From assembly GCA_964496055.1 (NCBI GenBank), contig CAZBYX010000002.1, forward strand, positions 1 through 43,394: 43,394 bases of DNA. The letters are read 5' to 3'. The DNA comes from an uncultured Saprospiraceae bacterium. Lineage in GTDB: Bacteria > Bacteroidota > Bacteroidia > Chitinophagales > Saprospiraceae. A program made the translations under genes and the position numbers. This document shows, piece by piece, positions 1 to 43,394 of this stretch; the stretch's first letter is position 1, and each line of letters begins with the position of its first letter. The notes beneath the pieces were generated by a model. It had not been told where the DNA came from and did no database searches. It worked only from the letters and a program-made list of their open reading frames with translations.

Positions 1-171
1 GCGCAATAATTCAGGGAGGTTTCCTTTCGCGGGCTGTCGTGGCTTTGTGGTTTTTGGTGCTAAGCGTACTTTTGCCCCGCTTTTGACGAAGGCTGACCTC
101 CGGGCGGACTTGTGGGGTGCGCGTGCGTTCCGTCACAGGCGCCGGGCGAGCCGACAAAACCAACCTGCACC

Positions 172-300
172 ATGGCTGACCATATCGAGAACGAAGGCAA
201 AAAAGGCTATTGCCTGATGTGGTTCTTCATTTTCTTTTTCCTTTTCATGGGGTTGCTCATCTACCTGTACCAGTACAACTTCAAGTACCTGGAATTTTAA
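172..300 (+). CDS. possible small single-pass membrane protein (42 aa)
   Basis: ATG at 172 lies inside the 112..300 ORF. The product MADHIENEGKKGYCLMWFFIFFFLFMGLLIYLYQYNFKYLEF has one Phe/Leu-rich hydrophobic helix. Third codon positions are mostly G/C, as in neighbouring real genes. No family recognised. Confidence 0.3.
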   Translation: MADHIENEGKKGYCLMWFFIFFFLFMGLLIYLYQYNFKYLEF

Positions 301-318
301 GGAGGGCGCGCTCCGAAT

Positions 319-1230
319 TCACTCTTCTTCCTCGGCGGCGGTTCGCATGGTTCGGCGGACGAAGGCTTCGCCGTGCTTCAGCGCCAGGGGGTTGCGCTCG
401 GGGGGTGGTTCGGCTTTGGCGAACTTGACCAGGTCGGCGGTATGCAAAACCTCGCCCAGCATTTCGAGCAGCTCGCCGTTCATGTTTCGATTCTTCAAGG
501 TTTCCAAAATCTCACCCGTCGTGCTTTCCAGGGCGGGGAAGTGGTAGCGATGCTCCAGGTATTCGCGCAGGATGTGGCTCAGCTCGCTGTAATACGCTTT
601 GAGCTGCCCTTGCTGCCAGAGTTTTTGCCGTTCCAGCCATTCCAATCGGCGGAGCGCCACTACGTGGGGCGGGTCGTGCTGTACGACGATACCCGTTTCG
701 GGGGGCTCTTCTTTTTTTCGCCAGAAACGCAAGACCACCCACAAAAGCAGCAGGAAGCCCAACACCGAAAGGAGGAAAGGCAGGAAATCCGTCAGGCGGG
801 CCGGCTCCTCGAAGATGGGTTTGATGGGGGCGAGGGCGGTGTCGGGTTCGGGCATGAGCACGCGCAGGAGGAGGGGTTGGGTGGAGGCGAGGCCCTTTGC
901 CGAACCCTGGCGGTAAGGCACCTGAAGGGCCGGAAGGCGGACGAAGCCCGAATCCCAGGCCGTTACGTAGAAGTCTTTTTGGAGCACCACCTCGGCGCCG
1001 GATTGCAGGGTGTCCCACTGGTCTTCCTGCAAGAGCTCCAGCCCCGAGCGGTTGATGAGCTCGAGGGGCGGGTCTTCCACCACCACATCGGGCGCGTGAT
1101 TGACCAGGAGGTGCACCATGAGGTGGTCGCCGATGAAAAAGGTGTTGCTGTCCACCTCGGCGGAGGCGGTGACCTGCCCCTTCAGGGCGGCGGTGCTCAA
1201 CAGCGCGATGACGAGGAGGAGGTGTTTCAT
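319..1230 (-). CDS. BatD/DUF4381-like membrane protein (signal peptide, periplasmic domain, one TM helix, helical cytoplasmic tail)
   Basis: 303-aa ORF. N-terminal signal peptide [18 protein letters not shown], central TM helix [22 protein letters not shown] followed by RKKEE. The C-terminal helical region ([10 protein letters not shown]...[17 protein letters not shown]...TTGEILETL...ADLVKFA) resembles tails of Bat/aerotolerance-operon proteins. Its ATG overlaps the purD stop (ATGA at 1227..1230). Confidence 0.65.
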
Positions 1231-2507
1231 TCCAGGTCGAATCCGATGTCCTTGCGGTAATATTTTCCTTCGAAATGGATGCGTTCGGCGTTGAGCAGGC
1301 TCTGTCGGACGGCGGCATGGAAATCCTCACCGAAAGAGGTCAACGCCAGCACCCGCCCGCCGCTGGTCACCAGGCGCCCGTCCTGCATCCGGGTGCCGGC
1401 GTGAAAGACGATGCTGCCCGCCACCTCCTCCAAACCCGCGATGGTCTTTCCCTTTTCGTAAGCCCCGGGATACCCCCCCGAAACGAGCACGACGGTGGCG
1501 GCGCTGCGCGGGTCGAATTCCAGGGTTACCTCGGGCAGGGTGCCTTTTTCCAGGGCTTCGAACAGTTCCACCAGGTCGTTTTTCAGGCGGGGGAAGACCA
1601 CCTGCGTTTCGGGGTCGCCCATGCGGCAATTGTACTCGATGACGAAGGGCTCTCCGCCGACGTTGATGAGCCCGAAAAAGATGAACCCCCGGTAAGGGAT
1701 ACCGCGCGCCTGCAATCCGCGGATGGTGGGTTCGATGATGCGTTCGCGAACTTTCCCCAGGAGGGAGGCATCGGCGAAGGGGACGGGGGAGACGGCGCCC
1801 ATGCCGCCCGTGTTGGGGCCGGTGTCTCCTTCTCCCACGCGCTTGTAGTCTTTTGCCTCGGGCAACAGCACCCAGTCTTTCCCGTCGGTGAGCACGAACA
1901 CCGAAAACTCGATGCCGCTGAGAAATTCTTCCACGACCACCTTTCGGCTGGCGGCGCCGAACTTGCCGCCGAGCATGGCGCGCAGCTCGGCGCGGGCTTC
2001 CTCCCGGTCGGGGCAGATGAGCACCCCTTTCCCGGCTGCCAGGCCGTCGGCCTTGAGCACGATGGGCAGGGGGTGGGTTTCGAGGTATTTCAATCCTTCG
2101 TCCAGTTGTTCGGCGCTGAATTCGCGGTATTTTGCGGTGGGTATGCCGAATTCTTTCATGAAGTGCTTCGCCCAGGACTTGCTGCCTTCCAATCGGGCAC
2201 CGGCTTTTCCGGGGCCGATGATGAGCAGCTCGCGCAGACCCTCCTCATCGCGTAGGTAGTCGGCCAGGCCCTCCACCAAGGGTGCTTCGGGCCCCACGAC
2301 CAGCAGGTCCACCGCTTGCTCGCGGATGAAGCGGGCGATGCCGGGGAAGTCGCTCAGGTCCAGGGGTACGTTCTGCCCGCAAGCGGCGGTGCCGGGGTTG
2401 CCGGGGGCGATGAAGAGGCGCTCGCAACGCGGGCTTTGGCTCAGTTTCCAGGCAAAGGCGTGTTCGCGGCCGCCGCTGCCCAACAGCAAAATCTTTCGTC
2501 GGCTCAT
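1227..2507 (-). CDS. purD: phosphoribosylamine--glycine ligase
   Basis: 426 aa. N-terminus [22 protein letters not shown], and a GARS ATP-grasp body ([35 protein letters not shown]) collinear with PurD over its full length. Confidence 0.95.
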
Positions 2508-2590
2508 GTTTTTTCGAGGTGGATGGCCGTTTTGTCAGAAAGTGGAGCCCCCGAGGGAAAACGCATTTCTCCGCCGGGGCTCGGAAGCTG

Positions 2591-2598
2591 CAAATATA
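2591..2598 (-). promoter_or_regulatory. Bacteroidetes -7 promoter box TATATTTG (TAnnTTTG), candidate purD promoter
   Basis: The plus strand reads CAAATATA, which is TATATTTG on the minus strand, about 84 nt upstream of the purD ATG (2507). Confidence 0.35.
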
Positions 2599-2659
2599 CC
2601 AGCGTCGGCAGGGTTTCAATTCCTGGGCGCCTTCGATTCGAAAAGAAGTCCTTCGCTCC

Positions 2660-3886
2660 ATGAAAAAATTCTGGATTCTGCTCCTGGCCGCCCTCCTTTT
2701 TCACTGCAATCCTTCGGTGCGCAGCACCCTGTGGAACTACACCCCCGAAGACACCCCTCCTGCCTACGAGCATGCCGACAACCCTTGCTGCCGCGACAAG
2801 CTCAACTACGCCCCCGACACCAACCACCTCGAACACACCCCCATCAAGTACGTGCGCCTGAACTTCCACATCATGAACTCCAGCGACAGCAGTCGGAATT
2901 TCGGCGAGGAGGAAGGGGTGAAATTCGTGCGCGAGCTGCTCAAATACGCCCACAAAAGTTTGGAAAACAACGAGAAGATGTTCCTTCCCCCCGGCAACGA
3001 CACCCCCGTGCTGCCCACCCGCTACCGCTACGTGCTCACCCCCCGACCCGATGACCCCCACGACGACGGCATCTACTTCCACTACGACGACGAGCTGTAC
3101 TTCTATGTCGTTCGGGGCAAGCATCGAAACAACTTTCGGCGGGAGGTCGTCCGCAAATACGGCGTCCAGCTCGACACGGTGCTCAACGTCTTCCTCATGC
3201 CCCACCACCCTGACAGCGTCGCTTCGCCCACCTACGGCGCCTACGGAGCGGGTATCGCGCTGGGCAACGCCGTGAAGATTACGGGCTGCTACGAAATCGG
3301 CACCCCGCCCTGGGGCATCCGCGGCACTTTCAACCACGAAATCGGGCACATCTTCGGCTTGCGGCACACCTGGAGCGGCGACGACGGCTGCGCCGACACC
3401 CCCAACCACCCGGGCTGCTGGAGCCGCACCCCCGACCCGCCCTGCGATTCCCTGGCCTCGAACAACCTCATGGACCACAACGCCTGGCAAAACGCCTGGA
3501 CCCCCTGCCAAATCGCCACCATCCACTACAACATGGCCCGCGAGCGCACGCGCGTGCGCAAGCTGCTCCTGCCCCGCTGGTGCGAGCTGCACGACGACCA
3601 GCACATCGTCGTCCGCGACAGCGTCCACTGGAAGTCCATGAAAGACCTGGAGGGCCATCTGACCGTCGCCGAGGGCGGCGTCTTGCGAATCAGTTGCCGG
3701 GTTTCCCTGCCCCGCGGCGCCCGCATCACCGTACAGCCCGGCGGCAAGCTCATCCTCGACAATTGCCGCCTCCACAACGCCTGCGGCGACACCTGGCAGG
3801 GCATCTTCGTGCAAAAACGCGGCAAGCGCGAAGGGCAAGTGGTGGTGGTGGGAAACCCCCGGCTCGAAAACCTGCACCCCGGATGA
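2660..3886 (+). CDS. secreted/lipoprotein zinc metalloprotease, metzincin (M43 pappalysin/cytophagalysin-like)
   Basis: In-frame ATG at 2660 gives MKKFWILLLAALLFHCNPS, a signal peptide with a lipobox-like Cys. Extended zinc site HEIGHIFGLRHTW (HExxHxxGxxH) followed by a Cys-rich segment. The 2519 start in the track would add a non-signal leader. Confidence 0.85.
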   Translation: MKKFWILLLAALLFHCNPSVRSTLWNYTPEDTPPAYEHADNPCCRDKLNYAPDTNHLEHTPIKYVRLNFHIMNSSDSSRNFGEEEGVKFVRELLKYAHKSLENNEKMFLPPGNDTPVLPTRYRYVLTPRPDDPHDDGIYFHYDDELYFYVVRGKHRNNFRREVVRKYGVQLDTVLNVFLMPHHPDSVASPTYGAYGAGIALGNAVKITGCYEIGTPPWGIRGTFNHEIGHIFGLRHTWSGDDGCADTPNHPGCWSRTPDPPCDSLASNNLMDHNAWQNAWTPCQIATIHYNMARERTRVRKLLLPRWCELHDDQHIVVRDSVHWKSMKDLEGHLTVAEGGVLRISCRVSLPRGARITVQPGGKLILDNCRLHNACGDTWQGIFVQKRGKREGQVVVVGNPRLENLHPG

Positions 3887-3914
3887 GCCCCAAACCCCAA
3901 CCGCCCAACTCCCT

Positions 3915-3936
3915 CCCGGAGAAGGTTCCGGGTTTG
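3915..3936 (+). terminator. weak terminator-like hairpin after the metalloprotease gene
   Basis: CCCGGA (3915..3920) pairs with TCCGGG (3927..3932) across a 6-nt loop, followed by TTTGT. The stem is short, hence low confidence. Confidence 0.3.
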
Positions 3937-4017
3937 TGGGAAGGGGGAGAATGGAACGGGTTTGCGCCCTCGCCCGTTGGGGGGGACGGCCCTGACTCTT
4001 GCCGGTGGCTCCTTCCT

Positions 4018-4455
4018 TCAAGGGCCGTCCAGGTACGTTTTCAATTGTTGTCGGAGAAAGTAGTCCCAGCCCGCCTGACAGCTTTCCCTTCGAAATTCGG
4101 GGATGTTTTGCGGGAAATTTTCCACCACCCGGTGGATGAGGCGCAGACGGGTGCCGGTGGGGGTGGGGGCCAGCTCGAAAGTGACGTAGGAATCGCCCGG
4201 ATAGCCTTCGTAGGTCCAGTGCAGGACCAGCTTCCTGGGGGGAAGGGCTTCGGTCACCCTCCAGAGGTGCGGGAAGGTGCGCCCCCCGGACTGCACCTCG
4301 AAGCGGGTTTGAAAACCCGGCCGGGGGCGAAAGTCCGGGATGTTGTCGAAGAACCAGGCGCGCATGCGAGCGGGTTCGGTGAGGGCCGCCCACACTTCGG
4401 AGGGGCTTTGGTGGAGCAGCACTTCGACGGTTACGGGCCGGGGCAATTCGGGCAT
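4018..4455 (-). CDS. SRPBCC superfamily protein (AHSA1/START-like)
   Basis: 145 aa. The pattern VEVLLHQSPSEVWAALTEPARMRAWFF...TYEGYPGDSYVTFEL...GTRLRLIH is typical of Aha1-domain/polyketide-cyclase-fold small proteins. Confidence 0.85.
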   Translation of the reverse strand: MPELPRPVTVEVLLHQSPSEVWAALTEPARMRAWFFDNIPDFRPRPGFQTRFEVQSGGRTFPHLWRVTEALPPRKLVLHWTYEGYPGDSYVTFELAPTPTGTRLRLIHRVVENFPQNIPEFRRESCQAGWDYFLRQQLKTYLDGP

Positions 4456-4459
4456 GGGT

Positions 4460-4981
4460 TCAGTCGGCGGGTTGAGGGCGAACGGCCTGGTACATCAGCT
4501 CCACATCCTCCAGGGAGAAGGTTCCGAGCAAGCCCGTCTGGAAGATGAGTTCCAGGTCGCCCTGGATGCGGAAATGGCGGAAGCCGTAATTGGGCAGGGA
4601 ATCCACCACGAGCTTGTAAATGAAGCCGTCGTCTTCTTCGCGCACGATTTCGGCGAAGTAGGGGTTGGCTTTCACCTCGCTGAGCTGGTCGGCTTTGATG
4701 CGGCTCAGGTCGTTGGTGGTGGATTGGGAGGCGAAAATCTGGATGGAGAAGTCCTCGCCCTTTCGCACGGTCACATCTTTGATGAAACCCAGGTCGTTTT
4801 GTTTCACTTCGGCGCTGTCGGGGGCCAGGATGGTGACGGGCAGGCCGTACTCGAGCAAGTTGAGGGGTTTGAGTTGGGCGGCCGGGTCTGTTTGGCAGGC
4901 GGCGAGAAGGCCGAGCAGAAAAAAGAGGACGGAATGCGCAGGTTGCAGGCGGGGTGTTTTGTTTTGAAGGGTCGCGGTCAT
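4460..4981 (-). CDS. hypothetical lipoprotein (173 aa)
   Basis: Internal ATG at 4981 gives MTATLQNKTPRLQPAHSVLFFLLGLLAACQTD, a signal peptide with lipobox LAAC. The longer 5245 start would add a Gly/Pro-rich non-signal leader reaching the first two nucleotides of the recN start codon (5244..5245). The stop is 4 nt from the SRPBCC start, so the two are probably an operon. Confidence 0.7.
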   Translation of the reverse strand: MTATLQNKTPRLQPAHSVLFFLLGLLAACQTDPAAQLKPLNLLEYGLPVTILAPDSAEVKQNDLGFIKDVTVRKGEDFSIQIFASQSTTNDLSRIKADQLSEVKANPYFAEIVREEDDGFIYKLVVDSLPNYGFRHFRIQGDLELIFQTGLLGTFSLEDVELMYQAVRPQPAD

Positions 4982-5035
4982 GCAGGTGGTTTTTTTCAGG
5001 CTTTCGAAAAAGGGGTGGCACGCTGGGAACGTCCG

Positions 5036-5043
5036 CAAAAATA
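5036..5043 (-). promoter_or_regulatory. -7 promoter box TATTTTTG, candidate promoter of the lipoprotein/SRPBCC operon
   Basis: The plus strand reads CAAAAATA, which is TATTTTTG on the minus strand, 55 nt upstream of the ATG at 4981. Confidence 0.4.
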
Positions 5044-5207
5044 GGCTTTTCCGGGGGCTTGGAGGGGCACGACAAGGCGACTCGGCACCCCCACCTCCAA
5101 CCCCTTGCCCAGCGAGGAGGGCTGCGGAGCGGGGTGTGGGGTGGGTGGGGGCAAGGGGCTTCCCGGGGTCGGGAAAAGTCAATCGGTGCCGGGTCGAATG
5201 CTTGCCG

Positions 5208-5215
5208 TAAATTTG
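5208..5215 (+). promoter_or_regulatory. -7 promoter box TAAATTTG, candidate recN promoter
   Basis: Perfect TAnnTTTG 29 nt upstream of the recN ATG (5244). Immediately followed by the 8-nt palindrome GCAATTGC (5217..5224). Confidence 0.45.
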
Positions 5216-5243
5216 TGCAATTGCTCCACATCCCCCAATCGAC

Positions 5244-6938
5244 ATGATAAAAAGCCTGACCGTAAGAAACTACGCGATCATCGAGAGCCTGCACCTGGAT
5301 TTCCACCGAGGGCTGACCATCATCACCGGGGAGACGGGCGCCGGCAAATCCATCCTTTTGGGAGCTCTGGGGCTCATCATGGGCAAACGCGCGGACACCC
5401 GCGTGCTCTATTTCCCCGAACGAAAATGTGTGGTGGAGGGGGTCTTCGACCTGTCGCCCTACGAGCTGCGGCCCTTCTTCGAAGCCCACGATATCGATTA
5501 CGATGCGGAGTGCATCCTGCGGCGGGAAATCACGCCGGCGGGCAAGTCGCGCGCCTTCATCAACGACACTCCCGTCACCCTGCCCGTTTTGCGGCAATTG
5601 TGCGGCGCGCTCATCGACCTGCACCAGCAGTTCGACACGCTCGACCTGCACCAGGTCTCCTTCCAGTTGAAAATGGTGGATGCCCTGGCCGGCAACGCCG
5701 CCTTGCTGGAACGCTATCGGCAAGCCTATCAGGCTTACCAGACCACCCTCCGCCTCTTGGAGGAGCGCCGGGAAGAGCTGGCCAAAGGACTCGAAGAGCG
5801 GGACTTCGTTCAATTCCAGCTCGAGGAGTTCGAGGAATTGCGCCTGGAAGCCGGCGAGCAAGATACCCTCGAAGCCGAACGCGACCAACTCGGCCATGCC
5901 GAGGAAATCAAGCGCAGCCTGCTGCAAACCTGGCAGGGCCTCATCGAGGGAGATAACGCCGCCACCGAGCAATTGCGCACCCTGCTCAGCCAACTGGAGG
6001 CGGTGCAAAAGTATCACCCCGAAGTGCCCGCTCTGGCCCGACGGCTCGAAACAACCCTGCTGGAGTTGCGCGACCTGGCTCAGGAATGCGAACGCCTCGC
6101 CGAAGAAGCCGAATTCGACCCGCAGCGCCTCGAGGAGGTGGAAGCCCGCCTGGATGCCATCTACCGCCTGCAAAACAAGCACCGCGTCTCCACCGTGGAG
6201 GAACTGCTCGACATTCAGCAGAAGCTCGAGCAGCGCAGCCTTTCCACCGACACCCTCCAAGCGGAAATCGAGGCCCTCGAAGCCGAGTGCGAGCGCCGAA
6301 AGAAGGAGCTGGAGCAACTCGCCGCCGAGCTGCACGAGCGCCGCCGGGATGCCATCCCCGCTTTCGAGGAAAAAGTGCAGCGCCTGCTGGCGGAGCTGGC
6401 CATGCCGCACGCCCGCTTCCGGGTGGAGCTGCACGCCCTGGAAGCACTCGGGGCCTCGGGCAAGGACGCCGTGCATTTCCTCTTCGCCGCCAACAAGGGG
6501 GCGGAGCTCCAGCAGCTCAAGGATGTCGCTTCCGGCGGGGAGCTGGCCCGCCTGACCCTTGTCACCAAATCGCTGGTGGCCAAAGCCATCCCCCTGCCGA
6601 CCCTCATCTTCGACGAAATCGACGTGGGCGTTTCCGGGGACGTAGCCCTGCGCATGGGGCAAATCCTGGGGCGTTTGGCGGCCGACCACCAGGTCGTCTG
6701 CATTACCCATTCCCCGCAAATCGCCGCCCGGGCCGACCTGCATTATTTCGTGTACAAAACCGACACCCCCGAACGCACCCTCGCCCGGGTGAAAGCCCTC
6801 CACAACGAAGAGCGCGTCACGGCCATCGCTGCCATGCTCAGCCAAAACCCGCCCACCCCCTCCGCCCTCGACAACGCCCGCGAATTGCTCGCCCTGGCCG
6901 CCGAAGAATCCCTGACGGCTCCCACCGCCAAAAAGTAA
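5244..6938 (+). CDS. recN: DNA repair protein RecN
   Basis: 564 aa. N-terminus MIKSLTVRNYAIIESL, Walker A GETGAGKS, long coiled-coil middle, C-terminal signature SGGELARL and Walker B LIFDEIDVG. Confidence 0.95.
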   Translation: MIKSLTVRNYAIIESLHLDFHRGLTIITGETGAGKSILLGALGLIMGKRADTRVLYFPERKCVVEGVFDLSPYELRPFFEAHDIDYDAECILRREITPAGKSRAFINDTPVTLPVLRQLCGALIDLHQQFDTLDLHQVSFQLKMVDALAGNAALLERYRQAYQAYQTTLRLLEERREELAKGLEERDFVQFQLEEFEELRLEAGEQDTLEAERDQLGHAEEIKRSLLQTWQGLIEGDNAATEQLRTLLSQLEAVQKYHPEVPALARRLETTLLELRDLAQECERLAEEAEFDPQRLEEVEARLDAIYRLQNKHRVSTVEELLDIQQKLEQRSLSTDTLQAEIEALEAECERRKKELEQLAAELHERRRDAIPAFEEKVQRLLAELAMPHARFRVELHALEALGASGKDAVHFLFAANKGAELQQLKDVASGGELARLTLVTKSLVAKAIPLPTLIFDEIDVGVSGDVALRMGQILGRLAADHQVVCITHSPQIAARADLHYFVYKTDTPERTLARVKALHNEERVTAIAAMLSQNPPTPSALDNARELLALAAEESLTAPTAKK

Positions 6939-7075
6939 TCCATGGGAGGGGATGGGTTTGTCGGCCCCGGTGGCAAGGGCTCGCTCTGCCCGCCTGTCGG
7001 ACGGGGGGCATTCCCGCCCTGGAGAAATTGGTAATTTCGCCCCGCCCACGGAGAACCCCGCAACGATTCCGACCT

Positions 7076-7687
7076 ATGACGCTTCGAGTTATCGCACTGC
7101 TTTGGCTGGCTTTTGCTTTTCTGCCCCTGCTTTCGGCCCAGCAGCGGTTCAAAGCCGGTTTCACCGCCGGGCTGAATGCCTCCCAAATCCAGGGGGACGA
7201 CACGGGGGGCTACAACAAGCTCGGCCTGGTGGGTGGTTTGAAGGGCATCGCCGTGCTGGGGGAGCGCTCCGAGCTCAGCCTCGAACTGACCTACAGCCAG
7301 CGCGGCAGCAGAAACGACAAAGCCGAACCGGTGGACATCGTCATCCGACTGGCTTACGCCGAAGTGCCGGTGCTGTTCAATTACAAGGACTGGTACGTCG
7401 AAGACGGGGACTACCACCGCGTCATGGGCAGCATAGGCTTCAGCTATGGCCGCCTGCTCAGCGCCGAATCCGAGGGCCTGACCTCCAAATACATCGACGA
7501 GACCGATAACTTCACCAAAGACGACTTCTCCTTCGTGGTGGGCGCCGAATTTTTCTTCCAGCCGCGGCTCAGCCTGGGGATTCGCTGGAACTCTTCCTTC
7601 AACAAGCTTTTCCACAACGACCACGCCCCAGGAAAGAATGAGTTGCGTGGCTACTTCCTCTCCTTTCGACTCAATTACCTGCTCTGA
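7076..7687 (+). CDS. outer-membrane beta-barrel protein (porin/PorT-like family)
   Basis: ATG at 7076 gives the signal peptide MTLRVIALLWLAFAFLPLLSAQQ. Alternating hydrophobic beta-strand pattern, with the aromatic terminus FRLNYLL typical of OM barrels. The upstream part of the 6086..7687 ORF overlaps recN out of frame and is not coding. Confidence 0.8.
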   Translation: MTLRVIALLWLAFAFLPLLSAQQRFKAGFTAGLNASQIQGDDTGGYNKLGLVGGLKGIAVLGERSELSLELTYSQRGSRNDKAEPVDIVIRLAYAEVPVLFNYKDWYVEDGDYHRVMGSIGFSYGRLLSAESEGLTSKYIDETDNFTKDDFSFVVGAEFFFQPRLSLGIRWNSSFNKLFHNDHAPGKNELRGYFLSFRLNYLL

Positions 7688-7762
7688 ACCGACCGGCCTT
7701 TCGGCGCATTTGGAGGGCTTGGGCCGAATGCGCATTTTTGTCGGCCATCAAAACGCCGACAC

Positions 7763-8269
7763 ATGAAGTCCTTCTTCCTCCTCTTCGCCGCCGCCCTGCT
7801 CATTTGGAGCTGCAGCTCTTCTTCGGACAAGCCCGCCGAAAACCCTTCTCCTGAAGCGGCCGCCCAGAACGCACCCGCCCTCCCCAGCCTGCCTTACGAA
7901 ACGGTGCAATACCTGTGGGAAAACTGCGATTACGTGGACTACGTCTTCTACCAGTTGCCCATCAGCATGAGCATGAGCGACCAGAACAGCATCCGCTACT
8001 CCATCAGCCACATCGCCCAGGATGCCGCTACGCTGAACCCCAACTGCCCGGCCATCGGCCGCATCTTCTTCCAGGAAAAAGGCGAGAACATCCTCGAAGC
8101 CGACATCCATTTCGGGGAGGGATGCCGCTACTTCGTCTTCCTGAAAGAGGGAAAGCCGGCCTACGCCAACCTCATCACGGACGTGGGAGTGCAATACCTG
8201 AACGAACGCATCACCCAGGCCATGCAGGTGCGTCGTCAGCTGGAGCAACAGCAACAGGGCGGTCAGTGA
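7763..8269 (+). CDS. hypothetical lipoprotein (168 aa)
   Basis: MKSFFLLFAAALLIWSCSSS is a signal peptide with a lipobox Cys. Four further Cys and a Gln-rich C-terminus. No family recognised. Confidence 0.7.
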   Translation: MKSFFLLFAAALLIWSCSSSSDKPAENPSPEAAAQNAPALPSLPYETVQYLWENCDYVDYVFYQLPISMSMSDQNSIRYSISHIAQDAATLNPNCPAIGRIFFQEKGENILEADIHFGEGCRYFVFLKEGKPAYANLITDVGVQYLNERITQAMQVRRQLEQQQQGGQ

Positions 8270-8345
8270 AGACTCGTCGCTTCGAATTCCTCAGAAGGGG
8301 GCTTCGCTCCCCCTAACCACTTGCCCCTGAATCAGAAGGGATGGC

Positions 8346-8367
8346 ACCCTCTGCAGCGGCAGAGGGT
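8346..8367 (+). terminator. strong stem-loop between the lipoprotein gene and the dtd promoter (possible terminator)
   Basis: ACCCTCTGC (8346..8354) and GCAGAGGGT (8359..8367) form a perfect 9-bp stem with loop AGCG. There is no clear T-run after it. Confidence 0.35.
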
Positions 8368-8396
8368 TGCTTCAATACCGTCGCCGCATCGTTTTC

Positions 8397-8404
8397 TATC
8401 TTTG
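8397..8404 (+). promoter_or_regulatory. -7 promoter box TATCTTTG, candidate dtd promoter
   Basis: Perfect TAnnTTTG 36 nt upstream of the dtd ATG (8440). Confidence 0.45.
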
Positions 8405-8439
8405 GCGCCTTCTTTCACCGACGAAAAATTGCGGGCCGA

Positions 8440-8892
8440 ATGCGAGTACTCATTCAAAGGGTTTCGGAAGCCTGGGTGCGCATCGAGGGGGCGGAGCGGG
8501 CGCGCATCGGCTGGGGGTTGTTGCTCTTTGTGGGCATCGAGACCGAAGACTCGGAGGAAGACATCCCCTATCTGGTGAAGAAGGTCAGCCAGTTGCGCAT
8601 CTTCGCCGACGAGCAGGGCCTGATGAACCGCAGCATCCAGGACGTGGAGGGGGAATTCCTGGTCATCAGCCAGTTCACCCTGCACGCCAGCACGAAGAAA
8701 GGCAACCGCCCCTCCTACATCCGCGCCGCGCGCCCCGAGCGAGCCGTCCCCCTGTACGAGCGCTTCGTCGAAGCCCTGCGCAGCGCCTCGGGCCGCCCCG
8801 TCAAAACCGGGGAGTTCGGCGCCCACATGGAAGTCGGGCTCGTCAACGACGGCCCCGTCACCATCTGGATGGACTCGCGCAATCGGGAGTGA
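8440..8892 (+). CDS. dtd: D-aminoacyl-tRNA deacylase
   Basis: ATG at 8440 gives a 150-aa product: MRVLIQRV...LLLFVGI...SQFTLHA...[10 protein letters not shown], including the Dtd SQFTL and GPVT motifs. Confidence 0.93.
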
Positions 8893-8983
8893 GTCGGCCC
8901 GGCTGCCGTCCTGCAGAATTACCGTACTTTCGAACTCCGTTCGGAAGACCTCTCGCGAACAGAGATTGTGATAACTTAGGGCT

Positions 8984-10030
8984 GTGGGAATCAAGAGCCT
9001 CCATATCGACAACTTCAAATCCCTGGTGGATTTCCACCTCGAATTGCCCGGCAATTTCGTGGCCTTCGTGGGGCCCAATGCTGCAGGCAAGTCGAATATT
9101 TTCGAGGCGCTGGAATTCCTGACGCACGTTTTCCTTTTCGGGCTCGACACGGCAAGCAACAACTTCGGAACCGCCAAACGCTATTTGAATTTCAATTTGC
9201 AGGACAAGCTCCAAAGGGGGCTTTCCGGGGATTGCGAGGCTACCCTGAAGATAGAATCCCACCTTGGCGAGCTGGGAGGAGTGATTCGTTTTCTTCCCAC
9301 TGAGGACAATTTCCAACCCAGCACCTATGGTCGAAATTTTTTTTGGTCCTTGCCTGAAGAAGATACCCGGGACCGGATCGAAGAAATCCGGGCTGCAGAA
9401 ACCAGGTTCGCCAAATCCTTCACGCGGTTGTTCATCGGTCGGGAAGATCTGGTGAAATTCAAGGCCGACGGTTCGGAGCGCTTGCGCATCGACGGGGCGA
9501 ATTTGGAGGCGGTGTTGTGGCGGCTGTTGCAGCGGGAGGTGGTTCGGGAGGAGCTGATCGACTGGCTTCAAACCCTGGTGCCGGGCCTGGAAAAAGTGGA
9601 AGTGCGCCAAAGTGAACTGAGCGGGCAATACTATTTGCAGCTCTACGAGCACGGGCTTGCGCGGCCGCTCGACAAGCATCTCATTTCCGACGGCACCTAC
9701 AACCTGCTCTGTTTGTTGGCGGCGGTCTATCAGAGCGACGAACCGCAGTTTCTTTGCATCGAGGAGCCCGAAAACGGGCTCAATCCCTATGTCATCAAGA
9801 CGCTGACCGAGTTCTTTCGAAGCGTTTGCGAGGAAAAAGGCCATGTCATCTGGCTCAACACCCATTCCGCCACCCTGGTCAAGGCCCTGCAACCCCGCGA
9901 AATCGTGCTCGTGGACAAGGTGGAAGGAATCACCCGTGCCCAAACCCTCCCCTCCGACATTGACCTGCACGGTCTGGACCTGGATGAAGCCTGGCTCAGC
10001 AACGCCCTCGGAGGGGGGTTGCCATGGTGA
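8984..10030 (+). CDS. ABC/SMC-type (AAA_21/AAA_15-like) ATPase, first gene of a two-gene ATPase + Toprim-like module
   Basis: GTG start at 8984; the in-frame stop TAA at 8972..8974 precludes an upstream start. Walker A GPNAAGKS (aa 30-37, nt 9071..9094). Signature-like ISDGTYNLL (aa 234-242). Walker B FLCIEEPE (aa 256-263, nt 9749..9772) followed by NGLNP. H-loop LNTHS (aa 291-295). An insert of about 190 aa lies between Walker A and the signature. Confidence 0.85.
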   Translation: MGIKSLHIDNFKSLVDFHLELPGNFVAFVGPNAAGKSNIFEALEFLTHVFLFGLDTASNNFGTAKRYLNFNLQDKLQRGLSGDCEATLKIESHLGELGGVIRFLPTEDNFQPSTYGRNFFWSLPEEDTRDRIEEIRAAETRFAKSFTRLFIGREDLVKFKADGSERLRIDGANLEAVLWRLLQREVVREELIDWLQTLVPGLEKVEVRQSELSGQYYLQLYEHGLARPLDKHLISDGTYNLLCLLAAVYQSDEPQFLCIEEPENGLNPYVIKTLTEFFRSVCEEKGHVIWLNTHSATLVKALQPREIVLVDKVEGITRAQTLPSDIDLHGLDLDEAWLSNALGGGLPW

Positions 10031-10593
10031 AGTTGGGCTTCATCGGTGAAGGAGATAGTGAAAAGCGCTTTCTGGAATCCGAAGCCTTTCGAAACCTGCT
10101 GCGAGAGCTGAATCTGGATTTCGTGCCGGAGGTGATAAATGCTAAAGGCGGCGGCAATTTGATCCCCGACAAATTGCCCGCCCTGGTCGCGACGATGCAG
10201 GAGAAAGGAGCCACCCACCTTTTCGTCCTGACCGACCGGGAAGATGACCCTTGCATCACCGCCGTCCGGGAAAGGGTCGGCGCCCTCCCCGGAGTGGAGA
10301 TAGTCGTAGCGGTTCGCCAATTGGAGTCCTGGTACCTGGCCGACAGCGAAACTTGCTCCCAGCTCTTCAGAAGGTCGTTTTTTTGCGAGGCGCCGGAAGC
10401 ATGTGAGCGCCCCTTCGAATTCATTCGACGGGAAATGCTGTCAAGTACGGGGAGAGGTATAAGGAGCAAAGTACTTCTTTCGGGGAAAGTCCTTCGTCTT
10501 GGGTTTTCCCTCGAGCGGGCGGCGGCTCATCCCAATTGCCCCAGCGCTCGGCGGTTTCTCGAAAAACTTCAATCGCTTTCAAAACACCCTTGA
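10024..10593 (+). CDS. small Toprim-like acidic-motif protein (DUF4276-type), second gene of the module
   Basis: ATG at 10024 overlaps the ATPase stop (TGA 10028..10030) by 7 nt. 189 aa. Motifs GEGDSE (aa 8-13, nt 10045..10062), LTDREDD (aa 69-75), and ESWYLAD (aa 101-107) match the Glu ... DxD ... Glu series of Toprim/OLD-type nuclease domains. The family call is from memory of DUF4276 N-termini, not from a search. Confidence 0.7.
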   Translation: MVKLGFIGEGDSEKRFLESEAFRNLLRELNLDFVPEVINAKGGGNLIPDKLPALVATMQEKGATHLFVLTDREDDPCITAVRERVGALPGVEIVVAVRQLESWYLADSETCSQLFRRSFFCEAPEACERPFEFIRREMLSSTGRGIRSKVLLSGKVLRLGFSLERAAAHPNCPSARRFLEKLQSLSKHP

Positions 10594-10597
10594 ACCC

Positions 10598-12301
10598 ATG
10601 ACCCAACGTCAACTGATCGAATGCGTTCCGAACTTCAGCGAAGGGCGGGACCTGAACGTCATCCGCCAGATCACGGCCGAGATCGAGAGCGTCGAGGGCG
10701 TCAAGCTGCTGGACGTGGACCCCGGCAAGGCCACCAACCGCACGGTGGTCACCTTCGTGGGGGAGCCTGAGCCGGTGGTGCAGGCCGCCTTTTTGGCCAT
10801 CAAAAAAGCCGCCGAGCTCATCGACATGCGCAAGCACAAGGGCGAGCACCCGCGCATGGGCGCCACCGACGTCTGTCCGCTGGTGCCCATCGCCAACATC
10901 ACCATGGACGAGGTGGTGGAATGGGCGCACAAGCTGGGGCAGATGGCCGGCTCCGCCCTCGACATCCCCTTCTACATGTACGAATACGCCGCCACCCGGC
11001 CCGAGCGCCGCAACCTGGCCGACATCCGCGCCGGCGAGTACGAAGCCCTGCCCGAAAAACTCGCCAAGCCGGAATGGAAGCCCGACTACGGACCGGCGCG
11101 CTTCAACCCCAAAGCAGGCGCCACCGCCATCGGCGCCCGCGACTTCCTCATCGCTTACAACGTCAACCTGAACACCACCTCCGTGCGCCGCGCCAACTCG
11201 GTGGCTTTCGACGTGCGCGAAAAGGGCCGCGTCAAACGCAAGGGGCACCCCATCACCGGGGAAATCGTGCGCGACGAAAAGGGCGAACCCGTGCGCATTC
11301 CCGGCGCCTGCAAGGCCGTCAAGGCCATCGGGTGGTACATCGAGGAATACGGCATCGCCCAGATCTCCATGAACCTGACGAACATCAACGTCACCCCCCT
11401 GCACGTGGCTTTCGAAGCCTGCTGCAAGAGCGCCGACCGGCGGGGGTTGCGGGTTACGGGTTCGGAGTTGGTGGGGCTGGTGCCCCTGAAGGTCATGCTC
11501 GATGCCGGGAAGTACTTCCTGCGCAAGCAGCGCCGCTCGCTTGGCGTCTCCGAGGAAGAGCTCATCAAAATCGCCGTCAAGTCCCTGGGCCTGGACGAGC
11601 TCACCCCCTTCGACCCCCAAAAGAAAATCATCGAGTACCGCCTGCGCGAGGACGAACCCACCCCCCTGCTCGACATGAACCTGCGCGCCTTCAGCAACGA
11701 GACAGCCTCGGAAAGCCCTGCCCCCGGCGGGGGGAGCATCTCCGCCTACGTCGGTGCCCTGGGCGCATCGCTCGGCACCATGGTGGCCAACCTCTCGGCG
11801 CATCGCCGCGTCTGGGACGACCGCTGGGAGGAGTTCTCCGTCTGGGCGGAAAAAGGCCAAGCCGTCAAGGACGCCCTGCTGGCGCTGGTCGATGAAGACA
11901 CCCGCGCCTTCAACGGCATCCTCGAAGCGGTGCGCATGCCCAAAAGCACCCCCGAAGAACAGGCTGCCCGCGCCGAAGCCCTGCAGCGCGCCACCAGGCA
12001 CGCCATCGAGGTGCCCTTTCAGGTCATGAAGCAGGCCCTGGCTGCTTTCGAGGTGCTGGAAGCCATGGCGCAGAACGGCAACCCCAATTCGGTATCCGAC
12101 GCCGGGGTGGGCGCCCTCTGCGCACGCGCCGCGGTTCACGGGGCCTTCCTCAACGTCAAAATCAACAGCGGCGACCTGGACGACCGCAGTTACGTGGAGC
12201 AGGTCCTTTCCGAAGGCGAACGCATGGTCGCCGAGGCCGATGCAGCCGAAGCCCGGGTGCTGGAAATCGTGCGCGCCAAAATGGAAAAAGCCGAAGCCTG
12301 A
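10598..12301 (+). CDS. ftcD: bifunctional glutamate formimidoyltransferase / formimidoyltetrahydrofolate cyclodeaminase
   Basis: ATG at 10598 gives MTQRQLIECVPNFSEGRD (the formiminotransferase N-terminus). The C-terminal cyclodeaminase domain has SESPAPGGGSISAYVGALGASLGTMVANLS. The start is only 4 nt after the preceding stop. Confidence 0.9.
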   Translation: MTQRQLIECVPNFSEGRDLNVIRQITAEIESVEGVKLLDVDPGKATNRTVVTFVGEPEPVVQAAFLAIKKAAELIDMRKHKGEHPRMGATDVCPLVPIANITMDEVVEWAHKLGQMAGSALDIPFYMYEYAATRPERRNLADIRAGEYEALPEKLAKPEWKPDYGPARFNPKAGATAIGARDFLIAYNVNLNTTSVRRANSVAFDVREKGRVKRKGHPITGEIVRDEKGEPVRIPGACKAVKAIGWYIEEYGIAQISMNLTNINVTPLHVAFEACCKSADRRGLRVTGSELVGLVPLKVMLDAGKYFLRKQRRSLGVSEEELIKIAVKSLGLDELTPFDPQKKIIEYRLREDEPTPLLDMNLRAFSNETASESPAPGGGSISAYVGALGASLGTMVANLSAHRRVWDDRWEEFSVWAEKGQAVKDALLALVDEDTRAFNGILEAVRMPKSTPEEQAARAEALQRATRHAIEVPFQVMKQALAAFEVLEAMAQNGNPNSVSDAGVGALCARAAVHGAFLNVKINSGDLDDRSYVEQVLSEGERMVAEADAAEARVLEIVRAKMEKAEA

Positions 12302-12325
12302 GAACCTTTTCCGGGGGCGGGGCCT

Positions 12326-12333
12326 TAGCTTTG
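12326..12333 (+). promoter_or_regulatory. -7 promoter box TAGCTTTG upstream of the 12352 CDS
   Basis: Perfect TAnnTTTG. It contains the TTG (12331) that the ORF track uses as a start. The ATG at 12352 lies 19 nt downstream. Confidence 0.4.
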
Positions 12334-12351
12334 AAACAAAATCTGCCCCCT

Positions 12352-12957
12352 ATGCCCGCCGACAAACTGTGGAATTACCTGCGGCGCCTGTTTCAGTCCG
12401 CCGAAACGAGCAGCCCCGCCCGCCCCTTCCTCCACGAAGTGCTCCGGCGCGATGCCGACCAGCGCGCCGACTTCGAAAAGTGGCAGGACAGCCTCATGCG
12501 CCGCCGCATGACCGATTGGCTGGCCGACCAGTACGCCGTCTGGCTCACCGACCCCGATCGCCTCGACGAAGCCATCGATTTCCTCGACACCCCCTCCTCC
12601 AAAGGATTCGTCATCCACTTCCACAAAACCCGCTACAACCGGCGCGAAGTGACCCATCTGTTCGAGTACCTGCACCACAAGGTGCACGCCCTCGATTACC
12701 GCCGCCAGCACGCCGACGTGCGCACCTACCAACGCGAAGGATGGGTCGAAACCGTGGAACGCTACCACCTCAAGCCCCGCGTCCGGGCCGGGGGCGGCGA
12801 CAAACTCAACCAGCGATTCGGGAACATCACCATCGAACTGACCCTGCGCAACGACCAGGTCTTCAACCTCAAATTCCGCGCGAACACCTATTCCGACCGC
12901 GCCTTCCAGGAGGCCGACAGCTTCGGAGCGCTCATGCAGGAGCTTTTGAAAAATTGA
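12352..12957 (+). CDS. hypothetical protein (201 aa)
   Basis: Open frame 12331..12957. I prefer the ATG at 12352 (MPADKLWNYLRRLF...) because the TTG at 12331 sits inside a promoter-like box. Soluble and Arg/Asp-rich. No family recognised. Confidence 0.6.
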   Translation: MPADKLWNYLRRLFQSAETSSPARPFLHEVLRRDADQRADFEKWQDSLMRRRMTDWLADQYAVWLTDPDRLDEAIDFLDTPSSKGFVIHFHKTRYNRREVTHLFEYLHHKVHALDYRRQHADVRTYQREGWVETVERYHLKPRVRAGGGDKLNQRFGNITIELTLRNDQVFNLKFRANTYSDRAFQEADSFGALMQELLKN

Positions 12958-13002
12958 ACGCGGAAGAAGAGTGCTCTTGAGCAGGGGAGTTCACTTCGGG
13001 TG

Positions 13003-13034
13003 AAATCGTAAAATCGTAAAATTGTAAAATCGAT
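13003..13034 (+). repeat. 8-nt tandem repeat AAATCGTA x4
   Basis: AAATCGTA AAATCGTA AAATTGTA AAATCGAT read directly; three substituted positions in total across the last two copies. Confidence 0.9.
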
Positions 13035-13036
13035 GT

Positions 13037-13062
13037 GGGGTTGGGGGTTGGGGGTTGGGGGG
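13037..13062 (+). repeat. G-quadruplex-type tract (GGGGTT)n-like
   Basis: GGGG TT GGGGG TT GGGGG TT GGGGGG: four G-runs of at least 4 with 2-nt loops, the canonical intramolecular G4 pattern. Confidence 0.85.
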
Positions 13063-13080
13063 TTCGATGTTGGAGTGTGG

Positions 13081-13178
13081 GGATTGAGGATTTGAGGAAG
13101 CCGCCCGGGAAAGCCGTCGTTTAGAGGATTCGTGGATTCGAGGATTTGAAGAGGGGGAGGGGGTTTGGGGATTTGAAC
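13081..13178 (+). repeat. degenerate GGATTYGWRG repeats (6 copies, three of them in 8-nt tandem)
   Basis: GGATTGAGG (13081), GGATTTGAGG (13088), GGATTCGTGG (13126), GGATTCGAGG (13134), GGATTTGAAG (13142), GGATTTGAAC (13169). Confidence 0.75.
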
Positions 13179-13218
13179 CGCGGTGCTGCGCAGTCCAATT
13201 ATTTCCATGTGTCTCCAA

Positions 13219-13266
13219 ATATTTCCAAGTATTTCATTCGATATATTTCCACGTATTTCATCCGAT
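13219..13266 (+). repeat. 24-nt tandem duplication immediately upstream of rlmB
   Basis: ATATTTCCAAGTATTTCATTCGAT (13219..13242) and ATATTTCCACGTATTTCATCCGAT (13243..13266) are head-to-tail with 2 mismatches. The second copy ends 5 nt before the rlmB ATG. Confidence 0.9.
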
Positions 13267-13271
13267 TTTTC

Positions 13272-14024
13272 ATGCCCACACCCCCTTCCGACAGCATCAT
13301 CTACGGGCGCCACCCCGTGTTAGAGGCCCTCGAGCAGGGCCTGCCTTTCCAGAAGATCATCCTTCAGCAGGGGCTGCGGGGTGAATTCGAGAAGGAGCTC
13401 CGTCGGCGCTGCAAAGCGGCCAACATCCCCCTCCAATACGCTCCGAAGGAGCGCCTGGCTCGTTGGGTTCGGGGCAATCATCAGGGGGTGGTGGGGCTGC
13501 TTTCGCCCCTGCCCTTTGCCCGCCTGGAGGAGCAGCTTCCCTTCATTTTCGAAAAAGGCGAAGCCCCGCTCCTGCTCTTGCTCGACGGGGTGACGGACGT
13601 GCGCAACTTCGGCGCCATCGCCCGGACGGCGGAGGTCTTCGGGGTGCACGCGCTGGTGCTTCCCAGCAAGGGCAGTGTCAGCCTCAGCGAGGACGCCGTG
13701 AAAACCTCCGCCGGGGCCCTCACCCGCCTGCCCGTCTGTCGGGAGAGCAGCCTGCAGCAGGCCATCGACCTGTTGCGCCTTTCGGGGGTGCGCATCCTGG
13801 CTTCTTCCCTGCAGGCGGAAAAGCCCCTCCACGAAGTGGACTTCAAACTTCCCAGTGCCATCCTCATCGGTTCGGAAGACCGGGGCGTCCGCCCGGCCCT
13901 GCTGGCTCTGGCCGATGAGCGTTTCATCATTCCGCAAGTGGGGAAAACCGACTCGCTCAACGTCAGTGTCGCCACGGGCATCATGCTCTACGAGGCATTG
14001 CGTCAGCGACGGATGCAGGGCTGA
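13272..14024 (+). CDS. rlmB: TrmH/SpoU-family 23S rRNA (guanosine-2'-O)-methyltransferase
   Basis: ATG at 13272 gives MPTPPSDSIIYGRHPVLEALE (SpoU substrate-binding N-domain). SpoU motifs LLLDGVTDVRNFGAIARTA, LIGSEDRGV, IPQVGKTDSLNVSVATGIMLYE. The 13146 start would translate the AT-rich repeat region. Confidence 0.9.
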   Translation: MPTPPSDSIIYGRHPVLEALEQGLPFQKIILQQGLRGEFEKELRRRCKAANIPLQYAPKERLARWVRGNHQGVVGLLSPLPFARLEEQLPFIFEKGEAPLLLLLDGVTDVRNFGAIARTAEVFGVHALVLPSKGSVSLSEDAVKTSAGALTRLPVCRESSLQQAIDLLRLSGVRILASSLQAEKPLHEVDFKLPSAILIGSEDRGVRPALLALADERFIIPQVGKTDSLNVSVATGIMLYEALRQRRMQG

Positions 14025-14035
14025 GCAGGCAGGAT

Positions 14036-15106
14036 TCAGGCTTCTTCGAGGGCCTTGAGCTTTTCGGTGTTCTCGGCCAGTTGCAAGGCTTCGATGATTT
14101 CGTCGAGCTGGCCTTCGAGCACCCGGTCCAGGTTGTAGAGGGTGAGGTTGATGCGGTGGTCGGTGACGCGGTTCTGGGGGAAGTTGTAGGTGCGGATTTT
14201 GTCGGAGCGGTCGCCAGAGCCGACGAGGGATTTGCGCCGGGCTGCCATTTCGGATTCGTGTTGGCGGCGCTGCATTTCGTAAATCTTCTGGTAGAGCCGC
14301 TGCAGGGCGATTTCGCGGTTGCGGATTTGGGAGCGCCCGTCGGTGCTTTCGGCGACGATGCCCGTGGGGAGGTGGGTGAAACGCACCCCCGATTCCGTTT
14401 TGTTGACGTGCTGCCCGCCGGCACCGCTGGAGCGGAAGGTGTCCACCTTCAGGTCGGCTTTGTTGATGTTGACGTCCTCCATTTCGAGCTTGGGCATGAC
14501 GGCTACCGTAGCGGCGGAAGTGTGGATGCGTCCCTGCGACTCGGTCTTGGGCACGCGCTGCACCCGGTGTGCCCCCGATTCGAACTTGAGCTTGCCGTAA
14601 ACGTCCTCGCCGCGCACCTCCATCACCACCTTGTTGAAGCCCCCGACGGTGCCCTCGTTGCTGTCGAGGATTTCCACCTCCCAGCCCTGGGCTTCGAAGT
14701 ACCTGGTGTACATGCGGAACAGATCGCCGGCAAAGAGGCTGGCCTCGTCGCCGCCCGTGCCCGCTCGGATTTCGAAGATGACGTCGCGCTCGTCTTCGGG
14801 GTCTTTGGGCACCAGCAGCATTTTCAGGCGGGTTTCGAGTTCTTCCCGGCGGGGCTCCAGCTCCTCCAATTCCTGCTGAGCCATCTGACGCATTTCGGGG
14901 TCGTCCTCCTTCAGCATTTCGTGGGCCGTTTCCAGGTTGCCCAGCAGTTCGTGGTAGTTGTCGTACACCTCGACGATTTCCTTCAACTGCTTGTATTCGC
15001 GGCTGAGCTTGCGGTAGCGTTCCTGGTCGGACAACACCGCCGGGTCGGAGAGTTGAAGCTCCAGGTCGCGAAATCGATTTTTTATACCCTCGAGTTTGTC
15101 GAGCAT
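14036..15106 (-). CDS. prfA: peptide chain release factor 1
   Basis: 356 aa. GGQ motif SSGAGGQHVNKTES. Tripeptide-anticodon region RVPKTESQGRIHTS is RF1 PxT type rather than RF2 SPF type. Confidence 0.95.
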   Translation of the reverse strand: MLDKLEGIKNRFRDLELQLSDPAVLSDQERYRKLSREYKQLKEIVEVYDNYHELLGNLETAHEMLKEDDPEMRQMAQQELEELEPRREELETRLKMLLVPKDPEDERDVIFEIRAGTGGDEASLFAGDLFRMYTRYFEAQGWEVEILDSNEGTVGGFNKVVMEVRGEDVYGKLKFESGAHRVQRVPKTESQGRIHTSAATVAVMPKLEMEDVNINKADLKVDTFRSSGAGGQHVNKTESGVRFTHLPTGIVAESTDGRSQIRNREIALQRLYQKIYEMQRRQHESEMAARRKSLVGSGDRSDKIRTYNFPQNRVTDHRINLTLYNLDRVLEGQLDEIIEALQLAENTEKLKALEEA

Positions 15107-15231
15107 GATGGTCGTGCGTTTTTTTTGCGGCCACCCCTGAAGGGGGAGCGGTGGGGCGGGGATGGGTTGGAGTTGGGGGGCAAGCCGTCCGGACTCTCCC
15201 TTTCCGCCCGTGCCAGCATTCGTTGGGGCTG

Positions 15232-15239
15232 CAAAGATA
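15232..15239 (-). promoter_or_regulatory. -7 promoter box TATCTTTG, candidate prfA promoter
   Basis: The plus strand reads CAAAGATA, which is TATCTTTG on the minus strand, 126 nt upstream of the prfA ATG (15106). This implies a long C-rich leader. Confidence 0.35.
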
Positions 15240-15259
15240 CGGCGGGGGCGGGGAAGGTG

Positions 15260-16735
15260 TCAGCGGGAGCTGTTGAGCAGGAGTTGGCGGTAGAACCGAA
15301 TCATTTGGAGGTAATTGTCTTCGGCGATGCGCTCGTCGATGCCGTGGAAGCGGGGGGTGTCTTCGCGGGTGAGGAGGAGGGGTTGGAAGCGGAGGATGTT
15401 ATCGGTCAGGGGGGCGAAGTGGCGGCTGTCGGTGGTGGCGACCAGCAGCCAGGGCAGGACCACCGTTTCGGGGAAGACCTCCCGGATGCTGCGTTCGAGG
15501 GTCTGATAACCGAAGGACTCTATCTCGGCCAGGGGGGGCGGGTCGGCGCTGTGGAGGGAGTCGCTCAGGCTGATGCGGAGGCGGGGGTCATCGGCTATGC
15601 GGCGCACCCTTTCCACGGCGGAGGCTGTCGTTTCGCCGGGAAGCAAGCGCAGGTTGACGCTGGCGGTGGCGCGCGTAGGCAGCACGTTGTCCTTGAATCC
15701 GGCTTGCATTCGGGTGGGGGCGGCGGTGGTGCGAATCATGGCTGCGGTGGCGGGGGTCTGGTCCAATTGCCGCAAGAGGAGCCCTTCCGTGCACCAGAGA
15801 TTGGCCATCAGGAGATTGTATGGGAAGCGCATTTCCGGGGCTGCATAGGCGAACATCCGGCGGATGGGTGGGGGGAGCCGGGCGGGGAAGGGTTGGCTTT
15901 GCAGCTCGACCAACACCCGGCTCAGGAGGCTGAGAGCCGTTTCCCGGGGCGGCATGGAGGAGTGCCCGCCGGCCTCGAATTCCACGCTGAGGTCGAGGGT
16001 GAGGTAGCCTTTTTCCCCGATGCCGATGAGGGCGGCGGGCTGGCTCAGACCGGGCAGCGCTTCCTGCATGATGAGGCCGCCCTCGTCCAAGACGAATTCG
16101 AAGCGCAGGCCCCGTTCGCCGAGGCGCCGGGCGATGGCGGCCGCTCCGTTGTAGCCGCCAACTTCCTCGTCGTGCCCGAAAGCGAAATACAGGGTTCGGG
16201 CGGGCGTGAACTCCACTTCCAGCAGCATTTCGATGGCTTCGAGCAGGGCCATCAGGCTGCCCTTGTCGTCGAGGGTGCCGCGCCCATAGAGGTAGCCGTC
16301 GCGGCGCAAGCCCCCGAAGGGCGGGTGGGTCCAGGCGGCACGACTGTTTTCTTCCACGGGCACGACATCGGCATGGGCCATGAACAGGGCGGGGGGGAGG
16401 TGAGGGTTTTTGCCTCGCCAGATGAACAGCCTGGAAAAGCGGTTGACCCTTTCGAGCTCGAGCAGGGAGTCCACCAGGGGGAAGGCGCCATGCAGCAGGC
16501 TGTCCAACCCCTGGAAGGCGGCGGTGTCCACCCGGTCGGGAAGCGAAACGGTGGGAAAGCGGATGGCTTGCGCCAGGCGGTCCAGGGCCTTGCCGTCCAC
16601 CGCTACGGGCTCGACGGGCGTGACCACCAACTGGCGGGAGCTCAGGGTCAGCGTGTTCCAGGCCAAAACCGCCAGGAAAACCAGCAAACCCATCCCCAGA
16701 ATCCGACGGATTTTAATCTTTCGCTTGCGTGGCAT
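15260..16735 (-). CDS. M20-family metallopeptidase (carboxypeptidase S / PM20D1-like), membrane-anchored
   Basis: ATG at 16735 gives MPRKRKIKIRRILGMGLLVFLAVLAWNTL, a basic N-terminus plus an anchor helix. M20 metal-site motifs HADVVP, GRGTLDDKG, GHDEEVGG. The alternative GTG start at 16789 adds 18 aa. Confidence 0.85.
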   Translation of the reverse strand: MPRKRKIKIRRILGMGLLVFLAVLAWNTLTLSSRQLVVTPVEPVAVDGKALDRLAQAIRFPTVSLPDRVDTAAFQGLDSLLHGAFPLVDSLLELERVNRFSRLFIWRGKNPHLPPALFMAHADVVPVEENSRAAWTHPPFGGLRRDGYLYGRGTLDDKGSLMALLEAIEMLLEVEFTPARTLYFAFGHDEEVGGYNGAAAIARRLGERGLRFEFVLDEGGLIMQEALPGLSQPAALIGIGEKGYLTLDLSVEFEAGGHSSMPPRETALSLLSRVLVELQSQPFPARLPPPIRRMFAYAAPEMRFPYNLLMANLWCTEGLLLRQLDQTPATAAMIRTTAAPTRMQAGFKDNVLPTRATASVNLRLLPGETTASAVERVRRIADDPRLRISLSDSLHSADPPPLAEIESFGYQTLERSIREVFPETVVLPWLLVATTDSRHFAPLTDNILRFQPLLLTREDTPRFHGIDERIAEDNYLQMIRFYRQLLLNSSR

Positions 16736-16809
16736 TATCTTCCGCTTTCGGGGCAAGTTAGCGAATTTGACCCTGGCCCTTTCACCCACCGATTTTCAGA
16801 CTCCTTCGC

Positions 16810-18858
16810 ATGAACCGTTTGCAATACGAAACTTCGCCCTACCTGCTCCAGCACGCCCACAACCCCGTGGACTGGCACCCCTGGGGGAAGGATGCCCTGG
16901 ACAAGTCCCGCCGCGAAGACAAGCTCATCCTCGTCAGCATCGGCTACTCCACTTGCCACTGGTGCCACGTCATGGAGCGGGAGTCCTTCGAAGACCCCGA
17001 CGTGGCCGCCTTCATGAATGCGCACTTCGTCAACATCAAAGTGGACCGGGAAGAGCGGCCCGACGTGGACCAGCTGTTCATGGAGGTCTGCCAGATCATC
17101 AACGGCAACGGGGGTTGGCCGCTCAACTGCTTCCTGCTTCCCGACGGGCGGCCCTTCTTCGCCGGCACCTACTATCCGCCCCGCCCCATGCACAATCGCC
17201 CCTCCTGGATGCAGGTGCTCCACAGGCTCTATCACGCCTTCATCCATCGGCGCGCGGAGGTGGAAGCCCAGGCCGAACAAATCCTCTCCATCCTCAAAGG
17301 GGCACAAGAGCGTTTCGCCCCCACCCTCCAAACCACCCCCGAAGCCGCCCCCTCCCCCGAAGACCTCGAACCCGTTTTCCAGGGGCTGCGGCGTGGGTTC
17401 GACACCACCTACGGAGGATTCGGGGGCGCTCCCAAATTCCCCTCCACCATGGCTTTGGATTTCCTCCTTCGCTATGGGTGGTGGACGAAAAACGAAGAAG
17501 CCCTCGGGCACGTCTTCTTCTCCCTGGAAAAAATGATTCGGGGGGGCATCTACGACCAGCTCGGCGGGGGCTTCGCCCGCTATGCCACGGACGCGGCCTG
17601 GCTGGTGCCCCATTTCGAAAAGATGCTCTACGACAACGCCCTGCTGGTGAGCCTTCTGGCCGAAGCCCACAAAATGCGCCCCAGCCCCTTGCTGGAGCAA
17701 GCCATCCGGCAGACCCTCGAGTTCATCCAGCGGGAGATGAGCTCCCCGGAAGGGGCTTTTTTCTCCGCCCTCGATGCCGACTCGGAAGGGGAGGAGGGCA
17801 AGTTCTACGTCTGGTCTTACGACGAACTTTTGGAAGCCCTCGGGGAAGAACGGAGCTGGGTGGCGGAATGGTGGGGAGCAAGCCCCGAAGGAAACTGGGA
17901 GGGAAAAAACATCCTGCACCGCCCCCACGAACCCGAAGCCTTTGCCCGGGCTCAGGGTCTTTCCTTGCATGCCATGCAGCACCAGCTGGAGGAAGCCAGA
18001 GGGCGACTGCTCCAGGTGCGCGCGCGCCGCATCCGGCCCGGCCTGGATGACAAGACCTTGCTGGACTGGAACGCCCTGCAGTGCTCGGCTTATGCCAAAG
18101 CCTTCGAAGCCCTGCAAGAAGCAAGCTACCTCGAGGCAGCCCGCAAAAACCTGGGCTTTCTGCAAACCAACCTCCGCCGTCCCGACGGCGGGCTCTACCA
18201 TACCTGGAAGGCCGGCAAAGCCAAAATCCCCGCCTTCCTCGACGATTACGCCTTTCTCGTCCAGGCTCTGCTCGATGTGTTCGAAGCGGATCAATCCCTG
18301 CACTGGCTCGAAGAAGCCCGCCACTGGACCACCTACGTCCTCGAGCATTTCCACGACCCGGCTGAGCCCCTGTTTTTCTTCACCGAGCAAAATGCAGTGG
18401 AACTTCCCGTCCGGAAAAAGGAACTTTACGACAACGCCACGCCCTCGGGCAATGCGGTGATGGCACGCAATCTGCGGCGTTTGGGCATCGTGTTTGGGGA
18501 AGAGGAGTGGGTGGAGCTTTCGGAGAGCATGATTGCCCGCCTGCGGGAAAACATTAGGAAATACCCGCAGGCTTTTGGATATTGGGCAACCGCGTGGTTG
18601 GAAACCCTCCGGCCGCCTTTTGAAATCGCCGTGATCGGAAAGCAGGCCCCGCAATTGGGGCGCCAGGTGCTGGGGGTTTACCTGCCGGGGCGTGTCCTTC
18701 AAACGGCACCCAAGCCCAACCCCGCCTTTCCCCTCTTGAACCGGGGCGAGCTCCCGACCGATGAGACGTGGATTTTTTTGTGCCAAAACTATTCTTGCCG
18801 ACAACCCGTAAAAACAATGGCTGAACTCATGCAATTAATCGAATTGGAAAGGAGTTAG
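16810..18858 (+). CDS. thioredoxin-domain (DUF255/YyaL-type) protein with six-hairpin glycosidase-like C-domain
   Basis: 682 aa. N-terminus [41 protein letters not shown] and [14 protein letters not shown] are hallmark DUF255 motifs. Confidence 0.92.
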
Positions 18859-18912
18859 AATGGTGCTTTTTCAAGGGTTGCACGCTTGCATAGCCCCCCA
18901 TCAACTGAGGAT

Positions 18913-19893
18913 ATGAAAAGACTTTACCTCCCCCTGATTTTTGGTCTCACGAGCTTTTTGTCTTTCGGGCAGCAGCCTACCCAGTACTCCCTGTACATGT
19001 GGAACCCCTTTGCCTTCAACCCCGCCTATGCAGGACTGGACAATTCCCTGGTGTTGCAAGGGGTGTTCCGCAAGCAATGGGTCAACCTCCCTCAAAGCCC
19101 GACCTCCCAGATTTTCAATGCCCACATGCCCGCTTACTTGCTCGGGGGTGGGGCTGGGTTTCAGGTGGAGAACGAAACCATGGGCGCCTGGCAACAAACG
19201 ACCTTTTCCTTGGCCTACGACTACCAACTGACGCTGGGGCGGGTGGGAGTACTTTCCCTGGGGCTGAGCGCCGCCTTGGTGCAGCGCCGCCTCGACGGCT
19301 CCGCCATTCGCACGCCCGATGGCCAATACGACCCCGACGTACTCAACCCCGCCAACCCCGACCACCTGGACCCCCTGCTCCTCAACGGGGAGATGGATGG
19401 GCAGACTCCCGAATTCGGCTTCGGGGTCTATTTTCTCGGGGAACGCTTCCAGGGTGGGCTGGCGGTGCGCCACCTTGCGGAAAGCACGGTGGACATGGGA
19501 CCCGTCGGTTTCGGCCTCGACCGCACCTATTACTTCAACCTGAGCTATCAATTCGACCTGGGCCGCAACCTCAGTGCCACGCCTTCCGCCCTGCTCAAAT
19601 CCGATCTCACCCAAACCCAAATCGAATTCTCCACCCTGCTGAAATACAACGACAATATATTTTTCGGAGCCTCGTTTAGGGGGTACGACTCCAACAGCCT
19701 CGATGCCGTGTCCTTTTTGGGGGGCATCAAACTCAGTGAAAAAATCACCCTGGCGTACGCCTATGACTATACACTCTCCGAGCTGAGTACGGCCACGAAT
19801 GGTTCCCATGAAATTATGGTTCATTACAACCTGGGCAAGCCCATCGGCAAGGGACGCCCCCCCAAAATCATCTACAACCCTCGAAACCTTTGA
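18913..19893 (+). CDS. porP: PorP/SprF-family type IX secretion system membrane protein
   Basis: ATG at 18913 gives MKRLYLPLIFGLTSFLSFGQQPTQYSLYMWNPFAFNPAYAG, the characteristic PorP/SprF N-terminus. C-terminal HEIMVHYNL. Located directly upstream of gldK. Confidence 0.88.
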   Translation: MKRLYLPLIFGLTSFLSFGQQPTQYSLYMWNPFAFNPAYAGLDNSLVLQGVFRKQWVNLPQSPTSQIFNAHMPAYLLGGGAGFQVENETMGAWQQTTFSLAYDYQLTLGRVGVLSLGLSAALVQRRLDGSAIRTPDGQYDPDVLNPANPDHLDPLLLNGEMDGQTPEFGFGVYFLGERFQGGLAVRHLAESTVDMGPVGFGLDRTYYFNLSYQFDLGRNLSATPSALLKSDLTQTQIEFSTLLKYNDNIFFGASFRGYDSNSLDAVSFLGGIKLSEKITLAYAYDYTLSELSTATNGSHEIMVHYNLGKPIGKGRPPKIIYNPRNL

Positions 19894-19983
19894 GGCCGCC
19901 TACGGGCGGGCTCCGAAAATGTTAAAAGCCTGACCAATTGTGTGTGCCCGTTTGTTTGGGCCGTTGCTATTGGGTCAAAATGT

Positions 19984-19991
19984 TATCTTTG
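19984..19991 (+). promoter_or_regulatory. -7 promoter box TATCTTTG, candidate gldK promoter
   Basis: Perfect TAnnTTTG 108 nt upstream of the gldK ATG. It overlaps a 7-bp inverted repeat: CTTTGCC (19987..19993) / GGCAAAG (20003..20009). Confidence 0.35.
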
Positions 19992-20098
19992 CCAGCCGTC
20001 TCGGCAAAGCAAAATTCTCGAACATTTGCAGGGACTGAAGGCAAAGCGTGTATCTTTACCACTGCTTTTCAAATCTGAAGGAAAACTCGGGTGTTAAC

Positions 20099-21349
20099 AT
20101 GAAGAAATTACTCAGGATTTCGCTGGCGCTCTTCGCCCTGACAGCGATTGCCACCTCGTGCGGAACCAAAGAAAGCGGTCAGCTCATCGGCGTTCTGGAT
20201 CGGCCCAAGTGGAAAGGCATCAACCCCTACGGCATGGTGTACATCCCTTCGGGAACCCTCCACATTGGGCCCAGTGACCAGGACATCTCCAACACCTTCG
20301 TCCAGCGGCCCAAAACCATCTCCATCCAGGGCTTCTACATGGACGACACCGAAATCACCAACAACGAGTATCGCCAATTCGTCTATTGGGTGAAAGACTC
20401 CCTCGCCCACGCCTACCTGGACCACTACATCGAGGATGAGGTGACCGGGGAGGAACGCATCGATTGGGAGTACGAAATCGACTACTCCGACGAAGCCCTC
20501 GAAGACCTCTTCTATCAGGGGGATGACCGCTTCGCCGGCCGCAAGGAGCTCGACGTCAGCAAAATGGTGTTCGAGTACGAATGGTACGACTGGCGCAAAG
20601 CCGCCCACGATCGGGGCCGCTCCCCCCGGACCGCTTTCATCAAGCGCAAGAAGATCAACATCTACCCCGATACGCTGGTCTGGATCCGCGACTTCGCTTA
20701 TTCCTACAACGAGCCCATGACGCGGAATTACTTCTGGCACCCGGCCTTCGACGACTACCCCGTGGTGGGTGTCAACTGGCACATGGCCAACGCCTTCTGC
20801 TATTGGCGGACGAAGCTGTGGGATGCCTACCAGAGCATCCGCAACGACGGGGTCAACTCTGAAGACTTCCGCCTGCCCACCGAACACGAATGGGAATATG
20901 CCGCCCGCGGCGGCCACGAAATGGCGCCCTACCCCTGGGGGGGATACTATCTGCGCAATGCCAAAGGGTGCTTGCTGGCAAACTTCAAACCCGGGCGCGG
21001 CAACTACCCCGAAGACGGCGGGCAATACACCGTCAAGGCCGATGCCTACTTCCCCAATGATTACGGGCTCTTCAACATGGCCGGCAACGTCGCTGAATGG
21101 ACCTCCACGGCGTACTACGAAAACGCCTACTCCTTCATTCACGACCTGAACCCGGACATCCGCTACGACGCTACGGATGACGACCCCGAAGCCTTCAAAC
21201 GCAAGGTCATTCGCGGGGGCTCCTGGAAAGACGTGGCGTATTTCCTCCAAACCGGAACCCGGCACTGGGAATTCCAGGACACCACCAAATCCTACATCGG
21301 CTTCCGCTGCGTGCTGACTTTCCTGGGGCGGTCCATCAATGATTTTTAA
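20099..21349 (+). CDS. gldK: gliding motility / T9SS lipoprotein GldK (PorK)
   Basis: ATG at 20099 gives MKKLLRISLALFALTAIATSCG (lipobox). FGE-sulfatase-like domain with MVYIPSGTLHIGP, TEITNNEYRQFV, HEWEYAARGG, NVAEWT, VIRGGSW, GFRCV. Confidence 0.93.
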   Translation: MKKLLRISLALFALTAIATSCGTKESGQLIGVLDRPKWKGINPYGMVYIPSGTLHIGPSDQDISNTFVQRPKTISIQGFYMDDTEITNNEYRQFVYWVKDSLAHAYLDHYIEDEVTGEERIDWEYEIDYSDEALEDLFYQGDDRFAGRKELDVSKMVFEYEWYDWRKAAHDRGRSPRTAFIKRKKINIYPDTLVWIRDFAYSYNEPMTRNYFWHPAFDDYPVVGVNWHMANAFCYWRTKLWDAYQSIRNDGVNSEDFRLPTEHEWEYAARGGHEMAPYPWGGYYLRNAKGCLLANFKPGRGNYPEDGGQYTVKADAYFPNDYGLFNMAGNVAEWTSTAYYENAYSFIHDLNPDIRYDATDDDPEAFKRKVIRGGSWKDVAYFLQTGTRHWEFQDTTKSYIGFRCVLTFLGRSINDF

Positions 21350-21371
21350 ATCCTTGCCCCGGCTATTTTTC

Positions 21372-21413
21372 ACGACGACCTGGAGCGAACGGCTTTTCAC
21401 TCCAGGTCGTCGT
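21372..21413 (+). terminator. perfect 14-bp stem-loop just after gldK (terminator/attenuator or RNA-processing site)
   Basis: ACGACGACCTGGAG (21372..21385) and CTCCAGGTCGTCGT (21400..21413) with a 14-nt loop. No T-run follows, so it is not a canonical intrinsic terminator. Confidence 0.4.
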
Positions 21414-21457
21414 CGTATAGGCTCAAAGGTTTGATTCTCTGATTCTTATTCTTTACT

Positions 21458-21465
21458 TACCTTTG
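21458..21465 (+). promoter_or_regulatory. -7 promoter box TACCTTTG inside the gldK-gldL spacer
   Basis: Perfect TAnnTTTG 226 nt upstream of the gldL ATG. A TTTG lies at 21430..21433, 24 nt upstream of the box. Confidence 0.35.
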
Positions 21466-21690
21466 GCACATTTTCCAATGCATTCTTTCATTTTTGTGCC
21501 TTGGAAAAGTGTTACCTTTTACCAAATTCGGATTATCCCCTTGTGGGATACCACATTGAAACGAAAGCAACCAATACCTGGATGGAACCAGGCGTGCTGT
21601 TAGTGCCACCCGCTGAACACACCCGATGAGAGGCGGAAGGACCGACTGGATTCAATCCGGAATCATTCACTAACCTAAAAGCGAGTTACA

Positions 21691-22281
21691 ATGAGTTTCG
21701 TCAAGACGAAAGGTTTTAAGTACTTCAAAAACCTTGTGATCGGCTTAGGAGCCTCGGTGGTTTTGATTGGTGCCTTGGCAAAATTGGAATCGTGGCCGAA
21801 TGCCAGCCTCTTCCTCACCATAGGCTTGAGTACGGAAGCCTTCATCTTTCTCTTTCTCGGGGTGATCGGTCCGGAGCCCGATTACTACTGGCACAAGCTG
21901 TTTCCCGGATTGGACGATTACAACGCCAATATCGCTCCCTTGACGGTGGGCGAGATGGGGGAACAACCCCCTGCCTTGAACGGTGAAGTCATCGAACAAC
22001 AACTGGGGGGCATGCTCACCGAGTTGCAATCCATGTCGAAGAACCTCTCGGCCTTGAAAGCCTTGCAGGAAATCGACTTCTCGGGTACGAGCCAGCAAAT
22101 CCAGGCCATGAACAACTTCTACACCAAGCTCAACGAAGCCATGGCCGATTTGGGCGACAGCCTGGAAGACACCCGCATCTACAAGGAGCAGCTGGCGGCC
22201 CTGAACCGCAACCTCAGCTCCCTGAACACCGTGTACGGCAACGTGCTCAATGCCATCGCCAGCATCCGCCACGAAGGCTGA
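21691..22281 (+). CDS. gldL: gliding motility / T9SS protein GldL (PorL)
   Basis: 196 aa. MSFVKTKGFKYFKNLVIGLGASVVLIGALAKLESWP plus a second TM helix with the conserved Glu (LSTEAFIFLFLG), then a cytoplasmic coiled tail. Confidence 0.93.
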   Translation: MSFVKTKGFKYFKNLVIGLGASVVLIGALAKLESWPNASLFLTIGLSTEAFIFLFLGVIGPEPDYYWHKLFPGLDDYNANIAPLTVGEMGEQPPALNGEVIEQQLGGMLTELQSMSKNLSALKALQEIDFSGTSQQIQAMNNFYTKLNEAMADLGDSLEDTRIYKEQLAALNRNLSSLNTVYGNVLNAIASIRHEG

Positions 22282-22326
22282 GCAGCCGCATGGAGGACAT
22301 TTTTCCAATAACTAAAAAACATTGCC

Positions 22327-23919
22327 ATGTCTATACCTAAGGAGCCACGGCAGCTCATGATCAACCTCATGTATCTGGTGCTGACGGCCCTGCTCGCGTT
22401 GAACGTTTCGGCGGAGGTGATGAACGCCTTTTTCAGCCTGGACAAAGGCTTGAAAAACAGTGGTGCCATCGTGGACAAAACCAATGAACAAATCCTCTCC
22501 AACATCAACAAACAGGCCGACGCTTACAAAAACGAGCGCAACGAAGCCTTCCGTCGTGCGGCCATCGAGGCCGACAGCATCACCACCGAGTTCGTGAACT
22601 ACGTCCAAAAAATTTGGGACGACCTGTTCGAAGCCGCAGGCGGGGAAAACCCGAAAGACCCCGGCAAGCCCAAACGCAAGAAGGACAAGGACATCACCAC
22701 CCGCATGTTCGTCTTGGGTCCGGATGGTGACCCCACCAATGACGACGCCGTCGGCTACGAACTCGAAAAACGCATTCGCGAAACCCGCCAAGCCCTCATC
22801 GATTTGATCAAGGATGAAAATGGCCAAGTGGATAGTGCAATTATCAAGGCTATTCCCCTGGACGTAGAGGATTGGCAAAAAGAATCCAGCAAGAAGTCGG
22901 GAGAAGGCAAGAAAATCAGCTGGGCGGACTGGAAATTCCGGCAGATGCCCGTTGCTGCCGTATTCCCCTTGCTCCGCAAGATTCAAAGCGATGCCAAAGC
23001 TTCCGCCACCACCGTGCTGAACCACCTGTTCAAACAGGTCAGCGGGGAGGAACTCAAGTTCGATGCCTTCGAACCGGTCATTTCCGCCCGCAAAGGGTAT
23101 GTGATCAAGGGTGAGACCTATGAGGCTGACATTTTCCTCAGCGCCTACAGCACCTCGGCCGGGGACAATACCCGCATCTTCGTCAACGGCACGCCGCTGG
23201 AGGTGAAAGAAGGAAAAGCATCCTACAAGACCACCGCATCCGGGCTTGGACCCAAGAAATACAAGGTGCGCATCGAAGTGACCAACCCCCTGACCGGCGA
23301 AGTGAAGTCGTACGAGAAGGAATTCGAGTACGAGGTTGGGGAACGCTCCGTGACCGTGTCGGCTGACAAGATGAACGTGTTCTACATTGGCGTGGAGAAC
23401 CCCGTTTCCGTTTCGGCGGCCGGCGTTTCCAGCAACAAGTTGAACGTGAGCATCAGCGGCGGCGGCGGCACCATTCGTCGGGTGAGCGGCAGCCAGTACA
23501 TCGTGGAAGTGAAGAAACCGACCAACGATTGCCGCATCAACGTTACAGGTGAAGGGTTGCAGTATAGCAAAGTCTTCCGCGTCAAACGCATACCCGACCC
23601 CGTAGCTCGCCTGGGCAACAAGCAAGATGGCACCATGGGCAACGGTGAATTCAAAGCCCAGCAGGGCCTCATCGCCTGGCTCGACAACTTCGACTTCGAC
23701 GCCAAATGCAACATCCAGGGCTTTACCCTGGTGCGCGTCGCCAAACGCCAGGACCCCGTCGAGGTCATCAACCGGGGTGGCCGCTTCAACTCCGATGCAC
23801 GTCGGCTCGTCAATCAGGCCAAGCCGGGAGACACCTACTACTTCGACAACGTCAAGGCGCGCTGCCCGGGCGATGTCGCCGGCCGGAAAATCAATTCGCT
23901 GGTGTTCCGAATCAATTAA
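22327..23919 (+). CDS. gldM: gliding motility / T9SS protein GldM (PorM)
   Basis: 530 aa. N-terminus PRQLMINLMYLVLTALLALNVSAEV, the conserved GldM TM helix, followed by a long periplasmic region. Confidence 0.93.
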   Translation: MSIPKEPRQLMINLMYLVLTALLALNVSAEVMNAFFSLDKGLKNSGAIVDKTNEQILSNINKQADAYKNERNEAFRRAAIEADSITTEFVNYVQKIWDDLFEAAGGENPKDPGKPKRKKDKDITTRMFVLGPDGDPTNDDAVGYELEKRIRETRQALIDLIKDENGQVDSAIIKAIPLDVEDWQKESSKKSGEGKKISWADWKFRQMPVAAVFPLLRKIQSDAKASATTVLNHLFKQVSGEELKFDAFEPVISARKGYVIKGETYEADIFLSAYSTSAGDNTRIFVNGTPLEVKEGKASYKTTASGLGPKKYKVRIEVTNPLTGEVKSYEKEFEYEVGERSVTVSADKMNVFYIGVENPVSVSAAGVSSNKLNVSISGGGGTIRRVSGSQYIVEVKKPTNDCRINVTGEGLQYSKVFRVKRIPDPVARLGNKQDGTMGNGEFKAQQGLIAWLDNFDFDAKCNIQGFTLVRVAKRQDPVEVINRGGRFNSDARRLVNQAKPGDTYYFDNVKARCPGDVAGRKINSLVFRIN

Positions 23920-23988
23920 ATCCGTCCGGCAGCACACTAAGATTTCCGGCTTTCGAGTTTAAAATGCCTGAATGTTGAGCGCATTGGA

Positions 23989-23996
23989 TATTTTTG
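23989..23996 (+). promoter_or_regulatory. -7 promoter box TATTTTTG, candidate internal promoter for gldN
   Basis: Perfect TAnnTTTG 42 nt upstream of the ATG at 24038, in the 118-nt gldM-gldN spacer. Confidence 0.35.
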
Positions 23997-24037
23997 CTCG
24001 AAGTCCGGAAATCTTCTTTGTGAAAACTGAATCCGTT

Positions 24038-24901
24038 ATGAATTTTTCGATGAAATCCTTTGTGGGGCTGCTGACCATGCTCCTGCTGGCCCTGCCGCTT
24101 TTCAGCCAGCAGCCGGAAGGCATCCTTACCGAATCGAGTGACCCGCTGGGCAACCGCCCCGTGGACGATATCGTGGAAAAACGCCTCACCTACGAAAAGC
24201 GCCTGCTCCCCTACGACCACGTGCGCGAAGCCGATATTTTCTGGGAGAAGCGCATTTGGCGCGTCATCGATGTGCGCGAAAAAATGAACCTCCCCTTCGC
24301 CTATCCGGAGCGGCCCTTCTTCACCATCCTGATGGATGCTGCGACGAACGGGGAAATCACGGCCTACAGCACCGAAGACGATAAATTCACCTCTCCCCTC
24401 GGCCCCAACGAAGTCGCTTCCATGGGGACCACCATCGACACCATCGTGACCTTTGACCCCGAAACCTACGAGGAGCAAATCCAGGTCGTTCGCAATGACC
24501 TGAACCCCGAAGACGTCAAGCGTTTCCGGATCAAGGAAGTTTGGTTCTTCGACGAAGAAACCTCCACTTTGCAAGTGCGCATTCTCGGCATCGCCCCCTT
24601 GATCGATGTCAAGGATGACGCCGGAAACTTCCGTTATGAAAAGCCCATGTTCTGGGTGTATTATCCCGAAGCCCGGGAAGTGTTGGCCCGCGAACGGGTT
24701 TTCAATGTCGGCAACGACGCCAGCCCGGTTACCTGGGAAGACATCATGGAAATGCGCTTCTTCTCCAGCTACATTTACAAGGAGTCCAACGTCCGGGACC
24801 GGCGCCTGCAAGACTACCTCTCCGGGGTGGACCTGCTGCTCGAAGCGAGCAAAATCGAACAGGAAATCTTCAACTTCGAACACGATCTTTGGTCCTATTG
24901 A
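24038..24901 (+). CDS. gldN: gliding motility / T9SS protein GldN (PorN)
   Basis: ATG at 24038 (or 24050) gives MNFSMKSFVGLLTMLLLALPLFSQQ, a signal peptide. Conserved READIFWEKRIWRVIDVREKMN and KEVWFFDEE segments are typical of GldN. Confidence 0.9.
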   Translation: MNFSMKSFVGLLTMLLLALPLFSQQPEGILTESSDPLGNRPVDDIVEKRLTYEKRLLPYDHVREADIFWEKRIWRVIDVREKMNLPFAYPERPFFTILMDAATNGEITAYSTEDDKFTSPLGPNEVASMGTTIDTIVTFDPETYEEQIQVVRNDLNPEDVKRFRIKEVWFFDEETSTLQVRILGIAPLIDVKDDAGNFRYEKPMFWVYYPEAREVLARERVFNVGNDASPVTWEDIMEMRFFSSYIYKESNVRDRRLQDYLSGVDLLLEASKIEQEIFNFEHDLWSY

Positions 24902-24934
24902 TATTCCCCCCGAAACGAAATCTTTCCCCAACTC

Positions 24935-24966
24935 AAAAAGGGGGCGCCGCGGCGCCCCCTTTTTTG
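24935..24966 (+). terminator. rho-independent terminator closing the gld operon (bidirectional shape)
   Basis: CAAAAA, then GGGGGCGCCGCGGCGCCCCC (a perfect 20-nt GC palindrome, 24940..24959), then TTTTTT. Confidence 0.8.
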
Positions 24967-25018
24967 TTTGACAACCTGTATTTTCAAGGCTGCGAAGGAG
25001 TTCCCAAAATCCCCCGCT

Positions 25019-26299
25019 ATGAAGTCCGAACCCATACCCACGCCGCTGGAACGCCAGAAGAAAGTGTACATCGAGGGCCTGGCCGGGCGCCGGCCGGTGC
25101 TGCCTCCGGATGTCCGTTCCCTGGAGGCGGTTGCGCGCCGGCGCATGAGCCCCGAGGCCTTTGCCTACGTGGCCGGTGGTGCCGGAACCGAAGAAACGAT
25201 GGGGCGCAACCGGGAAGGATTTCGTCGGTGGCGAATCGTGCCGCGCATGCTGCGCGATGTTTCCCAGATGGATTTGCAGGTCGAGCTCTTCGGGCGCACC
25301 CTGCCGGCGCCTCTATTGCTTTCCCCCATCGGGGTGTTGAACCTGGCGCGGCCCGACGGTGATTTTTTGGTGGCTCGGGCGGCGGCGCGGCTGGGCCTGC
25401 CCTTCATTTTTTCCAACCAGGCTTCGGCGCCGATGGAGGCCTGTGCGCGGGAAATGGGCCAGGCTCCCCGGTGGTTCCAACTGTATTGGAGCAAATCGGA
25501 CGAACTGGTGGCCAGTTTGGTGCGGCGTGCCGAAGCCTGTGGTTGTGAGGCCATCGTCGTCACCCTGGATACGACCTACCTCGGCTGGCGCTTGCGCGAC
25601 CTGGAGCTGGGCTATTTGCCGTTCCTGCTCGGGGAGGGAATCGCCCAGTACACCTCCGACCCCGTTTTCCAGCAGCTCATGCAGGCTCCCGAAGACCCCA
25701 ACGCCCCCCAACTCAAACCACCCCTCACCCTTCAAACCCTGGGCTCCATCCTGCGGCTCTTTCTGCGTTATCCGGGCAGCCTCTCCCAAAAGCTGAAAAG
25801 CAAAGCGCCCCTGAAAGCCGTGAAGACTTTCATCAGCATTTATTCCCGGCCTTCTCTTACCTGGGCCGACTTGCCTTTTTTGCGCAAGCACACCCGTTTG
25901 CCCATCGTCTTGAAGGGCATCCTCCATCCGGACGATGCCCGCAAAGCCCTCGATGCCGGAGTGGACGGCATCATCGTTTCCAATCACGGGGGAAGACAGG
26001 TGGACGGGGCCCTTTCCAGTATCGAGGCGCTCCCGGGTGTGGTGGAGGCGGTTGGGGGGAAGATTCCCGTATTGCTGGACAGCGGCATCCGGGGCGGGGC
26101 CGATATCTTCAAAGCATTGGCCCTGGGCGCTCGAGCCGTTTGCGTAGGGCGGCCCTACGTGTACGGCCTGGCACTGGGGGGGGAGGAAGGGGTGCGAGAG
26201 GTTCTGATCAACCTGCTGACCGATTTCCAGCTGACGATGGCTTTGTCCGGCTGCCGTTCCCTGGAGGAAATCCAGCGCTCCTGCCTGACGGAGGGATGA
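25019..26299 (+). CDS. FMN-dependent alpha-hydroxy-acid oxidase/dehydrogenase (lactate oxidase / 2-monooxygenase family)
   Basis: ATG at 25019. Motifs AFAYVAGGAGTEETM, PLLLSPIG, RWFQLYW, AIVVTLDT, IVLKGILHPDDA, GIIVSNHGGRQVDG, LLDSGIRGGADIFKALALGA match the TIM-barrel FMN oxidase family. There is a roughly 60-aa insert after LGYLPF. Confidence 0.88.
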   Translation: MKSEPIPTPLERQKKVYIEGLAGRRPVLPPDVRSLEAVARRRMSPEAFAYVAGGAGTEETMGRNREGFRRWRIVPRMLRDVSQMDLQVELFGRTLPAPLLLSPIGVLNLARPDGDFLVARAAARLGLPFIFSNQASAPMEACAREMGQAPRWFQLYWSKSDELVASLVRRAEACGCEAIVVTLDTTYLGWRLRDLELGYLPFLLGEGIAQYTSDPVFQQLMQAPEDPNAPQLKPPLTLQTLGSILRLFLRYPGSLSQKLKSKAPLKAVKTFISIYSRPSLTWADLPFLRKHTRLPIVLKGILHPDDARKALDAGVDGIIVSNHGGRQVDGALSSIEALPGVVEAVGGKIPVLLDSGIRGGADIFKALALGARAVCVGRPYVYGLALGGEEGVREVLINLLTDFQLTMALSGCRSLEEIQRSCLTEG

Positions 26300-26300
26300 G

Positions 26301-26981
26301 TCAGTCGATTCGAAGGTCTTCCCAGTGGCAATCGGGGCATTCGGACTTCCGGAAGACGAAGGTCTCGGGGGGGAAATTCTTGTTCGGGCTGAGCTTTTCG
26401 ATGGCCAGGGTATAGCGGGAACCGTCTTTGGCGAACACCTTGATGCGGCGCAGGTCCCGGGTTTTCTTGTCCACCGTCAGGCGGATTTTGGAGTACTCGG
26501 AATCGTCGTCCAGCGGTTTGAATTCGATTTGCTGCACGACCCGTCCGTTTTCCACCAACTCGTTGGTCAAGGCATAGACGTACCGTTCGGATTCGTAGAC
26601 CCGGAGCAAATCTTGGGGGGAGAGGATGGTTTCTTCGTCCTCGTCTTCCACGTTGTTGATCTGGACTTCTTTGTTGTTTTCCAGATAGAGCCAAAGGGTG
26701 GTGCCATCGGACACGACGGTTTGTCCTTCCAGTTTCAGGCGGTATTTTTCGCCGGCTTGCAGCAGGGTGCCTTGCTGGACTTCTTCGGGCTCCTCCGGAA
26801 TTTCAATGAGGAGGGAAAACTGGACTTCAAGGGTTCGATAAGACTCGTATTTTGCCTTCACGGCGTCGAGCACGGCTTTGGCGGCCGGGTCGGCATCGGC
26901 GGCTTTGGTGAAGGTGTTTTCCTGGGCACACAGGGCAAAACCGAGCACAGCGAAGGTCAGAAAGAGAACGAAACGGGTCAT
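26301..26981 (-). CDS. LolA-like outer-membrane lipoprotein carrier family protein
   Basis: 226 aa. Signal peptide MTRFVLFLTFAVLGFALCAQ. KAKYESYRTLEVQFSL...GTLLQAGEKYRLKL...TLWLYL fits the LolA/DUF4367 fold pattern. The stop is 1 nt from the convergent oxidase stop. Confidence 0.78.
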   Translation of the reverse strand: MTRFVLFLTFAVLGFALCAQENTFTKAADADPAAKAVLDAVKAKYESYRTLEVQFSLLIEIPEEPEEVQQGTLLQAGEKYRLKLEGQTVVSDGTTLWLYLENNKEVQINNVEDEDEETILSPQDLLRVYESERYVYALTNELVENGRVVQQIEFKPLDDDSEYSKIRLTVDKKTRDLRRIKVFAKDGSRYTLAIEKLSPNKNFPPETFVFRKSECPDCHWEDLRID

Positions 26982-27054
26982 GTTGGTAGAGCATTTGGGG
27001 GTTCAAGTCGACGAACATTCAACGACAGGGACGAATGCGCCTTGCCCCTCGATG

Positions 27055-27062
27055 CAAAAGTA
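27055..27062 (-). promoter_or_regulatory. -7 promoter box TACTTTTG, candidate promoter of the LolA-like gene
   Basis: The plus strand reads CAAAAGTA, which is TACTTTTG on the minus strand, 74 nt upstream of the ATG at 26981. Confidence 0.4.
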
Positions 27063-27104
27063 CGCGTTAAAGTTTGCTTAAGCCGGGCAAGCAATCCTAA
27101 GGTT

Positions 27105-27920
27105 ATGGACGTACGATTCGAGCAGGTTTTTCAGCGCCGGCCGGCGCTGATTGGCATGGTGCACCTGGCGGCCTTGCCGGGCACCCCGGCTTTCGGAGGG
27201 CGGCTGGAAGCAGTGCGCGAGCAGGCGCTGGAAGAGGCGCAGCAGTTGAAAGCGGCGGGCTTCGACGGGCTGTTAATCGAGAACATGCACGATGCACCCT
27301 ACCTGCCCCGCCAGGTGGGGCCGGAGATTACGGCGACGATGGCCGTCATCGGGGCGGATATCAAACGGCAAACGGGCTTGCCCTGCGGCGTGCAGGTGCT
27401 GGCGGGTGCCAACGAAGCCGCCCTGGCGGTGGCCCTGGCAGCCGGACTGGACTTCATTCGGGCCGAGGGCTTCGTCTTCGCTCATGTCGCCGACGAAGGC
27501 TTGCTGAACAGCGATGCGGGCTCTCTGTTGCGCTACCGCCGGGCAATAGGCGCTGACCATATCCTCGTCTTGACCGACATTCGGAAAAAGCACGCCGCCC
27601 ATGCCCTTACCGCCGACCTCAGCCTCCTCGACCACGCCCGCACGGCGGCCTTTTTTCGCAGCGACGGGCTCATCCTGACCGGCTCCTTCACCGGCGAACC
27701 GCCCCAACCCCAAGACCTTCAAACTCTGCGCCCCGAGGTGGACTTGCCCCTCATCGTGGGTTCCGGGGTAAGCCTTGAAAACATAACTTCTTTCCTCCCT
27801 TGCGCCGATGCCCTCATCGTGGGTTCCGCCCTCAAACGCGACGGGCGCTGGGAGCAACCCCTGGACCCGGAAAGAATCCAGGCGCTGATGAAAAAAGTTC
27901 ACCAGTGGCGAGAACCCTGA
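27105..27920 (+). CDS. BtpA/SgcQ-family TIM-barrel protein
   Basis: ATG at 27105 gives MDVRFEQVFQRRPALIGMVHLAALPGTP, then GFDGLLIENMHDAPY, GVQVLAGAN, FIRAEGFVFAHVADEG, LIVGSGV, all typical of BtpA. The upstream part of the 26325 ORF is antisense to the LolA-like gene. Confidence 0.85.
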   Translation: MDVRFEQVFQRRPALIGMVHLAALPGTPAFGGRLEAVREQALEEAQQLKAAGFDGLLIENMHDAPYLPRQVGPEITATMAVIGADIKRQTGLPCGVQVLAGANEAALAVALAAGLDFIRAEGFVFAHVADEGLLNSDAGSLLRYRRAIGADHILVLTDIRKKHAAHALTADLSLLDHARTAAFFRSDGLILTGSFTGEPPQPQDLQTLRPEVDLPLIVGSGVSLENITSFLPCADALIVGSALKRDGRWEQPLDPERIQALMKKVHQWREP

Positions 27921-27982
27921 AAAAGTTTGGATTTTCGAGGGGGCATTCGTTCATTCTCTTCGAGCGCTAAACTCCAAGCATC

Positions 27983-28702
27983 ATGAAATATTTCCTCATT
28001 CTCTTAGCCTGCTTGCTTATGGGAAGCACCCTGCCGGGGCAACAAATCGCCCGCCACCTGGAAAAGACCTTCCAAGTCTCCGTACCCGTGGAGTACGACT
28101 ACTTGCTTTTCAGCCCCACCAACCGGAGCCTTGCCGAAAACGGCAAGTTTCCCTTGATCGTGTTTCTCCACGGCGCCGGAGAGCGAGGCAACGACCTGGC
28201 GAAGGTGAAAACGCACGGCCCGCCCCAGATCGTTGAACGGCAGCCGGACTTCCCCTTCATGGTGCTTTCCCCTCAATGCCCGGAAGGAGAGCGCTGGGAC
28301 CCGCTCACCCTGGATTTGCTGCTCGATGAAATCGTGCGCACCCACCCGGTGGACACCGCCCGCATCTACCTCACGGGTTTGAGCATGGGCGGGTTTGGGA
28401 CCTGGGATTGGGCGCTCTACCGCCCGAATCGTTTTGCCGCACTGGCGCCCATTTGCGGCGGCTCGCCCTGGCATGCCTTCCAGGTCGGCAAAATCCGTCA
28501 TCTGCCCATCTGGGTTTTTCACGGGGCGCTGGACCCCGTGGTGCCCATCGCCGGTTCTTCGGCCATCGTGGGGGCTCTCAAACAGATGGGCGCCGACGTT
28601 CAGTTTACGGTCTATCCGTATGCGGGGCACGACTCCTGGACGGAGACCTACTCCAATCCAGCGCTGTACGATTGGTTCCAAAAACACCGCCGACAACCCT
28701 GA
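27983..28702 (+). CDS. secreted alpha/beta-hydrolase (carboxylesterase/phospholipase, PHB-depolymerase-esterase-like)
   Basis: Signal peptide MKYFLILLACLLMGS. Oxyanion region FLHGAGERG, nucleophile elbow GLSMGG, acid HGALDPVVP, histidine YAGHDSW. Confidence 0.85.
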   Translation: MKYFLILLACLLMGSTLPGQQIARHLEKTFQVSVPVEYDYLLFSPTNRSLAENGKFPLIVFLHGAGERGNDLAKVKTHGPPQIVERQPDFPFMVLSPQCPEGERWDPLTLDLLLDEIVRTHPVDTARIYLTGLSMGGFGTWDWALYRPNRFAALAPICGGSPWHAFQVGKIRHLPIWVFHGALDPVVPIAGSSAIVGALKQMGADVQFTVYPYAGHDSWTETYSNPALYDWFQKHRRQP

Positions 28703-28710
28703 TTCCATTC

Positions 28711-31206
28711 ATGCAACCTTCCGGCTCGGCATCGCGGGAATTGTTTCATCCGGTCCAGACGACGGGCACCTATGCCTCGGTCATCTTGCCGCTGGCTTTG
28801 CCCAAGCTCTTCACCTACTACGTTCCGGAAGAATGGCTGGACGCGGCCCGGCCCGGGGTTCGGGTGGAGGTGCAATTCGGCAAGCGGAAGATTTACGCCG
28901 GCTTGCTGCGGGAAATCCACCACCGCAAACCCGACTACCCGACCAAACCCTTGCTGAGCGTACTGGATGAGCAGCCCCTCGTCGGGGAACGCCATCTGGC
29001 ATTCTGGGAATGGATAGCCGAGTACTATTGCTGCACCCTGGGAGAGGTGCTGGATGCGGCCTTGCCCGCGCCCTTCAAACTGTCCAGCCGGCGCAAGATT
29101 AGTTTGAGTCCGTTTTTCGACCGCCACTTCGAGGAGTTGTCGGAGGCGGCTCATCTGTTGGTGCAGGCGCTTCAAATACAAAAGGAAGTCAGCATCGACG
29201 AGGTGCGGAAAATCCTGAACCGCAAGACGGTGGGAAAGGTCTTGGAGGAGCTGTTCGACAAGCGGCTCATCTACATGAGTGAGGAGGTGCGGGAAAAATA
29301 CCGGCCTCGGATGGTGCGCTGCGTGCGCCTGCAGGAGCCCTATCGTTCGCAGCCGGAGCTGCTTTCGGAGGCCTTCGAGCGTTGCGCCAGATCCTTGAAG
29401 CAGACCGAAGCCCTGATGGCTTTCGTGCAGTTGTCCAAGGAGCAGCAGGTGGTTCGCTGCCAGGAAATTTACGACCGAGCCGGAGCGGACAGCGCCGTCT
29501 TGCGCGCACTGGAGAAAAAAGGCATCTTGGAGCGATACGAAAAGCAATCCTCCCGACTGGGAGGCTACGAGGAGGAACTGGTGGAGGTTCCCGAAATGTC
29601 GGAGCAACAGAAGCGGGCTTTGGCGGAGCTGGAACGGGCCTTCGAGCAGAAGGACGTGGTCTTGTTGCATGGGGTGACGGGCAGCGGCAAGACGCGCCTT
29701 TACGTGGAGCTCATCAAAAAGACGCTCAACCGCGGGCGGCAGGTGCTGTATCTGCTTCCGGAAGTGGGGCTGACCACCCAGATCGTTCAGCGTTTGCAAC
29801 AGCTTTTCGGCGACCAGGTGGCGGTGTACCACCACCGCCTCAACCAGAATGAGCGGGTGGAAATGTGGCGGGCGGTGGCCGAAGGCCAACCCGTCGTCTT
29901 GGGGGCCCGCTCGGCGCTTTTCCTCCCATTTCAGGAGCTCGGGCTCGTCATCGTGGACGAAGAGCACGACCCTTCCTTCAAACAACAAGACCCCGCCCCC
30001 CGCTATCAGGGGCGCGATGCGGCGGTCTATCTGGCACATCTTTTCGGGGCCAAGGCCCTGCTGGGCACCGCCACCCCTTCCCTCGAATCTTACCACAACG
30101 CCAAGCGGGGCAAGTACGGACTGGTGGAGATGCCGGAGCGATTCGGGGGCGTGCAAATGCCCGAAATCCAGGTGGTGGATGCACGCGAGGAACTCTTGCT
30201 GCGCAAACTGAAGGTCCATTTCACCAGCACCTTGTTGGAAGCCATCGGGCAGGCCCTGGAACAGGGCGAACAAGTCATCCTTTTTCGCAACCGCCGGGGC
30301 TATGCGCCCATCCTGAAGTGTGCGGTGTGTGGGTGGCAGGCAGGCTGCAAGGACTGCGACGTCAATCTCACCTACCACAAGTTTCAGAACCGCCTTCAGT
30401 GCCACTATTGCGGGCACCAGGAGGGAGTGCCCGCCACCTGCCCGGCCTGCGGTTCGGGGGAGGTGCGCTTGCTGGGGTTCGGCACCGAAAAAATCGAAGA
30501 CGAGCTGAAAATCTATTTCCCCGAAGCGAACATCCAGCGGATGGATTTCGACGCCGTGCGCTCCCGCAACGCCTACGTGCGCATCATCAACGACTTTGAG
30601 GAGAAGCGCATCGACATACTCGTCGGCACGCAAATGGTCACCAAAGGACTGGATTTCGAAAACGTGGGGCTGGTGGGGGTGATGAGCGCCGACCAAATCC
30701 TTCAGTTTCCGCACTTTCGGTCGGGAGAGCGGGGCTTCCAGCTCATGACCCAGGTGGCGGGGCGCGCCGGCCGAAAGCATCGGCGGGGCAAGGTGCTCAT
30801 CCAAGCCTTCCGGGTGGATCACCCCGTCTTGCGGGAGGTGCTCGAAGGAGATTACCGAAGCTTTTTCCAGCGCGAAATACAGGAGCGGCAGGCCTTTCAA
30901 TACCCGCCTTTCCGGCGGCTCATCCAGTTGACCCTGAAACACAAAGACCCACAGGTATTGAACCAGGCCATGAAACTGGTGGCGGAACGGCTGAAGGCTG
31001 GGCTCGGGGGGCGGGTGCTGGGACCGGGCATTCCGCCCGTCGGGCGGGTGCGGGGCCAATACCTGCTCGAGCTCCTCCTCAAACTCGAACCGCGAACCCC
31101 TGTGCTCCGCAAGGCCAAAAGCCTCCTCCTGGAATCCTTGCAGGAAATGCACCAGACGCCCGGCTTCGGAACCGTCCGTGCCATCGTGGATGTGGACCCC
31201 AATTAG
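28711..31206 (+). CDS. priA: primosomal replication-restart helicase PriA
   Basis: ATG at 28711. The N-terminal YASVILPLALPKLFTYYVP motif, Walker A GVTGSGKT, DEEH box VDEEHD, and a Cys-rich zinc region CAVCGWQAGCKDCDVNLTYH...CHYCGH...CPACGS. Confidence 0.95.
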   Translation: MQPSGSASRELFHPVQTTGTYASVILPLALPKLFTYYVPEEWLDAARPGVRVEVQFGKRKIYAGLLREIHHRKPDYPTKPLLSVLDEQPLVGERHLAFWEWIAEYYCCTLGEVLDAALPAPFKLSSRRKISLSPFFDRHFEELSEAAHLLVQALQIQKEVSIDEVRKILNRKTVGKVLEELFDKRLIYMSEEVREKYRPRMVRCVRLQEPYRSQPELLSEAFERCARSLKQTEALMAFVQLSKEQQVVRCQEIYDRAGADSAVLRALEKKGILERYEKQSSRLGGYEEELVEVPEMSEQQKRALAELERAFEQKDVVLLHGVTGSGKTRLYVELIKKTLNRGRQVLYLLPEVGLTTQIVQRLQQLFGDQVAVYHHRLNQNERVEMWRAVAEGQPVVLGARSALFLPFQELGLVIVDEEHDPSFKQQDPAPRYQGRDAAVYLAHLFGAKALLGTATPSLESYHNAKRGKYGLVEMPERFGGVQMPEIQVVDAREELLLRKLKVHFTSTLLEAIGQALEQGEQVILFRNRRGYAPILKCAVCGWQAGCKDCDVNLTYHKFQNRLQCHYCGHQEGVPATCPACGSGEVRLLGFGTEKIEDELKIYFPEANIQRMDFDAVRSRNAYVRIINDFEEKRIDILVGTQMVTKGLDFENVGLVGVMSADQILQFPHFRSGERGFQLMTQVAGRAGRKHRRGKVLIQAFRVDHPVLREVLEGDYRSFFQREIQERQAFQYPPFRRLIQLTLKHKDPQVLNQAMKLVAERLKAGLGGRVLGPGIPPVGRVRGQYLLELLLKLEPRTPVLRKAKSLLLESLQEMHQTPGFGTVRAIVDVDPN

Positions 31207-31250
31207 GGTGGGGGTGAGCGGTTTGGGGGCGGGCGTTCAATTGCAAACTC

Positions 31251-32567
31251 ATGTGCGACACTTTCGTCATCCGAGGCCGCTGGACGGCGGACGGTGCCAC
31301 CATCCTGGGCAAAAACTCCGACCGGGAGCCGAACGAAGCTCAGGCGGTGGAGCGCATCCCCGCCCAACGGCACCGCCGGCCCGCGCTTCGTTGCACCTAC
31401 ATCGAGGTGCCGCAAGTGGAGCGCACTTTCGAGGTCGTGCTGAGCCGGCCCTTTCACATGTGGGGCGCCGAAATGGGCGTCAACGAACACGGCTTGGCCA
31501 TTGGAAACGAAGCAGTTTTTACGCGCATCCCCTTTCGGCGGAAAAACGACGGGCTGACGGGCATGGACCTGCTGCGCCTGGCGCTCGAGCGCTGCCAAAC
31601 CGCCGAGGAGGCGCTGGAGTGCATCACCGGGCTGCTCGAACGATACGGGCAGGACGCTTGCGGAGGCTATCAAAATCGCCGCTTTTTCTACCACAACAGT
31701 TTTCTGCTGGCCGACCCCGAGGATGCCTGGGTGCTGGAGACCGCTGGCCGGCATTGGGCTGCCCGCCGCGTGACGGATTTTGCCGCCATCAGCAACGTGC
31801 TCACCATCGGAGAGGATTTCGACCGCATCAGCAGCCGGGCGGTGAACTTCGCCCGTGAAAAAGGCTGGGCCAAGCGGGGCCGTCCCTTCCACTTCGCAAA
31901 GGCATTTTCCGACCGGTTTTACACGCGGCTGGCGCGGGGCAAGGCCCGGCGGGCCACTTCTCTGGCTTGCCTGCGCGGCAGTGCCGGTCGGTTTACGCTC
32001 CGGGAAGCCTTCGAGCTTTTGCGTTCCCACCATCCGGCGGGGGAGCGGTTTCGACCGGGGCGCAGCAGCACGGCCTCCCTTTGCATGCATCCCACCGGCT
32101 TGCTCAACCCCAGCCAAACGACCGGCAGCATGGTGGCTCAGTTGCGCCCTCAGAAGCGCAGCGTCGTTTGGCTGACGGGCACCTCCATGCCCTGCCTGTC
32201 GGCGTTCAAGCCGTTTTTTCTGCGCGCGGCCGATTGCCCTTTGTTTGCCCTCTCCGCTCCCGGCCCCACACCCGATGACAGCCTGTGGTGGCGGGCCGAA
32301 GGCCTTCTGCGGAAAATGTGCCTGGATTACAGGGGAGCGCAGGAGCTGGTTGGACCAACCGTGAGAGGGTGGGAGCAATCCTGGAGGGGGCGGGCAGCCG
32401 AGGAATCGGCGGCGCTTTCCCGAAGCGCGCTGGAGGCGCACCTGCAAGGGTTAGTGGAGTGGGGGAAGATGTTTCAGCCTCCCCGAAAAAGAACGAGCCA
32501 GGTACCCTTCACCTACGCGTGGTACCTGGCTCGCATCAGCCGTTCGGCGGGTCTCAGGCTGCTCTGA
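31251..32567 (+). CDS. C69-family (secernin-like) Ntn-hydrolase dipeptidase
   Basis: Begins MCDTFV, with Cys2 as the N-terminal nucleophile. [39 protein letters not shown] are typical of peptidase C69. The last 14 nt overlap the convergent clpX 3' end. Confidence 0.82.
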
Positions 32568-33801
32568 GCAACTCCAACTTGGACTTGCTGAGCTTTTCGC
32601 GCACGTAGTTGCGCGTAACCCGGAACTCCCCAATGTCTTTCTTGGAGGGCAATTCGAACATGGCATCCGTCATGACGGCTTCGCAAATGGAGCGCAAACC
32701 GCGCGCGCCCAAGCCGTATTCGAGGGCCTTTTCCGCAATGAAGTCGATGGCCCCATCGGTGAACGCCAGCTGAATGCCTTCCAGCTCGAAGAGCTTGGTG
32801 TACTGCTTGATGAGGGCGTTCTTGGGCTCGGTGAGGATGGCGCGCAGGGCTTTCAGGTCCAGGGGCTCCAGGTAGGCGAGCACGGGCAGGCGGCCGATGA
32901 GTTCGGGGATGAGGCCGTAGCGCTTGAGGTCTTGGTGGGAAACGTATTGCAGCATGTTGTCCTTGTCCACGGCCTCGCGCTGTTTGCGGTCGTAGCCGAT
33001 GACCTGAGTGTTCATGCGGCGGGCGATGATGTTCTCGATGCCGTCGAAGGCGCCGCCACAAATGAAGAGAATGTTCTGGGTGTTGACCTTGATGAGCTTT
33101 TGTTCGGGGTGTTTTCGACCGCCATGGGGAGGCACGTTGACATCGGTGCCTTCGAGGAGTTTGAGCAGGCCCTGTTGCACTCCTTCTCCGGAGACATCGC
33201 GCGTGATGGAGGGGTTGTCGCTCTTGCGCGCGATTTTGTCAATTTCGTCGATGTACACGATGCCCTTTTCGGCAGCGGATACGTTGTAATCGCACACTTG
33301 CAGCAGCCGGCTGAGAATGCTTTCCACGTCTTCACCCACGTAGCCGGCCTCGGTGAAGACGGTGGCGTCCACGATGGTGAAGGGGACGTTCAAAAAGCGG
33401 GCGATGGTTTTGGCCATCAGCGTTTTGCCCGTCCCGGTGGGGCCGACGAAGAGCACGTTGGACTTTTCAATCTCCACATCGTCGTTCTTCGGCTGCCGCA
33501 GACGCTTGTAATGGTTGTACACCGCCACGGAAAGCACGCGCTTGGCGGTGTCTTGCCCGATGACGTATTGGTCCAGGAAGGCTTTGATTTCCTTGGGGGT
33601 GATGTTGTCGGGGAGCAGATAATCACTCTTCGGGGATTCGGCGCCGCGCCGTCCCCCGTACAATTCCTCCTCGATGATTTCGACCGCTTGGTCCACACAC
33701 ACTTCGCAGATGTGCCCTTCGATGCCGGCAATCAGGATGAGTGCTTCGGATTTGTCTCTGCCGCAAAACGAGCAGCGGTAATCTTGTTTGTTCCTGCGCA
33801 T
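32554..33801 (-). CDS. clpX: ATP-dependent Clp protease ATP-binding subunit ClpX
   Basis: 415 aa. Zinc-finger CSFCGR...HICEVC, Walker A GPTGTGKT, Walker [13 protein letters not shown]-type loop region. Confidence 0.96.
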
Positions 33802-33863
33802 GAGTGGAGTTTATAATTGGATATCCCTTCGGCCAAGATAGGAAAAATGCCGCCGGCGCCGGA

Positions 33864-34565
33864 TTACTCTTTTTCCGGGGTGCGGGTCAGCACTTCGTCA
33901 ATCAGACCATACTCCTTGGCTTCGAAGGCGGTCATCCAGTTATCGCGGTCGCAATCCTCTTCGATTTTTTCGTAGGGTTGCCCGGTGTGGGCGCTGAGGA
34001 TTTCGTACAGTTCTTTTTGCATGCTCTTGATGAGGCGGTAGGAAATCTCCATATCGGAGACCTGGCCTTGCATGCCGCCCATCGGCTGGTGAATCATGAC
34101 GCGGCTGTGGTGCAGGCAGGTGCGCTTGCCCTTTTTGCCGGCGGCGAGCAAGACGGCGCCCATGGAGGCCGCCAAACCCGTGCAGATGGTGCCCACGTCG
34201 GGGGAGACGTATTGCATGGTGTCGTAGATGCCCAAACCCGCGATGACCGAGCCCCCGGGGCTGTTGATGTACATTTGGATGTCGCGTTTGGGGTCGGTCG
34301 AATCCAGGAACAACAGCTGCGCTTGCACCACATTGGCCACATAGTCGTTCACGGGAACTCCCAGAAAGATGATGCGGTCCATCATCAGGCGCGAGAACAC
34401 ATCCATCTGAACCATGTTCAGCTGGCGCTCTTCGATGACGGCGGGGGTAAACCCCTGGATGGGCGGCACCCGCGGGGTGGTTTTTTCCAGGTACTCCTCC
34501 ACGTGCATGCGGCTCAAACCGAGGTGCTTGGTGGCGTATTTCAAAAACTCGTCTTTGTTGTACAT
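33864..34565 (-). CDS. clpP: ATP-dependent Clp protease proteolytic subunit ClpP
   Basis: ATG at 34565 gives 233 aa. RIIFLG, INSPGGSV, catalytic Ser in GLAASMGAVLL, His in MIHQP, Asp in DRD. Confidence 0.95.
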   Translation of the reverse strand: MYNKDEFLKYATKHLGLSRMHVEEYLEKTTPRVPPIQGFTPAVIEERQLNMVQMDVFSRLMMDRIIFLGVPVNDYVANVVQAQLLFLDSTDPKRDIQMYINSPGGSVIAGLGIYDTMQYVSPDVGTICTGLAASMGAVLLAAGKKGKRTCLHHSRVMIHQPMGGMQGQVSDMEISYRLIKSMQKELYEILSAHTGQPYEKIEEDCDRDNWMTAFEAKEYGLIDEVLTRTPEKE

Positions 34566-34672
34566 AATCGCTATGGATTTGGGTTCGGGAATGCAAATGG
34601 GGGGCGAAGGGCCCGGAAAGCACATTAGAAAACACCCTCGGGCAATCGAAGTTGAACGCTCGAGGGAGTGTT

Positions 34673-36082
34673 TCACTCTTCTTCCTCTTCGGCCCGGGCT
34701 TTCGGGCTGTCCTCCTCTTTGGCCTGCCGGACCATGTCATCGAAGGTTTCTTCTGGCACTTCCTTCTCCTCGATGGTGATGACTTCCTTCAACTTATCAA
34801 TTATCTTGCCTTCCAGGATGCGCTCTCTCAAGCGATTCACCTCCGACGGCACGGAAATCAATTGCCTGGTAATTTTCAAAATGAGCTCCCGTTCGGGGGG
34901 GTAGTTGTTCCGAACCAGGTAACTCACGACCTCCTGCTGGGCCGCTTGAAGGATTTCTTCATTTTCAACCTCGAGAGCGAATTGTTTTGCAATGCGATTG
35001 CTGAGCACATCCCATCGGATGTCCTCTTCGAAGCGCTCGAATCGTTCGCTTCCGATGTCAAAGAAATCATCACCTACCTGGTCCTTCATGAAACGATGGA
35101 GGTATTCCCGCGGCAATTCCAGATGCGCCCGATTGGCCTCGACGAGTTTCTTTCTCAAGTCCCGAGCGAAGAGGAAATCGGATTCCGATTGCCGACTTTG
35201 GCGCAGCATTTCCCGGACGGCATCGAGGGCCTCCGCGGTGTCCTTCACCTCCTTGTTCGGGAAAGCCTTTTTGAAAAAATCCTCATTGGGCTCGGCGGGG
35301 AGGCTGCGCTTGATTTGCGTGATTTGAGCCAGGAAGCGGTCTCCAACCTCAGCATCCTCATTCACTCCAAGGATATACCGTTTCGTTAATTTCTCTTCAT
35401 GGGGCAACGCTTCGAACGGCTCGATGATGAACGAGTCGCCTTTGCGTTTGCCGAGCAGTATATTTTTCCATTCTTCGGTGAAGGCCGACGGCCCAAAAGT
35501 CCGCGTGACGTCCACCCCGCCCTCCTTGATCACATCACCCTCCAATTCTTGTAAGCGGAGGGAAAAAAAGCATTCCTCCTCCTCAATGGCATCGAGGTCC
35601 ACCTGTTCTCCGTGTTCCTTCAACAGGGTGTTCCACTCTTTCTCCAGCCTTTCCTCGCTGATCTGCGGCACAAAATATTCCACCACCGTTTCCTTGCTCA
35701 AACCCTGGACCTCGAAAGCGGGGACCACGCCCAAATCGAAGCGGAAGACGTAGTTTTTCAGCTCCCGTGCATCGAAGTCGGGTTTGTCGGAGCCCTCCAC
35801 GGGGAGGGGGCGCCCCACATAGATGTGTTTGTCGTCATTTTCGATAAAGAGGTCAACTTCCCGCTCGAGCAAATCAGTGACGACTTCGGCCAATACGTTT
35901 TTGCCGAAAGCCTTCCTCAACCAACTTTCGGGCACTTTTCCCTTGCGGAAACCCCGGAAGTTGCCCTCCTTGCGGTACTTTTTCAGTTCTTCCCGGAAGC
36001 GGGCCTCGTAATCCTTCTTTTCGATGGTGACGGTCAGGCGTAATTGTTGGGAGGGGAGCTCCTCGGTAACAACTTTTGGCAT
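34673..36082 (-). CDS. tig: trigger factor
   Basis: 469 aa. The N-terminal ribosome-binding region has FRGFRKGKVP (the GFRxGxxP motif). Acidic C-terminus. Classic tig-clpP-clpX order. Confidence 0.92.
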   Translation of the reverse strand: MPKVVTEELPSQQLRLTVTIEKKDYEARFREELKKYRKEGNFRGFRKGKVPESWLRKAFGKNVLAEVVTDLLEREVDLFIENDDKHIYVGRPLPVEGSDKPDFDARELKNYVFRFDLGVVPAFEVQGLSKETVVEYFVPQISEERLEKEWNTLLKEHGEQVDLDAIEEEECFFSLRLQELEGDVIKEGGVDVTRTFGPSAFTEEWKNILLGKRKGDSFIIEPFEALPHEEKLTKRYILGVNEDAEVGDRFLAQITQIKRSLPAEPNEDFFKKAFPNKEVKDTAEALDAVREMLRQSRQSESDFLFARDLRKKLVEANRAHLELPREYLHRFMKDQVGDDFFDIGSERFERFEEDIRWDVLSNRIAKQFALEVENEEILQAAQQEVVSYLVRNNYPPERELILKITRQLISVPSEVNRLRERILEGKIIDKLKEVITIEEKEVPEETFDDMVRQAKEEDSPKARAEEEEE

Positions 36083-36191
36083 GATTTGTTACGATTATGT
36101 AAAAACCCCTGGCGAATAAGTGAGTATAAAGAATCAGAATAGTCACTGAAACGCCGGTAAACGAGTGGGGGGGCATGGCCCAGCCCTCGAG

Positions 36192-36275
36192 TGCGGGTGG
36201 AGGGACTCGAACCCCCACGAGCGAAAGCCCACCAGATCCTAAGTCTGGCGCGTCTACCAATTCCGCCACACCCGC
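36192..36275 (-). tRNA. tRNA-Leu (anticodon TAG), class II with long variable arm
   Basis: The reverse complement is GCGGGTG TG GCGGAATTGGTAGACGC G CCAGA CTTAGGA TCTGG TGGGCTTTCGCTCGT GGGGG TTCGAGT CCCTC CACCCGC A. The acceptor (7 bp), anticodon (5 bp) and T stems all pair. The loop CT-TAG-GA gives anticodon UAG. CCA is not encoded. Confidence 0.92.
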
Positions 36276-36380
36276 CGAAGCGAAAATGTCATAGGGGAGA
36301 ACAGACCGCGCGCCGGGTTGAACCCCTTGAAAACCAAAGCGTAACCCTTCAAAAAAGCGGCACTTTCGTCAAAAGCGGTG

Positions 36381-36388
36381 CAAAGATA
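36381..36388 (-). promoter_or_regulatory. -7 promoter box TATCTTTG upstream of tRNA-Leu (and possibly tig-clpP-clpX)
   Basis: The plus strand reads CAAAGATA, which is TATCTTTG on the minus strand, 106 nt upstream of the tRNA 5' end. Confidence 0.35.
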
Positions 36389-36496
36389 ACAGCTTTTTCC
36401 TATTGGGCTGCGGGGCTGAAAAGCCCGCCCCTTCCCGGGGGAAGGATTGGTTGGGGGGCGGGTTGGCACGCGTCCTGGGTTGGCAGATAAATTCAT

Positions 36497-36504
36497 TAGC
36501 TTTG
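36497..36504 (+). promoter_or_regulatory. -7 promoter box TAGCTTTG, candidate promoter of the RelA/SpoT gene
   Basis: Perfect TAnnTTTG 42 nt upstream of the ATG at 36546. Confidence 0.45.
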
Positions 36505-36545
36505 TAAGCTCCAACGAAACGGGGAGCCGAGAATCGGAGGTTCTT

Positions 36546-38789
36546 ATGTCGGAAAAACATTCTCAAGGTCAGTACATGTCGGTATCCTTGCCCCATCCGG
36601 AAGAGGAAAAGCGGCTGATTCAGCGCGCCTACAGGCGGCTGCTGCGTTCGTTTTCGCAACCCCTGAAGCCGGAAGACAAAAAACTCATCCGCAAGGCGTA
36701 TGAGGTGGCCGTTCAGGCGCACGCCAAACAGCGCCGCAAAAGTGGAGAGCCCTACATCCTGCACCCCATCGAGGTGGCGCGCATCTGCGCCGAAGAAATC
36801 GGACTGGGCCCGACCGCCATCGTCGCAGCCCTGCTCCACGACGTGGTGGAAGACACCCACATCACCCTGGAGGAAATCGAAGCGCAGTTCGGCAAGGTCA
36901 TTGCCAAAATGGTCGACGGCCTAACCAAACTGGATGCCACCTACGACTCGGAAAGCCCCCAGGCCGAGAATTTCAAAAAGGTACTCTCCACCCTCGTGGA
37001 GGATACGCGCGTGGTGCTCATCAAAATGGCCGACCGCCTGCACAACATGCGCACCCTCGATTCCATGCCCCACCACAAGCAGCTCAAAATCGCTGCCGAA
37101 ACCGATTACATTTACGCCCCTCTGGCGCATCGCCTCGGTCTGTACAACCTCAAAACCGAGTTCGAGGACCTCTGCCTCAAAGTCACCGACCCCGACACCT
37201 ACCACGAAATCGCCCAAAAACTCAATGCCACCAAGCGCGAGCGCACCCGCTACATCAACGAGTTCATCAAACCCCTCACCGCCCGCCTCGACGAGCTCGG
37301 CTACCCCTACCGCATTACCGGCCGCCCCAAGAGCATCTACTCCATCGTCAATAAGATTCGCACCAAAAAGGTGCCCTTCGAGGAAATCTACGACCTGTTC
37401 GCCATCCGCATCATCGTGGACGTGCCCCCCGAAAAGGAAAAAGCCGTCTGTTGGCAGGTGTACACCATCGTCACGGATGTGTATCGCACCATCCCCCAGC
37501 GCTTGAAAGACTACATCACCGTGCCCAAATCCAACGGGTACATGTCTTTGCATGCTACGGCCATCGGGCCCAAAGGCCGCTACGTGGAGGTTCAGATTCG
37601 CAGCGAACGGATGGACGAAATCGCCGAGCGCGGCTATGCCGCCCATTGGAAATACAAGGGGCTCAGCGATCAGCCCAGCGTGTACGAAACCTGGCTGGAC
37701 GGCGTGCGCGAAATCCTCGAAAGCTCGGACAGCAGCGCCCTGGAATTCATCAATGACTTCAAAACCAACCTCTTCGCCGAAGAGGTCTACGTCACCACCC
37801 CCAAAGGGGACATCGTGACCCTGCCCAAAGGAGCCACCGCCCTGGACTTCGCCTTCCATATCCATACTGAAATCGGCTATCACGCCAAAGCCATCCATGT
37901 GAACAATCGGGTGGTGCCCATGGGCTACAAACTCCAAAACGGCGACCAGGTCTCCGTCACCACCGACAAAAAACAAAAGCCCTCGGAGGACTGGCTCAAA
38001 TGGGTCGTCACCGGAAAAGCCCGCTCCCGCATCCGTTCCGCCATGAAGGAAGAGCGCAGAAAGGTGGGGGAAATCGGGCGGGAGGCCCTGGAGCGCAAGT
38101 TCCGACACTTGAAAGTGGCGGACTACCAAAAAAGCGTGGAAGAACTCTGCCGCTTCCTGAGGATGAAGTCGCACGTGGATTTGTACTACGCCATAGCCAC
38201 CGAGGACCTCAACCTGAACGAAGTGTTGAAAGAGTTCGAGGTGAAAGACCATCGCCTCGTCCTCAAGCCGCGCCCCGCAACAGAAGCAGAGCCCAGGGAA
38301 GAATCGCGCACCCAACGCTTTTTTACCAAACGCCCCCCCAAACTCCTCATCGGCGGGGAGCCGGCCAACCAGTACCAGTACAGTTTGGCCACCTGCTGCA
38401 ATCCCGTTCAGGGGGACGATGTCTTTGCCTACGTCACCAAAAAGGGCGGTATAAAAATTCACCGCAGCAACTGCCCCAACGCCAAACACCTGCTGGCCAA
38501 CTTCAGCTACCGCGTCATGCCGGCCGAGTGGATAACCTCCACCGATACGACCTTCGTGGCCCATTTGCTTATCGAAGGCATTGACGACGGGCCCGGCGTC
38601 ATCGAAAAGCTCTCGCACGAAATTTCCAGCCGGCTGGGGGTCAATATCCGTTCCTTCAACATCTCCGGCAACGAGGGCTACTTCGAAGGCCGCATGAGCC
38701 TGATGGTGGCCAACAAGGACCAACTGAACCTGGCCATCCGGACCTTGCTCAAGCTGGAAAACGTGACGAACGTCACCCGAATCGAGTGA
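36546..38789 (+). CDS. spoT: bifunctional (p)ppGpp synthetase/hydrolase, RelA/SpoT homologue
   Basis: ATG at 36546 gives 747 aa. HD hydrolase motifs YILHPIEVA and LLHDVVEDT. Synthetase motifs RPKSIYSIVNKI, DLFAIRIIV, YMSLHATA, EVQIRSERMD. TGS (VTTPKGDIVTLPKGATALDFAFHIH) and C-terminal ACT-like domains. Confidence 0.95.
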   Translation: MSEKHSQGQYMSVSLPHPEEEKRLIQRAYRRLLRSFSQPLKPEDKKLIRKAYEVAVQAHAKQRRKSGEPYILHPIEVARICAEEIGLGPTAIVAALLHDVVEDTHITLEEIEAQFGKVIAKMVDGLTKLDATYDSESPQAENFKKVLSTLVEDTRVVLIKMADRLHNMRTLDSMPHHKQLKIAAETDYIYAPLAHRLGLYNLKTEFEDLCLKVTDPDTYHEIAQKLNATKRERTRYINEFIKPLTARLDELGYPYRITGRPKSIYSIVNKIRTKKVPFEEIYDLFAIRIIVDVPPEKEKAVCWQVYTIVTDVYRTIPQRLKDYITVPKSNGYMSLHATAIGPKGRYVEVQIRSERMDEIAERGYAAHWKYKGLSDQPSVYETWLDGVREILESSDSSALEFINDFKTNLFAEEVYVTTPKGDIVTLPKGATALDFAFHIHTEIGYHAKAIHVNNRVVPMGYKLQNGDQVSVTTDKKQKPSEDWLKWVVTGKARSRIRSAMKEERRKVGEIGREALERKFRHLKVADYQKSVEELCRFLRMKSHVDLYYAIATEDLNLNEVLKEFEVKDHRLVLKPRPATEAEPREESRTQRFFTKRPPKLLIGGEPANQYQYSLATCCNPVQGDDVFAYVTKKGGIKIHRSNCPNAKHLLANFSYRVMPAEWITSTDTTFVAHLLIEGIDDGPGVIEKLSHEISSRLGVNIRSFNISGNEGYFEGRMSLMVANKDQLNLAIRTLLKLENVTNVTRIE

Positions 38790-38799
38790 GGGAAGGCGC

Positions 38800-38807
38800 T
38801 ATCTTTG
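38800..38807 (+). promoter_or_regulatory. -7 promoter box TATCTTTG, candidate hmgA promoter
   Basis: Perfect TAnnTTTG 36 nt upstream of the ATG at 38843, the same spacing as at dtd. Confidence 0.45.
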
Positions 38808-38842
38808 GGACATTGCCCAAGTCCAGCCTAAAATCAATAGCC

Positions 38843-40033
38843 ATGCATTACCACTGTCTCGGTCAGGTGCCGCCCAAACGGCACACCCAGTTCCGCAAAC
38901 CCAATGGCGAACTCTATCACGAAGAGCTCTTCTCCACAGAAGGGTTCAGCAACATGTACTCCCTGCTGTACCATTGTCACCCGCCCACGCAAATCGTGCA
39001 GGTGGGCAAGCCCTACAGCATCGCCCCCAAGGTGGTGAAAGACGAGCAGCTCAAACCCCGCAGCCTCAAGGGCTTTCAGGTGAGCCCCGAAGACGACTAC
39101 CTGAAAAGCCGCAAGCCCGTGTTGGTCAATGACGATTGCAAAATCATCCTGGCGGCGCCGCGCAAAGGCAACGCCGATTACTTCTTCAAAAACGCCGATG
39201 CCGATGAGGTGATATTCATCCACAAGGGTTCCGGGCGCCTGCGCACCATGTACGGCACCCTGAACTTCGAATACGGGGACTACGTCGTCGTTCCGCGGGG
39301 AACCACCTACCAGATTGAATTCGACGGAGAGGACAACCGCTTGCTCATTGTCGAATCGCATGGCCCCATCATCACCCCCAAGCGCTACCGCAACGCTTTC
39401 GGGCAGTTGGCCGAGCACGCCCCCTTCTGCGAGCGAGACATCCGCAAACCCACCGAGCTGGAGACCCACGACGAACAGGGCGAATTCCTCTTTTACATCA
39501 AAAAGCGGGACCTCATCTACCCGTACTACTACCTCAACCATCCCTTCGACCTCGTAGGCTGGGACGGCTTCGTCTATCCCTTCGCCTTTTCCATTCACAA
39601 CTTCGAACCCATCACGGGGCGCGTGCACCAGCCGCCACCCGTGCATCAAACCTTCGAGGGCAAGAATTTCGTCATCTGTTCCTTCGTGCCGCGGCTGTAC
39701 GACTATCACCCCCTTGCCATACCCGCTCCCTACAACCACAGCAACATCGACAGCGACGAGGTGCTCTACTACGTGGACGGGGAGTTCATGAGCCGCAAGC
39801 ACGTCGAAAAGGGCATGATCACGCTCCATCCCGGCGGCATCCCCCACGGACCCCACCCCGGAACGGTGGAAAAGAGCATCGGAGCCAAAGAAACCCGCGA
39901 GCTGGCCGTCATGGTGGACACCTTCAACCCCCTGTACATCACCGAACACGGCGCCCAAATCGAAGACCCGGACTATTACAAAAGCTGGCTGAACGGAAAA
40001 GTCGCCGGAAATGGCGTGAAAACGAAAGTTTGA
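38843..40033 (+). CDS. hmgA: homogentisate 1,2-dioxygenase (short bacterial type)
   Basis: ATG at 38843 gives 396 aa. MHYHCLGQVPPKRHTQF, EELFSTEGFS, cupin core DEVIFIHKGSGRLRTMYG...GDYVVVPRGTTY, HPGGIPHGPHPG. Adjacent to hppD. Confidence 0.88.
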   Translation: MHYHCLGQVPPKRHTQFRKPNGELYHEELFSTEGFSNMYSLLYHCHPPTQIVQVGKPYSIAPKVVKDEQLKPRSLKGFQVSPEDDYLKSRKPVLVNDDCKIILAAPRKGNADYFFKNADADEVIFIHKGSGRLRTMYGTLNFEYGDYVVVPRGTTYQIEFDGEDNRLLIVESHGPIITPKRYRNAFGQLAEHAPFCERDIRKPTELETHDEQGEFLFYIKKRDLIYPYYYLNHPFDLVGWDGFVYPFAFSIHNFEPITGRVHQPPPVHQTFEGKNFVICSFVPRLYDYHPLAIPAPYNHSNIDSDEVLYYVDGEFMSRKHVEKGMITLHPGGIPHGPHPGTVEKSIGAKETRELAVMVDTFNPLYITEHGAQIEDPDYYKSWLNGKVAGNGVKTKV

Positions 40034-40045
40034 CTGCTATCCCCC

Positions 40046-40053
40046 TAACTTTG
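40046..40053 (+). promoter_or_regulatory. -7 promoter box TAACTTTG, candidate hppD promoter
   Basis: Perfect TAnnTTTG 20 nt upstream of the ATG at 40073. Confidence 0.4.
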
Positions 40054-40072
40054 AAAATCAAATCGCTCAACC

Positions 40073-41197
40073 ATGCAAACCCTGACCCATCAAAAGTCTG
40101 CTGAAACCCAGGACTCTTTCCCCATCAATGGCACCGACCACATCGAATTTTACGTAGGCAATGCCAAGCAAGCGGCCCTGTACTACCAGGCCGCCTTCGG
40201 CTTCGAGTGGATTGCTTACCGCGGGCCCGAAACGGGCTGCCGCGACAAGGTCAGCTACGTCCTCCGTCAGGGCAAGGTAACCCTGGTGCTCACCGCCGCC
40301 CTCGGCCCCGAGCACGAAGTGGCCCGGCACGTCCACCTGCACGGCGATGGGGTCAAGGTGCTCGCCCTCTGGGTGGACGACGCCGAAAAAGCTTTCCAGA
40401 CCGCCGTGGAGCGGGGCGCTCAACCCGCCGCCGAACCCCTCACCCTCGAAGACGAATTCGGAGTCGTGAAAACCGCCTCCATCCACACCTACGGAGAAAC
40501 CCTCCACACCTTCGTGGAGCGCAAGGACTACCGCGGCGCCTTCATGCCCGGCTTCGAAGCCCGCAAGAGCGTCTATCCCGTGAAGCCCGTCGGCTTCAAG
40601 TACGTGGACCACTGCGTGGGCAACGTCGAGCTGGGCGCCATGAACAAGTGGGTGAAATTCTACCAGGACGTCATGGGCTTCAAGCTGCTCATCACCTTCG
40701 ACGACAAAGACATTTCCACCAAGTACACCGCCCTGATGAGCAAAGTCGTCGCCAACGGCAACGGCTACATCAAGTTCCCCATCAACGAACCCGCCAAGGG
40801 CCTGAAAAAATCTCAAATCGACGAATACCTCGAGTTCTACCGCGGCCCCGGCGTGCAACACATCGCCCTGGCCACCGACGACATCATCTATACGGTCGAG
40901 CAATTGCGCAAAAACGGCGTGGACTTCCTCTATGTGCCCGAAACCTACTACGAGGACGTGCTCGACCGGGTGGGCAAAATCGACGAAGACCTCGAAGACC
41001 TCAAACGCCTCAATATCCTGGTGGACCGCGATGAGGAGGGCTACCTGCTCCAGCTGTTCACCAAACCCGTCCAGGACCGCCCCACGGTGTTCTACGAAAT
41101 CATTCAGCGCAAAGGGGCCAAGTCCTTCGGCAAAGGCAATTTCAAAGCCCTGTTCGAAGCCATCGAGCGCGAGCAAGCCCTGCGCGGCACCCTCTGA
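40073..41197 (+). CDS. hppD: 4-hydroxyphenylpyruvate dioxygenase
   Basis: 374 aa. DHIEFYVGNAKQAALYY, HGDGVKVLALWVDD, VDHCVGNVELG, GVQHIALATDDI, QLFTKPVQDRPTVFYEIIQRKG, FGKGNFKALFEAIEREQ are canonical HPPD motifs. Confidence 0.95.
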   Translation: MQTLTHQKSAETQDSFPINGTDHIEFYVGNAKQAALYYQAAFGFEWIAYRGPETGCRDKVSYVLRQGKVTLVLTAALGPEHEVARHVHLHGDGVKVLALWVDDAEKAFQTAVERGAQPAAEPLTLEDEFGVVKTASIHTYGETLHTFVERKDYRGAFMPGFEARKSVYPVKPVGFKYVDHCVGNVELGAMNKWVKFYQDVMGFKLLITFDDKDISTKYTALMSKVVANGNGYIKFPINEPAKGLKKSQIDEYLEFYRGPGVQHIALATDDIIYTVEQLRKNGVDFLYVPETYYEDVLDRVGKIDEDLEDLKRLNILVDRDEEGYLLQLFTKPVQDRPTVFYEIIQRKGAKSFGKGNFKALFEAIEREQALRGTL

Positions 41198-41358
41198 GGG
41201 TGGGCAAGGCGGTGTGCGGGGAGGGGGCCCACTCCCTCCAACCGCCCCACCCGAACCCTTATCCGACCAACCCCTGCCGAAATCGGATGAAGGGGAATGC
41301 TTTTCCGCTTCCGGAAGCGTTGCTACATTGTGCGGCCGCGCGGCCCAATTCCAGGTCC

Positions 41359-42159
41359 ATGAAAAACAAAAACCTTGCGGGCATATTGGCTTTGATGTTC
41401 GGGGGCTTTGGCGTCCACCGGTTCTACCTGGGGCAGCGCGCCCTGGGGTTTTGCTATCTGGGCTTGCTCTTTTTCTCCCTCCTCATCAAAGCACCCATCG
41501 TTTGGATCATCGCCTTCATCGACGCCATCATTTTCTTTTCCATGGATCGGGATGAATTCGACGTCAAATTCAATCGCCGGCACCTGAAAAAGCTCCGCAA
41601 GAAGCGTTTCGACACCGACTTCGACCGACCCTATACCCCCGAGGAGGAAGTTCGACATCGAGAGCACAGAAGGAACCGCCATCACGGAGCCGGCAGGCGG
41701 GCACGCAAAAGCTTTGACAACCCGCACAAACAGCGCGGCATTCAGAAATACCGCGACTTCGATTACGAAGGAGCCATCGAAGAATTCCTCAAGGCCCTCG
41801 AAACCCATCCCAACGATATCCCCACCCACTTCAACCTCGCCTGCGCCTATTCGCTGACGGAGCAGAAAGAACAGGCTTTCTACCACCTGGACCGCGCCGT
41901 AGCCCTGGGGTTCAAGGACTTCGAGAAAATCGACACCCACGATGCCCTGGCCTTCCTGCGCATCCAGCCCGAATTCGAGGAGTTCAAGGCAGCAGGCTAC
42001 CGCCGCAGGCCCCAACCCGCCCTGCCTGCCGAAGAAGAAAACCTGTTGGATGCCTCCCCCGACCTCCTCGACCAACTCAAAAAGCTCAGCGAACTCCGCG
42101 AGCGGGGGTTCCTCACTCAAGAAGAATTCGACTTGCAGAAAAGAAAATTGCTTGAATAG
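41359..42159 (+). CDS. TM2 domain - TPR-like - SHOCT domain fusion membrane protein
   Basis: ATG at 41359 gives MKNKNLAGILALMFGGFGVHRFYLGQ (TM2 signature) plus a second TM helix. Then a basic linker, a TPR-like segment (YEGAIEEFLKALETHPNDIPTHFNLACAYSL...AFYHLDRAVALGF), and a C-terminal SHOCT-like LLDQLKKLSELRERGFLTQEEFDLQKRKLL. Confidence 0.8.
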   Translation: MKNKNLAGILALMFGGFGVHRFYLGQRALGFCYLGLLFFSLLIKAPIVWIIAFIDAIIFFSMDRDEFDVKFNRRHLKKLRKKRFDTDFDRPYTPEEEVRHREHRRNRHHGAGRRARKSFDNPHKQRGIQKYRDFDYEGAIEEFLKALETHPNDIPTHFNLACAYSLTEQKEQAFYHLDRAVALGFKDFEKIDTHDALAFLRIQPEFEEFKAAGYRRRPQPALPAEEENLLDASPDLLDQLKKLSELRERGFLTQEEFDLQKRKLLE

Positions 42160-42408
42160 TTGGAATTTGAATAAGTTTTTTGGAATATTGATGCAAGCGA
42201 ATTTCCCCCCGTACATGATGGACGCTCTTTGGCGAGAATTTTGACTTTTTCTCGGCCCGCCATGTATTGCTCTTCGGGGTGTGGGCTTTTAACTTTACCT
42301 TGACCGCGTTCCTGCCAACGGATTGAGTATTCAAACGTTCTTAAACTGTGCCACCAGCTGTGCGCCCTTGCTTTTCAGGGGAACGCGGGCAGGTAAAAAT
42401 CAAACACT

Positions 42409-43068
42409 ATGGTTGCTGAAAAAATCATATCCACGGCAATCTTGCCCCTGAAAACTTCCGACACGGGCAACGATGCGCTGACCATCATGGAGGACTTCTT
42501 CGTCCGACACCTGCCCATCGTGAATGACAAACAGCTTTTGGGGGTCATCTCCGAAGACGATATCCTCATTCACAACATCGAGGACCCGGTGGGCTCCTAT
42601 GCCCTGAGCCTGGTCAAGCCTTATGTTCGGGGCAATGACCACATCTACGAAGTGATGCGCGTTTTGGCCGAGCAGAAGCTCACCGTCATCCCCGTAGTGG
42701 ACGAGGAGGGCAACTATCTGGGAATGATTTCCCAGGAAGACGTTTTGAATTATTTCGCCAAAACGGCTTGCTTCAGTGAGATGGGGAGCATCATCGTCCT
42801 GGAAGTGTCCAGCCGGGATTACTCCCTGGCGGAAATCGCCCGAATCGTCGAATCCGAAGGGGCTTCCATCCTCAGTTCTTTTCTCACCTCCCATAAGGAG
42901 AGCACCCGCGTGGAGGTGACCTTGAAAATCAACCGCCAGAACGTCCAGTCCATCTTGGCCACGTTCCGTCGATTCGATTACGAAATCAAGGCCGCCTTCA
43001 ACGAATCGGATTACCTCGAATCCCTGCAGGAGCGCTACGATGCTCTGATGAACTTTTTGAATGTATGA
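42409..43068 (+). CDS. CBS-pair domain protein with C-terminal ACT-like domain (AcuB-like)
   Basis: 219 aa. Two CBS repeats (HLPIVNDKQLLGVISEDDIL; LTVIPVVDEEGNYLGMISQEDVL), followed by an ACT-like segment IIVLEVSSRDYSLAEIARIVESEGASIL. Confidence 0.88.
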   Translation: MVAEKIISTAILPLKTSDTGNDALTIMEDFFVRHLPIVNDKQLLGVISEDDILIHNIEDPVGSYALSLVKPYVRGNDHIYEVMRVLAEQKLTVIPVVDEEGNYLGMISQEDVLNYFAKTACFSEMGSIIVLEVSSRDYSLAEIARIVESEGASILSSFLTSHKESTRVEVTLKINRQNVQSILATFRRFDYEIKAAFNESDYLESLQERYDALMNFLNV

Positions 43069-43111
43069 GGGGCGCGCTCTAATTTTTTCCCGCTTAAAGG
43101 TTGGGACGAAA

Positions 43112-43154
43112 AGCCCCCTGCAAAGAATGCTTTCATCTTCGCAGGGGGCTTTTT
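43112..43154 (+). terminator. rho-independent terminator after the CBS gene
   Basis: AGCCCCCTGC (43112..43121) and GCAGGGGGCT (43141..43150) form a perfect 10-bp stem with a 19-nt loop, followed by TTTT. The flanking A-run makes it bidirectional in shape. Confidence 0.72.
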
Positions 43155-43289
43155 AGGTTCGGTGATTCAGGTTGCATGGATTTCATGCTTGTAGACGTGA
43201 CATCGTGACGGGTAACTTTTTCGGTTCCTCAAAATCCTCTTGGATTGACCAAGCTCGGGCGGAGCGGGAAGCTCCACCCGAGCACCCAC

Positions 43290-43320
43290 GGTCGGGTGCA
43301 CCTTTGCGGTGCGCCCGACC
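43290..43320 (+). other. GC-rich stem-loop in an ORF-free tail region
   Basis: GGTCGGG-T-GCAC / GTGC-G-CCCGACC gives 11 Watson-Crick pairs plus one T:G wobble, with loop CTTTGCG, followed by TTTGT. A second nested hairpin, CTCGGG-C-GGAGC-GGGAA-GCTCC-A-CCCGAG, lies at 43254..43282. Confidence 0.4.
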
Positions 43321-43394
43321 TTTGTGCCGTTCCCTCCTAACCAAGGGGCGCGTCGCGCTGCGCCGCCGGATATTTCCCCATCGAACCGCTACCA

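Follow-up and report, generated by a model that had tools for sequence, protein, structure and literature searches.

Two overlapping genes between dtd and ftcD

The stretch of DNA analysed here (the window; 43,394 nucleotides) carries a pair of genes, ORF A and ORF B, between dtd and ftcD. The features of the locus, all on the forward (+) strand, are the following.

8440..8892, +: dtd (D-Tyr-tRNA deacylase; Pfam Tyr_Deacylase, 2.3e-57), the upstream flank of the insertion
8893..8983, +: 91-nt spacer, missing at empty sites and so brought in with the cassette; may hold the cassette's own promoter
8984..10030, +: ORF A (HEC-01A), ABC-type ATPase, GTG start, 348 aa
9071..9094, +: Walker A motif GPNAAGKS (K36); G30, N32, G35, K36 and S37 invariant in 50 homologs
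9119..9418, +: hypervariable insert of A (aa 46-145), a candidate specificity or sensor region
9683..9709, +: ABC signature-like ISDGTYNLL (aa 234-242); S235 and G237 invariant in 50 homologs
9749..9772, +: Walker B motif FLCIEEPE (E260/E261), followed by the D-loop NGLNP, both read from the sequence
9854..9868, +: H-loop LNTHS (H294; aa 291-295); L291, T293, H294 and S295 invariant in 50 homologs
10024..10030, +: 7-nt A/B overlap ATGGTGA (ATG of B at 10024, TGA of A at 10028-10030); translational coupling
10024..10593, +: ORF B (HEC-01B), DUF4276-type Toprim-like protein, 189 aa
10048..10050, +: E9 of B, just past strand 1 (the Toprim Glu position); invariant in 51 sequences
10234..10242, +: D71-R72-E73 of B, at the end of strand 3 (the DxD position); D71 invariant, family consensus LTDxD
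10324..10326, +: E101 of B, past strand 4, in the ESWYLAD motif; E101 and W103 invariant, L105, A106 and D107 at least 90% conserved
10519..10548, +: C-terminal family signature AAAHPNCPSA of B; C172, S174 and A175 invariant, A166, A167, H169, P170 and P173 at least 90% conserved
10598..12301, +: ftcD (glutamate formimidoyltransferase-cyclodeaminase; Pfam FTCD_N, FTCD and FTCD_C), the downstream flank

A preliminary description, made from the letters of the DNA, had listed the span and GTG start of ORF A, its Walker A and B motifs, NGLNP, signature, H-loop and stop, as well as the start of ORF B and its motifs GEGDSE (aa 8-13), LTDREDD (aa 69-75) and ESWYLAD (aa 101-107); all of these features were confirmed, with the positions given for them, and the segment between Walker A and the signature, put at some 190 aa, measures about 196 aa. 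The translational coupling proposed there also holds: the overlap is real and, in the form RTGGTRA, is kept in 75 of 77 related loci as well as in the BREX-embedded homolog from E. coli. Homologs of A and B are present in hundreds of genomes. The match of A to Pfam AAA_21, the many homologs and the conservation of the overlap together show that A and B are real genes and not chance open reading frames; the pairing of A with B is obligatory and their overlap is conserved. The start of ftcD lies 4 nt past the stop of B, and the pair is probably co-transcribed with ftcD. A scan with sigma-70-type models, which do not cover Bacteroidota promoters, gave no promoter for the pair, and no convincing terminator was found between B and ftcD, terminator-like sites occurring at chance level in a scan that is uninformative for Bacteroidota. 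The surroundings had been described as housekeeping, with dtd upstream and ftcD downstream; the Pfam matches agree, and the annotated remainder of the window is of the same kind (recN, purD, the T9SS genes gldM, gldN and porP, tig, clpP and relA/spoT).

That A is an ABC ATPase, as first read from its motifs, is also the result of the profile search (AAA_21, full length, 6e-26). Around the Walker B motif and the D-loop, F256, C258, I259, E260, E261, E263, N264, G265, L266 and P268 are invariant among 50 homologs and, judged from the sequence, the ATPase motifs of A are intact. The AF2 model of A (pLDDT 91.3) finds its closest Foldseek matches among the Septu/retron PtuA defence ATPases (E ~1e-12 to 1e-13, TM 0.5-0.6) and SMC heads. 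While the ATPase motifs are 76-80% identical, the insert of ~100 aa shows a mean pairwise identity of 16% and varies in length from 78 to 114 aa.

The second protein was thought to be DUF4276-like and to carry the Glu / DxD / Glu pattern of Toprim nucleases. The first part stands: DUF4276 (PF14103) matches B from end to end (residues 9-182 on profile positions 2-191 of 192; E 2.6e-4), though at 21.7 bits the window protein scores below the Pfam gathering threshold of 30.2 bits; the model is matched by 51 of 51 members of the B family (best 9.1e-10), and precomputed PF14103 matches exist for many B homologs. As to the second part, the pattern is present and its setting is that of a Toprim domain: in the AF2 model of B (pLDDT 95.6; beta-alpha topology b1-a-b2-a-b3-a-b4) the strands E3-8, E32-39, E65-71 and E91-96, with helices between them, form a four-strand core in Toprim order along the chain, with E9 after b1, D71 after b3 and E101 after b4. 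The only secondary Pfam matches to recur in the B family, all sub-threshold, are OLD-like_TOPRIM (10/51), RloB (8/51) and Toprim (6/51), and among viral folds (BFVD) the model comes nearest to an RloB-like protein (E 1.5e-3, TM 0.52). Among experimental structures, Foldseek of the model against the PDB gave no Toprim protein and nothing at E <= 1e-3, the matches being generic and Rossmann-like. A B-family profile gave nothing meaningful among PDB sequences; hhalign of the family against full-length P2 Old yielded a 13-column match at the first Toprim motif (the E9 region) that was not significant; and NCBIfam has no family for B. The score below the DUF4276 cut-off and the PDB search count against interpreting the pair as an ATPase-gated Toprim nuclease. 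Membership of B in the Toprim fold would rest on motif and topology, on the recurrent sub-threshold profile matches and on published analyses that assign DUF4276 to Toprim, including Payne et al. 2024 (bioRxiv 10.1101/2024.01.29.577857).

A polymorphic cassette at fixed loci

At three related loci (L172, L173 and L178) dtd and ftcD are directly adjacent, 6-12 nt apart, and the FtcD proteins of these empty-site relatives are 76-80% identical to that of the window. The pair is missing from all of 54 metagenomic ftcD loci, and in the FtcD tree loci with and without it interleave. In a close relative (L170; ~93% nucleotide identity) A has a frameshift and B a stop at codon 27; both genes are thus inactivated beside an intact ftcD, which shows that loss of the pair is tolerated. 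In all 69 loci compared, the pair has a lower GC content than the DNA on either side. Given the empty sites, the decay in a close relative and the low GC, the pair is an accessory cassette, inserted precisely in the short dtd-ftcD spacer – a conclusion that substantiates the earlier description of a solitary accessory insertion. Strict adjacency to ftcD throughout the family had been named as the finding that would speak against such an insertion. Adjacency is indeed kept across a whole clade (18 genome loci), but with exceptions, and the cassette does not evolve as a core function does.

Candidate vehicles were considered and rejected. The cassette is not bordered by the terminal repeats, direct or inverted, that would indicate a transposon or other mobile element (short chance matches only), and a search for phage carriage gave two weak matches in 2.9 million viral contigs and one partial match in 50,697 phage records. 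The sole tRNA found in the window lies at 36191-36275, none being near the pair.

Related loci reveal how the cassette changes over time. In Spirosomataceae it splits the genes for two transketolase subunits (tktN and tktC). Between two Larkinella species Tkt is 98% identical, A 53% and B 45% (protein identities computed from a multiple alignment); at the DNA level identity is 0.91-0.98 in the flanks and 0.34-0.67 in the cassette, with sharp boundaries. The identity of the two alleles collapses within the insert of A, and the right-hand boundary of the exchange is the AAAHPNCPSA segment, the most conserved part of B (62%). At one locus (L070) two divergent alleles stand in tandem. Together these data show that the cassette is hypervariable and that its alleles are exchanged while its loci stay fixed. 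The cassette has long been resident at these loci; defence systems do not typically stay so long at one place among housekeeping genes of an operon, which counts against a defence role.

Another reading is that the pair serves housekeeping DNA or chromosome metabolism – repair, replication or the cell cycle, in the manner of RecF/RecR or of Cran1, a member of the OLD family that is essential for something other than defence. In its favor, synteny within housekeeping operons is conserved across whole families. RecF, an ABC ATPase, and RecR, a Toprim protein, parallel the architecture of the pair, and A has a weak match to the RecF equivalog (TIGR00611), which is limited to the N-terminal 46 residues and reaches 36.9 bits, far from the cut-off of 172. 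Such a role is nonetheless very improbable and already largely refuted, given the presence/absence polymorphism with its empty sites, the pseudogenised pair in the ~93%-identical relative, the atypical GC at every locus compared, carriage by only 350 of 185,579 species genomes, and an identity of A and B of ~50% where the flanks are 96-98% identical. A core function tied to ftcD is rejected in view of the turnover of alleles, the decay of one copy and the sites that lack the pair and, as far as sequence comparison can tell, the way in which the cassette evolves is incompatible with core function in general.

The position of the cassette within operons invites a different explanation, namely that it is a selfish, addiction-type element whose loss is harmful – either because the nuclease persists longer than the ATPase that inhibits it or because the downstream gene needs read-through – and which confers no anti-phage benefit. 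Insertion in the same orientation and with tiny gaps into unrelated operons (dtd-ftcD, tktN-tktC, pglX-pglZ), a downstream neighbor that is co-directional in 56 of 62 loci (median gap ~33 nt), long residence at fixed loci and the lack of a phage phenotype in one study are all consistent with this. However, the relative with both genes inactivated and ftcD intact shows that loss is tolerated, empty sites are common, and there is no sign of recent mobility, terminal repeats being absent and copies in viral contigs almost so; addiction by itself, moreover, leaves the hypervariable, sensor-like insert and the many alleles unexplained. We regard this explanation as unlikely.

A broader proposal, which we put forward tentatively and with greater doubt than the overall interpretation given below, is that the Bacteroidota clade of HEC-01 is a locus-locked, polymorphic immune cassette that embeds itself in operons. 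It would insert co-directionally between tightly spaced genes of any function (dtd/ftcD, tktN/tktC, pglX/pglZ), use transcription of the host operon, and be retained over family-level spans of time as many divergent alleles. Homologous recombination, acting through the conserved ends of the cassette (5' in A, 3' in B), would exchange these alleles, and the hypervariable insert would determine specificity. Were this correct, embedding would be a trait of the cassette itself, not a sign that it works together with the defence system around it, and the naturally occurring alleles would form a series with which to map what such ATPases sense.

HEC-01 membership and proposed mode of action

A PADLOC search, which the preliminary description had suggested, gave strong matches for both proteins: A to the HEC-01A model (PDLC04176; 9.6e-87, 289.7 bits) and B to the HEC-01B model (PDLC04191; 1.3e-57, residues 1-187 on profile positions 1-190 of 192). 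The genes are adjacent and co-oriented on the same strand, as HEC-01 demands. The pair is therefore a stand-alone member of the catalogued HEC-01 family and not a new kind of system. The original proposal, a two-gene OLD/PARIS-like conflict module of unexplained mechanism, is thus upheld as regards conflict and superseded as regards novelty: the module is already catalogued, and Mad4 of the MADS system is a DUF4276 homolog. HEC-01 was described from copies embedded in Hma systems by Payne et al. 2024 (bioRxiv 10.1101/2024.01.29.577857), whose representative gave zero protection against all phages tested, a result that counts against an anti-phage role; in another study one HEC-01, cloned alone, made E. 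coli B resistant to one or more of the phages T4, T5 and T7. The literature evidence for defence activity of HEC-01 is therefore mixed.

One way to account for the negative assay is that the pair is a non-autonomous effector sub-module – the nuclease part of a multi-gene system, methylation-based or otherwise – with its partner elsewhere in the genome. In MADS, mad3 and mad4 are each required for defence, and cells that lose the methyltransferase gene mad5 survive only if mad2 or mad3 is deleted too. The homologous pair in E. coli, found in 27 of 5426 genomes within BREX-1, always lies between pglX and pglZ (B is 38% identical, with the same motifs and the same overlap). Against such dependence, the pair stands alone in some 75 Bacteroidota loci, where no gene for a methyltransferase or for defence lies within several kb, and the genes annotated in the 43-kb window include no methyltransferase; the HEC-01 that protected E. 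coli did so by itself; and A scores 83.5 bits against the NCBIfam MAD3 equivalog NF047739 (cut-off 420), and so is not a MAD3 equivalog. A dependent sub-module is accordingly an improbable explanation. The solitary setting, in the window and in the related loci, has a second side: with no defence genes beside the pair, it also counts against a defence function.

In our view the pair is best interpreted as a stand-alone HEC-01 member and an accessory conflict cassette, most likely anti-phage, that resides in the dtd-ftcD spacer and, by analogy, may act as an ATPase-gated Toprim nuclease; we give this interpretation a probability of about 0.6. Besides the family identity and the conflict-type evolution, the resemblance of A to PtuA defence ATPases, the homologous pair within BREX-1, the HEC-01 copies within Hma and the need for mad3 and mad4 in MADS speak for it. 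The analogy is with P2 Old and PARIS AriB, both tRNases under the gating of an ABC ATPase, and with Septu. On this model A would dimerise on ATP and keep B inactive in a complex of fixed stoichiometry, and the hypervariable insert (aa 46-145) would sense a protein or nucleic-acid structure derived from the invader. An ATP-dependent rearrangement would then switch on or release B, a predicted Mg2+-dependent nuclease acting through E9, D71, E73 and E101, which might cleave tRNA or DNA and so halt infection, probably at the expense of the cell.

HEC-01 is among the commoner candidate systems in environmental genomes, and the phenotype data on it conflict. The locus and its relatives supply independent evolutionary support for conflict-type selection on the family: alleles are replaced with sharp edges, the insert is hypervariable, GC is low and some sites are empty. 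They also offer concrete candidates, aa 46-145 of A as a sensing surface and E9, D71, E73 and E101 as catalytic residues of B. The presence of the cassette inside housekeeping operons as well as in BREX and MADS changes both the interpretation of, and the search for, 'embedded' defence genes.

Comparison with known systems

The two-gene module of ABC ATPase and TOPRIM-like (DUF4276) protein is that of HEC-01, whose models are matched nearly end to end; the discovery copies, however, lie inside Hma, whereas the copy in the window is solitary and stands outside any such system. The Mad3/Mad4 proteins of MADS combine the same two domains, and both genes are needed for defence, but they act within an eight-gene methylation-associated system; no methyltransferase is adjacent to the window pair.

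The layout is shared with PARIS (AriA, an ABC ATPase, and AriB, a DUF4435 Toprim tRNase; OLD class 4), as is the proposed logic of a sensor ATPase that gates a Toprim effector. A belongs to the same AAA_15/AAA_21 group and matches the generic PADLOC AriA model at 3e-26, although it is ~350 aa long with a different insert (AriA is ~55 kDa). B is of the DUF4276 and not the DUF4435 type and about half the size of AriB, and neither PADLOC nor Pfam gave a match of B to AriB or DUF4435. PARIS is often carried by phages and satellites, whereas the family of the pair is almost absent from viral contigs. The OLD proteins (P2 Old, class 1; GajA, class 2) combine an ABC ATPase with a Toprim nuclease that has Glu/DxD metal-binding residues, an arrangement that the pair resembles; recent work identified P2 Old as a tRNase. 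There, however, ATPase and Toprim (PF20469) are fused in one polypeptide (in P2 Old they lie in cis), whereas here there are two proteins, and the window B has no PF20469 match.

In fold A is nearest to PtuA, and the PtuA-PtuB pairs of Septu and retrons likewise combine an ATPase with a small nuclease; PtuB, however, is an HNH and not a Toprim nuclease, the inserts of PtuA differ, and A reaches 19.2 bits against the NCBIfam PtuA model (cut-off 500), so that the resemblance lies in the ATPase fold. At the level of the locus, the nearest parallels are the defence hotspots and allelic immunity loci flanked by core genes, which share with the cassette a fixed site between conserved genes and fast-changing content swapped via flanking homology. 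In place of an island with diverse cargo, the cassette brings a single gene family, as divergent alleles, and it does so inside operons, to the point of splitting tktN from tktC.

The gene pair and its family

The preliminary description placed, between dtd and ftcD, an ABC-type ATPase gene (ORF A) translationally coupled to a gene for a small DUF4276-type, Toprim-like protein (ORF B). Both the description and the interpretation of the pair hold. The relevant features are:

8440-8892: dtd (Pfam), flank of the pair
8984-10030: ORF A, GTG start, 348 aa
9071-9094: Walker A of ORF A (sequence reading)
9749-9772: Walker B of ORF A (sequence reading)
10024-10593: ORF B, 189 aa
10598-12301: ftcD (Pfam), flank of the pair

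Both ORFs lie exactly where first reported and share 7 nt (ATGGTGA); A also carries the signature-like ISDGTYNLL, NGLNP and the H-loop LNTHS, and B carries GEGDSE, LTDREDD and ESWYLAD at the residues originally assigned to them. The B stop is 4 nt from the ftcD start, and no convincing terminator was found between the two. Long antisense ORFs overlie the pair, a usual by-product of the GC content of the region (~60%). At 10004-10023, and in all related loci, AGGTGG or AGGAGG stands 8-12 nt 5' of the B start and resembles a Shine-Dalgarno sequence; these bases are also codons of the conserved A C-terminus (GGGLPW), and the resemblance may merely mirror Gly codons. To our knowledge, Bacteroidota largely lack Shine-Dalgarno sequences. 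The ORFs adjoining the locus (7763-8269 and 12331-12957) encode a 168-aa putative lipoprotein and a 208-aa protein, neither with a Pfam family. Elsewhere in the window, a type IX secretion/gliding cluster (18886-24901: PorP/SprF, an FGE-sulfatase GldK-like protein, GldM and GldN), of lower GC (0.51-0.57) than the remainder, places the organism in Bacteroidota; a lone tRNA-Leu (36191-36275, minus strand, between tig and relA/spoT) is unrelated to the cassette.

Comparison with Pfam matched A to AAA_21 over its full length (6e-26), its N-terminus to AAA_15, AAA_23 and SMC_N, and B end to end to DUF4276 at 21.7 bits, below the curated cut-off of 30.2 bits. In PADLOC, A matches HEC-01A (9.6e-87) and B matches HEC-01B (1.3e-57), far above AriA, AbiLi, mad3, Old, NsnB and GajA; NCBIfam gave no family for B and a weak MAD3 match for A (83.5 bits; cut-off 420). 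The module is already catalogued as the candidate system HEC-01, so the pair is a further example of a type already described. HEC-01 – published as the pairing of an ABC ATPase with a TOPRIM protein – is known from copies embedded in Hma systems: the representative assayed by its authors gave no protection of E. coli, and a cold-seep representative shielded E. coli B from one or more of T4, T5 and T7. DUF4276 has been placed in the Toprim superfamily and was already named in the PARIS paper among the partners of AAA_15/21 ATPases; its homolog Mad4 is part of MADS, in which defence needs mad3 and mad4 individually.

Conserved residues and predicted folds

The ATPase of A is intact: across 50 homologs its motifs are 76-80% identical, against 16% for a hypervariable insert (residues 46-145) that ranges in length from 78 to 114 aa. 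The A model (pLDDT 91.3) most resembles the PtuA ATPases of Septu and retrons, with SMC heads next.

In an alignment of 51 B sequences (best relative 55% identical) E9, D71, E101, W103, P124, C172, S174 and A175 are invariant; acidic residues are thereby kept at the Toprim positions. AF2 models B with confidence (pLDDT 95.6) as b1(3-8)-helices-b2(32-39)-helix-b3(65-71)-helix-b4(91-96), with E9, D71/E73 and E101 at the ends of strands 1, 3 and 4, respectively: as modelled, this strand-helix order and acidic placement is the Toprim arrangement. Foldseek of the model against PDB returned no Toprim match and nothing at E <= 1e-3, and the B profile found nothing among PDB sequences; the best viral fold match was an RloB-like protein (E 1.5e-3, TM 0.52). 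DUF4276 was matched by all 51 family members, and the only other recurrent Pfam matches, all sub-threshold, were OLD-like_TOPRIM (10/51), RloB (8/51) and Toprim (6/51). With hhalign against P2 Old, only FIGEGDSEKRFLE aligned, to the first Toprim-domain motif, and not significantly. On these fold, profile and hhalign results we take Toprim membership of B as likely, not proven.

Fixed sites, empty sites and allele turnover

Patterns derived from B picked out 350 relatives in 185,579 species genomes; the best 80 all come from Bacteroidota. The pair is obligatory and overlapping: A always precedes B across related loci, and the 7-nt overlap (RTGGTRA) is identical in 75 of 77. Neighbours are mostly co-directional (downstream 56/62, median gap ~33 nt; upstream 52/64), and no gene adjoining it in these loci was recognised as a defence gene. 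The fixed housekeeping site differs from clade to clade. In 18 loci from Saprospiraceae and related MAGs the pair immediately precedes ftcD, which is also its place in the window (one, L016, reads dtd-A-B-ftcD); in ~35 Spirosomataceae loci, from genera including Spirosoma, Larkinella, Runella, Dyadobacter, Arcicella and Emticicia, it lies between split transketolase subunit genes (Pfam-confirmed), as in:

L039:8127-11556, one strand: Transketolase_N / A / B / Transket_pyr+Transketolase_C, gaps ~50 nt and ~40 nt

The same arrangement recurs across many genera in the remaining loci of this group (for example L021, L080, L057 and L060), and the A+B tree tracks the ftcD and transketolase contexts. 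Viral collections contain almost no members of the family; of just two matches on putatively viral contigs, one (IMG/VR contig L167:4892-6462) has A and B overlapping in the same way, with B shortened (match to residues 1-74).

A housekeeping role for the pair, RecFR- or Cran1-like, is largely excluded by presence/absence and turnover data, and several observations support accessory status. The pair is missing from all 54 metagenomic ftcD loci (64-76% identity) whose upstream DNA is long enough to show it, and in the FtcD tree pair-bearing and pair-free loci are interleaved. Contexts were inspected for eight of the nearest FtcD proteins: three are clean empty sites (dtd-ftcD gap 6-12 nt, FtcD 76-80% identical), and at four others ftcD is preceded by different genes and the pair is missing. 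In the nearest pair-free metagenomic ftcD locus (L087:4299-5906) a different ATPase of 535 aa (AAA_35 / AAA-ATPase_like) occupies the pair's position directly upstream of ftcD, which suggests that the site is open to other accessory cargo. A further locus (L170:600-2212; FtcD 98%, ~93% nt identity) holds a decaying copy between intact dtd and ftcD: B carries G10R and is cut short by a stop at codon 27, and A has lost 1 nt from the G-run immediately ahead of its conserved C-terminal LPW, a homopolymer indel that could conceivably be an assembly error. In all 69 loci compared, the pair has lower GC than its flanks, by 7.7 points on average; within the window, GC3 of the two genes is 0.71 and 0.62, and that of the neighbours 0.81-0.88.

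Divergence of A and B correlates with that of the flanks (Mantel rho 0.84 and 0.52; 0/2000 permutations) and far exceeds it. Loci L003 and L007 share 96% identity in FtcD, 61% in A and 53% in B; two Larkinella species share 98% in Tkt, 53% in A and 45% in B. DNA identity between the latter is 0.91-0.98 over the flanks and the first ~145 nt of A, drops abruptly to 0.34-0.67 until the end of B, and is 0.96 again beyond. Larkinella alleles are scattered in the A+B tree, and one transketolase site (L070:8997-12155) holds two tandem A-B pairs (mutual identity 49% for A, 45% for B). These identities amount to the replacement of alleles at one fixed locus, which diversifying or balancing selection would be expected to produce and a housekeeping function would not.

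Rival readings and known systems

A homologous pair lies between pglX and pglZ of E. coli BREX-1 (B 38%, A 28% identical to the window), with motifs, GGLPW end of A and 7-nt overlap as in the window. This pair is present in 27 of 5426 complete E. coli genomes, six plasmid copies included, annotated just as 'AAA family ATPase' and 'hypothetical protein'; for example:

L179:7886-9570, E. coli plasmid NZ_CP010234.1: ATPase + 189-aa protein, zero-nt gaps to pglX/pglZ

One rival reading of the window pair is an effector dependent on a distant MADS- or BREX-like partner system; another is a selfish, addiction-type cassette embedded in operons. No description of the family's operon-embedded, locus-locked lifestyle turned up in the literature searched, and it is this lifestyle, together with the evolutionary evidence, that the locus adds to HEC-01.

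For the pair as a defence module, a mechanism may be proposed by analogy with PARIS, P2 Old and Septu: the insert of A would detect an invader cue, A would spend ATP to unleash B, and B, once unleashed, would cut tRNA or DNA – PARIS and P2 Old both being tRNases gated by ABC ATPases.
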